A program made the position numbers and the translations under genes. Positions 1-64,000 of a DNA stretch of 64,000 nt are shown piece after piece. The notes beneath the pieces are model-generated. The model searched no databases and had not been told where the DNA came from. It saw nothing but the letters and a program-made list of their open reading frames with translations. Origin of the DNA: Methanobacteriota archaeon (GTDB lineage Archaea > Thermoplasmatota > Poseidoniia > Poseidoniales > Poseidoniaceae). The DNA lies in NCBI GenBank assembly GCA_018662825.1, contig JABJFI010000095.1, positions 1,204 through 65,203 on the forward strand. The letters run 5' to 3'. How positions within the stretch are numbered: position 1 is the first letter of the stretch; each line of letters starts with the position of its first letter.

Positions 1-1695
1 AACTCAACACTTTCAGACTTGAACTTTAGAGAACTCGACGCTTTCTGCCGTGGATTCTCTTACATGCGGGTACGAGAAGATGAACGCCCTGACAATTGGC
101 TTTGCCGTACAACCTTTGAAAACCGTTCTTCATTTGCTGTTGATCTAGTGAAACTTCAAGTTAGAATGAAGGGAAGCGATGACCTCCTTTTCGACATCAG
201 TGATGTTCGACAAGATGTCAAACCCCATGGTAAGTGGGAAAGTGAAGAACGCACTGTCATGGCGCAATCAAAGCCAGACTTTGCAACCGAACTTGCTTAC
301 ACAATTCTTCCTCGTGCGAGCCGAAGTACTGAAGGTTCAATCAGTCTTGAATCGAAGACTCTCGAAGTTGTTGAAGCAAACCTCGAGAAAGTATACTCTA
401 CTACGGGTCTACGTTCGTATAGGTCCCAAAAGGTCTCTGCGACTTTGACCTTGACAAATAACGGTTCATCTAATATCAATTTGATGAGAATTACCGATGA
501 TATTCCTGGATTGTTCGATGCACCTGATGTCTCTGCTATGACCATTAAAATCAATGGCAAAGAACTCGATGCTGAACAAATTAAGGCAGAAATAAACAGC
601 GGTATTACTCTAGAAAAGACAAACCGCTCACCAGATGGTGATGGTCACACCTTGACCCTCACTGTAGGCGCTCGTGGCCCAGTTGGCCTCAAGCCTGGTA
701 AAGCCATGACTGTCGAATATGATTTGATTGCTCCTGACCCATCCCCTGATAATTCAAACATTACCGCACCTGCTCGCACTGAATTCAGTGCAGAACGATA
801 CGGCCCTGTTTGCACACGAGATACTACTGAAGCACCAGCAATTAGTGTGATTCACAACCGACGTGACTTCTCCTTTGGAAAGACAACACAAAAGATTGGT
901 GGAAAGGGACGTCACGAGGTTTTGATTCTATTCTCCAACGATGGAGATACTGCATTGAAAGATGTCATCCTCAGCGATATCATTCCTGAAAAATTCGAAA
1001 TTAAAGATTGGTTGATTCGTGGAAACAATGACAAGCGTGATGATTGTGAAATGGCTACTGAATCTGGTGAAGGTGGTACTCACATCACTTGGACAATCCC
1101 TATTGTCGAAAAAGGCGAACGTCTTGAAGTTTCATTTGAAATCAACGGTCCCGGAGTTATCGATGGTGAAGCTGGAAACCGATTCCACGGCGTTCACTTT
1201 GGTGATGAAGTTGAAACCGAAGATATTGCATCACCTATGGAAGAGGCTTCTGAGGAACCTGAGGCTGAAGAAGAAGTTGCACCAAAGGTCTCGTGGAGAG
1301 AAGATGTCCTTCTTCGTGTCATGGATGCTGCTGGCATTGATGTCAGTAATCGTGATGAATTCGTTGCACATGCTGCTAACTATGATTTAGACGACAATGG
1401 TTATCTCAAGAAGGCTGAACTTCAAGCAGCTGCCGATGCCTGGAATGCTGAAGCAGGAACTGAGGAAGTTGCTGAAGAGGCTGTTGAAGAAGTTGCAGAA
1501 GAAACTGCTGCTGAAGAGGCTGTTGAAGAAGTTGCAGAAGAACCGGCTGCTGAAGAAGCAGTTGAAGAAGTTGCAGAAGAAACTGCTACTGAAGAAGCAG
1601 TTGAAGAAGCCGCAGCTGAAAAAGCATGTCCAATCTGTATGACCATGAATGCACATGATGCAACAACATGCGTCTGTTCATTCACCTTTGAGTGA
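1..1695 (+). CDS. Hypothetical multidomain protein, 5' end cut by the window edge (beta-sandwich DUF11/CARDB-like modules, EF-hand-like loop, acidic tandem repeats, C-terminal Cys cluster)
   Basis: Frame 1 has no stop from base 1 (the track start at 19 is TTG). Module motifs LTLTNNGSSNINLMRITDDIPG and LILFSNDGDTALKDVILSDIIPE. DLDDNGYLKKAEL fits a DxDxDG Ca-binding loop. About 4 copies of EEAVEEVAEExAA. Ends CPIC-x10-CVC. Confidence 0.6.
   Translation, partial: NSTLSDLNFRELDAFCRGFSYMRVREDERPDNWLCRTTFENRSSFAVDLVKLQVRMKGSDDLLFDISDVRQDVKPHGKWESEERTVMAQSKPDFATELAYTILPRASRSTEGSISLESKTLEVVEANLEKVYSTTGLRSYRSQKVSATLTLTNNGSSNINLMRITDDIPGLFDAPDVSAMTIKINGKELDAEQIKAEINSGITLEKTNRSPDGDGHTLTLTVGARGPVGLKPGKAMTVEYDLIAPDPSPDNSNITAPARTEFSAERYGPVCTRDTTEAPAISVIHNRRDFSFGKTTQKIGGKGRHEVLILFSNDGDTALKDVILSDIIPEKFEIKDWLIRGNNDKRDDCEMATESGEGGTHITWTIPIVEKGERLEVSFEINGPGVIDGEAGNRFHGVHFGDEVETEDIASPMEEASEEPEAEEEVAPKVSWREDVLLRVMDAAGIDVSNRDEFVAHAANYDLDDNGYLKKAELQAAADAWNAEAGTEEVAEEAVEEVAEETAAEEAVEEVAEEPAAEEAVEEVAEETATEEAVEEAAAEKACPICMTMNAHDATTCVCSFTFE
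1462..1620 (+). repeat. In-frame 39-nt (13-aa) acidic tandem repeat, about 4 copies (EEAVEEVAEE[TP]AA)
   Basis: Read directly: gaagaggctgttgaagaagttgcagaagaaactgctgct and near-identical units follow one another. The antisense ORFs 1387-1787 are mirror artefacts of it. Confidence 0.85.
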
Positions 1696-1725
1696 TTCAG
1701 ATAGATGATGTGAGCGTCAATGCGC

Positions 1726-2145
1726 TCATTCGGGTAAGACCCATTGTGGCCAACTTTCATTGTTTGAAGAACTACTAACGACAACAAGAATTGGTCGGTT
1801 TACAGTTGACAGAACTAACTCCAATGAACGCTCTGTTGAGGGTGTTATCACTCCATCCCGCATATCAACTGCTAACCATGCTGATGGATACTGACCCATC
1901 CATGCTTTGAGTTCTGCTTCAATTCCTTCGGGTGGAATACCTTGACGGACACTGGCAATGAAACCCCAACCTGGAGGGCATCGGCGTTCTGCATCAGTCC
2001 AAAGAAAAACACGAGGATTTGCAGCCAAGCGGTTCAATTGCTCAACTGCTTCATCCAAAGTAACACAGACCGGCCGATTTGGCATTGGCACTGGTACTGA
2101 ATGGCGCCAAGTTCGGTCTAAATCCAGCGGTTCTCTTCGGCGCAT
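1726..2145 (-). CDS. Hypothetical protein (start uncertain; an ATG at 2085 is possible)
   Basis: Only protein-like ORF in the 540-nt gap between convergent and divergent neighbours. The plus-strand alternative (1958-2188) is Arg/Ser junk. No motif recognised. Confidence 0.4.
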   Translation of the reverse strand: MRRREPLDLDRTWRHSVPVPMPNRPVCVTLDEAVEQLNRLAANPRVFLWTDAERRCPPGWGFIASVRQGIPPEGIEAELKAWMGQYPSAWLAVDMRDGVITPSTERSLELVLSTVNRPILVVVSSSSNNESWPQWVLPE

Positions 2146-2232
2146 GACTCACCGATGCCGGCACATCGTTTCAAACCCTCGGCGATGAATGAATGAAGTC
2201 GCCAACTTCAAGAGAAATCCAAGCGAACCTTC

Positions 2233-3171
2233 ATGCCCTCTATGCGCCGCCCTCAGTTTATGTCGAACGGGAATGCACCCCCGCCACCCCAACCACCGGG
2301 TGGATCAATGCTGATGATGCTTGGAATCATGGTAATGATGACATTCCTCATTATGAATCCCAGCATTCGCAATTCATTAGGAGATATTGCAGATCCTATA
2401 TTGTCACCGATTCTTCCTGAAGAGGCATATTTTGTATTCACTGTACTAATCTTGGGAAGTTTTTCGATGACCATGAATACGGTTCTGCGTAATTTTTTCA
2501 CCGACCCAATGGCTCAAGCACATATTGGCCATCGCCAGGGTCAAGTTCGAAAAATGTTGAACGATGCACGCATGTCACGCGACCCTATTCTACAAGAAAA
2601 GGCGACAACTCTGCAACAACAAATGATGCCTGAGCAATTGAAAGTACAGATGGGTGCAATGAAACCCATGATGTTCACGATGGTTTTCATCATTGCGATT
2701 TTTGCTTGGCTCACCATGGCAGTTGAGAATTTTAGAGTGGATTATGTCTCCTTACCTTGGGCATCAGAATGGAACCTTCTTGAAGATAAATTCCTGTTTT
2801 TCCCTGCATGGATTTGCGCCTACATTTGTATGAGTGCTCCTCTTGGAAGAATCATTGACCGCCACATCAAACTATTCCGATTTCGAGGTCACCCGTTAGT
2901 TACTTCTGGTGAAACACTCAAAGAACCACTTCTCCATCTAGTTGTTTCATCAACCAGTTCACGTGACAGTGATGCTCGGCGCCGACAGCAACGAGGACAG
3001 CGTAATTCCCACAACAAACGAAAGCAGTCAAGGGCATCTCCACAAGAAGATGTGGGTGAGAGGGCCACGAAAAGTGATTCAAATGAATGTCCTGAATGTG
3101 GCTTAACGATGGTTACCAAACTTGGAGCTCGAAGTCGACGTTGTGATGTTTGCCGTCATGAGTGGGTGTAG
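2233..3171 (+). CDS. DUF106 / EMC3-TMCO1-like (archaeal YidC/Oxa1-like) membrane insertase with basic tail and C-terminal Zn-ribbon
   Basis: TM1, then a coiled segment MAQAHIGHRQGQVRKMLNDARMSRD...LQQQMMPEQLKVQMGAMKPMMFTMVFIIAIFAWL typical of DUF106. Sits just before cmk-cbf5, as at the archaeal secY-adk-DUF106-cmk locus tail. Tail RRRQQRGQRNSHNKRKQ plus CPEC-x15-CDVC. Confidence 0.65.
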   Translation: MPSMRRPQFMSNGNAPPPPQPPGGSMLMMLGIMVMMTFLIMNPSIRNSLGDIADPILSPILPEEAYFVFTVLILGSFSMTMNTVLRNFFTDPMAQAHIGHRQGQVRKMLNDARMSRDPILQEKATTLQQQMMPEQLKVQMGAMKPMMFTMVFIIAIFAWLTMAVENFRVDYVSLPWASEWNLLEDKFLFFPAWICAYICMSAPLGRIIDRHIKLFRFRGHPLVTSGETLKEPLLHLVVSSTSSRDSDARRRQQRGQRNSHNKRKQSRASPQEDVGERATKSDSNECPECGLTMVTKLGARSRRCDVCRHEWV

Positions 3172-3173
3172 AA

Positions 3174-3710
3174 ATGACGCGGATTACCGTTTCAGGCCAT
3201 CCGGGAAGCGGCACAAGTACCTTAGTGAGTGGTTTAGTCAAACACTTTGGATGGACTTCACTCAACGGTGGCGACATTTTTCGAAATGAAGCGGCACGAC
3301 GTGAAATGAGTCTTCATGACTTTGGAATACTTTGCGAACAAGACCTTGAAGTGGACCGTGCATTGGACAAACTTCTGCAAGAACAAATGCTCTCCGATTC
3401 TGCAGATATTGTTGAATCGAGATTAGCAGGATGGTGGGCATATCGATTGCAAATTCCATGTGTTCGGCTTTGGCTTGAAGTGGATGAACATGAACGAGCA
3501 AAACGTGTGGCAAATCGTGAAGGAGATTCTATAGAAGAGGCACTGATTGCCAATAAACAACGTTCAAACATTGATGCTGGACGATTTATGGAACTGTATC
3601 AACTACTCCCTGAGCAGCGTGAACCCTATACCTCATTACTTGACGCAACAAACCTTGGCAGTGAAGAAGTTCTTGCTGCTGCTATCGAAATATTGGAGAA
3701 ATCCCTATGA
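3174..3710 (+). CDS. cmk: Cytidylate kinase, archaeal type
   Basis: P-loop ITVSGHPGSGTSTL at the N-terminus, about 180 aa, archaeal cmk-like body. The ATG at 3174 is preferred over the track GTG at 3162, which overlaps the previous stop. Confidence 0.85.
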   Translation: MTRITVSGHPGSGTSTLVSGLVKHFGWTSLNGGDIFRNEAARREMSLHDFGILCEQDLEVDRALDKLLQEQMLSDSADIVESRLAGWWAYRLQIPCVRLWLEVDEHERAKRVANREGDSIEEALIANKQRSNIDAGRFMELYQLLPEQREPYTSLLDATNLGSEEVLAAAIEILEKSL

Positions 3711-4675
3711 CACAACACATCCTTGACACCACCGCTTCGACCAATCCCGCAATTGGCGGGAACCCTGATGCACGAGATGTTGAAGAGCGTCTTGCGTCTG
3801 GATTTATTCTGCTCGACAAACCTGCAGGGCCAACATCTCATCAACTTGCATCGTGGGCTCGTGACCTGTTTGGTCTAGAGCGTTTGGGCCATGGTGGCAC
3901 CCTTGACCCCTTTGCAACAGGTGTCCTACCACTGATGGCTGGAAAGGCAATGAAAGTAACCAAAAAAATTCTCACACACAAGAAGACCTACATTTGTGTG
4001 TTTCGATTTGCAACACTGCCGGACCAAAGTCGGCTTGCAGAGGTCATGAGACAACTAACTGGCCGTGTCTACAATGTCCCTCCGGAAGTTTCTGCCGTTA
4101 AGGTTCAAGTTCGAACTCGAAAAATTTTCACCTTTGAAAATATTGAAATCAAAGGAAATGACATGATAGCCCGTGTCCATTGTGAAGCAGGCACATATAT
4201 TCGTACAATGGCACGTGATCTCGGTCTGCTTTTGGACATGAAAGTTCAGTTGAAGGAACTACGCCGAGAAACTTCTGGTGTATTCAACCTAGAAGACTGT
4301 ATCACTATGCAAGAATTGGCCGATGCAGTCTGGCTCTGGAAAGAGTGCGACAAACCAGAGGCACTACTACGAATCATTCATCCGATTGAAAAAATATTGC
4401 TTGACTTGCCAACTGCTACTGTGAAGGACAGTGCTGCTGCTGCCTTGGCCCATGGTGCACCTCTTTTGCGACCTGGGCTCATCAACATTCAATCGGGTGT
4501 AAAGGCTGGCAAAGAAATAATGATTCAAACGCTTAAAGGCGAGGCTGTTGGAATTGTAACGCTCACGCTCAATACTGATGAAATCGCTACTATTAACGAA
4601 GGTGAAGTTGCTCGACCAAATATGGTCTTGCTCGATGAGGGGTTATACCCTCGCCGCTGGAAGTCTCCAGAGTGA
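3707..4675 (+). CDS. cbf5: tRNA/rRNA pseudouridine synthase Cbf5 (H/ACA RNP catalytic subunit, TruB family with PUA domain)
   Basis: LLDKPAGPTSHQ...GHGGTLDPFATGVLPL catalytic Asp motif. C-terminal PUA-like region (AAALAHGAPLLRPG...). ATGA overlap with the cmk stop. Confidence 0.9.
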   Translation: MTQHILDTTASTNPAIGGNPDARDVEERLASGFILLDKPAGPTSHQLASWARDLFGLERLGHGGTLDPFATGVLPLMAGKAMKVTKKILTHKKTYICVFRFATLPDQSRLAEVMRQLTGRVYNVPPEVSAVKVQVRTRKIFTFENIEIKGNDMIARVHCEAGTYIRTMARDLGLLLDMKVQLKELRRETSGVFNLEDCITMQELADAVWLWKECDKPEALLRIIHPIEKILLDLPTATVKDSAAAALAHGAPLLRPGLINIQSGVKAGKEIMIQTLKGEAVGIVTLTLNTDEIATINEGEVARPNMVLLDEGLYPRRWKSPE

Positions 4676-4843
4676 ATCAAATTTGATTCTCAAGCTTCAA
4701 CGTATTCTTCGTAAATATATTCGTCTGTTTCTATTCGTATTTTCAATACTGACATGATTCCCACATCCACTTTGTCAACGGGTGTTGAACGGCCCCCACG
4801 GCCTCAAAGCAAGTTTTTGTGAGACGGTCCCCCTATCAAGTTT

Positions 4844-4899
4844 GAGGGTGTTTTTCGCGTTATCCGTCATCAGAGGGTGTTTTTGAATCGGAATACACT
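4844..4899. repeat. Word repeats: GAGGGTGTTTTT x2 (4844-4855, 4873-4884), then TGAAT, then GAATACACT (4891-4899)
   Basis: Read directly. The same words recur at 7321-7346. The T5 runs may also act as oligo-T terminators for cbf5. Confidence 0.7.
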
Positions 4900-4909
4900 G
4901 ACAATAAAT

Positions 4910-7303
4910 TCACTGCAATTTCTTGATTTTTGGTGGAGTTAAGAAAACGAAAAATCCACCGATTGCCAAAAGAGATACAATCGTAAGACCCCAAAACATT
5001 CCGTCAGAAATAGCCGCTCTATTTGATTGAACATTATTCGAACTTAGTGCAGGTTCAATCGCAACAGCCAACAAGCCTTCATTGTTATCTTCTTGACCTT
5101 CTGTAATTTCCAAACCTCGGTCGATAACTGCACGAATCTGAACCTGCTCCTTGCCTTCCGGAACCTGCCAATCACATGTGACATATGCGACATTGCCCGG
5201 TTCAAGCAGTGGAAGGGTTTCATAATCAATTAATTCCGAATTTGATTCACATCTAACTGAAATCAAACTTGCTTGGGCTTGGCCGATATTTCGGACAAGT
5301 ACTCGGATGGAGACTATATCGCCAGCACGAATCACATCATCTCCAAGGTCAATTTCTTCGACAATAAGGTCGGGCAGAGAAAGAACTTCAAGGTCAAGGA
5401 TTCGTTCGTGGCACGATGTTTGGTCACAAAGAGAAATAAGGGCTGAAGTAAAACCAGGGCTTGGTGCGTTGATCATGAGTGTTTTATTGAATACATCAAC
5501 GGTGATCCAAGAACGATTGGAGGATGCTGTTAGGCCTGTCGAATCTACATCAGAATAATCAAAAGCAATCTCTGTCGGAATAGATAATTCAACAGGAACT
5601 AGTGATTGAAATTCCTGAAGGACTGGTGTGTCGTCAATGTTCTGCACATTGACAATGAACACTTCGACCCAAGTATTACCCGCCGAGTCCGAGACCGTGG
5701 TTTGAATTGATGCTTGCCCCGAAGATTCTGGTTGAAGTGATAGACGTACATCTCCTTCGGTTAAGTCCACCACGACGAGTTCCGGATTTGAATTAGAAAA
5801 CTCAACTTGTAGATTTTCGTAAGACGTTCGGTCATCGGTACAGCGGTATAAGAATGGCAAAATGCGTCCACCTCCATCTTCGGTCAAGGATTGATCTCCT
5901 ACGGGAATACATACAGGATTTTCATCCCATTCAATTTCGTAACCACCGGTTATCGAAATAGAAGTAACCTCAAAGGCGGTGGTACTTTCATTACCTTGAG
6001 AATCCCAAGTAAACCAAGATTTCAGTTCAACCTTAACCGAAGTATCCCCAGCAGACATATATTTGCCAATTGGAAATGAGAGGGATAAGGAGGGCGACAA
6101 TGCCACCGGTTGATTGGTCACCAATTCATCATTGACAAATAGTAGCCAACGTGAATAAACTGAGTCAAGACCATCGACATCACCGAATATTCGACCTTGC
6201 AATGAAAGAGTTGGGTCATTCACATCGACGGTAATCGAAGTAATACACGCTTCAATTGTAGATATTCGAAGTTGAGTGAAAGGGTGGTCTGGAAGCAACA
6301 TATGCTCATCCATTGCGGAAAATTCAGAAAACGAAATGCCATCATCTGAAAAAGAATATTCCAGTATCACGTCGTCAAGTGATTCATTGTCCAAAGTGAA
6401 GTGTGGTCTTCCGATACGCTGGTTTGGGGGTGTTTCGATAATTTCACTAGTCCAACGGCCAGATGAACCTGGTATGCTAGATTGCAGGCCGCATTCTGCT
6501 AGCGCCATATTTTCTGAACTACCCAACATCAAATCAAGTCCAATGATTGGCATATCATGACCCGAGAATTGAGCTTGAGCAGAACCGTATTCACCACCAT
6601 ACCATGGTGTCTTCATGACAACTTTAATACCAACTGCATCGACATTTAATTGTGAATCATCGGTTGTTCCGACCGAGACATAATCCAATGTCATGACCGA
6701 GTTTTGTATCATGTTCCAATCCCAAGTGGTTAGTTCTGTCACATTGTATGTCCAAGAATTTGAAAGATAATCAAGAGCACCTTGAGTGTGCGCAAAAGTG
6801 GTAAGTGGCTCATATTGGCCATCATAATTGAGTGAAAATCGCACCGAATCTTGGTACAGTGGGTCTGGGACTGAAAAAGCAACTACAACATTGACGGCCA
6901 AAATATCATAGCCCGTGGAACCAAAAGCATTGAATGAAGATAATTTTATTTCAGGTCCAGTCGACCACGATGTTGCACCATCGGGAGTACCGATTGAGTT
7001 ATTGGAGTCGGTTGGAGAGGATTGTGCCCAAAATATCATGCTGTCTTGATTAAGTGGACGATGGTGAATCATTGTTAGACGTTGGTCAGCGACCATGGCA
7101 TCTGTATAGGATGCTGGGTCTTCAGAAAAAGAGGTAAATGCTCCGAGTGTCCAATTTTCAGTGTGTGAAAAATCTCCTTCAGGGAAAATATCGACAAGAT
7201 TAGTTTGATGAACTGAACGTGCAGAAACTGCGCTATATGGCGCAAGAAGCAATAAAAAGAGCATAAAAATTACGGTCGAATTCTTCGAATATGAAACTCC
7301 CAT
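4910..7303 (-). CDS. Large secreted surface protein with membrane-proximal CARDB-like domain and C-terminal TM anchor
   Basis: Signal-peptide-like MGVSYSKNSTVIFMLFLLLLAPYSAVSA from the ATG at 7303 (the track start 7405 is GTG). CARDB pattern DLIVEEIDLGDDVIRAGDIVSIRVLVRNIGQ...EGQEDNNE. C-terminal WGLTIVSLLAIGGFFVFL plus KIKK. Confidence 0.7.
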   Translation of the reverse strand: MGVSYSKNSTVIFMLFLLLLAPYSAVSARSVHQTNLVDIFPEGDFSHTENWTLGAFTSFSEDPASYTDAMVADQRLTMIHHRPLNQDSMIFWAQSSPTDSNNSIGTPDGATSWSTGPEIKLSSFNAFGSTGYDILAVNVVVAFSVPDPLYQDSVRFSLNYDGQYEPLTTFAHTQGALDYLSNSWTYNVTELTTWDWNMIQNSVMTLDYVSVGTTDDSQLNVDAVGIKVVMKTPWYGGEYGSAQAQFSGHDMPIIGLDLMLGSSENMALAECGLQSSIPGSSGRWTSEIIETPPNQRIGRPHFTLDNESLDDVILEYSFSDDGISFSEFSAMDEHMLLPDHPFTQLRISTIEACITSITVDVNDPTLSLQGRIFGDVDGLDSVYSRWLLFVNDELVTNQPVALSPSLSLSFPIGKYMSAGDTSVKVELKSWFTWDSQGNESTTAFEVTSISITGGYEIEWDENPVCIPVGDQSLTEDGGGRILPFLYRCTDDRTSYENLQVEFSNSNPELVVVDLTEGDVRLSLQPESSGQASIQTTVSDSAGNTWVEVFIVNVQNIDDTPVLQEFQSLVPVELSIPTEIAFDYSDVDSTGLTASSNRSWITVDVFNKTLMINAPSPGFTSALISLCDQTSCHERILDLEVLSLPDLIVEEIDLGDDVIRAGDIVSIRVLVRNIGQAQASLISVRCESNSELIDYETLPLLEPGNVAYVTCDWQVPEGKEQVQIRAVIDRGLEITEGQEDNNEGLLAVAIEPALSSNNVQSNRAAISDGMFWGLTIVSLLAIGGFFVFLTPPKIKKLQ

Positions 7304-7320
7304 GTAAAGGCGAGAACAAC

Positions 7321-7346
7321 GAATACACTTGAATGAGAGGGTGTTT
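7321..7346. repeat. GAATACACT-TGAAT-GA-GAGGGTGTTT, the same words as 4873-4899 in swapped order
   Basis: Coordinates derived from the ORF-track codons (KLNTLSFKCIR). Lies 18-43 nt upstream of the preferred ATG at 7303 of the minus-strand surface-protein gene. Confidence 0.7.
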
Positions 7347-7431
7347 AGTTTCATCGATTTGAGATTCGGATAGATGATTCCTTCTGCGGATTGTTGAAAT
7401 ACCACGCGGATAACCGCGACTTACCTCTCAT

Positions 7432-7504
7432 GGCTGTGATGGTGTAGGGGTTAGCACGGCAGATTGTGGTTCTGCCAGCCCGAGTTCGATTCTCGGTCAC
7501 GGCC
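7432..7504 (+). tRNA. tRNA-His (anticodon GTG) with genomically encoded G-1
   Basis: Cloverleaf read by hand. G-1, acceptor GCTGTGA/TCACGGC, D arm GTGT-AGGGGTTA-GCAC. Anticodon stem GCAGA/TCTGC with loop TTGTGGT. T arm CCGAG-TTCGATT-CTCGG, discriminator C. No encoded CCA. Confidence 0.85.
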
Positions 7505-7507
7505 CCT

Positions 7508-8149
7508 TTAATTTCCTTCTAGTTGTTCTTGGTCAATTTGGTGGCCCATTCGCTCGGCTTTAGTTTCCAAATAAAATCGGTTTTGTGCACTGACACCGAC
7601 CACCAACGGAACCAAATCGACGACATTGATGCCATGTCTTTCCAACTGCTCTTTTTTGTTTGGGTTATTGGAAAGAAGACTTACTCGAGGTATTCCAAGG
7701 GACGACAACATGCTAGCGGCAATGCTGTAATCACGATTATCGGCTGGTAATCCAAGCATCAAATTTGCATCTAGGGTATCAGCACCCTTGTCTTGCAAGT
7801 GATAAGCCTGAATTTTTGCATGCAATCCGATGCCTCGGCCTTCTTGACGCAAATAGAGTAAGCATCCCCATCCTTTGTCGGCGATGGTCTTCAAAGCAGA
7901 ATCCAATTGCGCTCCACAGTCACAACGAAGGCTTCCCAAGACATCTCCCGTCAAACATTCTGAATGTACCCTGATGATTACCGGGTCGGCCCCCTTCATA
8001 TCACCCAATGTAAGGGCGACATGGTCCAAACCTGTGGAGGATTCATGAAAAATTCGGATTTGAAAATCTCCATGTATTGTAGGAAGTTTGGCTTCACTTG
8101 GAATTGAATTAGTTTCGACCAATTCAATAGGTTCAATTATTCCTTTCAC
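7508..8149 (-). CDS. ribA: GTP cyclohydrolase II (RibA type)
   Basis: IRVHSECLTGDVLGSLRCDCGAQL Zn/GTP motif and RQEGRGIGL, near-identical in pattern to bacterial RibA. Confidence 0.85.
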   Translation of the reverse strand: MKGIIEPIELVETNSIPSEAKLPTIHGDFQIRIFHESSTGLDHVALTLGDMKGADPVIIRVHSECLTGDVLGSLRCDCGAQLDSALKTIADKGWGCLLYLRQEGRGIGLHAKIQAYHLQDKGADTLDANLMLGLPADNRDYSIAASMLSSLGIPRVSLLSNNPNKKEQLERHGINVVDLVPLVVGVSAQNRFYLETKAERMGHQIDQEQLEGN

Positions 8150-8412
8150 ACAATCACCTCAATCAAAAAGCGTAGTTCGCCTGCATTCTCCTCAACCGAA
8201 AGAATCTGGTGCTTTCCACGTGTTGTCAATAATGGCATATCATGTAGAGTTTCGGGGTCATCAGCAAGCACTTCGAGAATCTGTCCGGCATTCATGCTTG
8301 CAAGAGCCTTTTTCGCTTCAGAAACGGGAACAGGGCAGAAAAAACCAATCACATCAAGGCGATGTGTCGGTGAAACCAAAGCTCCTTCTCCTAGAGAAAC
8401 AACTTCGACCAT
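8146..8412 (-). CDS. TusA/SirA-like sulfur-carrier protein
   Basis: 88 aa with a CPxP active-site motif (GFFCPVPV) followed by ILEVLADDP. 4-nt overlap with the ribA start. Confidence 0.75.
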   Translation of the reverse strand: MVEVVSLGEGALVSPTHRLDVIGFFCPVPVSEAKKALASMNAGQILEVLADDPETLHDMPLLTTRGKHQILSVEENAGELRFLIEVIV

Positions 8413-8532
8413 GGTATGCGCTAGCCCTCATCCTTTTCAAGTCCTCCCAAATGTGGAAGTTGGCTTTCATCTTCAAACTCATCTGATTAGAGTGAACCGC
8501 ACCTTGATGAAGAGGGACACCTACGCAAAGCC

Positions 8533-9609
8533 ATGAGCAAGAATTCTAAGTCCCCCTCCGAAAAAGAGGATTTAGAATGGTCGGAAGTGGCTAAACTTGG
8601 GCTACGCTATGCACGAATACCCTTGGCCTTACTCTGTGTAGAGGCATTTTACTGGTTTTTGACCCAACCCTCTGACACCTTGGCACCGTTACAAGTTACC
8701 GAGGCATGGTTGTGGAATGCAATGACTAATTTCTTGTATAGTGATGGTGAATATGTCGCTTCTTCCTTATCGATGCATAATGGTTGGATGACTAGAATTG
8801 ATTTTGTTCATGTTGACTTCCCAGGGAATTACGACACTGTTGGTTTGTATGTCTCTGATGAATGTGCAGGTGTCCATGAAATGATCTTCTTATCGACATT
8901 GGTAGTCATGACCGAGGGTGTCCCACAGAAACTAAAAATCCGTTCTATCATAGTGATGTGTAGTATTATCTATGTTCTCAATATCATGCGGCTGGTGATG
9001 TTTTTCCCGATTGCTGTCAATGACTGTACGGCAAATCCAAACCAAGCAGAATGTCTATCAGGTATGTGGAATTTTCATTCTGCGGTCTATGAATGGGGGT
9101 TCTTATTGGTACTCGTTACGATGTGGGTGGTTTGGTTTTGGAAGGTTGGAGGTCCTGCTCGGACACTTGATGCAAGTGCGGCCGGTGATGATAAATGGCG
9201 TTTGAAATTTAGAAATGTATGGGCCCCAAAGCAATATTATCTGCTTGCAGGTGCTGTCCTACTCCTAATCTTTGCAGCACATAATGTGACCTCAAATGAG
9301 GAAGCGATGGCGGCCAAAGAAACCCTTGATTTCTGCTATTTCTCAGAACTTGTGACCTCTGAGTGTGGACAAGCTCAGAATCGCTGGAATGATGCCATTG
9401 GTTATGCTTGGTCACTCTCCGCTCTCGGTCTTTTGATTCTTGGAACAACTTCTGTTGTCATACAGCGTCCAGATGAAAATGGGGATTGGCCGGAGAAACC
9501 AGAACGTCAAAAGCAAGTTGAATTGTCAGAAAGTACAGAACACACACCGACATCACGCCATTCAAAGAAAAAGTCTGGTTCTTGGAAAAAGAACAGTGAA
9601 GAAGAATGA
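8533..9609 (+). CDS. Exosortase/archaeosortase-family polytopic membrane protein (putative)
   Basis: Multi-TM. Pattern LYVSDECAGVHEMIFLSTL (Cys111), then YVLNIMRLVMFF (Arg153, 42 aa later), then NFHSAVYEWGF (His182). Resembles the Cys/Arg/His layout of exosortase/ArtA as I remember it. Confidence 0.5.
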   Translation: MSKNSKSPSEKEDLEWSEVAKLGLRYARIPLALLCVEAFYWFLTQPSDTLAPLQVTEAWLWNAMTNFLYSDGEYVASSLSMHNGWMTRIDFVHVDFPGNYDTVGLYVSDECAGVHEMIFLSTLVVMTEGVPQKLKIRSIIVMCSIIYVLNIMRLVMFFPIAVNDCTANPNQAECLSGMWNFHSAVYEWGFLLVLVTMWVVWFWKVGGPARTLDASAAGDDKWRLKFRNVWAPKQYYLLAGAVLLLIFAAHNVTSNEEAMAAKETLDFCYFSELVTSECGQAQNRWNDAIGYAWSLSALGLLILGTTSVVIQRPDENGDWPEKPERQKQVELSESTEHTPTSRHSKKKSGSWKKNSEEE

Positions 9610-11031
9610 TTACTCAAAGACGGTTCCAGTCACCCTTTGACCAGCCATCTCGTGCTTTTCTAGCGCCTTAATTGCGAGTCCGACCTTACTGGTGTGAATG
9701 CTAACGAAAGTCGAGCCGTCATCGAAATGAACATCTCCAATTGCCATTTCATCACATCGCAATGAACTTTGGAACCAATGTGCTACTGAACGAGGAGAAC
9801 CTGCCAATGAATGGTCGATATTTAGGTGAAGAGTGACGAAGCCAAAGACATCTGCAGTTTCTCCAAAGTCATCTTGTCGAGATACTGGGTCTCGGTCGAG
9901 CCCCTCTGGTAATTCAGGGGCCTCGGAATCGACAATATCTAATCCATAGGTTGCCATAATCTTGGAAAGTTGAGGTGCATCGTCTCGAGAAACTAAACTC
10001 CATGCTTCACCTTTGCGGCCAATTCGACCGGTTCGTCCAACTCGATGGATGAATGAATCCAAATCCACGGGTAAATCATAATTGACAACAAGCGTAATTC
10101 CATCGACGTCAATTCCTCTGGCTGCGACATCTGTAGCGACAATGGTTTTGACTTCTCCTTCCTTGAAGCGGTTGAGAATCTTTTCACGCTGATTTTGGCT
10201 CAAATCTCCATGCAATCCTTCGACAACAAATCGATGTTTATTCAATCTCTGAACTGCTAAATCTACCATGCGTTTGGTATTACAGAAAATAATAGTTTGG
10301 TCTTCATCACCCATACGACACATCAATCTTCCAAGTGCCCAAAGTTTGTTTGCACGGCCAATTTTGATGCTATACATATCAATTGGAGGGATATCTAATT
10401 CCTCTGTATTTGTCAGAACAAATTCAGGTTCATCCATGAACTCGTGGGCTGCATCAATTATTTCTTGGGGGAATGTTGCAGAAAAGAGTAGAGTTTGTTC
10501 TCGATGATTCATGCGTTCAATGACCCACATAATGTCTGGGAAGAAACCCATGTCAAGCATGCGGTCTGCTTCATCAAGACAAAACAAAGTTGGAACTTCG
10601 AGGTTGATATGCCCTCTATCGGTCATATCCATGACACGACCAGGTGTTCCGACGATGATGTCAACGCCACCACTGAGATTTTTGGCTTGCTTTTCTAAAT
10701 CAGTTCCACCATAGACGGTTTGAATCAAGAGGCCTGATTCACCTTGGAGTGTTTGAAACTCTTCGGCCACTTGGTTTGCTAACTCACGGGTTGGAGTAAG
10801 AATCAATGCTTGCAATTTTCCTGTCGGCTGACAGCGTTCAATAATTGGCAATCCAAAGGCTGCGGTTTTACCTGAACCTGTTCGAGCCTGTCCAATGACA
10901 TCACGACCAGCCCGAGCTATTGGAATTGTGTCTTTTTGAACCTGTGTTGCACATTCCCAGCCAATTTTTTCAAGGCTGTCAAGAATATTTTGGGGAAGGT
11001 CCCATGAGTCGAAGCGGGTATTGGTGAACAT
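9610..11031 (-). CDS. DEAD-box ATP-dependent RNA helicase with DbpA-like C-terminal RNA-binding domain
   Basis: Q-motif region ATQVQKDTIP, AQARTGSGKTAAF, PTRELA, DEAD (LDEADRM), SAT, ARGID, HRVGRTGR. ATG at 11031 (MFTNTRFDSW...) preferred over the track start. Confidence 0.88.
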   Translation of the reverse strand: MFTNTRFDSWDLPQNILDSLEKIGWECATQVQKDTIPIARAGRDVIGQARTGSGKTAAFGLPIIERCQPTGKLQALILTPTRELANQVAEEFQTLQGESGLLIQTVYGGTDLEKQAKNLSGGVDIIVGTPGRVMDMTDRGHINLEVPTLFCLDEADRMLDMGFFPDIMWVIERMNHREQTLLFSATFPQEIIDAAHEFMDEPEFVLTNTEELDIPPIDMYSIKIGRANKLWALGRLMCRMGDEDQTIIFCNTKRMVDLAVQRLNKHRFVVEGLHGDLSQNQREKILNRFKEGEVKTIVATDVAARGIDVDGITLVVNYDLPVDLDSFIHRVGRTGRIGRKGEAWSLVSRDDAPQLSKIMATYGLDIVDSEAPELPEGLDRDPVSRQDDFGETADVFGFVTLHLNIDHSLAGSPRSVAHWFQSSLRCDEMAIGDVHFDDGSTFVSIHTSKVGLAIKALEKHEMAGQRVTGTVFE

Positions 11032-11096
11032 ATGATCATCTCCGTCTCGGTGTTTCGAGTGGGTCGCCGAGACGGTGGCAACCCAATCGAGTGGAA

Positions 11097-11357
11097 TCAA
11101 AAGTTGTCGCGTTCAGCGATTTCTGCTTGGAGAATACCCATCCAATACTTACGTGCATTGTCTCGGGTAAGAGGCCTGCGCATCTGTCGAACATGTTCCA
11201 AAATGTATTGTCGGAACTTCAAAGATTTGTTTCGGTTGATTCCTTTAGGGGTGATTCCATCCCACAAGCGTTCGAATTGCTCAGCCTTATCATTGAATGC
11301 GTCATCCATTATATTCACCTTAAGCAATCGGCCCACTGACACACCCTTCTTAACCAT
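11097..11357 (-). CDS. Small hypothetical protein between the HEAT-repeat gene and the helicase
   Basis: ORF with an ATG at 11357 (MVKKGVSV...). The upstream part of the track ORF overlaps the HEAT gene. No motif recognised. Confidence 0.4.
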   Translation of the reverse strand: MVKKGVSVGRLLKVNIMDDAFNDKAEQFERLWDGITPKGINRNKSLKFRQYILEHVRQMRRPLTRDNARKYWMGILQAEIAERDNF

Positions 11358-11403
11358 ACCGACATGCTTAACGGAAAAACAAATGTGATAATTCAATGTG
11401 ATA

Positions 11404-12780
11404 TCAGAAATAATCATCATCATCATCGGCGTCTTCATCTTCAAAATCATCGTCATAGCCCATCAATTCATCTTGACTTACAGCACGATACACCGGCGCA
11501 GTAACGGGTTCAGTAGGCGTTGGTTCAGCAGGAATGTTAGGGGCGCCCTCTGCTGAAGGTGCTTTTTCCGCTGAAGATTGTTCGGTTTCTGTAGAGCGCA
11601 TCGGCTCCAATCCTACGCGGCGACCTTGCGCCTCTGCGACTTCTCTGTCTAGAGCCGGGACGGGCGCCGAAGGTGCTAATTGAGCATTTTTTTGTGCTTC
11701 AGTTCCATCCAATGATGCATCAAAGACCATCTCCTTGAGCGAGGCGATAATCTTCTCATTCGTTTCTTTAACAAGCAACTCTTCAGCCATGCTTCGTAGT
11801 ACTTCGTCTCCAAATAATCGCGGCAATAGGTCGATACATGCTGTGCGAACTTTGAGGTCTTTGGATGTAGTGCCACGAACGACAAGTTCACGGGCTCGGC
11901 CATGATCAGTATCCAGCACCTGAACCGCTTTTATCGCACTCAATCTTACTTCCGAATCGGAATCAACAAGCGCACGCTCTGCGAACATTGTCGCAATTCG
12001 AGATTCGCGACGAGCAAGTGCAGGGAGGTTCTTTGCAGCCACCCGTCGAACTTCGACTTCAGCATCGTTCAAAGACCATGATATCAAATCCCAGACTGCA
12101 GAATCGCCCTTTTTGATAATTTTCTTGAGTAGTGCTGTCGCTTTCTTGCGGAGTTGCATATCTTCCTCCAATAATAGAGAATCAACATGGTCCACGACCA
12201 CCTCGGGCCATGTTTCACACAATCCAGACAAACCAGCCCAAGCCGCATCACTACGGTTTCGCACTGGTGAGCGAAGTTCATTTGCCAAAATCGTAGAAAC
12301 ACCAGAAGGGAAAATCGGCGAGGTGAGGGTTAAGCAACGACTCGCGGCTTTTCGCACATTGATATCTTGGTCATCTAACAAGACTGAGAGCCAATCAAAT
12401 AGTTCATCTGATTTGAGAACAGCTACTTCGGGAAGAACTTCCAAAGAGGCGACACGTTCTGCAACCTCATCAGATTCCAATCCCTCAAGAAGCAGTGAAT
12501 GTGCTTGATGAACTCGCACACCATGGAAACGACCCAGTGCACGAATGGCATATGTGCGATCCAGATTGACATTCTGGTCTTTCCATCTAACCGAGGCAGT
12601 TGAAATTTCACCCTGTAGTAAAGAAAAGACTTCTTCATCAGAAAGAGCAACCCAAGGTCCTTTTTCCACCTTGATTTTCTTTGCTGACTTTCGGCGCTTT
12701 GCAACGGCTATTGGGAGACCAGTGCGTGGGTCTCGTGCTATGTATTCACGTGACAAATTTCTCTCCTCCATTGGGCGCAT
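11404..12780 (-). CDS. HEAT/PBS-lyase-like repeat protein with acidic C-terminal tail
   Basis: Repeated units of about 30 aa: D..VR..A...L (DQDINVRKAASRCL, DAEVEVRRVAAKNL, DSEVRLSAIKAV, SKDLKVRTACIDLL). Ends DDDFEDEDADDDDDYF. Confidence 0.65.
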   Translation of the reverse strand: MRPMEERNLSREYIARDPRTGLPIAVAKRRKSAKKIKVEKGPWVALSDEEVFSLLQGEISTASVRWKDQNVNLDRTYAIRALGRFHGVRVHQAHSLLLEGLESDEVAERVASLEVLPEVAVLKSDELFDWLSVLLDDQDINVRKAASRCLTLTSPIFPSGVSTILANELRSPVRNRSDAAWAGLSGLCETWPEVVVDHVDSLLLEEDMQLRKKATALLKKIIKKGDSAVWDLISWSLNDAEVEVRRVAAKNLPALARRESRIATMFAERALVDSDSEVRLSAIKAVQVLDTDHGRARELVVRGTTSKDLKVRTACIDLLPRLFGDEVLRSMAEELLVKETNEKIIASLKEMVFDASLDGTEAQKNAQLAPSAPVPALDREVAEAQGRRVGLEPMRSTETEQSSAEKAPSAEGAPNIPAEPTPTEPVTAPVYRAVSQDELMGYDDDFEDEDADDDDDYF

Positions 12781-12904
12781 ATCCCCTAAGTCAATGAATC
12801 TATGCTTGATTCACTCTCAGTTCAGACCCACTGTTATTGAACTCTTGTAATCTGTTCAAAGGGAAGAGGGTAAGTATATTCATGCGACGGCAGCACCAAG
12901 ATTC

Positions 12905-15900
12905 ATGGGCAGCGACAGATATGGCGAGATGCTTCCCGTAATGGCGATGATGCTGCTAATGCTTCTTACGCCATTACACTCTGTCATGACGGGTACAAGT
13001 GGCTCAACATTGCCAGATGAAATCGAAGTGTCACCAAGCCTTCACTTAGATGACCAATTTAATGAATCAGACGGTTTTACTCCGAGTAACATTACCATTG
13101 ATTCTGCAACAGGTGAGGCAATCTTAGACCATCCAATAATCAATTGGCAACCAATTACCAATACGGGGCTCATGTTTACCAGGACTGGCGCTTGTGCAGC
13201 CCATCTCCCTTCGAGCAATGAAGTCTTGCTGATGGGTGGTAGGGCAGACCCAAATCCGATGCAATCCGGAGATGAGGCCGAGACAAATTTTGTTGAAACA
13301 TTCGACCTAGTCAATTTGAGTTGGGGTCCAAGTGAGGAGAGCATGCCTTTCACACAAATGTACTTTGGTTGTGCCACTGTAGGTGACAAGGTCTACACAA
13401 TCGGTGATTATCATCCATTCAACACACCTGAGATTCGTTCTGAAGGACTCGTCCAGATATTTAATTCTAGTAATGATACATGGATTGAAGGTACATCAAT
13501 GCCGAGTGGGAAGGCCGTTGGTTTAGCAGGAGTCGACAATGTTGGGAATTTCATTTATGTCGCAGGGGGTGTGAGCCGCAAAGACAGGTCGGATACAACT
13601 GACAGACTCATGCGATACAATACAAATACCGACACCTGGGATGAAATGGCAAATATGAGTGTATCTCGTCATTCTTTTGAACTGGTGGAATATCATGGCA
13701 AATTGTATGCACTTGGTGGAATAGAAACCTACTTTGACCCGACAATAAATCAAAATGTTTCCGAGCCATCCAACCACACGGAAGTGTATGATGTTCTCAC
13801 CGACACATGGGCTAATCATTCCGTATTACCCTTCGAAATTGCAGCCTATGCAGCTACAGTTCACAACGATGAAATTATTATTTCCGGGGGTATTACAGGA
13901 ACTGGATGGAATTCATTTTCAAAGGATGTTTATGGCTACAATCCACTTACTGGAGCGATGAGTGAGCATTCCCAACTCCCGGTAAATATGTATGACCATA
14001 CAATAACTGGCACAAATGGTACTATCCTCTATGCGTCTGGCGATTCATCTTCGTTCCGATTCTCGACTTGGAGTAACAATTACCTCGACCAATCGGAGTA
14101 TTTTGAAAATCCTGACGAACATGATGGTTGGCTCACCTCTGATATCCTCGACCTTCGCAAAACTGTTAGAGGCACCTGCTCACCGGTATGGCTGGAATTA
14201 TCGGGACAAACTCCACTAGATACTCAACTTAATTTGCAATATAAAATTGGAGTAGACTCAAGCCTACTCGAAACATCGAATTGGCTCCCTGTCGGACCAC
14301 AAAACACCTCACAATATTTCCATGTTGGAAATCATTCATTAGTGCTTTTTGGACTGGAAAATTCCTTCTTCCAATATCGAGTACAATTCAATACTACTGA
14401 ACTAAACAATTGGGAAATACCCAGTTTAGATCATGTCAAGATTTATTCTGAAGAAGCAACTTTACTCAGTCTACCACCTGTTTCGCTCCATCCAAATGCT
14501 GCTCCTATAGAATTGACATCATTCCATTCTGCATATGGAGCGAACTCAAACTACTCGTTTTTGTTACATTCAACCAATAGTGATGGTTTCATCTTGTTAA
14601 ACAGCAATGCTGCTAAAATTGTATGGGATGTCGATACTGACACATTTTCAATTGACGATGTCGATGGAATCTTGAAGCAGAATGAAATCTCTGTTCAAAA
14701 AGTATCTTCAACACCAGATGGTGACGAAATTAATTGGACTATCTCAGTTGAGGAAGGCCTTCCAAGCGACTACTTTGCTATAGAAATAATAACCAACGGA
14801 CTCCATGAAACCAGTTACAGGAGCCCAGCAATTATCTCGATTGAAAATATCCTCGATGTTCACGTTATAGATTATTCTTCATCCTATTCCAGCCAAGGTG
14901 GATTCGAAGTATCAACTGGCGAGGTTTTTCCAGATGGTGCAGAAATCGATGTCACAATAGACCACAGTTTCAATTCAACCGCAACACGCCTCCTCTATGG
15001 GACCATCGAAGCACGACTGCACGTTGATGTGGAAAGTCCTAACTTTGGATGGTTCAACTCGACTGGCGAGTGGTTTACACTACAAACTGGCCTTGAAACT
15101 GAGACCAGTTATATTCTTCCAAATGCCAGTTCTGGCGAGGCTCGAATTTGGCTAGAAGCACGAACTCAAGATGACTTTGTACTCAATGTCATCCCCTCAT
15201 CCAAGGAATTTATTCTCAATGTTGATGCCCCACTTCAAACGATGGTGTCTCCCACATCCGGCTCATATATCAATGAAAATCCAGAGCGAAATGTCGAATT
15301 TGAATTCTATGATATTGGTGGTTTTAGTGAGGATACAGTTCAAGGCTTTGTCTGGGTTGAAGCATTGCATGACAGTAATTCAGATGGCCAATTTTCTTTT
15401 GCTGAATCCGTTCAATATCCTCTCGGCTTCACAAATATCGGCCTATATTGGGTGCTCAACTTGACGGTTAATGATACGGCAAATTTCGACCACCAAATGG
15501 TCCACATAACTCTTGAAGGGGAAAATTTGGCCGGGAAAAATATTCGTGATGCCCTACTTACTCCTGATAATGGATACATTTCATGGATGAGTCGTACACC
15601 TGAAAAGGCAAATCTTTCTCTAATCGAGCCATTGTTTGAAACTATGGAAAACGGATTGCAGCGTCTCGAGCCAACTGGAGATATTGGATGGAAAGTAGTC
15701 GTAAGTGACAGTAATAATCTTTCAGATATATCCCATGTCCGAATTGAACTTGGAAATGACGAAACACTTGGTATGCGATACAATAAGAATTTGGATACCT
15801 GTGAGGAAATGGATGCCAGAATTCGAGTGGCAGCATTGTGTTATGCAGTTATTGAAAACAATAATTTGACCATATATTTTGTCGGGAAAGTGGACTGGAC

Positions 15901-17485
15901 TTTTGTAAATTCTGCTCTTGATGTGGGCCATCTTGAAGTTCAAATTGACGACTATGATGGAACCAATATCTTTACTCTAGAAGAGCAATGGTCTCTAGAG
16001 CGCCAGATTGCAGTTGACATTGAACTACTTCGAGATTCTGAAGGGCCAGTTCAAGGTGAACTCGTTGCAGGATGGAGTATGATTTCTGGGGAGCATGTTC
16101 AACTGAATGCCACTGTTAATCATCTTGTAAGTAATTCGTCTTACAACGGCTTTGTATCCGTATTTTGGCGTGGAAAAATACAGAATGATTTCTTTTCCAG
16201 TAGTTATTCCGCAGAAGTTATTGATGGGAAATTATCAACACAAATACAAACACCGATGGGCTCAGGTCTTTGGCATCAAACAGTCCTCGAAATATGGGAC
16301 CCTTATGATTCTGAAAAATTGTTTTCAACCACTTTGCCAAGCATGTATTTGGATGGCGAGGCTCCTCTTCTCCTCCCATCAACATTGACAAGTGGTGTGT
16401 CACGTTACCATTTGGATAGTGTCGAAATAGGAGTAAATATTGCTGAAGCGAATTCGTGGACTGAGAACCTTACGCTCAACTGTCAGATCCAGGCACTTGA
16501 TTTTGATTGGCCAATCATCACACTTAGCCGTGAATCTTCAACAATTTATGATGGAAAGACCATGTTCAGTTTCACCTATAATTTTGCCGAACAAGGCGAC
16601 CCTTCGACGCTCTCTACACAATCCAACATCGCATGTTGGGGTAGCGGTAGTGACGATGCAGGTTGGGAACTCACATCAACCGATGGAAACTCTCCCAATG
16701 ACCCTTGGCTCATCTCTTCCCTCAGTAATATTGGGCCCGATTTAGCCATTAGTTCTGTTGAATTTGAGGGTGATACCAGCCCGGGTTCTAAATTACGTTT
16801 GGAAATGAAAATTCTTAGTTCTGGTGAACGAATTGAAGTGCCGTTCAACATCACCATTAGCATCGTCCAAGGTGAAACATCAACAATTGTTGGGCGTGAA
16901 TCTTTGCCAAGTATAACTGAAAATACAGCAGTATATATCCGCAGCGCTATTACCGTACCAAATGGCGACTGGACATTATTCATCGAAGTTGACCCTGAGC
17001 AAGAAATATGGGAACTCAGTGAAATTAACAATCTGTGGTCGGTAAATTATTCCGCACAAAGTGAGGGATTATCTGGAACAGTGATAGCAATTTCAGCTGG
17101 TGGAGGATTTCTACTCGTTGTTGGAATCTCAGTTGTATTGCTCCGGAAAAGAAAAGACGATATCTTAGTTGAGGATGAAATTCCTGCCAAGAAACCGCTC
17201 AAGGGCCCACCACTTCGTAAGGATGAAGCAAAGGAGGTACCAGCCAATCTCAAAGGACCTCCACCAAAAAGTCCTGAGCCTGCACCTGAAACGGTAATTT
17301 CACCGGTAGCGGAAATGGTTGTTGCTACTCCTGCAACTCCAGTGGTTGGTGACTCGGTTACTGATTATTCTCAACTCCCCGGTGGTGGAGAATACCAATA
17401 TGAGGGTAGTCAAACATTCTACGCCGGCGTATCGTGTGGAAAGTGGATGCAAAATCCCGATCAATCCTTCACACGACTAGAATAA
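12905..17485 (+). CDS. Giant (1526 aa) surface protein: signal peptide, Kelch-like beta-propeller repeats, long Ig/beta-sandwich region, CARDB-like domain, TM anchor, about 125-aa Pro-rich cytoplasmic tail
   Basis: MLPVMAMMLLMLLTPLHSV signal. Kelch-type repeats (GCATVGDKVYTIGD, VGNFIYVAGG, YHGKLYALGG, HNDEIIISGG). CARDB-like GPDLAISSVEFEGD...ELSEINNLW. TM GTVIAISAGGGFLLVVGISVVLL plus RKRK. Confidence 0.75.
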   Translation: MGSDRYGEMLPVMAMMLLMLLTPLHSVMTGTSGSTLPDEIEVSPSLHLDDQFNESDGFTPSNITIDSATGEAILDHPIINWQPITNTGLMFTRTGACAAHLPSSNEVLLMGGRADPNPMQSGDEAETNFVETFDLVNLSWGPSEESMPFTQMYFGCATVGDKVYTIGDYHPFNTPEIRSEGLVQIFNSSNDTWIEGTSMPSGKAVGLAGVDNVGNFIYVAGGVSRKDRSDTTDRLMRYNTNTDTWDEMANMSVSRHSFELVEYHGKLYALGGIETYFDPTINQNVSEPSNHTEVYDVLTDTWANHSVLPFEIAAYAATVHNDEIIISGGITGTGWNSFSKDVYGYNPLTGAMSEHSQLPVNMYDHTITGTNGTILYASGDSSSFRFSTWSNNYLDQSEYFENPDEHDGWLTSDILDLRKTVRGTCSPVWLELSGQTPLDTQLNLQYKIGVDSSLLETSNWLPVGPQNTSQYFHVGNHSLVLFGLENSFFQYRVQFNTTELNNWEIPSLDHVKIYSEEATLLSLPPVSLHPNAAPIELTSFHSAYGANSNYSFLLHSTNSDGFILLNSNAAKIVWDVDTDTFSIDDVDGILKQNEISVQKVSSTPDGDEINWTISVEEGLPSDYFAIEIITNGLHETSYRSPAIISIENILDVHVIDYSSSYSSQGGFEVSTGEVFPDGAEIDVTIDHSFNSTATRLLYGTIEARLHVDVESPNFGWFNSTGEWFTLQTGLETETSYILPNASSGEARIWLEARTQDDFVLNVIPSSKEFILNVDAPLQTMVSPTSGSYINENPERNVEFEFYDIGGFSEDTVQGFVWVEALHDSNSDGQFSFAESVQYPLGFTNIGLYWVLNLTVNDTANFDHQMVHITLEGENLAGKNIRDALLTPDNGYISWMSRTPEKANLSLIEPLFETMENGLQRLEPTGDIGWKVVVSDSNNLSDISHVRIELGNDETLGMRYNKNLDTCEEMDARIRVAALCYAVIENNNLTIYFVGKVDWTFVNSALDVGHLEVQIDDYDGTNIFTLEEQWSLERQIAVDIELLRDSEGPVQGELVAGWSMISGEHVQLNATVNHLVSNSSYNGFVSVFWRGKIQNDFFSSSYSAEVIDGKLSTQIQTPMGSGLWHQTVLEIWDPYDSEKLFSTTLPSMYLDGEAPLLLPSTLTSGVSRYHLDSVEIGVNIAEANSWTENLTLNCQIQALDFDWPIITLSRESSTIYDGKTMFSFTYNFAEQGDPSTLSTQSNIACWGSGSDDAGWELTSTDGNSPNDPWLISSLSNIGPDLAISSVEFEGDTSPGSKLRLEMKILSSGERIEVPFNITISIVQGETSTIVGRESLPSITENTAVYIRSAITVPNGDWTLFIEVDPEQEIWELSEINNLWSVNYSAQSEGLSGTVIAISAGGGFLLVVGISVVLLRKRKDDILVEDEIPAKKPLKGPPLRKDEAKEVPANLKGPPPKSPEPAPETVISPVAEMVVATPATPVVGDSVTDYSQLPGGGEYQYEGSQTFYAGVSCGKWMQNPDQSFTRLE

Positions 17486-17528
17486 TTTCAATGCTTAACT
17501 TCTTGAAGTGGAAGGGAATGTTAACACT

Positions 17529-18110
17529 ATGGCGAGTGATGATATCGAAGATATTCGACGCGTTCTTGCTATCTGCTTTCGAAACGGTGGGACACTTGAT
17601 GCACTTGATATTGAACGAATACTTTCGTTTGACATGGAATGGGTAGCACCTGATGTTGCCGAGAAGGTGGTACAGGCTCTGATTGGCAAGGGTTGGCTGA
17701 CTGGTGAAGAAGATGCACTCGAACCTGCAGTTTCTCTCAAAGATGTACAATCTCCACTCGGTTGGTTTCCTCGGCCATCACGATTACTTCATCCCGCCCA
17801 TCCAGATGGGGGCCAAAATAAGCCAAGTTCTAGTGGAGAAAAGCCCGCAGTCGCGACACCACAACCTGCCACTAGCAAAGAATCTACGCTCCTAGTTTCG
17901 GATTCTAGTGACCCGCGGGCCAAACTTTCCCATCGCTTGTCAAAATTCATAGCAAAATCCTCGGAGTTATCGCTGGATGAAGTTGAAAGGCGAGCAAAGC
18001 GCAAACAAAGTGCATTGCAATATGTCAGTATTTGGATGTGCCTTGCGTTAGTTGCAAGGGAACAGAACCTTTCAATGAAGGAAATAATCGATGCATTAGC
18101 AGTTCGCTGA
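17529..18110 (+). CDS. Conserved archaeal hypothetical protein (DUF2240-like)
   Basis: LDALDIERILSFDMEWVAPDVAEKVVQALIGKGWLTGEEDALEP...VQSPLGWFPRP resembles my memory of the DUF2240 pattern (Sld..WfsPdqAk..v..a...GlL...l.p...vP.gF.P). First in-frame ATG at 17529. Confidence 0.45.
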   Translation: MASDDIEDIRRVLAICFRNGGTLDALDIERILSFDMEWVAPDVAEKVVQALIGKGWLTGEEDALEPAVSLKDVQSPLGWFPRPSRLLHPAHPDGGQNKPSSSGEKPAVATPQPATSKESTLLVSDSSDPRAKLSHRLSKFIAKSSELSLDEVERRAKRKQSALQYVSIWMCLALVAREQNLSMKEIIDALAVR

Positions 18111-20702
18111 TTAGCCCTCTATGATTGTTGACTCTGGTGTTTCTACAATTTCTTCCTTGTTTCGTGCAGAGAGTTCAATCAAAACTGGCAATAGGATCAA
18201 TGCGAGTATTAGGGAAAAGAAGACGGTGACGGCGGTGATTAAACCAAAGTCTTGAATGACTGGCATCGGTGAAAACAGTAATACTAGGAAACCGAAAACA
18301 GTAGTCAATGCGCTCATTATAAGTGCTACTCCCGTGGTTGAAAGGGCTGCACGTAAGGCTTCCCAGTGTGTTTCTCTCCTAGCAAGTTCAACTTCGATTC
18401 GACGCCACATGTGAATCGAATAATCAATTCCGATACCTATTGTTAATGCCGTGACCATAACAGTCAATACATTCCATTTCAATCCAAGAATAAACATTGA
18501 GCCTGCGACCCAAAGTGATGCGAGAGCAACAGGAAGCAACACTGCGAGTGCTGGAACAACACGACGAGTTAGGACCAACAATACAAGCATTGATACAAAG
18601 AGTGAAATCGTTGTTGATTTGATTTGGGACGTATTCAAACCGTCAAGCACAGTTTGAAGGATGACTAAATCACCAGTTACATACAAATTGGCATGTGAAT
18701 CAAGGTTGTATCGGAGCGTCCCTGGGTGAGAGCTACTGCCAAGTTGCTCTTCGATATTGTCAATTACAATTTGAGACTGTGCAGAGGTCGACGCCTCAAC
18801 TCGAATTTCATTTCTGAAATAAGTGATTTCTCCATCTGTCAAATATACTGTTTGATTGATACGTTGTGCCCAAGTTTCCCCCGTCAAAGCATCAGCCACA
18901 CTTTGGTTGGTTGAAAGTTCTAAAAATACCGAAGATAACTGTAATTCATTTGAACTATTGATGATGTAAACATCTCCAGCATATACTTCTAAATTATGAG
19001 CCGTTCCAAAGGATTCGTTGCGCAATATCGCATCTCTTAATACAACATAAGGCCCTTCATAAGATGGGGATGCGGGTGCATTATCAGTTCCAACGACATC
19101 GTGATTTGATTCCAAATCCTTGTGCAACCCCCTCAACTCATTCAACATCAGTGAATCACCCGGAATAGAAGTGGATTCGCCTACTGGTTCAAACAGGACA
19201 TAAATTAACTTCCAGCCAGCACTGTCGTAATTTGTCGATATGTCTTCACGCACCTGCATAATTTCCATATCAGGGTCGACAAAGTCAGCTAAATCGAAAT
19301 CAGTTTCCAATGAAACTGCTCCAAATATTGCGACGCCGGAAATCAAAATGGTCACAAGCAGAACCGTTACCTGTTGCTTCTGTTGGACTCCAACAATTTT
19401 TCCTACAAGGCTAGGCATAGTAATTGCGTGTGCCATTTGAGCATTTGAGACCTTTTTGCGCACTACGTGCAGTGCGCCAACAACAACAGTAGAAGATACG
19501 AAAGCGCAAAGGACTCCAAAGGCAAGAGCATAACCAAAGGTTGCCAATGGCGGTAACGGAGAGATGACATTCGCTAAAAATGCTGCCACAGTTGTGACAA
19601 CTGCTAACGAGAGTGGGATGGAAAGACGGGCACAGGCGCGTAACCAGGCTTCGGAAGGGTCGTCTTGTTCCTTTCGTATTGCAGAAAATGCACGTTGTAA
19701 GTGGATGGCATAATCAATTCCGAGGCCAAGAACCAGTGGGGCTACTGCGACTTCCAGTGCGGTGAAACGGACTCCGAGGTAATTGAGAACACCGTATGTC
19801 CAAATCAATGCAAATGATAAGCCAATAAGAGGGAATGCAACATCATTGAGTGAACGGAAAGCAATGGCTAATAGGATAACGACAACAAGTAAAGCAAGGA
19901 GGACAAGTAAAGCCAAATTATCGAATGTCCCTTGGTCGATATCGTAAGATATGAGGTCAAGTGATGCTACTCCATAGGATAAATCCGAAGATTCTGATAG
20001 TTTAGCAAATTCCACACGAATTTGGTCTTGGATGATTTTTCGTTGTTCTTCACCCATATCTGGGTCAATTTCCAAAACCCATAGTGTCGAAGAGGCAGTT
20101 GGAGCACCATCGCCAGTTCCGCTCTTGAGATATTCACAACTAGCATCAACATTCAAATCGCTATTGAGAAGTGCTGATGAAGCATATCGTGCTGCAGAGA
20201 GAAGTTGGTCATCGGCTGTCAAAGTACAGACTGTATCTTCTTCAAATAGAAGATCAAGGATTTCAGTCCATGATTGGATTGATTCCAAGTCTGTACCATT
20301 GGCCTCTTCATCGAGAGCGATTTGTACAATCCCCGGCGCTGTAGTCCATACTGAAACCGCATTTTGACGATTTGAAGATTCATTCCCCATGTGTTCAAGG
20401 TGGTCATTCATGGTTTGCAAATTTTCTATAGAGAGTATGTTTGAGCCATCTTTAGCAACTACATGAACGAATAGAGGTCTTGCCTCATTCGGAAAATATT
20501 CATGGATTTGATCGTGTGCATCTCGAGATTCTGAGTCTGGTGCGAAATCAGCAAGGTCGGTATTGAATGTTGGAGGAGATACAACTAGATGGACGCTTAA
20601 TGACACTGTGAAAAGAGTAGTTAAAACGAGTATTACAGGTGCCAAGTTTCGGAATGTGGAAGCCAAACCGGCCATCCGTTCTTCCAATAACGAGGTATCC
20701 AT
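18111..20702 (-). CDS. MMPL/RND-superfamily membrane transporter
   Basis: 863 aa. Two blocks of 5-6 TM helices, each preceded by a large extracytoplasmic loop. GIDYAIH / GIDYSIHMW motifs typical of MMPL/SSD proteins. Confidence 0.8.
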   Translation of the reverse strand: MDTSLLEERMAGLASTFRNLAPVILVLTTLFTVSLSVHLVVSPPTFNTDLADFAPDSESRDAHDQIHEYFPNEARPLFVHVVAKDGSNILSIENLQTMNDHLEHMGNESSNRQNAVSVWTTAPGIVQIALDEEANGTDLESIQSWTEILDLLFEEDTVCTLTADDQLLSAARYASSALLNSDLNVDASCEYLKSGTGDGAPTASSTLWVLEIDPDMGEEQRKIIQDQIRVEFAKLSESSDLSYGVASLDLISYDIDQGTFDNLALLVLLALLVVVILLAIAFRSLNDVAFPLIGLSFALIWTYGVLNYLGVRFTALEVAVAPLVLGLGIDYAIHLQRAFSAIRKEQDDPSEAWLRACARLSIPLSLAVVTTVAAFLANVISPLPPLATFGYALAFGVLCAFVSSTVVVGALHVVRKKVSNAQMAHAITMPSLVGKIVGVQQKQQVTVLLVTILISGVAIFGAVSLETDFDLADFVDPDMEIMQVREDISTNYDSAGWKLIYVLFEPVGESTSIPGDSLMLNELRGLHKDLESNHDVVGTDNAPASPSYEGPYVVLRDAILRNESFGTAHNLEVYAGDVYIINSSNELQLSSVFLELSTNQSVADALTGETWAQRINQTVYLTDGEITYFRNEIRVEASTSAQSQIVIDNIEEQLGSSSHPGTLRYNLDSHANLYVTGDLVILQTVLDGLNTSQIKSTTISLFVSMLVLLVLTRRVVPALAVLLPVALASLWVAGSMFILGLKWNVLTVMVTALTIGIGIDYSIHMWRRIEVELARRETHWEALRAALSTTGVALIMSALTTVFGFLVLLFSPMPVIQDFGLITAVTVFFSLILALILLPVLIELSARNKEEIVETPESTIIEG

Positions 20703-20868
20703 TGCGTGTGCGACGCAAAGACACTAAAAAAGAGGCGGGGTCGTTTTTCGATAAGAAGTGGCTTTCTAGCATTTTTATCGCAATCACCGATGGTATTTCC
20801 AACACGATTTATAGGCGAATCAAGGGAGAAGGTTCAAAACAAAGTGGTAGGTCGCAAGAACGATTGCA

Positions 20869-21126
20869 ATGCCTGTTAAAGTCCTACTCAATGAAAAGAA
20901 TGAACTTCGCTTGCGTGTCATTGGTGAAAGCCATACCGCTTTGCAAATGCTTCGTGAACGCCTTAACTGCAGCAGTAAGGTCGAATATGCAAACTATTTC
21001 CCTGGCCATCCGGAATTAGATGACCCTGAATTTTACATTCGCACTTCTGGAAAAAACGCATCGGGCAAAGTCTTGAAGGAAATTGTATCTGGACTTGCAA
21101 CTGAATTTTCTAGCATTAGCCTCTGA
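20869..21126 (+). CDS. rpoL: DNA-directed RNA polymerase subunit L (Rpo11)
   Basis: 85 aa. LRLRVIGESHTALQMLRERL...VEYANYFPGHPELDDPEFYIRT matches the RpoL/Rpb11 pattern (EdHTlgN.L...L....V.fa.Y...HPl...p.l.i.T). Confidence 0.75.
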   Translation: MPVKVLLNEKNELRLRVIGESHTALQMLRERLNCSSKVEYANYFPGHPELDDPEFYIRTSGKNASGKVLKEIVSGLATEFSSISL

Positions 21127-21139
21127 ATGGGGTGTTGCA

Positions 21140-22543
21140 ATGACTACATGGACAGATTCTCTTGCAGAATCTATCGGACTTGACGGCTATGCCACAGATA
21201 CACAAGGCATTGGCGGCGTCTTGAAAGCAAGAGTTGCTGATTTTCGAGTTGAAGAAATCTCGACGCCTGTCCATCTTGATAACAAGGGCCGATTTACTGT
21301 CGCTCGAATTATGCTGACGAATTGGGAGACCAATCGATTCTGTAATACTCTCGCTAAGGCCCTTTCAATCCCACGCAATAGAATCTTTTTTGCAGGAACT
21401 AAAGATAAACGAGCGGTAACACAACAATTGTTCGTCATTGATGCACCACAAGCAAAAGTCGCTGCTGTTGATATCCCAGATGTAGATATTGAGGTACTTG
21501 GTAGAACACATCAAAAAATTGGATTCGGAAACCATAGAGGAAATCGCTTTACAATAGTCATACGAGGTTGTGCTCACGAAGATGGGACTCCAATGACTGT
21601 CGATGAAGCCTTGCAAGAGGTAGAATTGATTCAACAGGAAATGGCATCAAAACTTGGCGAAGACACGTTTCCAAATTGGATTGGCCCACAAAGGTTCGGT
21701 GCTGGACGGCCAGTGACAGCCGAAGTGGGTAAACATGTCATAAGTGAAGATTGGAAAAAAGCAGTCCTCACTTACATCTCGATGGCAGGGAACTCAGAAA
21801 ATGAAAATGTGGCAGCTTTTCGAAAGCATGTTCGAGAGAATGGCCCGACCAAAGAAGGACTTGAACTCGCTCCGAAATGGCTCGGCTTTGAAAGAAAAAT
21901 GGTTGAACATCTTCTTCATCGGCCTGACGATTATATCGGGGCGTTTCGTAAACTTCCAGGGAATTTGCAATTGATGACGATTCATGCTTTGCAATCTGTT
22001 GTATTCAACAAATCGCTTCACTCACGACTTTCTGCTAACCATCCGATCAGTTCACCAGTAGCAGGAGACTTTGTCGGACGCATAGATGAGAAAGGACAAT
22101 TGGATGCACCGAGTTGTGTCCTTGTTGAAGAAAGAACTCTTCCACGAATTATTCGGAATTGTCAACTTGGGCGCCTAGCACCAACTGGACCACTCCCCGG
22201 TAGTGAGATTCAGACCTGTGATGGATTGACTGGAGATATTGAAAAAGAAATCATCCAAGATATGGGTTTGACTGATGTGACTTGGAAGATCGAAGCAATT
22301 CCAAGGCTATCTACACGAGGCACCCGGAGGTCTCTAGTTACCAGTTTCAAAGAAATGAGCGTTGATAGCGTCCCGATTGCCAATGACGATTCAATGGGAG
22401 AACGGTGGAAGGCCGGACCTGCCGGCAACAGCCGCTGGCATCCTGAAGGCGCTTGTATACGATTTAGGTTCATTCTTTCATCTGGAAGCTACGCTACCAC
22501 TTTGCTAAGAGAATTCATGCGTTGCCCACTGCACCAATTGTGA
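21140..22543 (+). CDS. truD: tRNA pseudouridine synthase D (TruD/Pus7 family)
   Basis: GIGGVLKARVADFRVEEI N-terminus, FAGTKDKRAVTQQ catalytic Asp motif, IGPQRFG. ATG at 21140 follows the rpoL stop. Confidence 0.85.
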   Translation: MTTWTDSLAESIGLDGYATDTQGIGGVLKARVADFRVEEISTPVHLDNKGRFTVARIMLTNWETNRFCNTLAKALSIPRNRIFFAGTKDKRAVTQQLFVIDAPQAKVAAVDIPDVDIEVLGRTHQKIGFGNHRGNRFTIVIRGCAHEDGTPMTVDEALQEVELIQQEMASKLGEDTFPNWIGPQRFGAGRPVTAEVGKHVISEDWKKAVLTYISMAGNSENENVAAFRKHVRENGPTKEGLELAPKWLGFERKMVEHLLHRPDDYIGAFRKLPGNLQLMTIHALQSVVFNKSLHSRLSANHPISSPVAGDFVGRIDEKGQLDAPSCVLVEERTLPRIIRNCQLGRLAPTGPLPGSEIQTCDGLTGDIEKEIIQDMGLTDVTWKIEAIPRLSTRGTRRSLVTSFKEMSVDSVPIANDDSMGERWKAGPAGNSRWHPEGACIRFRFILSSGSYATTLLREFMRCPLHQL

Positions 22544-22549
22544 GTGGAA

Positions 22550-22822
22550 TCAAAGAAGACCCATGGAAAGGACTTCAATTTCACCGACGCCAGTGATTTG
22601 AGATATCTTTGCTTCCAAAGCATCTGCCAAACCTTCGCCATCGTTCATTACCACGTGGATTTGAACAAACTTGAGTCCGAAAGCCAAAGGCTTGACTTCG
22701 ACTGATTGAACGTTGTAAACATCATCACTGAGTGATTGAACTGATGCTGCTATTGCATCTGCATCAACATTCTCGGATTCTGCATCAGGATTGATTTTGT
22801 ATGTCATTGCTACCATGCCCAT
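22550..22822 (-). CDS. ef1b: Translation elongation factor aEF-1 beta
   Basis: 90 aa. MGMVAMTYKINPD...VKPLAFGLKFVQIHVVMNDGEG...GVGEIEVLSMGLL parallels archaeal EF-1beta (IKVMPE...PIAFGL...V.V.D.eG....vE). Confidence 0.8.
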   Translation of the reverse strand: MGMVAMTYKINPDAESENVDADAIAASVQSLSDDVYNVQSVEVKPLAFGLKFVQIHVVMNDGEGLADALEAKISQITGVGEIEVLSMGLL

Positions 22823-22831
22823 AGAATCACC

Positions 22832-22999
22832 TCAGGGCCCCTGGTATTGACAACTTGGACAGGTGTAGAGAACACCTTGATTTCGGCATCGAGGACTGCG
22901 GCCGATGGCAGCGCCGCATCCAGGGCAAGGAAATGAAGTGGAACCGGTTTCTTCAAGTGGGACACCGGATGATGTGCAATTGGCTGCTCTTTCAGTCAT
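22832..22999 (-). CDS. Small Zn-ribbon protein (COG2888-like partner of aEF-1beta); 55 aa, below the ORF-track cutoff
   Basis: Hand translation: MTERAANCTSSGVPLEETGSTSFPCPGCGAAIGRSPRCRNQGVLYTCPSCQYQGP. Has CPGC...CPSC knuckles. Lies immediately upstream of ef1b, as in many archaea. Confidence 0.6.
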   Translation of the reverse strand: MTERAANCTSSGVPLEETGSTSFPCPGCGAAIGRSPRCRNQGVLYTCPSCQYQGP

Positions 23000-23123
23000 A
23001 ATAGGTCCTCAGGAACAAATGGCCCACGCCCTCCCCTTCTTTATGGTTGCGTGCTGAATCACCTCGGATTCTCTGCGAAAAAGCATAACACGGGTCCGCC
23101 AAGTGCTCGATAGTTATCGCATT

Positions 23124-23468
23124 CTAGCGGCCAAGAACACTTAAACGACCGTTCTTCCCTGTGCTGACAACAAGTTCTCCTTTTCTTTCACGGCACCATC
23201 CCGATTCAAGCATCACAATGTCGCCAACCTGAACTCTTTGTATCTGTTCACCCCACAATACAAGACCGACCAAACCCGTTTCATCTCGACCACATGCTGC
23301 AGCAACAGGCCCAACATAGTTTTCAGAATAGACCATTCTTCGAGGATAGATTCGGAGCACAACCAATTCAAGTCGCCTTACCGGACGATTCACTTGAAGG
23401 TCGATGATTTTTTGTCGTTGTTCAGATGTTTTGATTTGTGGTTTATGCGCGGTTTGGTTTTTTTCCAT
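23124..23468 (-). CDS. Single OB-fold nucleic-acid-binding protein (SSB/RPA-like)
   Basis: 114 aa. GLVGLVLWGEQIQRVQVGDIVMLESGWCRERKGELVVSTGKNGRLSVL is the classic OB-fold tail of archaeal RPA/SSB-like proteins. Confidence 0.55.
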   Translation of the reverse strand: MEKNQTAHKPQIKTSEQRQKIIDLQVNRPVRRLELVVLRIYPRRMVYSENYVGPVAAACGRDETGLVGLVLWGEQIQRVQVGDIVMLESGWCRERKGELVVSTGKNGRLSVLGR

Positions 23469-23498
23469 GAGGTGGAATTTTCCTCAATGCACATCAAA

Positions 23499-24242
23499 CT
23501 ATTCGGTTTTCTTTTTCCGAACTGAAAAGGACGAAGTGATGATATCAGGGGCCTCAGCAATATCATCACCACTGAGTTTGATGTTCAAAGCCGCCTCATA
23601 CTCTTCGAGCACACATGCTTTTTTGAACTTCCAAGGCATAAAATTTCTACAAATCAAATAGACTTCAGAAGATGAATTTCTTGATGCGTGGGGTGAAAAA
23701 CGGCGAACATCTGAAAAATATGGCTTAATGACCTGAATTAATTCCTCTACACCTACTCCTTGGAATAATTTCGTCACAAATGAACCACCTTTACATAGCA
23801 AAGGCAGAGAGAAATCGAAAACCAAGGAAACCAATGTCATTGCAACAGCTTGATCCATGTCCCATTTACCAGTAATATTTGGTGAAATGTCAGAGATTAT
23901 CGAGTTAAGTGGGCGTTCTTTGAGTTCATCGAGAACACGTTGCTGGGTATGTGGGTCAGTAATATCTCCAACTAGAAGTATCGAACCTTCTACTGGCTGG
24001 CAGGCTTCTAAATCGACACCAACAACCCATCCTGTTTCTCCAACCAATTCTGTTGCTACTTGAGCCCAACCACCAGGGTGGCATCCGACATCGAGGATGA
24101 TATCACCCTCGCGAAGGAGATTGAAACGTTCTTGAATCTGCTTCAATTTGAATGCAGAACGGGCTCTATATCCGCTGGCCTTGGCCTGTCGTCGCCAAGA
24201 ATCACGCTTGTGATTTTCAATCCAGTGGTCAGCCATACTCAT
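23499..24242 (-). CDS. rlmE: 23S rRNA 2'-O-ribose methyltransferase (FtsJ/RlmE family)
   Basis: YRARSAFKLKQIQERFNLLREGDIILDVGCHPGGWAQV, DITD, ISDISPNITG, KLFQG: the K-D-K-E family pattern. Confidence 0.85.
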   Translation of the reverse strand: MSMADHWIENHKRDSWRRQAKASGYRARSAFKLKQIQERFNLLREGDIILDVGCHPGGWAQVATELVGETGWVVGVDLEACQPVEGSILLVGDITDPHTQQRVLDELKERPLNSIISDISPNITGKWDMDQAVAMTLVSLVFDFSLPLLCKGGSFVTKLFQGVGVEELIQVIKPYFSDVRRFSPHASRNSSSEVYLICRNFMPWKFKKACVLEEYEAALNIKLSGDDIAEAPDIITSSFSVRKKKTE

Positions 24243-24341
24243 TCCTCCCTATTCCCCTTCGCCACGCTCCTATTGAAGAAACCTCGCTTTTTTTCAGGGC
24301 TGGAACAAAGAGATGAAGGGGGGTGGTATCCTCGCCATGGT

Positions 24342-25310
24342 ATGGTGAGAGGTGGACAAAAGGTGAAACTCTCCACATTTGCTCTCGTAGGCACATTATT
24401 CCTACTTCTTATGGCCTCAGGGAGTACTTTGGTCCAAGCACAGGTTGTCGACCCTTCCAATACACTCCTTAGCCCAGTAGCAACTGAACCGATGGGTAGA
24501 ACGCTTCTAGTTGAGGAAGTTACGGCCACATGGTGTCCAAGTTGTGCTGAAATCGACCCTTATCTTGAGAGTGTATCAGATTCACACGGCTCTCGCATTG
24601 CAATGGTCGCCTATCATCCCTCTGATGGAGAAGATGCCTTTCAGCCACCTGCTGCACAACACCGTATTCAACGCCTTTCATTGAAACATGGCGATGCAAT
24701 TCCCTCTCCGACATTTTTTGTTGAAGGAAATGACCCAAGGTCTGGCATCGATGCTTGGAGTGATGTTCAGCGAGATATTCTCGACCTTGAGCTAACCCGT
24801 CAACATGTATCGATTCTTCAGTTCGAAGTTCTGCGACATGCCGAGGGCATTACAGCCCGAGTCATTTCGATGGAGACTACTGGTCTGAACCTCAATGAGT
24901 CACAACTGACTTTTTTGGTGTTGGAACATGATAAATCAGTCCCTGAAAACACCATCAACCCCGGCGGTTCAAGTAGAGATAGAGTACTCATTGCCACAGC
25001 AGAATGTCAATTCAATACATCAACCATAGAAACACAAATCGGAATTCTTACCTCAAATGTCAGTGCTGGGTGCGATGCTGATTTTGAAATCACATTTGCT
25101 GACAAAAAGGAATTTAGTGTTATTCTAATACATGAAAGCACAGAGCATGCCATCGAAAACCTCGATGCTTCTCTTGGAACCTACGGTGCGGTTGAATTTG
25201 CATATCGAACACGTGAGGTGCCTCAATCATGGTCATTCACCACAATTGCACTCATGGTTTCGGCTGGGGCTGGAATTGTTGCGGTTTTACCGCGTAAAGT
25301 CCGAGAATGA
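24342..25310 (+). CDS. Secreted thioredoxin-fold protein (WCPSC) with C-terminal TM anchor
   Basis: Signal-like MVRGGQKVKLSTFALVGTLFLLLMASGSTLVQAQ from the ATG at 24342. VTATWCPSCAEIDP redox motif. C-terminus SWSFTTIALMVSAGAGIVAVLPRKVRE. Confidence 0.55.
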   Translation: MVRGGQKVKLSTFALVGTLFLLLMASGSTLVQAQVVDPSNTLLSPVATEPMGRTLLVEEVTATWCPSCAEIDPYLESVSDSHGSRIAMVAYHPSDGEDAFQPPAAQHRIQRLSLKHGDAIPSPTFFVEGNDPRSGIDAWSDVQRDILDLELTRQHVSILQFEVLRHAEGITARVISMETTGLNLNESQLTFLVLEHDKSVPENTINPGGSSRDRVLIATAECQFNTSTIETQIGILTSNVSAGCDADFEITFADKKEFSVILIHESTEHAIENLDASLGTYGAVEFAYRTREVPQSWSFTTIALMVSAGAGIVAVLPRKVRE

Positions 25311-25420
25311 TATTATTGCGCGTCAAAGTGCAGTGAATCGGAATTATTTTTCTGTTATCCGGAAGATTCTTGATGCAATACTACATAGGATTGATAACCT
25401 ATCCCGTCAATGTAAGTATA

Positions 25421-25690
25421 ATGGCAGAAACATGGGAAGACGTGACCTGGGATGAAAGTCAACCACTCAGAGAGTGGGTTGTAGAATACACAGTATCGGT
25501 AAGTGGAGAGATTAATCATCATCTCAGCATATTGTATGGTGAAGATCTAGTGGATGTTCAAAGAAGCCTGCTTCATGAACTTCGTAAGACATATATTGAA
25601 AATGAGCGTATTGATGTTACAGTTCACCGAATGCAAGAAATCAAAGACACCTTAGAAGCGGAATTCTTCGAAGGCTGTTTCACACCTTAG
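25421..25690 (+). CDS. Small hypothetical protein
   Basis: ORF only. ATG at 25421 (MAETWEDV...). No motif recognised. Its last 4 nt overlap the 3' end of the convergent minus-strand gene 25687-26892. Confidence 0.3.
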   Translation: MAETWEDVTWDESQPLREWVVEYTVSVSGEINHHLSILYGEDLVDVQRSLLHELRKTYIENERIDVTVHRMQEIKDTLEAEFFEGCFTP

Positions 25691-26892
25691 TTGTCTTTGG
25701 CCCGGAAATGAATTTCTATCACTTCGCCATTTTGTAATAGATAATCATCAAATGAGGTAACTCGGTTTTCTTCTGTCGCACTTTCACTTGTTGAATGGAC
25801 ATGCATGACTATTTCGTGTGTGGCGTTGATTCGATAATCAAAAATCCCGGTTTCATCAAAATGATGACCCCAGATATCAAAAAAGACACCCAGAGCTATG
25901 TCTCCCGGTTCATTGAGTTCGACATGTAACCTTCCTGAATCATCGTGGGTATGAACCGTATGCATGTTGTTCTCATTTCCATTACAAATATCTGTCTGGA
26001 TTCCCACAGCAGATTCAACAGTGTATGCTTCGTCATCAATGTAAATTTGCAAGGTAACGTGGTCGTGACGAGCTAAACCGTTATGGTCGAGGCATTCTAA
26101 TGCTAACTGGTCTGGAGTATCTGCAGTTGAAGAGATTACTACTTCCCAAGAAAGTCGTGAAGAGATTAAGTTAGAGATTACTTCGTCCGAAGCGTTAGAT
26201 GACAAGATATCCTCCATTTTACCATCAAATTCTGCCCAACCGTCTGTCGGGGTGCCAGTTGATTGTTTCTCGATGATGTAGCCTTCTTCATCAATGATTA
26301 GGACGACTGGGATTTGACCGGTGCCCCCTGTTGTAAACAAGCGAACGGGGTCGGTGGTTGAACCATCTTCAAGGATGGCGGCTGAAGTGGAACCAATTCC
26401 AGTGGCATAATGCGGCACATGGTAGGAACCGGCAGATTGATTGAGGTAAGGAATATCTTCTCCATACCAAGCACCATAAGCAATAATCGTGAGGGTTTTA
26501 TTCGACGCATTTGCCATATCATGCCAACTCTGCATATTGTCCTCAATGTGCTCCTGGACCGCATGGCAATTACTGCAATCATGAGCCATTAAATCGAGAA
26601 TAATAATGTCACCACGATGGTCGTCAAGGGATATCCAGCCTGTTGAATTAGCCAATGGCTGCTCGATTTCGCTACGGTTTAGTGATTCGAAAATGATGTT
26701 TGGAATTGGTGCAGGTTCTCCATCTGATGCAAAAATATCATCCATACTATCAAACATAGATAGTGCTGCAAATGAAATGGTTACAAACATCAGTGCAGCA
26801 ATTCCAAACGCCTTCCAAGTTTCAGCCTGTTTAAACACGCCAAAATCCGCTTGTTGAAGGAGTCCCATACCCTTACCAATCCTATACATCAC
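25687..26892 (-). CDS. N-terminally anchored TlpA/ResA-like thiol-disulfide oxidoreductase with C-terminal His-rich beta domain
   Basis: TM AFGIAALMFVTISFAALSMF. Redox motif LMAHDCSNCHAVQ. PVVLIIDEEGYII is typical of the TlpA fold. C-terminal domain with MHTVHTHDDSGRLHVE...FFDIWGH. Confidence 0.55.
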   Translation of the reverse strand: MMYRIGKGMGLLQQADFGVFKQAETWKAFGIAALMFVTISFAALSMFDSMDDIFASDGEPAPIPNIIFESLNRSEIEQPLANSTGWISLDDHRGDIIILDLMAHDCSNCHAVQEHIEDNMQSWHDMANASNKTLTIIAYGAWYGEDIPYLNQSAGSYHVPHYATGIGSTSAAILEDGSTTDPVRLFTTGGTGQIPVVLIIDEEGYIIEKQSTGTPTDGWAEFDGKMEDILSSNASDEVISNLISSRLSWEVVISSTADTPDQLALECLDHNGLARHDHVTLQIYIDDEAYTVESAVGIQTDICNGNENNMHTVHTHDDSGRLHVELNEPGDIALGVFFDIWGHHFDETGIFDYRINATHEIVMHVHSTSESATEENRVTSFDDYLLQNGEVIEIHFRAKDN

Positions 26893-26957
26893 TTGAACAT
26901 AATGGGTGACATGGACAAGATTCGAAAATCGTGGTCAGTGAAAGAACTAGGACAAAG

Positions 26958-27033
26958 TGGTGGGCTCGGAGAGAATCGAACTCTCGATCTTCGCCATGTG
27001 AAGGCGACATCATAACCCCTAGACCACGAGCCC
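26958..27033 (-). tRNA. tRNA-Val (anticodon CAC), CCA encoded
   Basis: Reverse complement GGGCTCGTGGTCTAGGGGTTATGATGTCGCCTTCACATGGCGAAGATCGAGAGTTCGATTCTCTCCGAGCCCA followed by CCA. Acceptor GGGCTCG/CGAGCCC, anticodon stem TCGCC/GGCGA with loop TTCACAT, T arm GAGAG-TTCGATT-CTCTC. Confidence 0.88.
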
Positions 27034-27087
27034 TAAGGTAAACCGTCGTGAAGCCTCGCCAATATAAGACTCCCCGTTGGATTGAAA

Positions 27088-28173
27088 TTAACGATGAGCG
27101 TTGAGGTGAATCATGCCGACTTCAAGCCGGTCATGCGTAGGATGTACTTCGATTAGATGAACTGGTACATTGACGACCTCCGCTAATTCTTCCGCCAAGG
27201 AAAGTGGTAATTCGATGCGTTGGTGTACGGCATTGTATCTTATCCAGCCCTCAGCAACACCTAATTCCGCTAATAATTCAGCAACATCATCAGGTGCGTC
27301 CTCAAGTGATGTAGGGATCGAACCAAACAGAATCGTGTCATCGTCACTGAGCACTTCATATGGGCGTAAATTGGCTTGTCCCCTTCTCCTAAATCGAGCA
27401 CGTAATTGTCCGGCATCCTTGAATCGTGCTGAACAGAATTTGAGGTGGAAATTCATATCTTTGGCTGCCTTTTTTAGCCGTAGGGCTAATTCTGCAGAAC
27501 CCTCTGCTGCTGCGGTAATTCCCCCACTTAGATTGAAACCTCTCACATCCATATTTTCTTGATTTCCAACAGTTATTTCCAATTCATTGAGATTCAAGAA
27601 TTTAACAGGAGATTCATGTAAAGATTCCAGTAGGGCAAACAATTGTTGCTCTTTATCCGGCTCACAAGGCAATTCAATTCCCACATGGATGCCGGCATCG
27701 GTACAGGCCTGAATCGCAGGAAGGTATTTCTCAAGTGTGCCATCAAGTAGATGAAATCTAATTTCATCCAATCCTGCTGCACCAAAATCTGCTGCTCGAC
27801 CAACTTGGAAAGGAATTGAAGTGTAGAGATGAATGTGATGCTCCTTACCAAATGCCGCTTTAAGTTGCTTAACTGCCTCTAAGGATTTCTCCATATCCAG
27901 CATCGGGTCACCGCCAGTAATTCCAGTACCTGTAGCACGCATAGCACGTCCCTCTTCGATGACATCATCCCAAGAAGAACATCGACGTTCATTTGCAAAC
28001 ATATCTGGAGATTCTCGACGATTATCAGAAAGAGGGCAATAATCACAACCCCAGTGACATTTTCCTGTGACAAATAGCACAAGTTTACTTCCATGTTGGC
28101 ATTGAACACATCCTTCAGCCTCGCCCTCCTCAGCAGGAAGAATTTCGGTCGCCATTGGCAAAGACACAGACAT
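27088..28173 (-). CDS. Radical SAM protein (COG2108-like, related to PFL-activating enzymes)
   Basis: CHWGCDYCP is the CxxxCxxC cluster motif, followed by TGITGGDPML. The track start (28224) is TTG. An ATG at 28173 with an upstream CAGGAG is preferred, but the start is uncertain (another ATG at 28155). Confidence 0.72.
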   Translation of the reverse strand: MSVSLPMATEILPAEEGEAEGCVQCQHGSKLVLFVTGKCHWGCDYCPLSDNRRESPDMFANERRCSSWDDVIEEGRAMRATGTGITGGDPMLDMEKSLEAVKQLKAAFGKEHHIHLYTSIPFQVGRAADFGAAGLDEIRFHLLDGTLEKYLPAIQACTDAGIHVGIELPCEPDKEQQLFALLESLHESPVKFLNLNELEITVGNQENMDVRGFNLSGGITAAAEGSAELALRLKKAAKDMNFHLKFCSARFKDAGQLRARFRRRGQANLRPYEVLSDDDTILFGSIPTSLEDAPDDVAELLAELGVAEGWIRYNAVHQRIELPLSLAEELAEVVNVPVHLIEVHPTHDRLEVGMIHLNAHR

Positions 28174-28230
28174 TGAACTCAAACACTCCTGTGACCTTTG
28201 GGGTTTCAACTTCTCGCTTAACAATGGCCC

Positions 28231-28917
28231 TCATTGTACGGAATGGGCCTTGTCAAGCAGCCAGCGATGAAAGCGATAATCACCTGTAAGTTCTGGATGA
28301 AAAGTGAGTGCTAAACGTTGCCCATCAAGAACACCAACGACTTCATCCCCAAAGGAAGCAACGGGTTCACACTCTATATTTGATTGGTCAAATCGTGGAG
28401 CACGAATGAAGACGCCGTGGAATTTTGCCATGTTTCTCGAGACTGTGTGTGTTCCAACGGGTAGTGGCTGATGATTGAACTGATCACGCTTGGCAGTCTC
28501 AAGGGGAACCAGTTCTCCTGAAGGGATTTCAAGTGAGATGTCCAATTCTGCTTCAAATGAGTCGCGTTGTCGGCCCCAAGCATTTCTAGAGATTTGAGCA
28601 CGGAGAAAGGATGCTTGGCCCTCTCCAGGATTTGCCAGAAGAATTGCCCCTGCACAGGTTCCAAGTACGGGGCGTTGTGGATGTTGTTCCATCCAAGAAA
28701 ATAGTGCACTCAAGAGTGATTCGCTTTGACTGGCTTTTCGCATTGCCGTTGATTCACCGCCTGGAAGAATGAGGCAGTCAAGTGATTCATCAACCTCTAA
28801 ACCACTGCGCAATTCAACAATTTCGATATCGATTTCAAGTTGTTGTGAAGCAGCACGCAACGCTTCAGCATGCTCATGGCGAGCACCTTGAAGCATTGCT
28901 AGTCCAACACGCACCAT
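28231..28917 (-). CDS. pdxT: Pyridoxal 5'-phosphate synthase glutaminase subunit PdxT
   Basis: VGLAMLQGARHEH, LILPGGESTAM, GTCAGAILL (catalytic Cys), FHPELTGDYRFHRWLL. About 30 aa longer than usual because of an insert before FIRAP. Confidence 0.8.
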   Translation of the reverse strand: MVRVGLAMLQGARHEHAEALRAASQQLEIDIEIVELRSGLEVDESLDCLILPGGESTAMRKASQSESLLSALFSWMEQHPQRPVLGTCAGAILLANPGEGQASFLRAQISRNAWGRQRDSFEAELDISLEIPSGELVPLETAKRDQFNHQPLPVGTHTVSRNMAKFHGVFIRAPRFDQSNIECEPVASFGDEVVGVLDGQRLALTFHPELTGDYRFHRWLLDKAHSVQ

Positions 28918-28994
28918 GGCTAAGGGTAGAAGCGCTTCCCTAAGAGTTCGATGTCAAAGCCATTTGGAACAAACATGAACGAGGTATTTCCTCC

Positions 28995-30215
28995 ATGGAA
29001 TTGAAGAACCTCCATGTATTGCCACAACCAATGGACCTCAGTCAAGACTGTTTCCTCGTCCCCGGCCCTGTTCGAATGGGGCAACCTTGCCTCGATGCAC
29101 TCGGAACTCCTGTGATGACTGCGCGTGGTAGCGAATATCGTGATGTCATGGCACATCTCAATTCTGGTTTGCGCAATGCCTTCAATTTGGCTCCATCAGA
29201 GCCTGTTCGTGGCGTTCAATCTTGGTCTGGAGATGATGATTACAAGGTCATCGTTGTGTCCGGAAGTGGCACTGCTGCCATGGAGATGGTTATCGCAAAT
29301 CGATTCCGCTCTAATGACCTCGTACTTGTTCCAACCAATGGCAAATTTGGTGAAAGAGTTGCAGAAATTTGTCAACGGTTCTGCAATGTTAAACACCTCA
29401 AATATGAGTGGGGGCGTGCCTTTGACTTGTATGAACTTGAGCAACAACTTGAGCGAGGATGCTATGAATCTCTCCTTATCTGTCACAATGAAACAAGTAC
29501 TGGTATTACTCAAGACGCTGCTGCGATTGCAGAAATGTGTGTGCGACACAACACTTCATTTATCCTTGATGGAATTACATCTGTTGGAGGAATGCCTGTC
29601 CACCCTACCGAGTGGAATGCTGAGGCTGTTGTCATAGGTGCCCAAAAATGTACAGCGGGGCCATCAGGTATTGGAGCTATTGCGATAAATTCGAATTTTA
29701 TTGAACGCGTTCATGCAATTCGTGAGCAGGAGGACTCGAATCCGAATTATTACTTGGACCTAGTTGCTGCTCTCAAAAAAGGAGGCGATGACCAAACTCC
29801 TTGGACACCTGCCATCAATTTGGCCATGGGATGGGGAGCAGCGCTTGAAGTTCTAAAGGATGAATCAAATACTGGCCGTTGGGAACGTTGTGAGAAGATG
29901 GCAAATGGCGTCCGAAATCTCTTTTTGGATCTCGGCTTTGAATTGCTTGCCGATTCAGAGCAACGAAGTAATACAGTCACTGCAATACTATACCCCGAAG
30001 GTATTGACGATTCTTGGAGAACTCGTTTAAAGGAAGATTACAACACCCAAGTTATTGGTGCACAAGACCATCTCAAGGGCAAAATGTTTCGTGTCGGTTC
30101 AATGGGGGAAACACCAGTGAGTGAAATGGTTGAGGGATGCAAGCGTATGATTGATTGCTTCAATTCATTTGACATGAACCTCCCGGATATCGATATTGAA
30201 TCTTATTTCGCCTGA
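28995..30215 (+). CDS. Class V aminotransferase (AGXT / serine-pyruvate / phosphoserine aminotransferase family)
   Basis: FLVPGPVRMGQP start pattern, VVSGSGTAAMEM, CHNETSTG, DGITSVGG, QKCTAGPSG (PLP-Lys region). Substrate not assignable by eye. Confidence 0.75.
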   Translation: MELKNLHVLPQPMDLSQDCFLVPGPVRMGQPCLDALGTPVMTARGSEYRDVMAHLNSGLRNAFNLAPSEPVRGVQSWSGDDDYKVIVVSGSGTAAMEMVIANRFRSNDLVLVPTNGKFGERVAEICQRFCNVKHLKYEWGRAFDLYELEQQLERGCYESLLICHNETSTGITQDAAAIAEMCVRHNTSFILDGITSVGGMPVHPTEWNAEAVVIGAQKCTAGPSGIGAIAINSNFIERVHAIREQEDSNPNYYLDLVAALKKGGDDQTPWTPAINLAMGWGAALEVLKDESNTGRWERCEKMANGVRNLFLDLGFELLADSEQRSNTVTAILYPEGIDDSWRTRLKEDYNTQVIGAQDHLKGKMFRVGSMGETPVSEMVEGCKRMIDCFNSFDMNLPDIDIESYFA

Positions 30216-30224
30216 GGCATTGCT

Positions 30225-30776
30225 ATGACTAGATACATCGTGCTAGGGCGTTTTCAACCCTTTCACATGGGACATCAATATTTGGTACAATCTGCATTCA
30301 GCAATATTGGGGAAGGTGACCAACTGATAATTGCTATTGGTTCAAAGCAGGCCGGCTGGGAACCAAATAATCCTTGGACTGCTGAAGAACGTGAGGCTAT
30401 GATTCTCGCATGGGCACAACAATCTGACATCATCGTAGAAATCGTCGCCATTGAAGATATCAATGACCCTCCAAATTGGGTTGCACATGCCAAAAGTTTC
30501 CATGGAGAAGGTGTTCTTGTCACTACCGATGAGCCGACTGCACAGTTGTATCGAAATGCTGGGTTTGAGGTACTTGAACCTCAAATGAAAAATCGTGAAT
30601 TGTTTGAAGGATGGCGGGTACGACAAACAGCAAAAATGCTCTCTACAGTATACGATGATGAGGCTGTGCGTGAAGTGCTCAAAACAAGTATACCTAAACC
30701 AGTCATTGAATGGCTAATAGACAATGATGCTTTGTTTCGGCTTTCAACTTTTGAAACTGGAGTTCATGCGGGATGA
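30225..30776 (+). CDS. Nicotinamide-nucleotide adenylyltransferase, archaeal type
   Basis: VLGRFQPFHMGHQYLV (the (H/T)xGH nucleotidyltransferase motif) and IIAIGSKQ. Overall parallel to M. jannaschii NMNAT. Confidence 0.8.
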   Translation: MTRYIVLGRFQPFHMGHQYLVQSAFSNIGEGDQLIIAIGSKQAGWEPNNPWTAEEREAMILAWAQQSDIIVEIVAIEDINDPPNWVAHAKSFHGEGVLVTTDEPTAQLYRNAGFEVLEPQMKNRELFEGWRVRQTAKMLSTVYDDEAVREVLKTSIPKPVIEWLIDNDALFRLSTFETGVHAG

Positions 30777-31070
30777 TTACTTTTTGAAGAATTTCTTTTT
30801 CACTTCTTTCTTCATTTGCTCCTTTGCCATCGCTTGTATTTTTTCTTCGGCTTTGGCTTTGATACCGCTCGCAACACCAGAGAGTTTCTCCTTAGCAGCC
30901 TCCTTTACCGGCTTTGTTAATTCATCAACAACTTGACGTTTTGCAGAACCTGCAGCCGACTTTGCGGCTTTCTTAGCAGCGTCACCTGCAGCACCTGCGG
31001 CTTTACCTGCGAATTTTTTGACCATGTGATGATGATAACTGTCCCACACATGAAACTTTGGTTCATTCAT
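30777..31070 (-). CDS. Small Lys/Ala-rich protein (predicted amphipathic or disordered)
   Basis: 97 aa, ...KKFAGKAAGAAGDAAKKAAKSAAGSAKRQ...KAKAEEKIQAMAKEQMKKEVKKKFFKK. Its ATG lies inside the grpE stop region (ATGAATGA, 8-nt overlap). Confidence 0.45.
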   Translation of the reverse strand: MNEPKFHVWDSYHHHMVKKFAGKAAGAAGDAAKKAAKSAAGSAKRQVVDELTKPVKEAAKEKLSGVASGIKAKAEEKIQAMAKEQMKKEVKKKFFKK

Positions 31071-31644
31071 CTGATGCTACAACAACACGTGCTGCCAAAA
31101 GAATACGTTGCTTGTACATATATCCGGATTCAAGAACATCAACAACACTTCCTGCTGGGAATGCTTCTGAGGCGGGAATGGTAGTTATCGCTTCCATTTT
31201 TGCCGGGTCAAAAGGCTGATTTTTTGCTTCAATTGCAGTAACGCCATCTGCTGAAAGTTCGTGCCACATCTTGTTTCGCAAGAGGCGTAGGCCTTGGGCA
31301 ACTGCGGATGAATCATCTTGGTCAAGATTTCCTAATGCACGGTCAACATCTCCAAGAACAGTAAGCATCCGCCGAGCAAGGCCCATTCCACTGTATTGTA
31401 TGAGGTCGGCTTTTTCAGACATCAAGCGTTTTCGAACATTTTGAATTTCAGCATCTTTGTAGGCGATTTCTTTCTCTGCTTTTTCAGCACGAGCAAGCGC
31501 CTCTTCCAATGGGTCTTGCTCTTCGATTTCTATCGAATCAGCCAAGTCAATGGTATCCATTCCATCTTCGACAATTGGGATGGAGTCATCCATTTCAGTG
31601 AGGTTTTCTTCAGGTTCTTCCGAAGGTACTTCGTCACTCATCAT
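31063..31644 (-). CDS. grpE: Nucleotide exchange factor GrpE
   Basis: Acidic N-terminus, long helix AEIQNVRKRLMSEKADLIQY, C-terminal beta domain FDPAKMEAI...GYMYKQRILLAARVVV, typical of GrpE. Confidence 0.8.
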   Translation of the reverse strand: MMSDEVPSEEPEENLTEMDDSIPIVEDGMDTIDLADSIEIEEQDPLEEALARAEKAEKEIAYKDAEIQNVRKRLMSEKADLIQYSGMGLARRMLTVLGDVDRALGNLDQDDSSAVAQGLRLLRNKMWHELSADGVTAIEAKNQPFDPAKMEAITTIPASEAFPAGSVVDVLESGYMYKQRILLAARVVVASDE

Positions 31645-31680
31645 GTTAGCCGTTACGGAAGTGGTCTTTGAACCCCTCGT

Positions 31681-32481
31681 TTAATCCAGAAGGTATTGAC
31701 GAAGATTCCAGATGCCATGACCCCACTGTTCAGGCTTCAAGTGCTCTCTTCCCAAAATTCCAACAAGATGTGGGTCTGATTGGCATAGGGTGATTGTGTA
31801 AACCAATGCACGTGTTGCTCGGTCATGCGCCTCAAAAGTCGGAACTATTTTTGGGTCCTCGTTTTCATCAAGGGTTTCACCAAGTTGTTTCCGCCGTTCC
31901 ATCCAGTCCATGCAAACTGATTCGGCGAATTCTTCTTCTGGCAGACCATTAAGACACTGGATGAGTTCTTCCCATGTAGATTCAGCATACAAGTCAGTAC
32001 TGTCTGCAATTGTTCTCTTCAAGGCAACGTCAAGATAGAGAAATGCTCGGCCTTCCCAAACTTCCCAAGCCCCTGGGCTTGACCATTCCATGAGATGGAG
32101 AAGACCTTGTGCTCCATCAGGTAGCAAACGTAGAATTTCCATGACGTTTCCAGTGTGGTTATGCTCAATGGAATCCATCCAATCGAGAATTTCAGACTCA
32201 CTGTCGATATCGTATGCCCGCTTCAATCGTTGATCGTATGAAGGTCGAAGGTCACGGAATGTTGCTTTTTCCATTCCCGCATAAAGCTCGTCCCAAGATT
32301 GATTGAGAAGCATTTTCAGACACGGTTCATCAACAAGCAACAGAACCATTTCGATGCCCATACCCGAATCCAATAGGCCGAGTGGTTTGATGTCATCGGC
32401 TATAAAATGAAGATTTGAAAACTGTCTATCAACTGATTCAAGAGAAGAGTATTCAAGAAGACCGGTTGACCCGAGGCACAT
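31681..32481 (-). CDS. Hypothetical acidic cytoplasmic protein
   Basis: 266-aa ORF with protein-like composition. No motif recognised. Confidence 0.5.
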   Translation of the reverse strand: MCLGSTGLLEYSSLESVDRQFSNLHFIADDIKPLGLLDSGMGIEMVLLLVDEPCLKMLLNQSWDELYAGMEKATFRDLRPSYDQRLKRAYDIDSESEILDWMDSIEHNHTGNVMEILRLLPDGAQGLLHLMEWSSPGAWEVWEGRAFLYLDVALKRTIADSTDLYAESTWEELIQCLNGLPEEEFAESVCMDWMERRKQLGETLDENEDPKIVPTFEAHDRATRALVYTITLCQSDPHLVGILGREHLKPEQWGHGIWNLRQYLLD

Positions 32482-32492
32482 GAGGCTTCGTT

Positions 32493-33608
32493 ATGGCGAC
32501 TATTAAGGAGCAGATCGAATTGATCCGTGCCGAGATTGACAAGACTCAAAAAAACAAAGCTACTAATGCCCATATTGGAAAGCTTAAAGCCAAAATAGCA
32601 CAGTTGAAAATCAAGGAAGAAAAGGCTCATGCTCATTCCAAAGCCAGTGGTGGCGGAAAAGGGTTTGAAGTCAAAAAGTCTGGTGATGCAACAGTAGCAT
32701 TGGTTGGATTCCCCTCCGTAGGAAAATCAACATTAATTTCAAAAGTAACTGATGCACACTCTGAGGTTGCTGGTTATGCCTTTACCACCTTAACATGTAT
32801 TCCCGGTGTAATGGAACATCGCGGGGCTAAAATTCAGATTTTGGATTTACCTGGTCTTATCAAGGGAGCCGCTGAAGGAAAGGGACGAGGCCGGGAAATT
32901 CTCAACGTCATTCGTAGTGCAGATATGGTCCTCTATATTGTCGACCCATTCCAAGATGCCCACTTCAATGTCCTCCATCGCGAATTGCATAATGCCGGCC
33001 TTCGACTCAATGAAACAAAACCTCCCGTGTTCATTAAACGAACTGAGCGCGGTGGAATCGATGTTCGTACAACTGTTGAACAGACACATCTCTCGAATGT
33101 GGAGATGAGTGAAATAATTCGCTCCTTCGGCTATACTTCGGCCATTGTAACACTTAGGAATGATACTACTGCTGAACAGATTGTCGATTGTTTGGCCGAA
33201 AATCGAATCTATGAAAAAGCAGTCATTGCTATCAATAAAATCGATATTGCTACCGAAGAGGATTTGGTTCGTTCGCGCAAATCCCTTCCACAAAATTGGC
33301 CGGTTATGCGAATTTCTGCTTTCAAAGACATTGGATTAGATGAATTGAAAGATTTCATCTACGATAACCTTGGATTCATGAGGGTCTTTCTCAAACCTCA
33401 AGGTCAAGAGGCCGACCTTGAGGAGCCACTCATTGTCAAAGATGACTCAACTGTTAAACACATCTGCAATAAATTGCACAGAGACTTTGTCCGCAAATTC
33501 CGCTATGCTCGCGTCAAAGGACCGAGTGCTAAATTTGATTGGCAACGGGTTGGATTAGACCATCTACTCAAAGATGGCGACTTGTTAACCATCGTCGTTC
33601 GACGTTGA
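32493..33608 (+). CDS. DRG-family (Obg-like) GTPase with C-terminal TGS domain
   Basis: GFPSVGKSTL (G1), FTTLTCIPG (G2), DLPGLI (G3), NKID (G4). TGS-like end ARVKGPSAKFDWQRVGLDHLLKDGDLLTIV. Confidence 0.88.
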   Translation: MATIKEQIELIRAEIDKTQKNKATNAHIGKLKAKIAQLKIKEEKAHAHSKASGGGKGFEVKKSGDATVALVGFPSVGKSTLISKVTDAHSEVAGYAFTTLTCIPGVMEHRGAKIQILDLPGLIKGAAEGKGRGREILNVIRSADMVLYIVDPFQDAHFNVLHRELHNAGLRLNETKPPVFIKRTERGGIDVRTTVEQTHLSNVEMSEIIRSFGYTSAIVTLRNDTTAEQIVDCLAENRIYEKAVIAINKIDIATEEDLVRSRKSLPQNWPVMRISAFKDIGLDELKDFIYDNLGFMRVFLKPQGQEADLEEPLIVKDDSTVKHICNKLHRDFVRKFRYARVKGPSAKFDWQRVGLDHLLKDGDLLTIVVRR

Positions 33609-33926
33609 TTAATCCCAAATCCCCATATCCATTCTCGCATCTTCGGTTGCATGTATTTTGGGGTCCCAACGTGGAGTCCAAACCAGATTAATATGGACAC
33701 TTTCAAGCCCTTCAGTTAGCAATGCAGCCCGATGTGCTGCGGCCATTATTTCAGGTGCGGCAGGGCAACCTGGAGAGGTGAGTGTCAAATCAATTTCAGC
33801 ATGTATGATTTCATCCTTCTTCTCAAAACGAACATCATAAACTAGACCCAATTCTACAATCGAGAGTTCCAATTCAGGGTCTTCTACTCCATCTAATTGA
33901 TTCATCACATCTTGCTTTTCAACCAT
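33609..33926 (-). CDS. DUF59 / SufT-MIP18-family Fe-S assembly protein
   Basis: VEDPELELSIVELGLVYDV...LTLTSPGCPAAPEI, the canonical DUF59 pattern with the conserved Cys. Confidence 0.75.
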   Translation of the reverse strand: MVEKQDVMNQLDGVEDPELELSIVELGLVYDVRFEKKDEIIHAEIDLTLTSPGCPAAPEIMAAAHRAALLTEGLESVHINLVWTPRWDPKIHATEDARMDMGIWD

Positions 33927-33935
33927 ACAATCACC

Positions 33936-34346
33936 TTACACAAATTCTCGAATCTCTTTCATCACTTTGTCGAACATGTTTCGGAAGCCATTGGAACGAC
34001 TTGGTGAAAGTGAATTTAGAATACCCATTTCTTCAGCAAAATCTGCGGATAGAAGCAAGGCTTGAGCTGGAGCACTACCGTTGATAGCAATTGTGAGAAT
34101 ACCCATTAAACCCTGTACTAGTTTCGCATCTGCTCCAGAAAATAGGAGTACCTTGCCATCATCTATTTCGACATGCACATGCGCTTCAGATTGACAACCT
34201 TGTACTTTTGAGTCATTATTCCATTGTTCAGGGGGATAAGGGACTACTTCGTCTGCCATGTCAAACACCATTTCAAGGCGCTCCATTTTATCGTCGACTT
34301 CCTGAAACTCTTCGATTAATTCGGCTAAATCTTTGGGGTAAGTCAT
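33936..34346 (-). CDS. sufE: Cysteine desulfuration protein SufE
   Basis: 136 aa. ...NDSKVQGCQSEAHV (persulfide Cys in the GC.S motif) ...GADAKLVQGLMGIL... Confidence 0.75.
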   Translation of the reverse strand: MTYPKDLAELIEEFQEVDDKMERLEMVFDMADEVVPYPPEQWNNDSKVQGCQSEAHVHVEIDDGKVLLFSGADAKLVQGLMGILTIAINGSAPAQALLLSADFAEEMGILNSLSPSRSNGFRNMFDKVMKEIREFV

Positions 34347-35536
34347 CCGAACCTCTCCGTTATTTCTTTCAATTGCTCGATAAAGAGTTGAGCCTCTTCA
34401 ATCGTATTATACAGATAAAATGAGGCCCTAACTGTACTTGCTATTCCTAGCCGGTTCAGCAAAGGTTGAGCGCAATGGTGGCCTGTGCGAACTGCAAAAC
34501 CTCGTGAATCAAACAAGTGTGCTAAATCCTCGCTGTGAATTGTCGGGTGGAGAAAGGAGACAACTGCACTGTCTAATTCCTCATGTCGCCCATAAACTGA
34601 CATACCCATTGTGCGTAATTGTTCAGCCACCCAACGAGCAATCTTGATCAAACGTTGGTGCTCCTTCTTCAAGTCGAGTTTTGACATCCAATCGAGTGCT
34701 GCAGACCAGCCAACGGCCTCAGCGATTCTTGGAGTGCCTGCTTCGAATTTGTGTTCATCAGTTTGATAGGTTGAACCATCGACAGTAACCGTTTCAATCA
34801 TATCACCTCCACCCATGAAGGGTTGCATTGTTTCAAAAACCTCAGAATCGATTAGAAGCGCACCGATTCCAGTGGGGCCACACATTTTGTGAGCAGAGAA
34901 TGCCATAAAATCTGCACCACATTCTTGGAAATCAATGCGTTCATGTGGGACTCCTTGAGCGGCATCCACCAAAACCAATGTGTCGTTGGCATGGGCCATT
35001 TGAATTATATCTTCCAATGGATTTCGAACGCCTAATACATTGGACGTATGGACTACGCACACAAGTTTGGCACCTTCCAATGATGCAGCATATATGTCCA
35101 TGTCAAGGGTAAAATCTTCAAGTACAGGGATATATCTTAACTCGATTTTTCGCTCTTCAGCAAGCATTTGCCAAGGGACAATATCGGAATGATGTTCCAT
35201 TTCAGTCAGGACAATGACATCTCCTGCGGAAAGATTTGCTCGCCCCCACGAGTGGGCTACCAAATTAATGGCTTCAGTGGTACCGCTGGTCATAACTACT
35301 CTTTCGGCGTTGAACCAATTTTTCAATTGCTGGCGGCATGTTTCATATCCCTCGGTTGCTTCTCCTGCAAGTGTATGTACTGCGCGGTGGACATTTGCGT
35401 TTGAAGAGGTATAGTATTCATTCATCGCATCCAAAACAATTTGTGGTTTCTGAGTTGTTGCTGCATTGTCAAGGTAAATCAATGGAAATCCATTGACCTC
35501 GCGCTTAAGAATTGGAAAATCATCTCGGATAGCCAT
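34343..35536 (-). CDS. sufS: Cysteine desulfurase SufS (group II)
   Basis: FPILKREVNGFPLIYLDNAATTQKP, SAHKMCGPTGIG (PLP Lys), RTGHHCAQPL (active-site Cys loop of group II enzymes). Confidence 0.9.
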   Translation of the reverse strand: MAIRDDFPILKREVNGFPLIYLDNAATTQKPQIVLDAMNEYYTSSNANVHRAVHTLAGEATEGYETCRQQLKNWFNAERVVMTSGTTEAINLVAHSWGRANLSAGDVIVLTEMEHHSDIVPWQMLAEERKIELRYIPVLEDFTLDMDIYAASLEGAKLVCVVHTSNVLGVRNPLEDIIQMAHANDTLVLVDAAQGVPHERIDFQECGADFMAFSAHKMCGPTGIGALLIDSEVFETMQPFMGGGDMIETVTVDGSTYQTDEHKFEAGTPRIAEAVGWSAALDWMSKLDLKKEHQRLIKIARWVAEQLRTMGMSVYGRHEELDSAVVSFLHPTIHSEDLAHLFDSRGFAVRTGHHCAQPLLNRLGIASTVRASFYLYNTIEEAQLFIEQLKEITERFG

Positions 35537-35540
35537 AAGA

Positions 35541-36581
35541 TCACCTTCTCAATTCACATTCAAGGTGAACTGTCAGTCGTGTTCGCATTTCTTCTATGAG
35601 GCATTTATTGGTAAGATTTGAAAATGCATTAAGAAGGAAACCATGGACAATCATGGATTGCGCTTCTTGAGGATTCAAGCCTCTAGACATTAGATAATGC
35701 ATTTGGTTACGGTCGATAGGAGCACTTGCTGCACCATGAGCTGCAGAAACATCATCTGCAAGAACTTCCAGTTCTGGAATCGCCTCTGCCCTTGCTTTTT
35801 CTGAAAGAAGAAGATTGCGAAACACTTGCGATGCATCGGATTTATCAGCACCTTCTGTGATTGTAAGAAGTCCGGTGCCAATAAAATGGCTACTACCGCC
35901 ACATGCTGAATTCATTACCAAATTTGAATATGTATGGCCGTGGAGATGTTGAATCTCCACGTGTTCATCATCATGTCGAGCGCCAATGGCATTGACCGTA
36001 ATTGATTGGCGAATCGATGCACCAGTTCCATTCAAGGTAGTTCGCATATCTGATTTACATCGAAAACCTCCGACTGATAGAGTAGCATGTTCAAGTTCAG
36101 CATCTCGCTCTACAGTCCAATCTTCACATCGAAGAAATTTGCTATTCGAATCGAGTTCATTGATAAATCCAAAAGATAGGTGAGCATTTGGATGAATTTT
36201 TCCCGTGATATGAAGTCCAACCCATTCAGGTTCACCCGAAATATGAATGAATACCACGGCTGAATCTTTGACTTCAAGTTCTAAATGCCCCACAGCAATG
36301 TGTCCTGATGCACGGGCATTGATGTGAATAGGGTCTGATTGTCCAGAGATTACCATGCGATGGCATGAACTCCCAGTTGCATGCAAAAAGGACCGAGCAA
36401 TGTCATCGAAGTTATCTGCGGCTTGAGGAATAGTTTCAAAGGATTCTCGCCCCTCAAGTGAAAAAATCACATCAGCAGCAATCGGGACTTCATCTATTGA
36501 ACTAGGATGGATTCGAGGCCAAGGGGTATAGCGCCACAAATGTTCTGAACGAGGGGGGATTGCCATCTGCTGATAATTCAT
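35541..36581 (-). CDS. sufD: Fe-S cluster assembly protein SufD
   Basis: Beta-helix region with ...[46 protein letters not shown], the SufD C-terminal signature. 4-nt overlap with sufB. Confidence 0.8.
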
Positions 36582-37984
36582 CCAATGGAACCCTCCATTT
36601 CCAATTCGATTAATTTGTTCAATTCAACTGCGTATTCCATAGGCAGTTCTCTTGTGAATGGTTCAAAGAATCCATTGACAATCAAGCCCATCGCCTCATC
36701 TTCTGTAAATCCACGGCTCATGAGATAGAATAGTTGGTCACTTGAAACCTTAGAAACACTCGCTTCGTGTTCCAAATCGGAGGTGGAATTTCCTATTTCC
36801 ATTGTAGGATAGGTGTCTGAACGTGAGTGTTCATCTAAGATTAAAGCGTCACAAACCACCTTTGAGCGACAACCGGTCGATTTGGGAGTGACTTGTAATA
36901 ATCCGCGGTACGAGGAACGACCACCGTTCTTTGAAATTGATTTGGAAAGTATATTCGAGGTTGTGTTAGATGCGAGGTGGTGCACTTTTGCACCGGTATC
37001 TTGATGTTGTCCATTTCCTGCATAAGCGACGGAGATTACTTCTGCATGGGCACCTTCTCCTTTGAGAAGAACTGATGGATACTTCATGGTCAATTTCGAC
37101 CCTATGTTTCCATCGACCCATTCAATCGTTGCATTTTTGTGTGCAATAGCCCGCTTGGTCACAAGGTTGTATACATTACTCGACCAGTTTTGAACGGTAG
37201 AGTAGCGGATTTTGGCACCTTCCATCGCTATGAGTTCAACGACTGCGGAATGCAATGAATCGGTTGAATAATTCGGGGCAGTACAGCCCTCTACATAGTG
37301 AACAGTGCTTCCTTCATCAGCAATGATGAGCGTTCGCTCAAATTGCCCCATATTCTTCGCATTTATTCGAAAGTACGCTTGAACCGGCATCTCAACACTA
37401 ACTCCTTTTGGAATGTAAAGGAAAGAACCACCTGACCAAACAGCAGTATTGAGGGCTGAGAATTTATTATCGCTGTGAGGAACAACCGTTCCAAAATACT
37501 TCTTGATAATATCAGGATATTGCTTGAGACCAGAATCCATGTCGAGGAATATGACTCCTTGTTCCTCCAAATCTTCACGGATGGAGTGGTAGACCGCTTC
37601 AGATTCATATTGTGCAGTAACGCCTCCAAGCCACTTTTGTTCAGCCTCTGGAATTCCAAGTCGATTAAACGTATTCTTGATGTCATCTGGGACATCGTCC
37701 CAAGACTTTTCTGTTTTGTCGGAGGACCGCAAGAAGTAGGTCACATTTTCAAAATCAATCATGTTGAGTAGTGAACAATTGCCCCACTCCGGCATCACGC
37801 GCTCTACAAAATGGCGGTAGGCTTTTACTCGGATATCAGTCATCCATTTTGGCTCATTTTTTAGTTCAGAGATGTCCCTTACGACCTGCTCAGAAAGACC
37901 CTTATCAAAACGAATCGTTGAATTTTCAGGGTCATGAAAACCATAGCGGTAATCGCCAATGAGTTCTTGAGCGTCATCAGTCAT
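36578..37984 (-). CDS. sufB: Fe-S cluster assembly scaffold SufB
   Basis: YRYGFHDPE, ...[10 protein letters not shown]..., [35 protein letters not shown], all classic SufB blocks. Confidence 0.92.
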
Positions 37985-37993
37985 TTCAACACC

Positions 37994-38737
37994 TCAAACA
38001 GCCATATCAAGCCAATCATATCCTCTATCTTCTAGTTCAAGTGCAAGTTCTGGTCCACCTGTTTGAACAATAACGCCATCCATCATTGCGTGAACAAAGT
38101 GTGGCTTTACTAAATCTAATAATCTCTGGTAATGAGTGATAATAAGGCAAGCAGAGTCAACTGCCACTTCGTTGATACCCTTAGCAACTATCCGCAATGC
38201 ATCAATATCTAGGCCTGAATCAGTTTCATCTAGCAAAGCGAGATTTGGTTGTAACAAAAGCATTTGCAAAATCTCAAGTCGCTTCTTTTCCCCACCACTA
38301 AAACCATCATTGACATAGCGAGAAAGGAAACTTTTGTCCATGGCTAGTTGCTCCATAGCGGCGGTCAATTCCTTCCGAAATTCGCGACCCTTTGGTGGCT
38401 CATCCCGAACTGATGCCACTGATTTCTTGAGAAAGGTTCCAACCTGAACGCCAGGAATCGCAGCTGGGTATTGGAAAGAAAGGAACATTCCCGCTCGAGC
38501 ACGCTCAAACACTGCAAGATTTTCCAAAGGTTGGCCTTGATAAAAAATTCTGCCTTCTGTTATCACATATGCCGGATGGCCCATGACTACGTTTGCCAAA
38601 GTGGACTTTCCTGCCCCATTACGCCCCATTATTGCATGAATCTCGCCGCGGTGAATGATGAGATTTACACCTTTGAGAATGGCTGTCCCTTCAACGCTAA
38701 CATGGAGGTTTTCAATTCTCAAGATCTCCTCCGCCAT
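37994..38737 (-). CDS. sufC: Fe-S cluster assembly ATPase SufC
   Basis: GRNGAGKSTL Walker A, FSGGEKKR signature, LALLDETDSGLD Walker B, ITH. ATG at 38737 with AGGTGA 6 nt upstream (the track start is GTG). Confidence 0.92.
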   Translation of the reverse strand: MAEEILRIENLHVSVEGTAILKGVNLIIHRGEIHAIMGRNGAGKSTLANVVMGHPAYVITEGRIFYQGQPLENLAVFERARAGMFLSFQYPAAIPGVQVGTFLKKSVASVRDEPPKGREFRKELTAAMEQLAMDKSFLSRYVNDGFSGGEKKRLEILQMLLLQPNLALLDETDSGLDIDALRIVAKGINEVAVDSACLIITHYQRLLDLVKPHFVHAMMDGVIVQTGGPELALELEDRGYDWLDMAV

Positions 38738-38861
38738 AGCCCTCACCTAATTGCCCCTCGCGGGACTCCTTTATGAAGTGGTGTAATCGCGGTAAAGAGA
38801 GGTGATAGCGAGGATACCAAGTCATAACAGAATTGAAGAATAAGTATGATGAGGACATGGT

Positions 38862-39320
38862 ATGACCGACGATGACCTTGTGGCAAAATATGCGGCGGAA
38901 GCACGGGCTTCAATTTCTGCTGAAGCCAGCAGTCGGATTGAGGAAATGACCGACCCTGTGGAAGAAGAACGTCTTCGCACATCATCATTGCTCCCGTTTA
39001 TTGGAACAGGAGATTTTGTTCCTGCTTTACTCTCTCGATTGGGTGATGTCCGAGCAGCTCTTGATGGACATGGTGGAGGCATTGCAGTTTCTGAACTTGA
39101 TTGGGGGGGAGGGGGGTCTGCGCAACTCGACCTTGTTTTGGATTTGACTGGCGCATGCCTTTCATGTGGTGCTGCACCTGGAACACTTGAAGGGGTAAAA
39201 ACAGATTTAGAAACGGATAAAGAAATATGTCGTGTCCGATTTTCTTCTGCCTTACTCGACACATTTGATGAGTTGGGTAGAGAATTCATTTTGGCTCATG
39301 GTGCCGTTGAGTTTGTTTGA
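38862..39320 (+). CDS. NifU C-terminal-domain (Nfu-like) Fe-S carrier protein
   Basis: DGHGGGIAVSELDW...LDLTGACLSCGAAPGTLEGV, the Nfu CxxC motif. Divergent from the suf operon. Confidence 0.7.
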   Translation: MTDDDLVAKYAAEARASISAEASSRIEEMTDPVEEERLRTSSLLPFIGTGDFVPALLSRLGDVRAALDGHGGGIAVSELDWGGGGSAQLDLVLDLTGACLSCGAAPGTLEGVKTDLETDKEICRVRFSSALLDTFDELGREFILAHGAVEFV

Positions 39321-39338
39321 ATTATTTCTCACTCTTGA

Positions 39339-41642
39339 ATGGATGGGTTGAAAGACGCGAAGGAAGGGGTGTGGGGTATGGGAGCATGGACTGATGGCCG
39401 TCGAGATGACCCCGTACCTTGTCGTGAAGTCGACATAGGATTGTTTGAAATTACAATTCGAGATGGGAGAGGGCGATTAGGACGTTTGCATACAGAACAT
39501 GGTATTCTTGAAACTCCTGCCCTATTACCAGTTATCAATCCAAACATTAGAACAATTGAACCACGTGAAATGTGGGACCGGTATGGAATTGGTGCATTGA
39601 TAACAAATTCATACATCATTTGGAAGCATGAAGGTCTCAAAAATGTTGCAACCTCTGACGGAGTCCACAAACTCTTGGATTATCCAGGTGTCATCATGAC
39701 TGATTCGGGGACATTTCAAGCCTATGTTTACGGCGATGTTGAAGTTGGTGTCGAAGAAATTGTTGAGTTTCAGCGTAGTATTGGTGTCGATATTGCAACA
39801 ATGCTCGATGTATTTTCCCGCCCGGATATGACTGAAGAACAAGTTGCTAAATGTGTTCAAGAAACAATTGAACGCGCACCAGCAAGTGTCGTTGCCGCAG
39901 GAACAACAATGCTCAATGGACCAATTCAAGGTGGATTGTTCAAACATCTTCGCACTCAATCTGCTCAAGGCATGGGAGAATTTGATTTCGCCATCCATCC
40001 AATTGGCGGCATTGTCCCTGTCATGGAACGTCACCTCTACAAGGATTATGCAAAAATAATGTTGGCATCTATCCCTCATCTACCTCCAAATCGCCCAGTC
40101 CACATGTTCGGCTGTGGCCATCCAATGTTATTCCCGATGTCTATTGCTTTGGGAGCTGATTTGTTCGATTCAGCGGCTTACGCACTTTTTGCTCGTGATG
40201 GGCGTTTATTGACACCTTGGGGGACTCAAAAAATTGCGACTTTGGTTGAATGGCCTGAACGCATGCCTTGTGTCGCTCACCTTACACCAGTCGAAGTCCG
40301 AGAAATGGAAAAAGATGACAGAATTGCTCTTTTGGCTCGATATAATCTCGAGGTGACTTTAGCGGAACTTGATCGATGTAAACAAGCTATCCGCGATGGC
40401 ACTCTTTGGCGATTGGCTGAACGTCGAAGTCACCAACATCCCGCACTCAGAGAAGCTTTTTTGTGGCTTTCTACAAGCCCCCATAACAAGAAACTCGATT
40501 TACAATTATTAGAGGAATTAGTCCTTGACGATAGAGATGCTGCCAAAGACAGGGAGGCAAATCCAGGGAAATGGGAAAATGCTTGGGATTGGATTGTTAA
40601 TTCCCAAGAATCCCCTCGCAAAGGCGGAGAGCCTTGGGGTGGTGAAGATACCATTTCACGTCCACATATCCATGCAGCGCAACTTGCTTTGAAGCAACAT
40701 TGGAGGCCACAAAATCGAGATGGAAAAGGTCGTGAGGAGGTCCTTATTGCTTATGGTACATCAGGCCCTTGGCGAGAACGATTGAGTGACTTAATGGCTC
40801 GACTAGAACATCATTGCCCGGGTTTGGAAGTCATGATTCAAACCCCAATTGGACTACTCCCTTACTCATTGGAAGACCTCAATCCATTCACACATATCGA
40901 TGGACCTCAATGGCTTTGGCGCCGGCGTCCAAACCCCCTAAAGGTTCGAGAAGAGCTCAAACATTACGGCATGGGTGAGAGACGCGTAATTCTTGTGGAT
41001 TTGCTTGGTGATGGAATCCAATCCCGTGCCCTTGATGCCCTATTTGAAGCCGGTGTTCTTGACAGTGTATCAGATTCCGATGTCCGCCTTCAATCATTGG
41101 ATAAAGAACAACGTGATGAAGCAAAACTCCGCCTACAGAGAAGGCATGTTGCCGACAAAATGGTGCTCTTGCTCAATTTGAAACGAGAGGTCGTTAATAC
41201 TATGTTGAAAGATTCAACCTTCGTGGTAAACCGCTTGGGACGAGTTAAGAATGCACTGCTCTCGAATGGCACCCATATTGTTAGCCCTAGATTGACCGAC
41301 GGCGGATTATCCATTACAAATGGTGGCGCTCTAGAGATTCATGCACTACGAACGAATTCTCTACCACTCGGGTTTGAAGGAAATGAGAAACAAAGTTCTG
41401 TTTCACAGGGTCCAGCTTGGGTAGTCATCAACGATGATGCCGAACCTTTTGTCCGGCAAGGCCGCAATGTGTTTCATGGATTCATTCTTGGTTGCGATTC
41501 GTGGATTTCACCGGGGAAAACCTGCCTGTTAGTCAATAGAAAAGGCGAACTCATCGGCCATGGATTATCCCAATGTACAAGTTCTGACATGCAATATTTC
41601 CGAAAAGGAGTGGCTGTAAAAACTCGTGGCGGAATAGAATAA
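39339..41642 (+). CDS. tgtA: Archaeosine tRNA-guanine transglycosylase (ArcTGT), unusually long (767 aa), C-terminal PUA domain
   Basis: FEITIRDGRGRLGRLHTEHGILETPALLPVINP, MTDSGTFQ, IHPIGGIVP, RPVHMFGCGHP, GADLFDSAAYAL: colinear with P. horikoshii ArcTGT as I recall it. PUA-like end VINDDAEPFVRQGRNVF...GVAVKTRGG. Confidence 0.85.
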   Translation: MDGLKDAKEGVWGMGAWTDGRRDDPVPCREVDIGLFEITIRDGRGRLGRLHTEHGILETPALLPVINPNIRTIEPREMWDRYGIGALITNSYIIWKHEGLKNVATSDGVHKLLDYPGVIMTDSGTFQAYVYGDVEVGVEEIVEFQRSIGVDIATMLDVFSRPDMTEEQVAKCVQETIERAPASVVAAGTTMLNGPIQGGLFKHLRTQSAQGMGEFDFAIHPIGGIVPVMERHLYKDYAKIMLASIPHLPPNRPVHMFGCGHPMLFPMSIALGADLFDSAAYALFARDGRLLTPWGTQKIATLVEWPERMPCVAHLTPVEVREMEKDDRIALLARYNLEVTLAELDRCKQAIRDGTLWRLAERRSHQHPALREAFLWLSTSPHNKKLDLQLLEELVLDDRDAAKDREANPGKWENAWDWIVNSQESPRKGGEPWGGEDTISRPHIHAAQLALKQHWRPQNRDGKGREEVLIAYGTSGPWRERLSDLMARLEHHCPGLEVMIQTPIGLLPYSLEDLNPFTHIDGPQWLWRRRPNPLKVREELKHYGMGERRVILVDLLGDGIQSRALDALFEAGVLDSVSDSDVRLQSLDKEQRDEAKLRLQRRHVADKMVLLLNLKREVVNTMLKDSTFVVNRLGRVKNALLSNGTHIVSPRLTDGGLSITNGGALEIHALRTNSLPLGFEGNEKQSSVSQGPAWVVINDDAEPFVRQGRNVFHGFILGCDSWISPGKTCLLVNRKGELIGHGLSQCTSSDMQYFRKGVAVKTRGGIE

Positions 41643-41715
41643 TTGCCAGATTGAGTTAAAATAATCCGTGGTATACTTCAAAGAGCGCCTCGAATCTCTC
41701 AAAACTAGGGGGAGT

Positions 41716-42729
41716 ATGGTGAAAGACGACTTCATCATCAAAACCACAAATTTGACCAAGTCTTATGGTCCCCATGTTGCTTTGAATAAACTCAATCTAT
41801 CGGTCCCTCATGGCGCTACCGGCTTACTTGGACCAAACGGAGCAGGAAAGTCTACATTTTTGAAAACAATTCTTGGATTGATTCAAACCACTGAAGGCGA
41901 GGGTACTGTTCTCGGTCTTGATATTCGAACCCAAGGGGACCAGATTCGTTCACGTATTGGTTACATGCCTGAATATGATTCCTTAAACCCTGATATGGAA
42001 GCGATTCATCAAGTTCGTTACTCTGGAGAATTGCTCGGCATGAACCCCACAATTGCTCTCTCTCGTGCACACGAAGCTTTGCAGTATGTTGGTTTGGGAG
42101 AACAACGATATCGTACTATTGGAAGTTACTCAACTGGTATGAAACAAGCAACAAAACTCGCTTGTGCCCTTATTCACGACCCAGAATTAATCATCGCTGA
42201 TGAGCCTTCAAATGGCCTTGATATCACTGCGCGTAACTACATGATCGAGACCCTAACTAACACAGTATTGACTGGAAACCGCTCTGTGCTTATGGCCTCA
42301 CATTTGATGGATGATGTCGAACGTGTTTGTGATAATTTCATACTTCTTCACAAGGGCAAACTGGCAGCTCAGGGGCGTATTGAAGACCTCAAGGCCTTTG
42401 ACCGCGAAATTGAGATTCATGTGTGGGGTGGTGCATCGCGCCTAGAAGAAGCGATGATTGCACAAGGTTTGGGTGTCCGACGAGAAGGAAGGGTCATGAG
42501 GATACTACATGAGCAAGAAGATACTACTTCGATTATCATGAGGTGCGCCGCTGATGTCGGTGCTCAAATTCGTCGCATGCATGAGTACGAGGCGTCCTTA
42601 GAGGATTTATTCCTTTCAATTATGGAAAACTTGGGATATGATGTCAAATCGAGTGAAGATTTACTGGCATCACCAGTTCAGGCTCGCAAGGTAGACGCAC
42701 CGGAACACATGGGTGGTGGTTCAGCATGA
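41716..42729 (+). CDS. ABC transporter ATP-binding protein (ABC-2 exporter type)
   Basis: GPNGAGKST Walker A, YSTGMKQ signature, LIIADEPSNGLD Walker B, ASH. ATG at 41716 with GGGGGAG upstream. Confidence 0.88.
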   Translation: MVKDDFIIKTTNLTKSYGPHVALNKLNLSVPHGATGLLGPNGAGKSTFLKTILGLIQTTEGEGTVLGLDIRTQGDQIRSRIGYMPEYDSLNPDMEAIHQVRYSGELLGMNPTIALSRAHEALQYVGLGEQRYRTIGSYSTGMKQATKLACALIHDPELIIADEPSNGLDITARNYMIETLTNTVLTGNRSVLMASHLMDDVERVCDNFILLHKGKLAAQGRIEDLKAFDREIEIHVWGGASRLEEAMIAQGLGVRREGRVMRILHEQEDTTSIIMRCAADVGAQIRRMHEYEASLEDLFLSIMENLGYDVKSSEDLLASPVQARKVDAPEHMGGGSA

Positions 42730-43784
42730 ATCCCTCTGAAGAAAATCAACCTATAACCGAGCCCGTTGCCACTCAATCGGTTGAATATGCCGCCGAAGCA
42801 CCCGTCACAGGTAAAGGCAGATTAGAAGCGGCTTGGGGTTCAACTGAGGGTGATGAAGACCTCTCAGTTTCAACACCTACAACACCAAAAACAGATGGTC
42901 AGATATTCAAGCAACAATACAAAACTTGGAACGGAGAACTCAATCCTCGGTGGATGAGAAATTGGGCGATTTTACGCCATCACTTGCTCGGAGTGTTCAA
43001 AAAAGGCCATCGGCCTTGGGGTGTAGCAATTCGGTTGTATTTGTTAGTCGTATTTATCGCATCCATGTCCGATGTAGGTATGACTTTGGTTTCTGGGGTG
43101 ATAGGCGATTCTGGACTTCACTCCGTCTGGGGCGTAAGTCGAGATAATCTCTATGGGCATGTACTTGGATTCTTTCCTCGAAACATGCTGTATTATCCTG
43201 TGGTTGCGGCCTTGTTGGTGGGTGGAGTCATTTCCGAAGACCGCCAACATGGGACCTCGGCACTATATTTCTCTCGGCCAATAACTCGGTTCGATTATGT
43301 GGCGATGAAATTCACCTCTGTTGCGATGATTCAAGGACTGCTCATTTTGGTCACTTTGGCACTCTACTATTTTGCTGAAATTTTAACGATGGGTCGCGGT
43401 TGGGCGTGGATTATTGACACATTCCCAATGTTCCTTGCTACTGTATTCAGTGCGATATTGTTGATTTTCACCTACACAAGTATTGGACTCGCCTTGTCAA
43501 GTGTATCCAAGGGGAAATTTTTCCCAGGTATTGCCTTACTTGCGATTATACTTGGTACGAAGGTATTGGCATTTATCGTCTCAAATCTCTTTGACCGAGA
43601 GATTCTCTATCTCATCTCGCCATATGATTGTTTAGCGCATGTCGGACAAGCGATTATTGGGACTCAACCAACCTATGACCAATACTCTTGGACATGGTCA
43701 CTGGCCTCTCTGGCAGCCATGAATGGCTTAGCGTTGTATGTGTTGAGTACACGTGTTTCATCCATGGAGGTGACACGAGAATGA
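42726..43784 (+). CDS. ABC-2-type transporter permease
   Basis: 6 predicted TM segments. GGVISEDRQHGTSALYFSRPITR matches the E-x-G-T...P(I/V)(S/T)R block of ABC-2 permeases. 4-nt overlap with the preceding gene. Confidence 0.6.
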   Translation: MNPSEENQPITEPVATQSVEYAAEAPVTGKGRLEAAWGSTEGDEDLSVSTPTTPKTDGQIFKQQYKTWNGELNPRWMRNWAILRHHLLGVFKKGHRPWGVAIRLYLLVVFIASMSDVGMTLVSGVIGDSGLHSVWGVSRDNLYGHVLGFFPRNMLYYPVVAALLVGGVISEDRQHGTSALYFSRPITRFDYVAMKFTSVAMIQGLLILVTLALYYFAEILTMGRGWAWIIDTFPMFLATVFSAILLIFTYTSIGLALSSVSKGKFFPGIALLAIILGTKVLAFIVSNLFDREILYLISPYDCLAHVGQAIIGTQPTYDQYSWTWSLASLAAMNGLALYVLSTRVSSMEVTRE

Positions 43785-44773
43785 TTCCCGACTTTGACCA
43801 ACAGGGAAAGGCGCAAACAAAAGAATGGGCGCCCGAAGTATCCGCTCCAGCAATTCTTTTGGAAAATGTATCCAAAAGTTATGGGCGGATTTTCGCATTA
43901 TCAAATATTACTTTGGCACTCAATGGCGGCGTCACTGGTGTACTCGGTATGAATGGAGCAGGAAAGTCAACCTTGTTCAATATCTTGATGGGGAAACTCA
44001 AAGTTAGTCAAGGTAGTGTCAAACTTTTTGGTACCAACCCTTGGAAAAATACTGCTCCATATGCTCGGGTGGGCTTCGTTCCAGAGCATGAAAAGTTGTA
44101 TGATTGGATGACCGGGCATGGATTTGTTTCCACATTTGCTCGGCTCAATGGTTTGACTCGTGATGAAGCCAAAATTGAAGCGGACCGTGTCTTGAATTTT
44201 GTTGGACTCACTGATGTAGCACACAAAAAAATGGGACAATATTCCAAAGGAATGCGACAACGAGCAAAAATTGCTCATGCATTGGTCAATGATCCTGAAT
44301 TGATAATTCTTGATGAACCGCTCCAAGGATGTGACCCTCTTGCTCGAACCACCATAATGAATGTGATACGAGAACTAGGGCGCATGGGGAGAACCGTACT
44401 TGTCAGCAGCCATATTTTGCAAGAAATTGAGCGCATTACTGAGCAAATCGTGATATTGCACCAAGGACGATTGCTCGCTTTAGGAAACCTGCATGCCATT
44501 CGAGAACGACTTGACCAAATCCCACACCGAATTTCAATTCAAGCTGAGAATCCGAAAGCGCTTGCGAAAAATGTTATTGATATTGATGAGGTCTTCGGAA
44601 TTTCTTTCCCCGATGGGAAAAACCTCTCAATCCAAACGCACAACCTTGGCGCAATACACTCGCAACTTCCACGTATAATCGTCGAAAATGACCACAAAAT
44701 TACTTCAATTGACAATCCCGATGACGATTTGGCATCAATATTGGGCTACCTCACATCCGGAGGTGGTGCATGA
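43781..44773 (+). CDS. ABC transporter ATP-binding protein (second copy)
   Basis: GMNGAGKST, YSKGMRQR, LIILDEPLQGCD, SSH. ATGA overlap with the preceding permease stop. Confidence 0.88.
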   Translation: MIPDFDQQGKAQTKEWAPEVSAPAILLENVSKSYGRIFALSNITLALNGGVTGVLGMNGAGKSTLFNILMGKLKVSQGSVKLFGTNPWKNTAPYARVGFVPEHEKLYDWMTGHGFVSTFARLNGLTRDEAKIEADRVLNFVGLTDVAHKKMGQYSKGMRQRAKIAHALVNDPELIILDEPLQGCDPLARTTIMNVIRELGRMGRTVLVSSHILQEIERITEQIVILHQGRLLALGNLHAIRERLDQIPHRISIQAENPKALAKNVIDIDEVFGISFPDGKNLSIQTHNLGAIHSQLPRIIVENDHKITSIDNPDDDLASILGYLTSGGGA

Positions 44774-46095
44774 TGGCAACAAAACCCGATACCATATATC
44801 GCGCCTTTGACCGCAAAGCGTCGGCAATTGTTGAGTTCACTCTCCGACAGTATCGTACTCGAACTTCAACCTGGGTGGTTCTCGGTGTTGGCTTTACTGC
44901 ACTTGCCCTCATTTTCTTAATCTATATTGATGTGATGAGTTCGGAATTTGACTCATACGATAACGATGGCGATTCACTGGATTATGATAACGATGGGTAT
45001 CCTAGCGGTCAGGAAATACGTTTGGGAACCGACCCATGGGATAGTGAATCTCACCCGGGATTATTCGACCCACCTGTAGAGCCAGACCCCGTTTCAATGT
45101 ATATCAACGAAGATGGTTTTGATTGGGATATCACTTCGAAACTTGGTAAACAAACGGCAGGCTATGATGATGATGGCGATTGTTTGAATTCAGACAAAAC
45201 CGCTTCGCAAAAAGACACAAATGACAATGGCGTACCTTGCGACATTGTTGTCGAATTCTACCGAACTTCAGATGGTCAGATTTATTCTGAAATCGACGCA
45301 GATTTTGGTGTAGATGAAGACCCGGATGAAGATGCTTATTCGCGTGAAGCAATACACTTGGCATTTGTTCTCTCTATCGGCAAATTGGGCTTTGTTCTGT
45401 TACTTGGAATTTTTTTGCCTTTATTCATGGCTACAGGGCTAATTCGTGATGAAATGACTTCGGGAACTATGCATTATATGCTTGCCAAACCTATTGCTCG
45501 TTCTGAAGTATTTCTCTATCGAACATTGGGTTATTTGGGAATCGTGTGGCCATATGTGATTGCCCTTGGCATTCTTGGTGCGCTGATTTCAGGATTTGTT
45601 GGTCCGAGTGAATCCTTTTTTAGATTTGCAGATTTAGGTGTTTGGTTGGCAATTATTTTTGCAACAATGATGGCAACTCTAGTTTATGGAATGTTGTTCA
45701 ATGCACTTGGAGTATTTTGGAAATATGGAATCATCCTCGCAATCCCATTTGCAGCATGGGAATTGGGTATGGCTCTGCTCTCAATGGGAGTCCCCGACGC
45801 AACCATTCTGAGGTTCTCTGTCGTGGGTTGGGCCTTGATGATTGTCGACGCCGCAGCGATGATGGTTTGGCCAAACCTCGACTTATTCATTGTCATGGGC
45901 TGGTGGGGTGGTGGCGAAGGAGGGGTTTTCAAATCACTCGACGGTGCTGCGCCTCTGGATTTCTTCTCCTCCAAGCCCGGCATGGGGCTTTCAGCTTTCT
46001 CAGCAACGATTGTTGCAACATTAGTATTACTTTTCCAAGCAGCGATTCTTTGGTTCATCGGTGGAGCATTATTCAAGGGTAAGGAGATTCAGTAA
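44770..46095 (+). CDS. ABC-2-type permease with a large extracytoplasmic loop carrying Ca-binding (thrombospondin type-3-like) Asp repeats
   Basis: DNDGDSLDYDNDGYPSGQEIRLGTDPWDSES and DDDGDCLNSD...DTNDNGVPCD lie between TM1 and TM2. GLIRDEMTSGTMHYMLAKPIARS is the ABC-2 block. Confidence 0.55.
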   Translation: MMATKPDTIYRAFDRKASAIVEFTLRQYRTRTSTWVVLGVGFTALALIFLIYIDVMSSEFDSYDNDGDSLDYDNDGYPSGQEIRLGTDPWDSESHPGLFDPPVEPDPVSMYINEDGFDWDITSKLGKQTAGYDDDGDCLNSDKTASQKDTNDNGVPCDIVVEFYRTSDGQIYSEIDADFGVDEDPDEDAYSREAIHLAFVLSIGKLGFVLLLGIFLPLFMATGLIRDEMTSGTMHYMLAKPIARSEVFLYRTLGYLGIVWPYVIALGILGALISGFVGPSESFFRFADLGVWLAIIFATMMATLVYGMLFNALGVFWKYGIILAIPFAAWELGMALLSMGVPDATILRFSVVGWALMIVDAAAMMVWPNLDLFIVMGWWGGGEGGVFKSLDGAAPLDFFSSKPGMGLSAFSATIVATLVLLFQAAILWFIGGALFKGKEIQ

Positions 46096-47297
46096 TGCAA
46101 GATATGACCAGTTTTTCTGGTGACCTTTCCAAACTTTGGTCATTACAAGATCGCACTCCACTTCATCATCTCACTTGGGATTGGTGGTGGTGGCTGGTCA
46201 TGCTTGATGACCCAGATGGCCGACCTAGTGGCCGACAATTGATGGTTCTCTGGTCGACAAAAGACAATGATTTAGTCGAAGTAAATGGGGTGCCTTGGAT
46301 GCCAGCAGGAAGGCCGGGCATTGATGATGGAAAGGGCATGGCGTTAGATGGGATGGTATGCGCATGGTGGTTCGATGGAAAACAGATGCATGAGCCAGTC
46401 ATTCAGCAAATATGTCGGATTATTTCAATGCCGGATACTCATCCAAATTGGCCAGGAAATAATACCCAAACGGGGAAAGGAGGAGGAGCAGTTGTACCAC
46501 TTTTGGATGAAGACCTTTCTATGGGTCTAAAGAGTGACCTGAGTTCGTTTTGGATACGATTATCCACCGATGAAGAAGCTACACATCCGAAAGTCCCCAA
46601 AATTTTTGACCTAAATCTAACACCTTGGAATTCGGCAATGTCAACTGCGCGTCAGGCAAGTGCCACTTACGCTGCAAACATGGGTTACGACATCCTCCGC
46701 CTACACGGGACACGCGTAAATGGAAAATTGGATGATGAGGAAGTAAAGGGGACTGCTTATTTTCAGAAGGTCTGTGTCCAAGCCCCTTCTGTACCATGGT
46801 ATTGGGGTATGCTCCATCTCAATGATGGTTCATACATCGATTGGTTTTTGCCTCATGTTTCATTTACAGTCACCGCAAGGGATAACCGCCCATGGAAACG
46901 GCGTGATGCTGGACATTTGGCCCTTTCACAGGGCGGTTTATTTCATGACCCTGTCAACAACCGAACCGAACGTTTTTCGAAAGTTCTCGTTCAAAAATTG
47001 AGTTCGTCAATAACTGAAGGGGAGCACGGCAACTCTCCTGGAGCACCTTTGCCCGTCTTTGAAGTTAAAATGTGGAATGGGCGCACCACCATTGAGTTGC
47101 GTGTTCAAGCCATTGAACGAGCTCATTGGACTTTTGACCAGCCGACAAGAGGTGGGCTCAAATCTCATCTCACTTACAATGAATATCCACTTCGAATGGA
47201 ATATCTTAGAATTCAAGATGAATTCGGAATACGCAACGAATCGGATTATGAGTGGGCGAGAGGAAATGCTGAACATTCATGGGGATTATTGCATTAA
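46095..47297 (+). CDS. Hypothetical protein, possibly of the CrtC/AttH/tocopherol-cyclase-like lipocalin-fold superfamily
   Basis: Start overlaps the preceding stop (TAATG). HHLTWDWWWWLVML resembles the EWWY block of CrtC/AttH. GTAYFQKVCVQAPSVPWYWGML resembles G.gY.EK.WG...P..W.W of tocopherol cyclase. Weak, by eye only. Confidence 0.35.
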   Translation: MQDMTSFSGDLSKLWSLQDRTPLHHLTWDWWWWLVMLDDPDGRPSGRQLMVLWSTKDNDLVEVNGVPWMPAGRPGIDDGKGMALDGMVCAWWFDGKQMHEPVIQQICRIISMPDTHPNWPGNNTQTGKGGGAVVPLLDEDLSMGLKSDLSSFWIRLSTDEEATHPKVPKIFDLNLTPWNSAMSTARQASATYAANMGYDILRLHGTRVNGKLDDEEVKGTAYFQKVCVQAPSVPWYWGMLHLNDGSYIDWFLPHVSFTVTARDNRPWKRRDAGHLALSQGGLFHDPVNNRTERFSKVLVQKLSSSITEGEHGNSPGAPLPVFEVKMWNGRTTIELRVQAIERAHWTFDQPTRGGLKSHLTYNEYPLRMEYLRIQDEFGIRNESDYEWARGNAEHSWGLLH

Positions 47298-47313
47298 CGG
47301 CGCCCAGTAGCAG

Positions 47314-47320
47314 TTTTTTT
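47314..47320 (+). terminator. Oligo-T (T7) tract 17 nt after the stop of the 41716-47297 operon: candidate archaeal intrinsic terminator
   Basis: cagtttttttaatt read directly. Archaeal RNAP terminates at oligo-T. No experimental support. Confidence 0.3.
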
Positions 47321-47396
47321 AATTCATCAATCCGATGGTGTATAGTGCAAGGTATTATGTGCGTGGAGTGCTAGACGATAGCGAGGAGAGATAGCA

Positions 47397-48440
47397 GTGA
47401 GCGAAGAATCCGATGCCGACAACGAACCAACTAATGATGTTCAAACAACTGATGAAGCGAAGAAAGATGCCGACAATGCTCGCTTGGCAAAGACATTCCG
47501 TTTAATCAGTGGTGAAGAGGTGCTACTCACCAAAAGGCCTAGCGGCTTTGCCTTTTTGGGCATGTATCTTCTCGGATTATTAGTTCTTGCAATTCACTTT
47601 ATCTTTGATAATGCAAATTCACTCTCTTCAGAAGATTCAAGTGGTTTTATCAAGATTGCATTGGCGGTTATCGACATCACTGGTGGAGAAAAGTGGCCAT
47701 TTGGCTTTGTCTTCGTAATGTTGTTTATTACTTGGATGAATCGTTTGGTTAACGTCTCGACATCCGGACGTTGGGTGACAATTGGACTTCTCATCATTAC
47801 ACTGACCCCACTTATCATCCAATTGGACGACATCCTGTATTGGGTAACTGACCTTTGGATGGATGAACCTGTTGGAGATTTCATTCCGATTGATAATTAC
47901 AATTATCTGATATTTGGAGTGGGCTTTGTGAGCATCTACATGGCTTTGACCTTTTATTACCAGCGAAGTTTCCATTATGCCGTGACGACAGATGCAGTTA
48001 TTTTTGAACACAGTTTCTTGCTTTCGCGTTCGCACCGTCGAATTCTTTTCGACCGTATTTCCGAAGTCATGGTCGAGCGCTCACCTGTTGGCACTATACT
48101 TGGATTTGCAACCGTAACAATTCTCACTGATTCAGGTGTTGGAATTGTCGAAGAAAACACCGGTCCTGGCATTGCAGGCGCCATTCCAGGAACTACTGAA
48201 AAAGCAGGCGATTCAACCACTGCAAAAGCCGGCAAGGGAATTCTTCGCTCAGTTGTTGGGTTACTCACCTACCAAAGAACAATCCGAACCGTTCGTGCAG
48301 ACCCAAAGCACTGCATGTATAATATTCGTAATTGGGAAAGTGCAAAGGCGCTTCTCAATGAAAAGCATAAGGAACACAGTCAATCAAACCTCCTTAAAGA
48401 CTTGAAAGACACCATCGTTGCATCAAATGATGAAAATTGA
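47397..48440 (+). CDS. Membrane protein with bacterial-type PH (bPH_2, YdbS/YdbT-like) domain
   Basis: Several TM helices, then YQRSFHYAVTTDAVIFEHSFLLSRSHRRILFDRISEVMVERSPVGTILGFATVTILTD, the Y.vT...l....G.l.r....i...rI..v...q....r..g...l pattern. GTG start. Confidence 0.55.
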   Translation: MSEESDADNEPTNDVQTTDEAKKDADNARLAKTFRLISGEEVLLTKRPSGFAFLGMYLLGLLVLAIHFIFDNANSLSSEDSSGFIKIALAVIDITGGEKWPFGFVFVMLFITWMNRLVNVSTSGRWVTIGLLIITLTPLIIQLDDILYWVTDLWMDEPVGDFIPIDNYNYLIFGVGFVSIYMALTFYYQRSFHYAVTTDAVIFEHSFLLSRSHRRILFDRISEVMVERSPVGTILGFATVTILTDSGVGIVEENTGPGIAGAIPGTTEKAGDSTTAKAGKGILRSVVGLLTYQRTIRTVRADPKHCMYNIRNWESAKALLNEKHKEHSQSNLLKDLKDTIVASNDEN

Positions 48441-48505
48441 TTCCTAACTGCACCAACGAGTATTTCAAAAACTGAATACAACCGCGTAGAGAAAGAGGCG
48501 ATACT

Positions 48506-49027
48506 ATGAGCGATGACAAAATACTCCAAGGACCAATTGAAAAGTTACGCAGCGGCGACCTTGATGGCGCAATTGAAGAACTCGATGGAATGATGGGGAA
48601 TCACAAAACCAATGCAGAAGTCCATCACATGTATGCCGAATTTGCAAATATGAAAAATGCGGAAGCACAAGATGATGTCATTCCTGGCGGAAAAATCATG
48701 ATGGCTTACAAAAAAGCTATGCAATTGGATGAAGAGAATATGGAATACATCGGTGATTTCGCAACCTTTGCACTTGAATGTCGCCGTATTCCTGTCGCGG
48801 TAAAGGAATTTCAGCGCTATGCACGACGTCTAGAACTCGAAGACATTCCTGTCGATGAAATATTGTTTACAGCAAGTCGAAACATTGTCGATGCAATTGA
48901 AGTCATGGACCCAAGCAAGCAAAATCCAATGGTTCAACCATGGTTAAAGCAAGCACTCATTTGGTCCGTTGGTGGATTGGGATACTCACCGAAAGACGCT
49001 GCTGAAATGCTCATGCGTGAAGATTGA
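48506..49027 (+). CDS. Hypothetical helical (TPR-like?) protein
   Basis: 173-aa ORF, helical-looking composition, preceded by GAGAAAGAGG. No specific motif. Confidence 0.5.
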   Translation: MSDDKILQGPIEKLRSGDLDGAIEELDGMMGNHKTNAEVHHMYAEFANMKNAEAQDDVIPGGKIMMAYKKAMQLDEENMEYIGDFATFALECRRIPVAVKEFQRYARRLELEDIPVDEILFTASRNIVDAIEVMDPSKQNPMVQPWLKQALIWSVGGLGYSPKDAAEMLMRED

Positions 49028-49036
49028 GGTGAATGA

Positions 49037-49954
49037 ATGGCGAACCAGAGCGTTCGTCTCGCCTTTCGCATAGGCTATCTCGGTGATCAATATCATGGTA
49101 GTCAAATTCAACCCGATGTCAAAACAGTTCAGGGCGAATTGATTCGTGTGTTCAAAAGCCTAAAGTGGTTGGATTCTTCAAATACTGAGCACAATTTGGT
49201 ACTTTCCAGTAGAACCGATGCTGGGGTTCATGTGCGTCTAAATGGAGGCGTTGTCCGAATTGATAGGGAATTGTGGAATGCTTTAACACCTCGTAAAATG
49301 ATTCGGGCATTGGATGACCGTTTACCGAAAGATATTGCATTTCTTGATGTGCGTGAAGTAGATGAACAATGGAATCCGCGCTTGGCTAATTTTCGTGTCT
49401 ATCGTTATCGGCTTGAAGGGATTGAATTTTGGAAGTATCCAGGAAACCAATTTACGGATTGGCTCAAAATGTTTGAAGGCACATATAATGCTACAAATTT
49501 TGCTCGCCTTGAAGAAGGGAAGAATCCAATGCGAACAATTCTATCTTGTACACCTTGGGTTGTAGATGGACGAACTATTGGATTTGAAATCATAGGTGAG
49601 GCTTTTCTCTGGAACCAAGTTCGACGTACCGCTATGGCCTTGCATCGAATGTGCATTGGAGATTTAGAGCCAAGAGATGTGCTTGATGCAATTGAAAATC
49701 CAGATATTGAAGCCGATTTTGGCGTAGCCCCGCCCGACTGGCTTATTCTCTGGGGTGTTGATTGGGATGAGATGCAACTACCCGTTTCAAAGCAAGAAAT
49801 AACTCCTCTTACAGCACCCCCTTTAGGGCCTACAGTCGAGCGAACGATGAGAAAAAGGTGGAGGGAAGGGGCCCGGCACGAGCTTAAAAATCTCCTATAC
49901 CAAGAATGGGCAGACATTGGGGAATTGCCCATTGTCAAGCATTCGACATCATAA
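49037..49954 (+). CDS. truA: tRNA pseudouridine synthase A (TruA/Pus family)
   Basis: RIGYLGDQYHGSQIQP and SSRTDAGVHV (catalytic Asp), ...FLWNQVRR. Confidence 0.85.
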   Translation: MANQSVRLAFRIGYLGDQYHGSQIQPDVKTVQGELIRVFKSLKWLDSSNTEHNLVLSSRTDAGVHVRLNGGVVRIDRELWNALTPRKMIRALDDRLPKDIAFLDVREVDEQWNPRLANFRVYRYRLEGIEFWKYPGNQFTDWLKMFEGTYNATNFARLEEGKNPMRTILSCTPWVVDGRTIGFEIIGEAFLWNQVRRTAMALHRMCIGDLEPRDVLDAIENPDIEADFGVAPPDWLILWGVDWDEMQLPVSKQEITPLTAPPLGPTVERTMRKRWREGARHELKNLLYQEWADIGELPIVKHSTS

Positions 49955-50422
49955 TCATTTGACAAGAATCTGAATGACGTAATCGTCTTCGAGTGACAGT
50001 TTTTCACGTAAAAATGCGCAAGCAATAACTTCGACAACATCCGTATGGCGGGTAAGGTCGGGTATCAAAATAGCGCATTCAACAGTCATATCTCCGGATT
50101 CTAAAATTGCAGGAAAGGCAGTAGCACCACCGAAAGAAACACCATCACGCAAAAAACCACGAATACGATGAGCCTCATACATTGATACATCTAGTTGTGC
50201 TGCGGCAGAACGATCTTTGTCAGAAGCATCTAAAGTGTCAATACCGGATTTTTTACGTAGGGCAATATAATTCACCAAATCCTGACCTTGAATGGTAAGG
50301 TTCAGTGTCCCAGGCCAAGCAGTACCTCCAAGCATATGCTTGAATTGTTCTTGATAATGCGACTGTGCCATGAAGATATGCGCACGACCAAGTCCGCTAC
50401 TTACAGTTCCAGTCAGACGCAT
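49955..50422 (-). CDS. ribK: CTP-dependent riboflavin kinase (archaeal RibK, MJ0056 family)
   Basis: LTGTVSSGLGRAHIFMAQSHYQEQFKHMLGGTAWPGTLNLTI parallels G.V.SGLGeG.yF......Y...f...LGf.PypGTLN. Confidence 0.75.
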   Translation of the reverse strand: MRLTGTVSSGLGRAHIFMAQSHYQEQFKHMLGGTAWPGTLNLTIQGQDLVNYIALRKKSGIDTLDASDKDRSAAAQLDVSMYEAHRIRGFLRDGVSFGGATAFPAILESGDMTVECAILIPDLTRHTDVVEVIACAFLREKLSLEDDYVIQILVK

Positions 50423-50536
50423 GACACGCCCAATACCACCCCCTTTTTGAGTGCATGGTTGTGCTCATATGATTTCATCACTCATAGCCCGAAAGAACTT
50501 GAACGGTGAACCAATGGGTTCTGCTAGGGAGCGCAT

Positions 50537-51718
50537 ATGCCTGGTGACATGACGTGGATGAAAACTCGATTTGATGAACTTTCAGAAAAATCTCTTCTCT
50601 GGGAGCCACCGACACTCGAAAGCCCGAATCAACCCCGATGTCGCATGGACGGAAAACCTACCATTATGCTTTCAGCAAACAACTACCTTAACCTCACTAC
50701 CCATCCAAAAGTCAAGCAAGCCATGCTTGATGCTACCAATAAATATGGTGCTGGGAGTGGAAGTGTTCGTGCTATTGCAGGTACTATGGATATTCATTTG
50801 GAAGCCGAAGAAAAGGTTGCTGAATTCAAAGGCGTAGAGGCATCTCTAATTTATTCGGCTGGATATACCGTCAATGTCGGGCTTATTCCGACCTTGGTAA
50901 CCGGGCCTCAAGATGTAATTATCAGCGATTCTCTCAATCACGGCTCCATCATTGATGGTGTTCGTTTGACCAAGGCAAGCCGGGGCGTTTATGCTCACAA
51001 TGACATGGGTGAGTTAGAAGCTGTCCTTCAGGCACACGATAGCGCCGAAAGAAAACTCATCATTACCGACGGCGTATTTTCTATGGATGGTGACATCGCT
51101 CCATTGGACGAAGTGACCAAGTTGGCCGAAGAATATGGGGCAATGGTCTATGTTGACGATTGTCATGGAGAAGGGGTACTCGGAGAGAAAGGTGCCGGCA
51201 TTGTTGCCCATTTCAATCTCCAAGGTAAAGTCGATTTTGAAACGGGTTCGTTTTCCAAAGCACTTGGGGTTCAAGGTGGTATTCTTGCTGGAACTGAGAT
51301 GACTCGTACCCATGCATTGAATCATTCTCGCTCATGGCTTCTATCAGGCTCTCAGCCGCCGGGTGTTGCAGCAGCTCAAAAGGCGGCGATTGAAGTGTTG
51401 ATGGATGAACCTCAACATCATGCTCGACTTTGGGAAAATACCGATTACTTCCGGAAAGAATTACAATCTCTTGGATTTGACACAGGCGATTCAGTCACAC
51501 CCATTATTCCAGTGATGTGTGGCGAATCAAGTGTTGCCAAAGAGATGACAAAAGCGCTCGGAAAAGAAGGTGTCATGGCAGGAGCAATTGTATTCCCAAT
51601 GGTTGCCCGTGACAAAGCCAGAATTCGAACACAAATGTCAGCAGGACTGAGTCGAGAAGATTTGGATGAAGTTCTTCGCCTGTTTGAGAAGGTAGGCCCG
51701 ACATTGGACTTGATCTGA
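50537..51718 (+). CDS. kbl: 2-amino-3-ketobutyrate CoA ligase (glycine C-acetyltransferase; alpha-oxoamine synthase family)
   Basis: SANNYLNL, IISDSLNHGSIIDGVRL, ITDGVFSMDGDIAPL, DDCHGEG, SFSKALG (PLP Lys), ARIRTQMSA. Closely parallels E. coli Kbl. BioF cannot be fully excluded. Confidence 0.78.
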   Translation: MPGDMTWMKTRFDELSEKSLLWEPPTLESPNQPRCRMDGKPTIMLSANNYLNLTTHPKVKQAMLDATNKYGAGSGSVRAIAGTMDIHLEAEEKVAEFKGVEASLIYSAGYTVNVGLIPTLVTGPQDVIISDSLNHGSIIDGVRLTKASRGVYAHNDMGELEAVLQAHDSAERKLIITDGVFSMDGDIAPLDEVTKLAEEYGAMVYVDDCHGEGVLGEKGAGIVAHFNLQGKVDFETGSFSKALGVQGGILAGTEMTRTHALNHSRSWLLSGSQPPGVAAAQKAAIEVLMDEPQHHARLWENTDYFRKELQSLGFDTGDSVTPIIPVMCGESSVAKEMTKALGKEGVMAGAIVFPMVARDKARIRTQMSAGLSREDLDEVLRLFEKVGPTLDLI

Positions 51719-51720
51719 AC

Positions 51721-52332
51721 TCATTCATCTTCAAGTGCATTGACAACAGACAGCAACTCTTCGTCACCATCAGCGATTTCTTCCGCGCCATTGGAGTCCT
51801 CTACAAAACTCATATCCATTGCTTCAAAAGGATTGATTCCATCTTCGAGTTGGCAGAGTAAGCGCCAACGTGGAGCCCACGAAAGATGGACATACATCGG
51901 GCCGGGAAGTAAGAGTAAGAGCCAAATTAATCCCGCTGGAAGTGTCAATATTCCTGTTTGAGAAATCGTTAACAAACCAAATCCAACAAATGGCATTGGA
52001 TAGAGAATTGAACGAGGCGGCGTTACAGGGAAACGCTTTGAGATACTAACGATGATTAAAGAAAGCATACCTAGAAGAAGGCAAGCGGCTATGATGAGGG
52101 CAGAATGGAACACCCAATTGGTGAACCAACTGCTAGATTCATTGCCAAATCGGTAAGGCAGAAGCAAAGCGAGTGAAACCAAAAGGCCGTAAAATGCTGA
52201 AATATTTGATGGATGCGAAAGCCAAAGTGGTAATGTGGTGAAGCGTCGAGAAAGAGATGTACCTAAGAGCGTTTCCCGTTCTTTTGAACCGAGACCATCA
52301 AGGTGACCTTGCCATCTACTAGTGGATTCCAC
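51721..52332 (-). CDS. Hypothetical polytopic membrane protein with acidic C-terminus
   Basis: 4-5 hydrophobic helices. No motif recognised. Confidence 0.45.
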   Translation of the reverse strand: MESTSRWQGHLDGLGSKERETLLGTSLSRRFTTLPLWLSHPSNISAFYGLLVSLALLLPYRFGNESSSWFTNWVFHSALIIAACLLLGMLSLIIVSISKRFPVTPPRSILYPMPFVGFGLLTISQTGILTLPAGLIWLLLLLPGPMYVHLSWAPRWRLLCQLEDGINPFEAMDMSFVEDSNGAEEIADGDEELLSVVNALEDE

Positions 52333-52391
52333 GTTCTGCGGTAGAGGTTTAGGCTTTCAATGTAAAGGCTCAATTTACAAAGAAACATTAG

Positions 52392-53078
52392 TTATTCTCT
52401 GCGAAATTTACTAATCAACCCTTCAGGCTCAATTTCGATTGAATCCTGTTCCTCAAGCCATGAACGTTCAAGAAGTCCTGAATCTTGCTGCTCTCGTTCA
52501 CGGGCAGACTCGATTGAATCTTCGGTACCATTTACTGCATCGCGCAGTGCAATGGCCTGATTTATGAGCATGACATAGCGTTTCAGTACTGGATGTGTTT
52601 CGGGTAATGAACTGAAATGCCCGATGGGCGCATAGGTGTCGTCGTCACGAATTAGAATAGAGCCTCCTACCAATTCATCTACGGTTAATCGAACTCTTCC
52701 TTCACCCACATCACCCCATGTTCCATCTGAAAACTTTACCATTACAACCGCCGCACCAAGACCAAGGTCGTCCATAAATGGATGATTCATATTAACGGCC
52801 AAAGGTACTTGGAGCATTGGAGACTTCAGATAGATGAAGTAAGCGCCAATTGAACCAATGAATACGAGTCCAATAGCGGCGAGGAGACTACTACCCAAAG
52901 AGATGTTACTTTGAGAGAAGCCCATACTCTCAGAGAGAAACGACAGTAGACCAGCAAAGAGAACCAAATAGATGAAAAGAATACCAAGAAATCGGTACAC
53001 GAATGGTCGTGCGATATCCAAGGAATTGAAGCGTCGCATTTCAACAGACAATTCGCCTCGCGTCTCGCCCATATTCAA
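52392..53078 (-). CDS. Hypothetical two-TM membrane protein with cytoplasmic beta-rich domain
   Basis: TMs FLGILFIYLVLFAGLLSFL and LLAAIGLVFIGSIGAYFIYL, then a soluble domain. Divergent from the 53243 operon. Confidence 0.5.
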   Translation of the reverse strand: MNMGETRGELSVEMRRFNSLDIARPFVYRFLGILFIYLVLFAGLLSFLSESMGFSQSNISLGSSLLAAIGLVFIGSIGAYFIYLKSPMLQVPLAVNMNHPFMDDLGLGAAVVMVKFSDGTWGDVGEGRVRLTVDELVGGSILIRDDDTYAPIGHFSSLPETHPVLKRYVMLINQAIALRDAVNGTEDSIESAREREQQDSGLLERSWLEEQDSIEIEPEGLISKFRRE

Positions 53079-53242
53079 CCATCACCTTGCCGTCTTTCAA
53101 CTTCACGGTGATTTGTCAGAACATAAAAGAGAAATTAAGTCGGCTCACCAAACTGATGAAAGAAAAGACCCATTCTGTGTTCATTCGAGCCGCACCTTTC
53201 AAGAAGTGCCAAGTGAGCATCACCCCGTAGGGGTGGGGAAAT

Positions 53243-55240
53243 ATGGTTGAACTACCGCAGGGAGATGTTACAGAAGTTCGCCGTGGCGGACCCGAATCTT
53301 TGCAAATATTGTCAACGGATATAGCCCGTTTAGGGACCACTGGATATATCCGAATCGAGCGGCGCCCAAAAGAGCAAATGCCCCGCATTGGCCACATAGC
53401 ATTTCTAGAAGGTAAACCGATGTTTGCTTTGCATGAAGCAGATGCAATTGCAATGTCACTTGAGGCCTTACTGGACATTGAAAGCGATGCTGCACTTCTT
53501 GATGCTTTGCTCGCCATTCATGAATTGCCAATTCCTGATTTGAATCAATTACTCAGTCTTCACCAAGAAGCGCATTTCCAAATCGATGACCAATCTGAGC
53601 AAAACGATAACGGGCATCAATGGTGGTCTAAATCGAAATTGCGAACAAGTTCTTGGCGACGTCAAGAACGCTTACCTGAACTGGAAGTTGTAGTTGAAGC
53701 TCCAGAGGTGATTCGCCAGCGAAGTAAAGCACTACTTCAGCGATTTGAAGGAATAGAAAAAATGTTGCGCCCCGGTGATGCATATTTTTTCGACTCCAAT
53801 GACCCTGCACCCCTATTCGATCTTGCTGGCCACTTAGCCGTTCATGGCCGCCCCTTGTTCGTACTTGCACGGCACGATATTGAGGCACTCAATGTAGAAC
53901 ATAACATCCCAATTGCATCGAGTTCGTGGTTATCTCAAAACGGCGACGTCCGCTCTACTGAGCCCGCATTAGAAAACATTCGTCGCAAAATAGATGCATT
54001 TCTTTGGGAAAATCTCCGGGCCGTAGTGGTTCTCGAAGGTGTAGAATATCTTGCCAGCCTCCATGGGGATGACCTCGTCGTTAATTTCCTTAGAGATATT
54101 GTTGATGGAGTGCGTCTTGAGGACCATGTGTTCTTGGCAACTGGAGATTTTAATGCGTTCCCTCTAACGACGCGCCAACATTTGTCACGTTACATGACTG
54201 ACCTTGAATCATCGGTATTGGAACATTGGAATCTTGAACCTGACCTCATACTCGACCACCCGCTATGTGCGCCTCCAAGTGAAGAAGAGACGAAATGGAT
54301 TGAACAACAATTACAATTAGCAATTTCCGACTCGAATCCAGGTGATCTTTCTCCACAAAGTACGGTATTCGGAACGATGGAAGGTGGCCTTGAAACTCCA
54401 GATTCTGAAGATATTTTGGCTGCAACAGAATCGCTTGATAATGTGATACGTGAATGGTCTCAACCCGCAGCAATTGACCCTCAAGAGGTCATACAGTCGG
54501 AACAAGAAATATCGATTGCCGTTTCAGGCCCTCTAGAGGGAGAACAAACTCATCAAAACGAGATACCTGCTCCTCAACAAGGTGCTGATTCGATAGATGA
54601 AAAGGAACAGGACATTATTCAAACAGAAGCAAAGCAGAAGGCCGAACCTATCGAAATCCCCGTTGTACAAATCGCCAAGGACGTTGAAAAAATAATTGCA
54701 CCACGAACTGCACAGCGTATCCGACGTCGCCGAAAAACCCCCACTCATCGAACCAAACCCCGTAATCAACAGGGAATACAGGCGGCAGTTGTGCAGGCCA
54801 TTGAGGCAAAAGAGTTGAAGGGTATTGAAAGTGAATATTCAAGTCGGCGAAGTGGCTTTTCCAAATCACTTGAAGCGTATGCAAATCGCCAAGAGAGGGC
54901 TGTTGAAAATATGCGTGTTAGAGCAACAGCAAAAAGTGACTCCTCACTCAATGATGCAACTCGCCAACACATCAATCGCCAAGAATTGAATCTCCCTGAA
55001 ACACCCCTCCCTAATCGTTCTCTTGAATCAGTGAAGGGCCGACAACCCGTCAATACCCAGACAATACTCACACCTCTAATGGCCCGTCCCGGTGCGTCAA
55101 GTTCAACGCCATCAAAGGATGTCATACGCGAGTCGGCTTCACGTCAACAGTCCGAATCGACCATTGAATCAAAACTCAGCATATGGGAGATTGAAGACCG
55201 TGAACGATTGAGAAAGGAAGCGGAGGGTACGAAGAAATGA
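53243..55240 (+). CDS. DUF835-like domain protein (N-terminal about 100-aa domain, DUF835-like core at aa ~176-322, long charged low-complexity tail)
   Basis: GDAYFFDSNDPAPLFDL...GRPLFVLARHD...SSWLS...EPALENIRRKIDAFLWENLRAVVVLEGVEYLASLHGDDLVVNFLRDIVDGV...FLATGDFNAF matches my memory of archaeal DUF835 (G.sylv......glcitR..P....WLs....P..L.....i..F.....vvlldglEYL...ngF..vlkFl..l.d). Confidence 0.6.
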   Translation: MVELPQGDVTEVRRGGPESLQILSTDIARLGTTGYIRIERRPKEQMPRIGHIAFLEGKPMFALHEADAIAMSLEALLDIESDAALLDALLAIHELPIPDLNQLLSLHQEAHFQIDDQSEQNDNGHQWWSKSKLRTSSWRRQERLPELEVVVEAPEVIRQRSKALLQRFEGIEKMLRPGDAYFFDSNDPAPLFDLAGHLAVHGRPLFVLARHDIEALNVEHNIPIASSSWLSQNGDVRSTEPALENIRRKIDAFLWENLRAVVVLEGVEYLASLHGDDLVVNFLRDIVDGVRLEDHVFLATGDFNAFPLTTRQHLSRYMTDLESSVLEHWNLEPDLILDHPLCAPPSEEETKWIEQQLQLAISDSNPGDLSPQSTVFGTMEGGLETPDSEDILAATESLDNVIREWSQPAAIDPQEVIQSEQEISIAVSGPLEGEQTHQNEIPAPQQGADSIDEKEQDIIQTEAKQKAEPIEIPVVQIAKDVEKIIAPRTAQRIRRRRKTPTHRTKPRNQQGIQAAVVQAIEAKELKGIESEYSSRRSGFSKSLEAYANRQERAVENMRVRATAKSDSSLNDATRQHINRQELNLPETPLPNRSLESVKGRQPVNTQTILTPLMARPGASSSTPSKDVIRESASRQQSESTIESKLSIWEIEDRERLRKEAEGTKK

Positions 55241-57273
55241 GTGTTCGTCGAGAAAAATTAGCTCTTGCACTAGAACTTGCGAAGCAGCGACTCAATGTAT
55301 CGGATTCTGGAATAAATAGGATTTCATCGTCTCCAAAAACAGAATCCGAGCAACCGAAATCAAAAATGAACCGGCTGCTCGGAAAGAACGATGCCAGGGA
55401 TAGCCGGCAAGGCACATTACTGCAAAGAACCAGGGTTGTCGAACGTCCAACATTTGATTTAGTTGCAGACAATGTATTAGGTAAGGAAAGCAAACAACGC
55501 AGACCAACGATTCAACTCACCTCGAACGGGGATTCTCTCGCAGATATCGCGGCACGTAGAATTCGCTCACTACGGCAACGCACGTTTGAACAAATAGAGC
55601 GGCAGGGCGATGAAGAAATTGAAGACGGTTACTTTGGGATGGAGGATGATGGACGACCTGTGTGGGAAAGTATTCTCGATGAACATCGTGGGAGAACTGT
55701 TCCGTCCTTAGCACCAGAATTTGCCCCTGTTGAATCAAACTCTCCTTTTCACCATGATGTCATCATTCCAATCGAGGGAAATTGGCCTCAGCGTTTACGT
55801 CCAGAGACTCGAATGAGTTTCAAGCAATGGTTCACCACTGAAGGTAATATTAGAGCCACTCAAGCTGCTGAAGCAATTGTAGACACGCCTGGTGGCCCGT
55901 TAAATCCAATGCTCTTTATTGGTGCATCAGAAACGGGATGTTCACATCTATTACATGCCACTGCTCAAGCTGTTCTTCGACGTCAAGAAGGAAACGTTCA
56001 TCTCCTCTCCGCTGCTGATTTTTCGGGATTGGAACACCTTCCCGAAGGCTGGCAAGATTCACTGGCAAATGCAAGAATGCTTGCTCTAGATGATGTTCAC
56101 GAATATGCTGACAATGCCAATTTGGCTCATGAAATTGGCACCATGGTTGATTATGCACTCAATATGGGAGTTCATGTAATTCTTTCTTCACATTCGGAAC
56201 CACAGACTTGGCCAACATCCCGATTATGGGAATTAACTAGGCATGCGGCTTCTGTACATCTTGGCATTCCAAAACCCGCCAGTATGGTGTTGTACGCACG
56301 AAATTTGGCTCAGAAAAAGGGATTATTGCTAGATGATGGACAACTTGCAAGCATTGTATTGCAGGACTCTGTCGGTTGGCGTGCAACAAAAGCCAACTTC
56401 GACTTGGTTGCTCTTGCTCTTCAATCAGGACGTGAAGTTCTTGATGGAGATGATGTGACTACACTTCTCTCAAACCTTGTCGAAGACGATATCGTTGTGC
56501 CAATTGAACGAGAAAATGTTGAAGATATCGCTACTCGGCTGATTTCTAACGCTGTCGATACCGTTTACAGTGACAGCGTACATGGAGGAATCGACCTATA
56601 TTCAGAACTTCCAGAAATTGGAGGTGACGCGTATCAGCCCCCCGAACTCGATATTGCTGCAATGACCCAGAATGCAGATGAAAGACATGCTGCTCACCTC
56701 AAAATTGCACTGGAAGACACTGCTCCTGCTGCACCGTCAGTCTTAGCACTCCATGAACGCGATGAACACCTCATCACCCGTAAAGGCCATATTGAAGAGC
56801 AAGATTATGGCCGTGCTGCCGACATTCTTACCGATTTAGATGAGGCGTTTGATACTCAAATCAATGCTTTTGAACATGATTTACGTCAAAGTTCATTGCA
56901 ACTTGCAAACATCGAACACACATTGATGAATCTTCATGAACGGACGCCTGATGCATCAATGGACGAATTAATTTCGATTGCGGATGAATTAAGAGCATTA
57001 GAAGAAAATCTCACTGAATTTGACCCCGAACGTGAACCTTGGCCACAGATGGAGGAGGATACAATTCAAAAGAAACCGCGGCGAAGAGTTGCCCGACGAA
57101 AAGGCAAATCTCGCGAGAAAACTTTGGAAAGCCATGAACCTGAAGGCGAATGGAATATTGATGCACAAAAAGTAGACATGCTGGATTTACTTGAAGGAGA
57201 ATCGGTGGGTCGAACAATTCGGCTTGGTCGAATCAAAGCAGTCAATTCACCCGTTCTAGGTGAAGAAGAATGA
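55237..57273 (+). CDS. DnaA/Hda-like AAA+ domain protein with lysine-less Walker A, disordered N-terminus and acidic coiled-coil C-terminus
   Basis: aa 193-411: MSFKQWFTTEGNIRATQAAEAIVDTPGGPLNPMLFIGASETGCSHLLHA / ARMLALDDVHEY / GVHVILSSHSEP / TSRLWELTRHAASVHLGIPKP / lid KKGLLLDDGQLASIVL. Colinear with DnaA domain III and E. coli Hda (GAGRSHLLHA). Confidence 0.55.
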   Translation: MSVRREKLALALELAKQRLNVSDSGINRISSSPKTESEQPKSKMNRLLGKNDARDSRQGTLLQRTRVVERPTFDLVADNVLGKESKQRRPTIQLTSNGDSLADIAARRIRSLRQRTFEQIERQGDEEIEDGYFGMEDDGRPVWESILDEHRGRTVPSLAPEFAPVESNSPFHHDVIIPIEGNWPQRLRPETRMSFKQWFTTEGNIRATQAAEAIVDTPGGPLNPMLFIGASETGCSHLLHATAQAVLRRQEGNVHLLSAADFSGLEHLPEGWQDSLANARMLALDDVHEYADNANLAHEIGTMVDYALNMGVHVILSSHSEPQTWPTSRLWELTRHAASVHLGIPKPASMVLYARNLAQKKGLLLDDGQLASIVLQDSVGWRATKANFDLVALALQSGREVLDGDDVTTLLSNLVEDDIVVPIERENVEDIATRLISNAVDTVYSDSVHGGIDLYSELPEIGGDAYQPPELDIAAMTQNADERHAAHLKIALEDTAPAAPSVLALHERDEHLITRKGHIEEQDYGRAADILTDLDEAFDTQINAFEHDLRQSSLQLANIEHTLMNLHERTPDASMDELISIADELRALEENLTEFDPEREPWPQMEEDTIQKKPRRRVARRKGKSREKTLESHEPEGEWNIDAQKVDMLDLLEGESVGRTIRLGRIKAVNSPVLGEEE

Positions 57274-57737
57274 GAGCACCTTGGTGGATGAAAGGTGTTG
57301 GCTTTTCCTGTCAAGCGAATTGTGGCAAATGTTGTGATGAGCCGGGTGGAATTGTCTATCTCTCTGTTACCGATGCTGAACGAATCTCCTCCGAAAATGG
57401 CTTGGATGTCGCTGAATGGCTAGAACGTGATTGCCGTCAAACCCTCGATGGAAGATACATACTGAAAAGTCGGCCTGTAGACGATGTTTGCATCTATTTG
57501 GACGATAACAAACAATGTATGATCTATTCATCGCGTCCTCAACAGTGTGCTGCATTCCCATGGTGGGGTGAAAATTTGGCAACTGAACGAGCCTGGAATA
57601 AGGTAAAAGATGAATGCCCCGGACTTACAGCAGATGATGCTATTATCATCGAAGGTGAAACGATTAGAATCCATGTTTTTGCTGACCGAGAGTCGACCAA
57701 AGGGTTCCGTTCTTGGCCGCCTTGGAACAAAAGATAG
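57270..57737 (+). CDS. YkgJ/UPF0153-family CxxCxxCC zinc/iron-chelating protein
   Basis: FSCQANCGKCCDEPGG N-terminal motif plus a later Cys (DDVCIYLDDNKQCMIY...CAAFP). ATGA overlap with the preceding gene. Confidence 0.7.
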   Translation: MRAPWWMKGVGFSCQANCGKCCDEPGGIVYLSVTDAERISSENGLDVAEWLERDCRQTLDGRYILKSRPVDDVCIYLDDNKQCMIYSSRPQQCAAFPWWGENLATERAWNKVKDECPGLTADDAIIIEGETIRIHVFADRESTKGFRSWPPWNKR

Positions 57738-57843
57738 ATATTGAAAATACTCAAAATTCCTTTACTTACGATGCTCAAATATTGTATATAGAGGAGCCGA
57801 CTTTATACGAAAGGGGTATGTGGGGGGTATCGAGGGGGATTCA

Positions 57844-59010
57844 ATGACTAATAATGAGGTGCTTTTGGAAATAACAGAGAAGCATCTTAATACCGGACTT
57901 CGTGGTGTTCCCGTCGGTACATGTCGCACTTCTTTCGTCACACCTTCTGAAGGCGTTCATTACTGTGGATATCCAATTGCTGAATTGGCTAAATTTGAAC
58001 CAGAAGATATTGTGTATCTATTGTTTAACAAGGAATTGCCGAATGCTGAACAATCTGCAGCCATACGTCAAGACCTTGCAGCACGTGCTGCCCTCCCGGG
58101 AGATGTGGAATCAGTACTCAAAACTCTACCAAAATTTGGCCACCCAATGGACTGGTTGAGTGTTGGCATTCATACACTCGGAATGATTGACACGACCAAT
58201 GATTGGATGGAGGATGCACTCAACCTTATTGCCCGTATGCCGCGATTAATGGGGCTTATTTTCAGAATCAGAGATGGCCGAGAACAAAACATTCCAGCTG
58301 ATGACCCAACTCTTTCAATGGTCGACCGTTTTGTTAACACACTCGATTTACACGATTCTGACAATGCAATAATGAGGCAAATCATCTCAACTTATCTTGT
58401 GCTCCACATGGACCACGGAGGCGGAAACCTGTCGACCTTTGCGGGCAAGGCAATTGCATCGAGCAAGGCAACTGTTTATTCGGCTATGGCCGGGGCAATG
58501 AATGCATTATCAGGACCATTGCATGGTCGAGCAAATCAATCCTGCTTGGAATTTGTTCTGAAAGTTGGAACTAGTGACCCTGTTGAAGTCGAGGCTTTTG
58601 TTCGAGCAGAATTGGCAGCTAACCGCCCGATATTTGGGTTTGGCCATGCAGTTCTTCGTTCCGAAGACCCACGCGCTACTGTTCAATTCGACTTGGGTTC
58701 AAAACTCTGCCCCGATGATGAAAATTTCAAGATAATTACTACTCTTCGTGAAGTTGCACCTCGAGTTCTCGCTGAGAATCCAAAAATTAGTAATCCTAAT
58801 GCCAATGTGGACATTTCCAGTGGTGCTTTACTCCACCACGCAGGACTTACTGACCCGACATATTATACTACATTCTTCGGATGGGCACGAGTTGCTGGAA
58901 TTGGTGCTCAAATTGTCGATGAGCGTACTGTATTCCGTGATGGAAAGGGAATTCCGATTTACCGTCCAAAATATATTGCTGAAGCCCAAACATTGCGCCA
59001 TATTGAGTGA
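57844..59010 (+). CDS. gltA: Citrate synthase family enzyme (citrate or 2-methylcitrate synthase)
   Basis: GLRGVPVG, YCGYPIAEL, HMDHGGGNLSTF, SGPLHGRAN, FGFGHAVLRSEDPR, NVDISSG. ATG at 57844 preceded by GAGGGGGAT. Confidence 0.85.
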   Translation: MTNNEVLLEITEKHLNTGLRGVPVGTCRTSFVTPSEGVHYCGYPIAELAKFEPEDIVYLLFNKELPNAEQSAAIRQDLAARAALPGDVESVLKTLPKFGHPMDWLSVGIHTLGMIDTTNDWMEDALNLIARMPRLMGLIFRIRDGREQNIPADDPTLSMVDRFVNTLDLHDSDNAIMRQIISTYLVLHMDHGGGNLSTFAGKAIASSKATVYSAMAGAMNALSGPLHGRANQSCLEFVLKVGTSDPVEVEAFVRAELAANRPIFGFGHAVLRSEDPRATVQFDLGSKLCPDDENFKIITTLREVAPRVLAENPKISNPNANVDISSGALLHHAGLTDPTYYTTFFGWARVAGIGAQIVDERTVFRDGKGIPIYRPKYIAEAQTLRHIE

Positions 59011-59012
59011 AA

Positions 59013-60173
59013 TCACTTGAGTACTGGCCGTGAGGTTTTGCCAGAACCACGGTGGCCGATGAGGCGTATTGATTCCCAAGGAGGCGATGCTTCTTGGGAA
59101 CGTTCAAGAATCGCTGAAGTTGATTCATCCCACAGCCATTTCTTGCGCCACATATCGACCAGTTCACCTCGTCGTTGCGCATCGCATTCAGACCATGGCA
59201 TTGTTTCTGTCTGAAGTTCACGCAGAACCTCTTTGTGATTTTCTTGAGTTGCGCGTTCCAATGAGAGTTGCTGATTTGCATCTAATGGTCGCGTAGCCGG
59301 CAGTGTCCAACGTGCATGTCCTGAAGGAAGCCAAGTGATGCTTGGGTCAGAACAATCGGTTAGCCCAGTAAGTCCTGCAGACAGTACATCATGCTCTATT
59401 TTCAAAGCAGTTGGCCACACATAAATTGGAAAACCTCGTTGATGTTTGCGAAAGCGTGTAGCTTTGGAACCATGTAATCCTCCCGTGAAACCGATAGGAA
59501 TGATGTTTTTTGGAGGGATGAAATATTCCACTGCACACGGTGACATAGAAGCACCTGACTGACGATGGGTGCCAATTAGTCGGGCAATAGAGGTCGTCAA
59601 AAATTGGATTCCACCACGCATTCTTTTGGTGTAATGTGTTCCAAATGGTGGAACATAAGGTGTCAATTCGGCCCAAGGACGCTTTATCCCTGCTAATTTA
59701 ATAGAGGATTTCATCCCCCTATGAAAGGCATAATACACAGTATTATTAGAAGGGATTTCAAATTCCTTGAGAAGATTTTCGGCTTTTTCCATCATTGTGG
59801 CCACATGAGAAATGTGCTGTTTTTTTCCGAATATGCCACCGCCATACAATGCGCGAGGATGCGGGCGTTTGAATTCAATACAGGCCATTTTCCCTTTTTC
59901 TCTCCACTCGGTCATGATTTGTTGGTCCTCAAATATTGAGCGAAGTGAAACAAAACCCAGCGATGTTAATTCATCAAGAGTATGGTTTTCAGTCCATGCA
60001 TAAGAGTGTGGCCTTTTCTGTTTTGGAACAGATAATTTAGTATCATGGTGAAGAATTATTTCTCCATCCTGAGTGAGACGTACATCAAATTCAACACCGT
60101 CATTCTGTTGGATTGCATGCCGCAAGCTTTCGAGAGTATTCTCCGGCGCCTGTTGCCACATATGTGTCACCAA
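59013..60173 (-). CDS. Glycerophosphodiester phosphodiesterase (GDPD) family protein lacking the N-terminal HRG strand, with about 110-aa C-terminal extension ending in an HRG-strand-like segment
   Basis: APENTLESLRHAIQQNDGVEFDVRLTQDGEIILHHD parallels E. coli UgpQ APENTLAAI...IEFDAKLSKDGEIFLLHDD. IEFKRP and GLTGLTDCSDP mark the barrel end. In-frame TAG 4 codons upstream of the start. C-terminus WESIRLIGHRGSGKT. Confidence 0.65.
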   Translation of the reverse strand: MVTHMWQQAPENTLESLRHAIQQNDGVEFDVRLTQDGEIILHHDTKLSVPKQKRPHSYAWTENHTLDELTSLGFVSLRSIFEDQQIMTEWREKGKMACIEFKRPHPRALYGGGIFGKKQHISHVATMMEKAENLLKEFEIPSNNTVYYAFHRGMKSSIKLAGIKRPWAELTPYVPPFGTHYTKRMRGGIQFLTTSIARLIGTHRQSGASMSPCAVEYFIPPKNIIPIGFTGGLHGSKATRFRKHQRGFPIYVWPTALKIEHDVLSAGLTGLTDCSDPSITWLPSGHARWTLPATRPLDANQQLSLERATQENHKEVLRELQTETMPWSECDAQRRGELVDMWRKKWLWDESTSAILERSQEASPPWESIRLIGHRGSGKTSRPVLK

Positions 60174-60271
60174 TGAACCCTATACAGAACTCCCTTCTAA
60201 GGACTGTCATGCGTATTGGCTGAGTATGAAAGAAATGGACTTCCTGTTGCTTTAGAATCATACCTCCTTAT

Positions 60272-61732
60272 ATGAACTATCTCTGCCCCACAATTATGGA
60301 CTCCTATCAGGTAATAATGATGGGACTCATTATATTCCTCACGCCGATAATTTGCTGGCTTTTTACTATCCAAGATGTGAATGCCCGTACTCCATTCAAT
60401 AAATGGTTGCAGGTGATTAATGAACAGCGATATTTCCTGCATGTGATGGGCTACCTCGTGATTATCAAATGGAAAAGTATCACTGATGCCATCAATGAAC
60501 CCATTAAACTCAAAACTGGTCATTGGACTGAAATGATATATTCTTTCGAAGGCGATTTTACTTTGCATGTCCAGAATTTCTTTCTCAATGACATACTCAC
60601 ATCATTTCTAAACTTTCATTATCTCTTCATTTACCTATTTTTGATTTATGTGACTACTGTCTATTTCGCCTATACCGGTGACCGAGACATGACCGATAAA
60701 GTCACATTGAATTATTTGTTAATTTACGCCCTTGCAGTTCCATATTATTTGTTCTTCAATGTAGAGGTCACTTCATCATGGATTCCGGGGATGGAATCTC
60801 TTCTTTACCATGATGGCTTGTATAGTGTGTTTTATGCAACTCATGATCCACTGGATAATGCCGTTCCTTCACTTCACATTGCGATACCTTTTGGTATTCT
60901 TCTCTTGAATTATTTACATGTTAAAGAAAAGGGTGGTACTCTCAAAGAATGGCGCCACTATCGATACCATATGTTCGTCCTCATCAATACAATTCTGTTC
61001 ATGTTTACCATCTTATATCTAGGAATACATTGGTTTATCGATATTCCATTAGGTCTGCTTATCGGTGGTTTTGGTGCCCTATTTATTCATCATCTCCAAC
61101 CTCGATTACGAAATGACCATGGGAGTTTTTTCAAAGGATTTACTTCCAAAAAAATACGACAGCACTTGGTTGTTGAAGGGGTAATAACCTTACTCATGCT
61201 GACAGCAATACTCATGGCCGTTCAGGTTCAAACAGATACAATTGATGAACGCGTCTCTTTTCAACTGGGGCCGAATGATTCTCGTTTAGAAATTATTCAA
61301 ATGGTGGGACCCGGAGAACAAGTTAACTCCAATGTGACAAACCTCGATGATTCATTGACAATGGAGGTGGTAGTCATGATAGTTGACCTTGCCCCAACCG
61401 CGATGGAAAATGGTTCAATTGATTGGGGTGTCGCCCGTTCGCTTGGCGATGCATACATCGTTGAATCAGGTTCAACTCTCCAATTAGCAATCGATTCATC
61501 GATGTCCTACCACTACATCATGATGCATAATCCAAGTAATTCGACTTCAGGAGATGTAATTCAGGTACGGATTTTGAATGATTACCATGAAGATATGATG
61601 GGGCAAGCGATTTTTCTTTCATTAGCATCTCTCTGGATGACTGGTTTTGTTATCAATCGTATTCGCCGTTTGAAGAAATATAATCGTAGGTTCTTCGATT
61701 CTACACCTTCTCATCTTTGGGAACAAGAATGA
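60272..61732 (+). CDS. PAP2-superfamily (PAP2_3/AUR1-like) polytopic membrane protein with C-terminal extracytoplasmic domain and terminal TM
   Basis: DNAVPSLHIAIPFGILLL and GIHWFIDIPLGLLIGG resemble PAP2 motifs C2 (PSGH) and C3 (H...D). Multi-TM N-terminal half. Confidence 0.5.
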   Translation: MNYLCPTIMDSYQVIMMGLIIFLTPIICWLFTIQDVNARTPFNKWLQVINEQRYFLHVMGYLVIIKWKSITDAINEPIKLKTGHWTEMIYSFEGDFTLHVQNFFLNDILTSFLNFHYLFIYLFLIYVTTVYFAYTGDRDMTDKVTLNYLLIYALAVPYYLFFNVEVTSSWIPGMESLLYHDGLYSVFYATHDPLDNAVPSLHIAIPFGILLLNYLHVKEKGGTLKEWRHYRYHMFVLINTILFMFTILYLGIHWFIDIPLGLLIGGFGALFIHHLQPRLRNDHGSFFKGFTSKKIRQHLVVEGVITLLMLTAILMAVQVQTDTIDERVSFQLGPNDSRLEIIQMVGPGEQVNSNVTNLDDSLTMEVVVMIVDLAPTAMENGSIDWGVARSLGDAYIVESGSTLQLAIDSSMSYHYIMMHNPSNSTSGDVIQVRILNDYHEDMMGQAIFLSLASLWMTGFVINRIRRLKKYNRRFFDSTPSHLWEQE

Positions 61733-61780
61733 CATGTTCCATGAGTGTGTGTTATGAGGGTCAGCCTCGTGCATCCATCA

Positions 61781-62590
61781 ATGGCAGAAGTTGATAGATT
61801 GGTCAATGCAGTTGACGAACTGCTTGATTCACCTGGTGGGGTCATCCTCGCTTCCTTCCGCTCATATCTCCGTAAAAGAGTCAAGATGTTGGCCGTTGTT
61901 TTTACGCTCGGATTTATGGTCACCTTTCCACTGACAAAAAACTTCATTGCATGGCTTATCGACCCGACACGATTACCTGACAATGTAGAAATCATTGTCA
62001 TCACTCCAGTCGAATTTATCTTACTTCAAGTTGGACTGGCCGCACACATTGGCCTCCTCTGCATGGTTTTCGTCTTCTTATCAGAAGGAAGTTGGCACGC
62101 AAGCAAAAATTTAGCATTCAGGCAACGTCTTGCGGAACTAAATGTTCAAACTCCTCGTCCTAATCGAACCGTAATTATCACTGCCATATTTGCAATACTT
62201 CTCTCATGTAGTGGCATATATTATGCTTGGAATTGGCTCATACCAATGCTTCTCGAATATTTGACAACAGATGCACAAACTGCAGGTTTGTCAACTGAAT
62301 GGAGGCTTTCTAGTTATACTGGATTCATTGCAAATTTGGCGATTGCGTCAGCCATTGGATTTCAAGCTCCATTGGCCACTTTACTTATTTTGAGAATGGA
62401 GATTGTTCGAAGAGCGACTATTCGCTCGTATCGTAGACACATTTGGTTTGGTGCATTTTTATTGGGAGCATTTCTTTCTCCACCAGACCCTCTCTCTCTT
62501 TTCTTAGTAGCAATGCCAGTTATACTATTGTTCGAGGCAGCACTCTTGTTTGATGCTTTGTCTCGTAAAGAGGATAATGCTAATTCTTGA
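61781..62590 (+). CDS. tatC: Sec-independent (twin-arginine) translocase subunit TatC
   Basis: LRKRVKMLAVVFTLGFMVTFP, ITPVEFILLQV, FIANLAIASAIGFQAPLATLLILRMEIV, RHIWFGAFLLGAFLSPPDPLS: colinear with TatC. ATG at 61781 preferred. Confidence 0.75.
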   Translation: MAEVDRLVNAVDELLDSPGGVILASFRSYLRKRVKMLAVVFTLGFMVTFPLTKNFIAWLIDPTRLPDNVEIIVITPVEFILLQVGLAAHIGLLCMVFVFLSEGSWHASKNLAFRQRLAELNVQTPRPNRTVIITAIFAILLSCSGIYYAWNWLIPMLLEYLTTDAQTAGLSTEWRLSSYTGFIANLAIASAIGFQAPLATLLILRMEIVRRATIRSYRRHIWFGAFLLGAFLSPPDPLSLFLVAMPVILLFEAALLFDALSRKEDNANS

Positions 62591-63506
62591 ACTGTATTGG
62601 AAGCGTTGCGGCAGGAACTGCCATCCTACCAGGTGTTTGATTGTACATTTTTCCGTGGAAATCTGAACCACAAGTAACTGAAAGCCCCGCATCTCTAGCA
62701 GCAGACCACAACTCAAACCTGTATTTATCGCTATGACTTCGGTGAAAGCATTCGATTGCATCGACACCGGATTCAAGGCAATAAGCAATCAAAGATTCTG
62801 AATCTACACAGTAGTAAAGTGGGTGTGCAATAGAAGTTATTCCACCGGCTGCATGAACTGCCTTGCATGCATCAACAATACTGGGTTTAGGTCGAGTGAT
62901 ATGGGCTGGTTTTCCATCTCCGATCCACTTTTCAAATGCCTCATGACGTGTTTCAACATAACCTAATTGCATCATTTCATCAGCCAAATGTGGCCGGCCG
63001 ACAGAATCTCCTGCTCGAGCAAGAACTGCATTTAGGTCTACTGGCATTCCTAGTTCAGATAATTTCTCAACCATAGTTCTCATTCTAGGGATGCGTCCTT
63101 CTCCAAGGGGGGCAAGCCATGTCTTGAATTGCTTATGTTGCTGACTCTGAAATTCAATATTTGGAAAATAGGCCAAGAGGTGCCACGAATCCGATGCACG
63201 TTCAAGGCCTTGGTGTTCAAGCACCTTTGCATTTGCAGGAAGTCCCGGGGCACAGGTCAATTCCACTCCAGGAATGAAAACAAGACCTTGATTATCCGCG
63301 GCTTGACGGGCCGATTCCCAACCCAAAATCGTATCGTGGTCGGTTAAAGACCAATAACGAACTTTTGAATCTGACATCATCTGAGCAACTTCACTAACGG
63401 AGTGCTGTCCATCACTGTTGGTGGAATGGCTATGAAGGTCAAACATCTCAGTCCACATGTTTTGAGCCAAGTGTTCAACCCCTATTGAACTATTGAGTAT
63501 ATTCAA
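62580..63506 (-). CDS. PHP-domain metal-dependent phosphoesterase (TrpH/YciV-like)
   Basis: FDLHSHSTNSDGQHS N-terminal His motif, GVELTC, IAHP, ECFHRSH, GSDFHG, the PHP His/Asp ladder. Confidence 0.8.
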   Translation of the reverse strand: MNILNSSIGVEHLAQNMWTEMFDLHSHSTNSDGQHSVSEVAQMMSDSKVRYWSLTDHDTILGWESARQAADNQGLVFIPGVELTCAPGLPANAKVLEHQGLERASDSWHLLAYFPNIEFQSQQHKQFKTWLAPLGEGRIPRMRTMVEKLSELGMPVDLNAVLARAGDSVGRPHLADEMMQLGYVETRHEAFEKWIGDGKPAHITRPKPSIVDACKAVHAAGGITSIAHPLYYCVDSESLIAYCLESGVDAIECFHRSHSDKYRFELWSAARDAGLSVTCGSDFHGKMYNQTPGRMAVPAATLPIQFKN

Positions 63507-64000
63507 AACAAGTCATCAAGATTTGGGAGGTCCGGTAGAGAAGTGCCTGATTTGATTTCCTGCGACTGCTCAGCAAACAAGTCATCTAAATTGGGCATCT
63601 CGGGAATATTTTCCTCTGTAATAGCCTCAACTTTGGGCTTTGTTTCAACAATACCCGGCAAGGGGATATTAGCAACTCCGGATGATTGAAATTCATGCTT
63701 GGGATCAAACCATGGCAAATCAGGAGTTGCTCGAGCAGTCTTTTCGCCCGGCAATGGAATATTCTCTATTTTGATTCTGGCAAATCCTTCTTTGGTTGTA
63801 TTTGAAGTTTTGAAGACTTCACGGAATTGTTCCGTTTGTGCATGTGGGGCTGGATTGTTACGAACCGCTTCAGCCCCAACATCTCCGTCTTTACCAAAGG
63901 ATAATGCCGCCATAGCAGAACTGACATCTTCTAGATTGGACTCCTCCTTTTGACCCAAGATGGAGTTAATAATTGCCTCTGAATTAGATTCGGGGCTCTT
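63503..64000 (-). CDS. Hypothetical protein, 5' end outside the window, with repeated short linear motifs (NIPLPG x2, PNLDDLF x2)
   Basis: The frame stays open upstream of the track TTG start to base 64000 (hand-checked: KSPESNSEAIINSI...). C-terminus ...IPEMPNLDDLFAEQSQEIKSGTSLPDLPNLDDLF. 4-nt overlap with the PHP gene start. Confidence 0.5.
   Translation of the reverse strand, partial: KSPESNSEAIINSILGQKEESNLEDVSSAMAALSFGKDGDVGAEAVRNNPAPHAQTEQFREVFKTSNTTKEGFARIKIENIPLPGEKTARATPDLPWFDPKHEFQSSGVANIPLPGIVETKPKVEAITEENIPEMPNLDDLFAEQSQEIKSGTSLPDLPNLDDLF

What the first reader, a model, noticed from the sequence alone, without database searches (positions are those of the whole stretch)
53221..57737. 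Translationally coupled DUF835-like / DnaA-Hda-like / CxxCxxCC three-gene operon of unknown function
Three plus-strand ORFs are chained by ATGA stop/start overlaps (55237-55240 and 57270-57273), and a GGAGGGT SD sits 8 nt before the second start. They almost certainly form one expression unit. Gene 1 (665 aa) has an N-terminal domain (GTTGYIRIE...GHIAFLEGKPMFA), a core that fits the archaea-specific DUF835 pattern, and about 340 aa of charged low complexity. Gene 2 (678 aa) carries a DnaA domain-III/Hda-like AAA+ module flanked by disordered and acidic coiled-coil regions. Gene 3 is a YkgJ-type CxxCxxCC metal-binding protein. I know of no described system with this composition. The DnaA/Hda clade is regarded as bacterial, whereas archaea initiate replication with Orc1/Cdc6. 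A perfect 6-bp GC hairpin (CACCCC-GTA-GGGGTG, 53221-53235) buries the SD-like GGGGTG 8 nt before the first ATG, hinting at translational control. This is the best candidate in the window for an undescribed regulatory or switch module.
Basis: partly seen in the sequence, partly recalled or inferred. Interest (0 to 1): 0.7.

Follow-up and report, generated by a model that had tools for sequence, protein, structure and literature searches.

The report
Conserved archaeal DnaA-like/KaiC-like gene trio
Marine Group II archaea (Poseidoniales) all carry a tightly coupled gene set for a dead KaiC-like protein, a mostly dead copy of the bacterial DnaA ATPase module and a cysteine-cluster protein; its role is unknown but it is probably a signalling or scaffold unit, not a replication initiator.

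Summary
Three + strand genes (53243-55240, 55237-57273, 57270-57737) overlap by ATGA and have upstream Shine-Dalgarno (SD) sites. Pfam places them in DUF835, Bac_DnaA and CxxCxxCC, each above its curated cut-off.

Gene 2's core is a DnaA domain III fold: the top 15 Foldseek hits are DnaA or Hda. It lacks domains I and IV. Its Walker A lysine is Cys here, and Arg or Cys in 68 of 83 relatives.

Gene 1 is an inactivated KaiC/RecA-like domain behind an N-domain with a weak, unproven PATAN likeness.

The trio is present and overlapping in about 80 Poseidoniales species, down to 25-29% identity. The whole 8-gene block is also syntenic, so adjacency alone proves little. In one divergent lineage gene 3 is inverted.

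In 6 of 6 bacterial loci examined, proteins with two DnaA-like domains lie beside PATAN-TPR, Roadblock, small-GTPase-like and, in two loci, Che genes. So DnaA-type modules do occur in non-replicative signalling contexts.

The upstream hairpin is real and kept in about half the lineages, but it is not energetically unusual and shows no covariation.

No publication was found. Function is inferred, not shown.

The parts
53190..53205 (+). Conserved upstream box CCGCACCTTTCAAGAA, about 38-53 nt before the gene 1 ATG. Either a promoter element or a specific regulator site.
   Evidence: Nearly invariant in the upstream regions of about 70 Poseidoniales loci. It occurs only once in the 64-kb window, even allowing 2 mismatches.
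53221..53235 (+). Inverted repeat CACCCC-GTA-GGGGTG. The right arm is the SD-like GGGGTG(G), 7 nt before the ATG.
   Evidence: Sequence. Kept in loci L001-L047 with variable loops (GTA, GAA, AAA, TAC), decayed or absent in other clades. 87.9% of cells are paired, but shuffles do as well (222/500). Only one two-sided change was seen. Fold z-score 0.21.
53243..55240 (+). Gene 1, 665 aa. N-domain (res 1-110, tentatively PATAN/DUF2226-like), conserved WW..W.R..RLPE.E..VEAPE linker, inactivated KaiC-like DUF835 core (about res 175-335, nt 53765-54247), and about 330 aa of charged low-complexity tail with a basic patch.
   Evidence: Pfam DUF835 hit. AF2 model has mean pLDDT 77.9. Best Foldseek hits are FlaH/ArlH, KaiC CI, RecA, PH0250 and BcsE at about 1e-4. 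The model runs strand 180-184, loop 185-188, helix 189-200. By homology with KaiC/RecA I place the P-loop in that loop. The surrounding sequence (res 181-202) reads AYFFDSNDPAPLFDLAGHLAVH, with no GxxGxGK[ST]. N-domain: weak DUF4388 and DUF2226 hits and hhalign P about 0.03.
55222..55228 (+). SD GGAGGGT for gene 2, inside the end of gene 1.
   Evidence: A GGAGG- or GGTGA-type SD precedes the gene 2 start in nearly all loci.
55237..57273 (+). Gene 2, 678 aa. N-terminal helix plus a disordered region with conserved short motifs; DnaA-domain-III-type AAA+ base and lid (about res 188-400, nt 55798-56436; Walker A G234-C235-S236-H237, Walker B D285-D286, R329, W381-R382); conserved 428-470 motif; long helices 522-595 (nt 56800-57021); basic patch; acidic tail ending GEEE.
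   Evidence: Pfam and NCBIfam. PDB profile search: B. subtilis DnaA domain III at E 3.9e-12, DnaC at 8e-4. AF2 core pLDDT is 80-90. The Foldseek top 15 are DnaA or Hda, with TM 0.78-0.79 to isolated domain III. No Bac_DnaA_C hit at E<=1. Motif counts.
57259..57273 (+). Junction GGTGAAGAAGAATGA. It encodes the Gly-Glu-Glu-Glu-stop of gene 2 and also carries the SD (GGTGA), spacer and ATG of gene 3.
   Evidence: the same 15-mer, with synonymous variants, recurs in about 75 loci. In L091 gene 3 is inverted and gene 2 ends ...MSDED instead.
57270..57737 (+). Gene 3, 155 aa. A YkgJ-type CxxCxxCC cysteine-cluster protein that probably binds a metal or an Fe-S cluster.
   Evidence: Pfam PF03692 at 40.9 bits. 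Eight cysteines are invariant in 79 orthologues: C14, C18, C21, C22, C74, C83, C93, C116. No related solved structure was found by sequence.

Best explanation
This is a vertically inherited operon found across the Poseidoniales. Its core is two degenerate P-loop NTPase-fold proteins.

- Gene 1 is an inactivated KaiC-like (DUF835) protein with a small N-terminal interaction domain and a long charged tail.
- Gene 2 is a DnaA-domain-III-type AAA+ module. It has lost the DnaA DNA-binding domain and, in most species, the catalytic Walker A lysine. It has gained disordered regions with conserved short motifs and long helices that look like a coiled coil.
- Gene 3 is an 8-cysteine YkgJ-type protein. 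It is translated from the same mRNA in all loci examined except L091.

Shown: the anatomy, the folds, the order-wide conservation and the conserved translational coupling.

Inferred: the two pseudo-NTPases form a complex that acts as a nucleotide-binding (not hydrolysing) assembly switch or scaffold in signal transduction. The cysteine-cluster protein may supply a redox or metal input. Two analogies support this. DUF835 serves as an output domain of archaeal response regulators. In bacteria, proteins with two DnaA-type AAA+ domains are translationally coupled to PATAN-TPR proteins within MglA/MglB-like and Che gene clusters.

It is not a replication initiator.
For: Operon:
- ATGA or near-overlap junctions with SD sites recur in about 70 or more species.
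- The trio persists at 25-32% identity in L081, L082, L090 and L091.
- Residual divergence of genes 1, 2 and 3 is mutually correlated (partial r 0.71-0.73), against 0.06-0.39 with the two upstream membrane genes. This test is crude and the points are not phylogenetically independent.

Folds:
- Gene 2 resembles DnaA domain III and Hda.
- Gene 1 resembles the KaiC/RecA/FlaH fold and has no P-loop.
- DUF835 is listed as an inactivated KaiC output domain in REC-DUF835 response regulators (PMC5847659).

Not an initiator:
- No domain IV hit.
- DnaA and Hda equivalog scores are 45.5 and 39.8 bits, against cut-offs of 343.9 and 194.8.
- The Walker A lysine position is R in 49, C in 19 and K in 15 of 83 loci. 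The Cys in this window is also present in an independent 99%-identical protein.
- No replication gene appears in the neighbourhood.

Signalling analogy:
- In 6 of 6 loci examined, bacterial proteins with two DnaA-like domains lie with PatA_N-TPR, Roadblock and small-GTPase-like genes; Che genes join them in two loci.
- The PATAN domain is an output domain that binds the PilB1 ATPase (bioRxiv 10.1101/2021.06.11.447907).
Against: - No experiment or expression data bear on function.
- The PATAN likeness of the gene 1 N-domain is not significant: 13.6 bits against a cut-off of 25, and hhalign P about 0.03.
- The NJ tree shows no specific kinship between gene 2 and the two-domain bacterial proteins, so the analogy is a parallel, not orthology.
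- The whole 8-gene block is syntenic, so adjacency alone is weak evidence.
- Basal lineages keep an intact GKT, so the ancestor, and some living members, may be active ATPases.
Confidence: 0.45

Rival explanations
1. Replication or cell-cycle regulator. Gene 2 would be an archaeal functional analogue of Hda: a DnaA-type AAA+ module without a DNA-binding domain. It would dock onto the initiator-clade ATPase Orc1/Cdc6, or onto DNA through its basic patches, and modulate initiation. The KaiC-like partner would provide timing or signal input.
For: - The best sequence and structure matches are DnaA domain III and Hda, ahead of other AAA+ proteins.
- Walker B DD is near-invariant, and box VII-like R329 and sensor II-like W381-R382 are largely conserved.
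- Hda itself acts through AAA+ to AAA+ contacts rather than DNA binding (established knowledge).
- Genes 1 and 2 both carry Arg/Lys-rich patches.
Against: - No replication genes or origin features lie in the conserved neighbourhood.
- No PCNA-binding PIP box was seen by eye; no formal scan was run.
- The Hda and DnaA equivalog cut-offs are missed by a wide margin.
- In the profile alignment, the residue aligned to the DnaA arginine finger is hydrophobic.
- The bacterial two-domain DnaA-like proteins show that this module also occurs outside replication.
Confidence: 0.2
2. The functional unit is genes 1 and 2 only. Gene 3 would be a housekeeping cysteine-cluster protein that shares the transcript because the genome is compact.
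For: - Gene 3 is far more conserved than genes 1 and 2: 65-91% identity, against 27-73% and 37-86%.
- It is inverted onto the other strand in L091 while genes 1 and 2 stay adjacent on the same strand, 34 nt apart rather than overlapping.
- None of the six bacterial loci has a CxxCxxCC gene.
Against: - The ATGA overlap and SD are kept in about 75 loci.
- Gene 3 stays adjacent even after inversion.
- Its residual divergence correlates with genes 1 and 2 (partial r about 0.7, crude).
Confidence: 0.3
3. Accidental juxtaposition. Three unrelated genes would be kept side by side only by the generally conserved gene order of Poseidoniales.
For: The flanking aminotransferase, two membrane-protein genes, citrate synthase and GDPD genes are equally syntenic. 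Four-base overlaps are common in compact genomes.
Against: - Genes 1 and 2 remain adjacent on the same strand where the neighbourhood is otherwise changed: a DUF309 insertion in L081, and gene 3 inversion with a GDPD/MFS shuffle in L091. They overlap in L081 but are separated by 34 nt in L091 and about 258 nt in L090.
- Both are fast-evolving, lineage-specific proteins with correlated divergence.
Confidence: 0.07
4. Anti-phage defence system or mobile-element cargo.
For: AAA+ and KaiC-like NTPases occur in defence systems. There is one sub-threshold PADLOC hit (mad8, E 0.0023, 15.5 bits).
Against: - There is no real PADLOC match.
- The chromosomal position is fixed among housekeeping genes in about 80 species.
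- Phage records match only generic DnaA-like segments at 23-24% identity.
Confidence: 0.02

Closest known systems
Bacterial DnaA domain III and Hda (initiator-clade AAA+)
   Same: - AAA+ base plus lid fold. The Foldseek top 15 are DnaA or Hda, and TM to isolated domain III is 0.78-0.79.
- Pfam Bac_DnaA is above its cut-off.
- The N-P-L...G..G.[ST]H P-loop frame, Walker B DD, box VII-like Arg and sensor II-like Arg are retained.
   Different: - Found in archaea.
- No domain I and no DNA-binding domain IV.
- 678 aa, with long disordered and helical extensions.
- Walker A Lys is replaced by Arg or Cys in 82% of loci.
- The region between beta2 and Walker B is shorter.
- Scores are far below the DnaA and Hda equivalog cut-offs.
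- It forms its own long-branch clade.
DUF835 / inactivated KaiC (iKaiC) domains of archaeal response regulators, and KaiC-like signalling hubs (Galperin et al. 2018, PMC5847659, which cites Makarova et al. 2017)
   Same: - Pfam DUF835 match.
- RecA/KaiC/FlaH-like fold without a P-loop.
- A small N-terminal domain precedes the DUF835 domain, as REC does in REC-DUF835 proteins.
   Different: - The N-domain is not a recognisable REC domain: no CheY-type hit in Pfam or PDB.
- It has a long charged tail.
- It is translationally coupled to a DnaA-like AAA+ gene, which I did not find reported for DUF835 proteins.
Bacterial PATAN-TPR / Roadblock (MglB-like) / small GTPase (MglA-like) clusters. The PATAN-MglB link is known (Makarova 2006, cited in PMC4316618).
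   Same: - A DnaA-domain-III-type AAA+ gene overlaps the start or stop of a gene whose product begins with a PATAN domain. The latter is certain in the bacteria and only tentative in gene 1.
- The context is non-replicative.
   Different: - The bacterial proteins have two DnaA-like domains with intact GKT and strong Bac_DnaA scores (276 bits).
- The gene order is reversed: AAA+ first, then PATAN.
- The partner carries TPR repeats, not iKaiC.
- GTPase, Roadblock and Che genes are absent from the archaeal locus.
- No specific phylogenetic affinity was seen.
YkgJ / CxxCxxCC (PF03692) cysteine-cluster proteins
   Same: Pfam match above the cut-off, with the CxxxCxxCC motif plus four further invariant cysteines.
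   Different: The family itself has no established function. The coupling to a DnaA-like gene appears specific to this lineage.

Membership tests
DnaA (chromosomal replication initiator, TIGR00362 equivalog) | Whole-protein score at or above the curated equivalog cut-off | tested here: not met
   45.5 bits against a cut-off of 343.9.
DnaA (chromosomal replication initiator, TIGR00362 equivalog) | C-terminal DNA-binding domain IV (Bac_DnaA_C) and N-terminal domain I | tested here: not met
   No Pfam hit other than Bac_DnaA at E<=1. The PDB profile match covers only domain III, query residues 181-391. The modelled C-terminal part is long helices and disorder.
DnaA (chromosomal replication initiator, TIGR00362 equivalog) | AAA+ domain III fold of the initiator clade | tested here: met
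   The Foldseek top 15 are DnaA or Hda, E 2e-11 to 3e-8, TM 0.78-0.79 to 8bv3_A and 2z4r_A. Profile against PDB gives E 3.9e-12.
DnaA (chromosomal replication initiator, TIGR00362 equivalog) | Catalytic Walker A GxxGxGK[ST] | tested here: not met
   The window has G-C-S-H with Cys235 (codon TGT). Across 83 loci the position is R in 49, C in 19 and K in 15.
Hda (TIGR03420 equivalog) | Score at or above the cut-off, and a single-domain protein of about 230-250 aa | tested here: not met
   39.8 bits against a cut-off of 194.8. The protein is 678 aa with large extensions.
Hda (TIGR03420 equivalog) | N-terminal beta-clamp-binding motif and stimulation of DnaA-ATP hydrolysis | not testable with these tools
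   Archaea have PCNA and Orc1/Cdc6 instead.
Pfam Bac_DnaA domain (PF00308) | Score at or above the gathering threshold | tested here: met
   40.1 bits against 23, residues 191-324. All close homologues carry PF00308 in the precomputed annotation.
DUF835 / iKaiC (PF05763) | Score at or above the gathering threshold | tested here: met
   34.2 bits against 33.1 in the window, which is marginal. Orthologues score 48.5 and 65.7 bits, while the Poseidonia-type orthologues fall below threshold.
DUF835 / iKaiC (PF05763) | RecA/KaiC-like fold lacking the P-loop | tested here: met
   Foldseek hits: FlaH (4yds), KaiC CI, RecA and PH0250 at E about 1e-4. The loop where I place the P-loop, by homology with KaiC/RecA, holds no GxxGxGK[ST] (sequence; model).
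PATAN / DUF4388 (PF14332), for the gene 1 N-domain | Significant profile match | tested here: inconclusive
   - The best Pfam hit is 13.6 bits, E 0.07, against a cut-off of 25. Only 2 of 27 orthologues match. DUF2226 also matches 2 of 27, best E 0.008.
- hhalign against bacterial PATAN alignments gives P 0.026-0.034.
- The motif order (helix, TG.L.V strand, G.I.F..G strand..A strand) agrees with the model's secondary structure.
CxxCxxCC / YkgJ (PF03692) | Score at or above the gathering threshold, and a conserved cysteine pattern | tested here: met
   40.9 bits against 23. Eight cysteines are invariant in 79 orthologues.
Known anti-phage defence systems (PADLOC) | Match of any of the three proteins to a defence-system model | tested here: not met
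   The only hit is mad8 at E 0.0023, 15.5 bits, with no passing stretch.

The most novel reading that the evidence does not exclude
A DnaA-derived AAA+ module was fixed in the ancestor of Marine Group II archaea. Together with an inactivated KaiC, it works as a cell-cycle or replication-timing switch: an archaeal counterpart of Hda-type control acting on Orc1/Cdc6, possibly tied to the day-night physiology of these photoheterotrophs. Alternatively, pairing of a PATAN-like domain with a DnaA-type ATPase is an ancient signalling module shared by bacteria and archaea that has not been described in either.
Probability: 0.12. Interest if true: 0.85.

Novelty: new variant of a known kind. Interest (0 to 1): 0.6.

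Why it matters
- Poseidoniales are among the most abundant archaea in the surface ocean, and none has been cultured.
- A gene set kept in every lineage, built from a module regarded as the hallmark of bacterial replication initiation, points to an unrecognised piece of their cell biology.
- It shows that DnaA domain III has been reused outside replication. Together with the bacterial PATAN/MglA-MglB clusters seen here, this suggests a wider class of DnaA-derived signalling ATPases and pseudo-ATPases.
- The natural K to R to C series at the Walker A lysine is a ready-made set of variants for asking whether nucleotide binding without hydrolysis is enough for function.
- Pipelines label these proteins 'chromosomal replication initiation ATPase DnaA'. 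That label is misleading for genome-based inference about archaeal replication.

Tried and rejected
- Sequence search of the gene 1 profile against PDB found nothing meaningful. The same search with the N-domain gave only E about 0.7-1 hits to PilF GSPII and a designed thioredoxin, judged spurious.
- Gene 3 against PDB gave no hit.
- hhalign of the N-domain against single PATAN proteins was not significant. Against PATAN alignments it gave P about 0.03, treated as inconclusive.
- The gene 1 profile found no relative among the genes of bacterial loci L084 and L086, the only two scanned.
- Covariation test of the hairpin: no signal beyond shuffles. Energy z-score 0.21. The claim of translational control is therefore not endorsed.
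- Rfam at permissive E on 52900-58000 found nothing.
- PADLOC found nothing. The phage collection gave only generic DnaA-like pieces. The defence and mobile-element readings were rejected.
- The NJ tree was built to ask whether gene 2 is sister to the bacterial two-domain proteins. It was unresolved: the Poseidoniales form a separate long-branch clade.
- In the full-library search the two-domain proteins outrank canonical DnaA only because their two domains add up. Per domain, canonical DnaA scores as well or better. I therefore dropped the idea that the two-domain proteins are the closest relatives.
- Makarova et al. 2017 (mBio) could not be read because it is not held.
- Literature searches for DUF835, Poseidoniales or Marine Group II with DnaA, DUF4388 with AAA+, and DUF2226 returned nothing relevant beyond PMC5847659.
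Full report
**1. What is in the sequence**

Three + strand ORFs occupy 53243-55240 (665 aa), 55237-57273 (678 aa) and 57270-57737 (155 aa).
- Both junctions are ATGA stop/start overlaps.
- GGAGGGT lies at 55222-55228, 8 nt before the second ATG. GGTGA lies at 57259-57263, 6 nt before the third ATG.
- The inverted repeat CACCCC-GTA-GGGGTG is at 53221-53235, 7 nt before the first ATG.

**2. Domain identities**

- Gene 1: DUF835, E 2.5e-8, 34.2 bits against 33.1, residues 197-306.
- Gene 2: Bac_DnaA, E 5.7e-10, 40.1 bits against 23, residues 191-324.
- Gene 3: CxxCxxCC, E 3.5e-10, 40.9 bits against 23.

The DUF835 call is marginal in the window. It is strong in orthologues (48.5 and 65.7 bits) and below threshold in the Poseidonia-type orthologues.

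NCBIfam's DnaA and Hda equivalog models match gene 2 only locally. The scores are 45.5 and 39.8 bits, against cut-offs of 343.9 and 194.8.

**3. Gene 2 in detail**

*Fold*
- A profile of 42 family members matches B. subtilis DnaA domain III at E 3.9e-12 over query residues 189-388. DnaC follows at 8e-4.
- The AF2 model has pLDDT of 80-90 across about residues 220-410.
- The first 15 Foldseek matches in the PDB are all DnaA domain III or Hda, E 2e-11 to 3e-8. TM is 0.78-0.79 to the isolated domain III structures. Generic AAA+ proteins start at about 1e-7.

*What is missing or added*
- There is no domain IV. No Bac_DnaA_C hit appears at E<=1, and the C-terminal third is modelled as long helices (522-569, 575-595) and disorder.
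- The N-terminal 180 residues are mostly low-confidence but hold invariant short motifs.

*The catalytic site*
- The Walker A lysine position is Cys235 in this window (codon TGT). An independent 99%-identical metagenomic protein has the same residue, so this is not a sequencing error.
- Across 83 loci the position is Arg in 49, Cys in 19 and Lys in 15.
- In the same 83 loci Walker B D285-D286 is near-invariant (D285 in 82, D286 in all). R329, R335 and W381-R382 are largely kept.
- A divergent lineage (L091) has an intact GVGKTH.

So an ancestral ATPase has lost its catalytic lysine in most of the order. By established AAA+ knowledge, a Lys-to-Arg change usually abolishes hydrolysis and may spare binding. 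The consequence here is inferred, not measured.

**4. Gene 1 in detail**

*Core domain*
- The AF2 model of residues 1-345 has mean pLDDT 77.9.
- It consists of an N-domain (strands and helices to residue 106), a disordered but sequence-conserved linker (WW..W.R..RLPE.E..VEAPE), and an alpha/beta core.
- The best PDB matches of the core are FlaH/ArlH, the KaiC CI domain, RecA, PH0250 and BcsE, at E about 1e-4.
- The model has a strand at 180-184, a loop at 185-188 and a helix at 189-200. By homology with KaiC/RecA I place the P-loop in that loop. The surrounding sequence (181-202) reads AYFFDSNDPAPLFDLAGHLAVH and holds no GxxGxGK[ST].
- This fits the published view of DUF835 as an inactivated KaiC-like output domain in REC-DUF835 response regulators of Methanomicrobia and Thermoplasmata (PMC5847659).

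*N-domain*
- It shows the pattern helix, TGY(I/L)R(I/V) strand, G.I.F..G strand, ..A strand. From memory this resembles PATAN (DUF4388) and DUF2226.
- The tests were weak. DUF4388 scored 13.6 bits at E 0.07, and DUF2226 reached E 0.008, each in only 2 of 27 orthologues. hhalign against bacterial PATAN alignments gave P 0.026-0.034.
- I treat the likeness as a lead, not a finding.

*Tail*
- The remaining ~330 residues are charged low-complexity sequence with a conserved basic patch.

**5. Gene 3**

Eight cysteines are invariant in 79 orthologues: C14, C18, C21, C22, C74, C83, C93 and C116. No solved structure is related by sequence. By family annotation it probably binds a metal or an Fe-S cluster. 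Its function is unknown.

**6. Distribution and linkage**

*Who has it*
- Gene 2 homologues come from marine metagenomes. The few that carry an organism name are Poseidoniales or unclassified Euryarchaeota MAGs.
- In one genome per GTDB species, 183 stretches encode a relative. The best 80 are all Poseidoniales or MGII MAGs, apart from one contig labelled Verrucomicrobiales that carries the same archaeal block.

*Adjacency*
- Wherever a contig is long enough, genes 1, 2 and 3 are adjacent and on one strand.
- However, the whole 8-gene block is equally syntenic: aminotransferase, two small membrane-protein genes on the minus strand, the trio, citrate synthase and GDPD. Adjacency alone is therefore weak evidence.

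*Stronger evidence*
- Junction geometry. Genes 1 and 2 overlap by 4 nt in most loci; in others the offset is -1, +2, -8 or -14 nt. A GGAGG- or GGTGA-type SD sits upstream. Genes 2 and 3 share GGTGAAGAAGAATGA, with synonymous variants, in about 75 loci.
- Persistence at low identity and in altered surroundings.
  - L081 (63% GC, 27-29% identity) has a DUF309 gene inserted upstream.
  - L082/L083 and L090 also keep the trio.
  - In L091, GDPD and an MFS gene are shuffled and gene 3 is inverted, yet gene 1 is still followed by gene 2.
- Correlated divergence. After regressing on three flanking genes, residual divergence of the three genes is mutually correlated (r 0.71-0.73). With the two upstream membrane genes it is 0.06-0.39. 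This is a crude measure based on one reference, and the points are not independent.

*Gene 3 is the weakest member.* It evolves much more slowly than genes 1 and 2 and is inverted in L091.

**7. A by-product: why gene 2 ends in GEEE**

The near-invariant C-terminus Gly-Glu-Glu-Glu is encoded by the same 15 bases that form gene 3's SD (GGUGA), spacer and AUG. In L091, where gene 3 is on the other strand, gene 2 ends ...MSDED. Synonymous GAA/GAG changes that keep Glu occur. Both protein-level and RNA-level constraints may therefore act.

**8. Upstream region**

- The palindrome is kept in loci L001-L047 with variable loops (GTA, GAA, AAA, TAC). It is weaker or absent elsewhere.
- Pairing holds in 87.9% of cells, but shuffles reach this value in 222 of 500 trials, because the 3' arm is the invariant SD. 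Only one two-sided change is seen.
- The local fold energy is ordinary, z = 0.21.
- A second element, CCGCACCTTTCAAGAA (53190-53205), is nearly invariant across the whole order and occurs once in the window.
- If that box is the TATA-like element, transcription would start inside the palindrome. The palindrome would then act as a DNA site rather than an RNA hairpin. Only 5'-end mapping can decide this.
- Rfam finds nothing here.

**9. Relatives outside the order**

- A full-library HMMER search with the gene 2 profile found 7294 proteins at E<=1e-3 and 66 at E<=1e-30.
- After the Poseidoniales family come ~650-aa proteins with two DnaA-like domains, and then canonical DnaA.
- Per domain, canonical DnaA scores as well as the two-domain proteins.
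- An NJ tree puts all Poseidoniales sequences in one long-branch clade with no resolved partner.
- The two-domain proteins are still informative. All six whose loci I could inspect sit in the same cluster: PatA_N(PATAN)-TPR, TPR, Roadblock/LC7 (twice), a ~200-aa small-GTPase-like protein, the two-domain DnaA-like protein, then an overlapping PatA_N-TPR gene. CheA/CheC or CheR/CheD/CheB genes lie alongside in two loci.
- PATAN-MglB neighbourhoods are known (PMC4316618). PATAN is an output domain that binds the PilB1 ATPase.
- I found no mention of the DnaA-like component in the searchable literature.

**10. Interpretation**

*Shown:* a conserved, co-translated operon. Gene 2 is a member of the DnaA-type AAA+ domain family but is not an orthologue of DnaA or Hda. 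Gene 1 is an inactivated KaiC-like protein.

*Inferred as most likely (about 0.45):*
- The two pseudo-NTPases form a nucleotide-binding scaffold or switch in signalling.
- The cysteine-cluster protein is a possible redox or metal input.
- The disordered tails and basic patches are the output surfaces.

*Rivals:*
- An Hda-like regulator of Orc1/Cdc6 or of the chromosome (0.2).
- A two-gene unit with gene 3 as a passenger (0.3; this is compatible with either of the readings above).
- Accidental juxtaposition (0.07).
- Defence system or mobile element (0.02).

**11. Novelty and limits**

- The three domain families are known, and automated pipelines already label gene 2 'DnaA ATPase domain-containing protein' or 'chromosomal replication initiation ATPase DnaA'.
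- What appears undescribed:
  - the order-wide trio;
  - the architecture of gene 2;
  - the loss of its catalytic lysine;
  - the parallel with the bacterial PATAN clusters.
- The literature check covers only open-access full text and bioRxiv. The key KaiC review could not be read.
- No interaction, expression or biochemical evidence was available.

Noticed in passing
window 53190-53205: The box CCGCACCTTTCAAGAA upstream of gene 1 is nearly invariant across about 70 Poseidoniales loci from both families. It occurs only once in the 64-kb window, even with 2 mismatches allowed. It could be a specific regulator site or an unusual promoter element shared by the divergent gene pair.
   Followed up: partly
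window 57259-57273; L091:2781-5446: The invariant GEEE C-terminus of gene 2 is encoded by the same bases as gene 3's SD, spacer and start (GGTGAAGAAGAATGA). In L091 gene 3 is inverted, and there gene 2 ends ...MSDED and keeps an intact Walker A GKT.
   Followed up: yes
L084:237-6110, L086:4640-10159, L087:1363-8271, L088:492-10730, L089:1348-7775: A conserved bacterial cluster, seen in all six loci inspected (the sixth was listed without DNA). Its order is PATAN-TPR, TPR, two Roadblock/LC7-like genes, a ~200-aa small-GTPase-like gene, a ~650-aa protein with two DnaA-domain-III-like AAA+ domains, then an overlapping second PATAN-TPR gene. Che genes lie next to it in two loci. Close homologues of the L086 PATAN domain are labelled Gemmatimonadota or Burkholderiales MAGs. 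I found no description of the DnaA-like component.
   Followed up: partly
window 51721-52332 (-) and 52392-53078 (-): Two small predicted membrane proteins (203 and 228 aa) are transcribed divergently from gene 1. They have no Pfam match, are conserved in position across the order, and have acidic C-termini (..ALEDE in the window, ..LSEEE in L081). Their divergence does not track that of the trio.
   Followed up: partly
window 57820-57848: The citrate synthase ORF is listed from GTG at 57820. Orthologue alignments mostly begin near residue 6-9, and a TTTATA box lies at about 57803-57808. The real start is therefore probably the ATG at 57846 (MTNNEV...), behind a GAGGGGGA SD.
   Followed up: no
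L075 (NZEQ01000009.1): This contig is labelled 'Verrucomicrobiales bacterium' but carries the Poseidoniales genes 2 and 3, citrate synthase and GDPD in the usual order. It is probably a mis-binned archaeal contig.
   Followed up: no
L069 and L078, about 3600-6040; L081:1400-1801: Insertions lie between the upstream membrane-protein gene and gene 1: about 2.4 kb in two Poseidoniales genomes and a DUF309 gene in L081. The divergent pair is therefore not always contiguous, while the trio stays intact.
   Followed up: no
window 55939-55941 (codon 235 of gene 2): The Walker A lysine position shows a lineage pattern: Lys in some clades, including the divergent L091 and L082; Arg in most; and Cys arising at least twice. 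One Cys origin is the Poseidonia-type clade, which has also lost the first P-loop Gly. The other is this window's lineage, whose 87%-identical relative still has Arg.
   Followed up: partly
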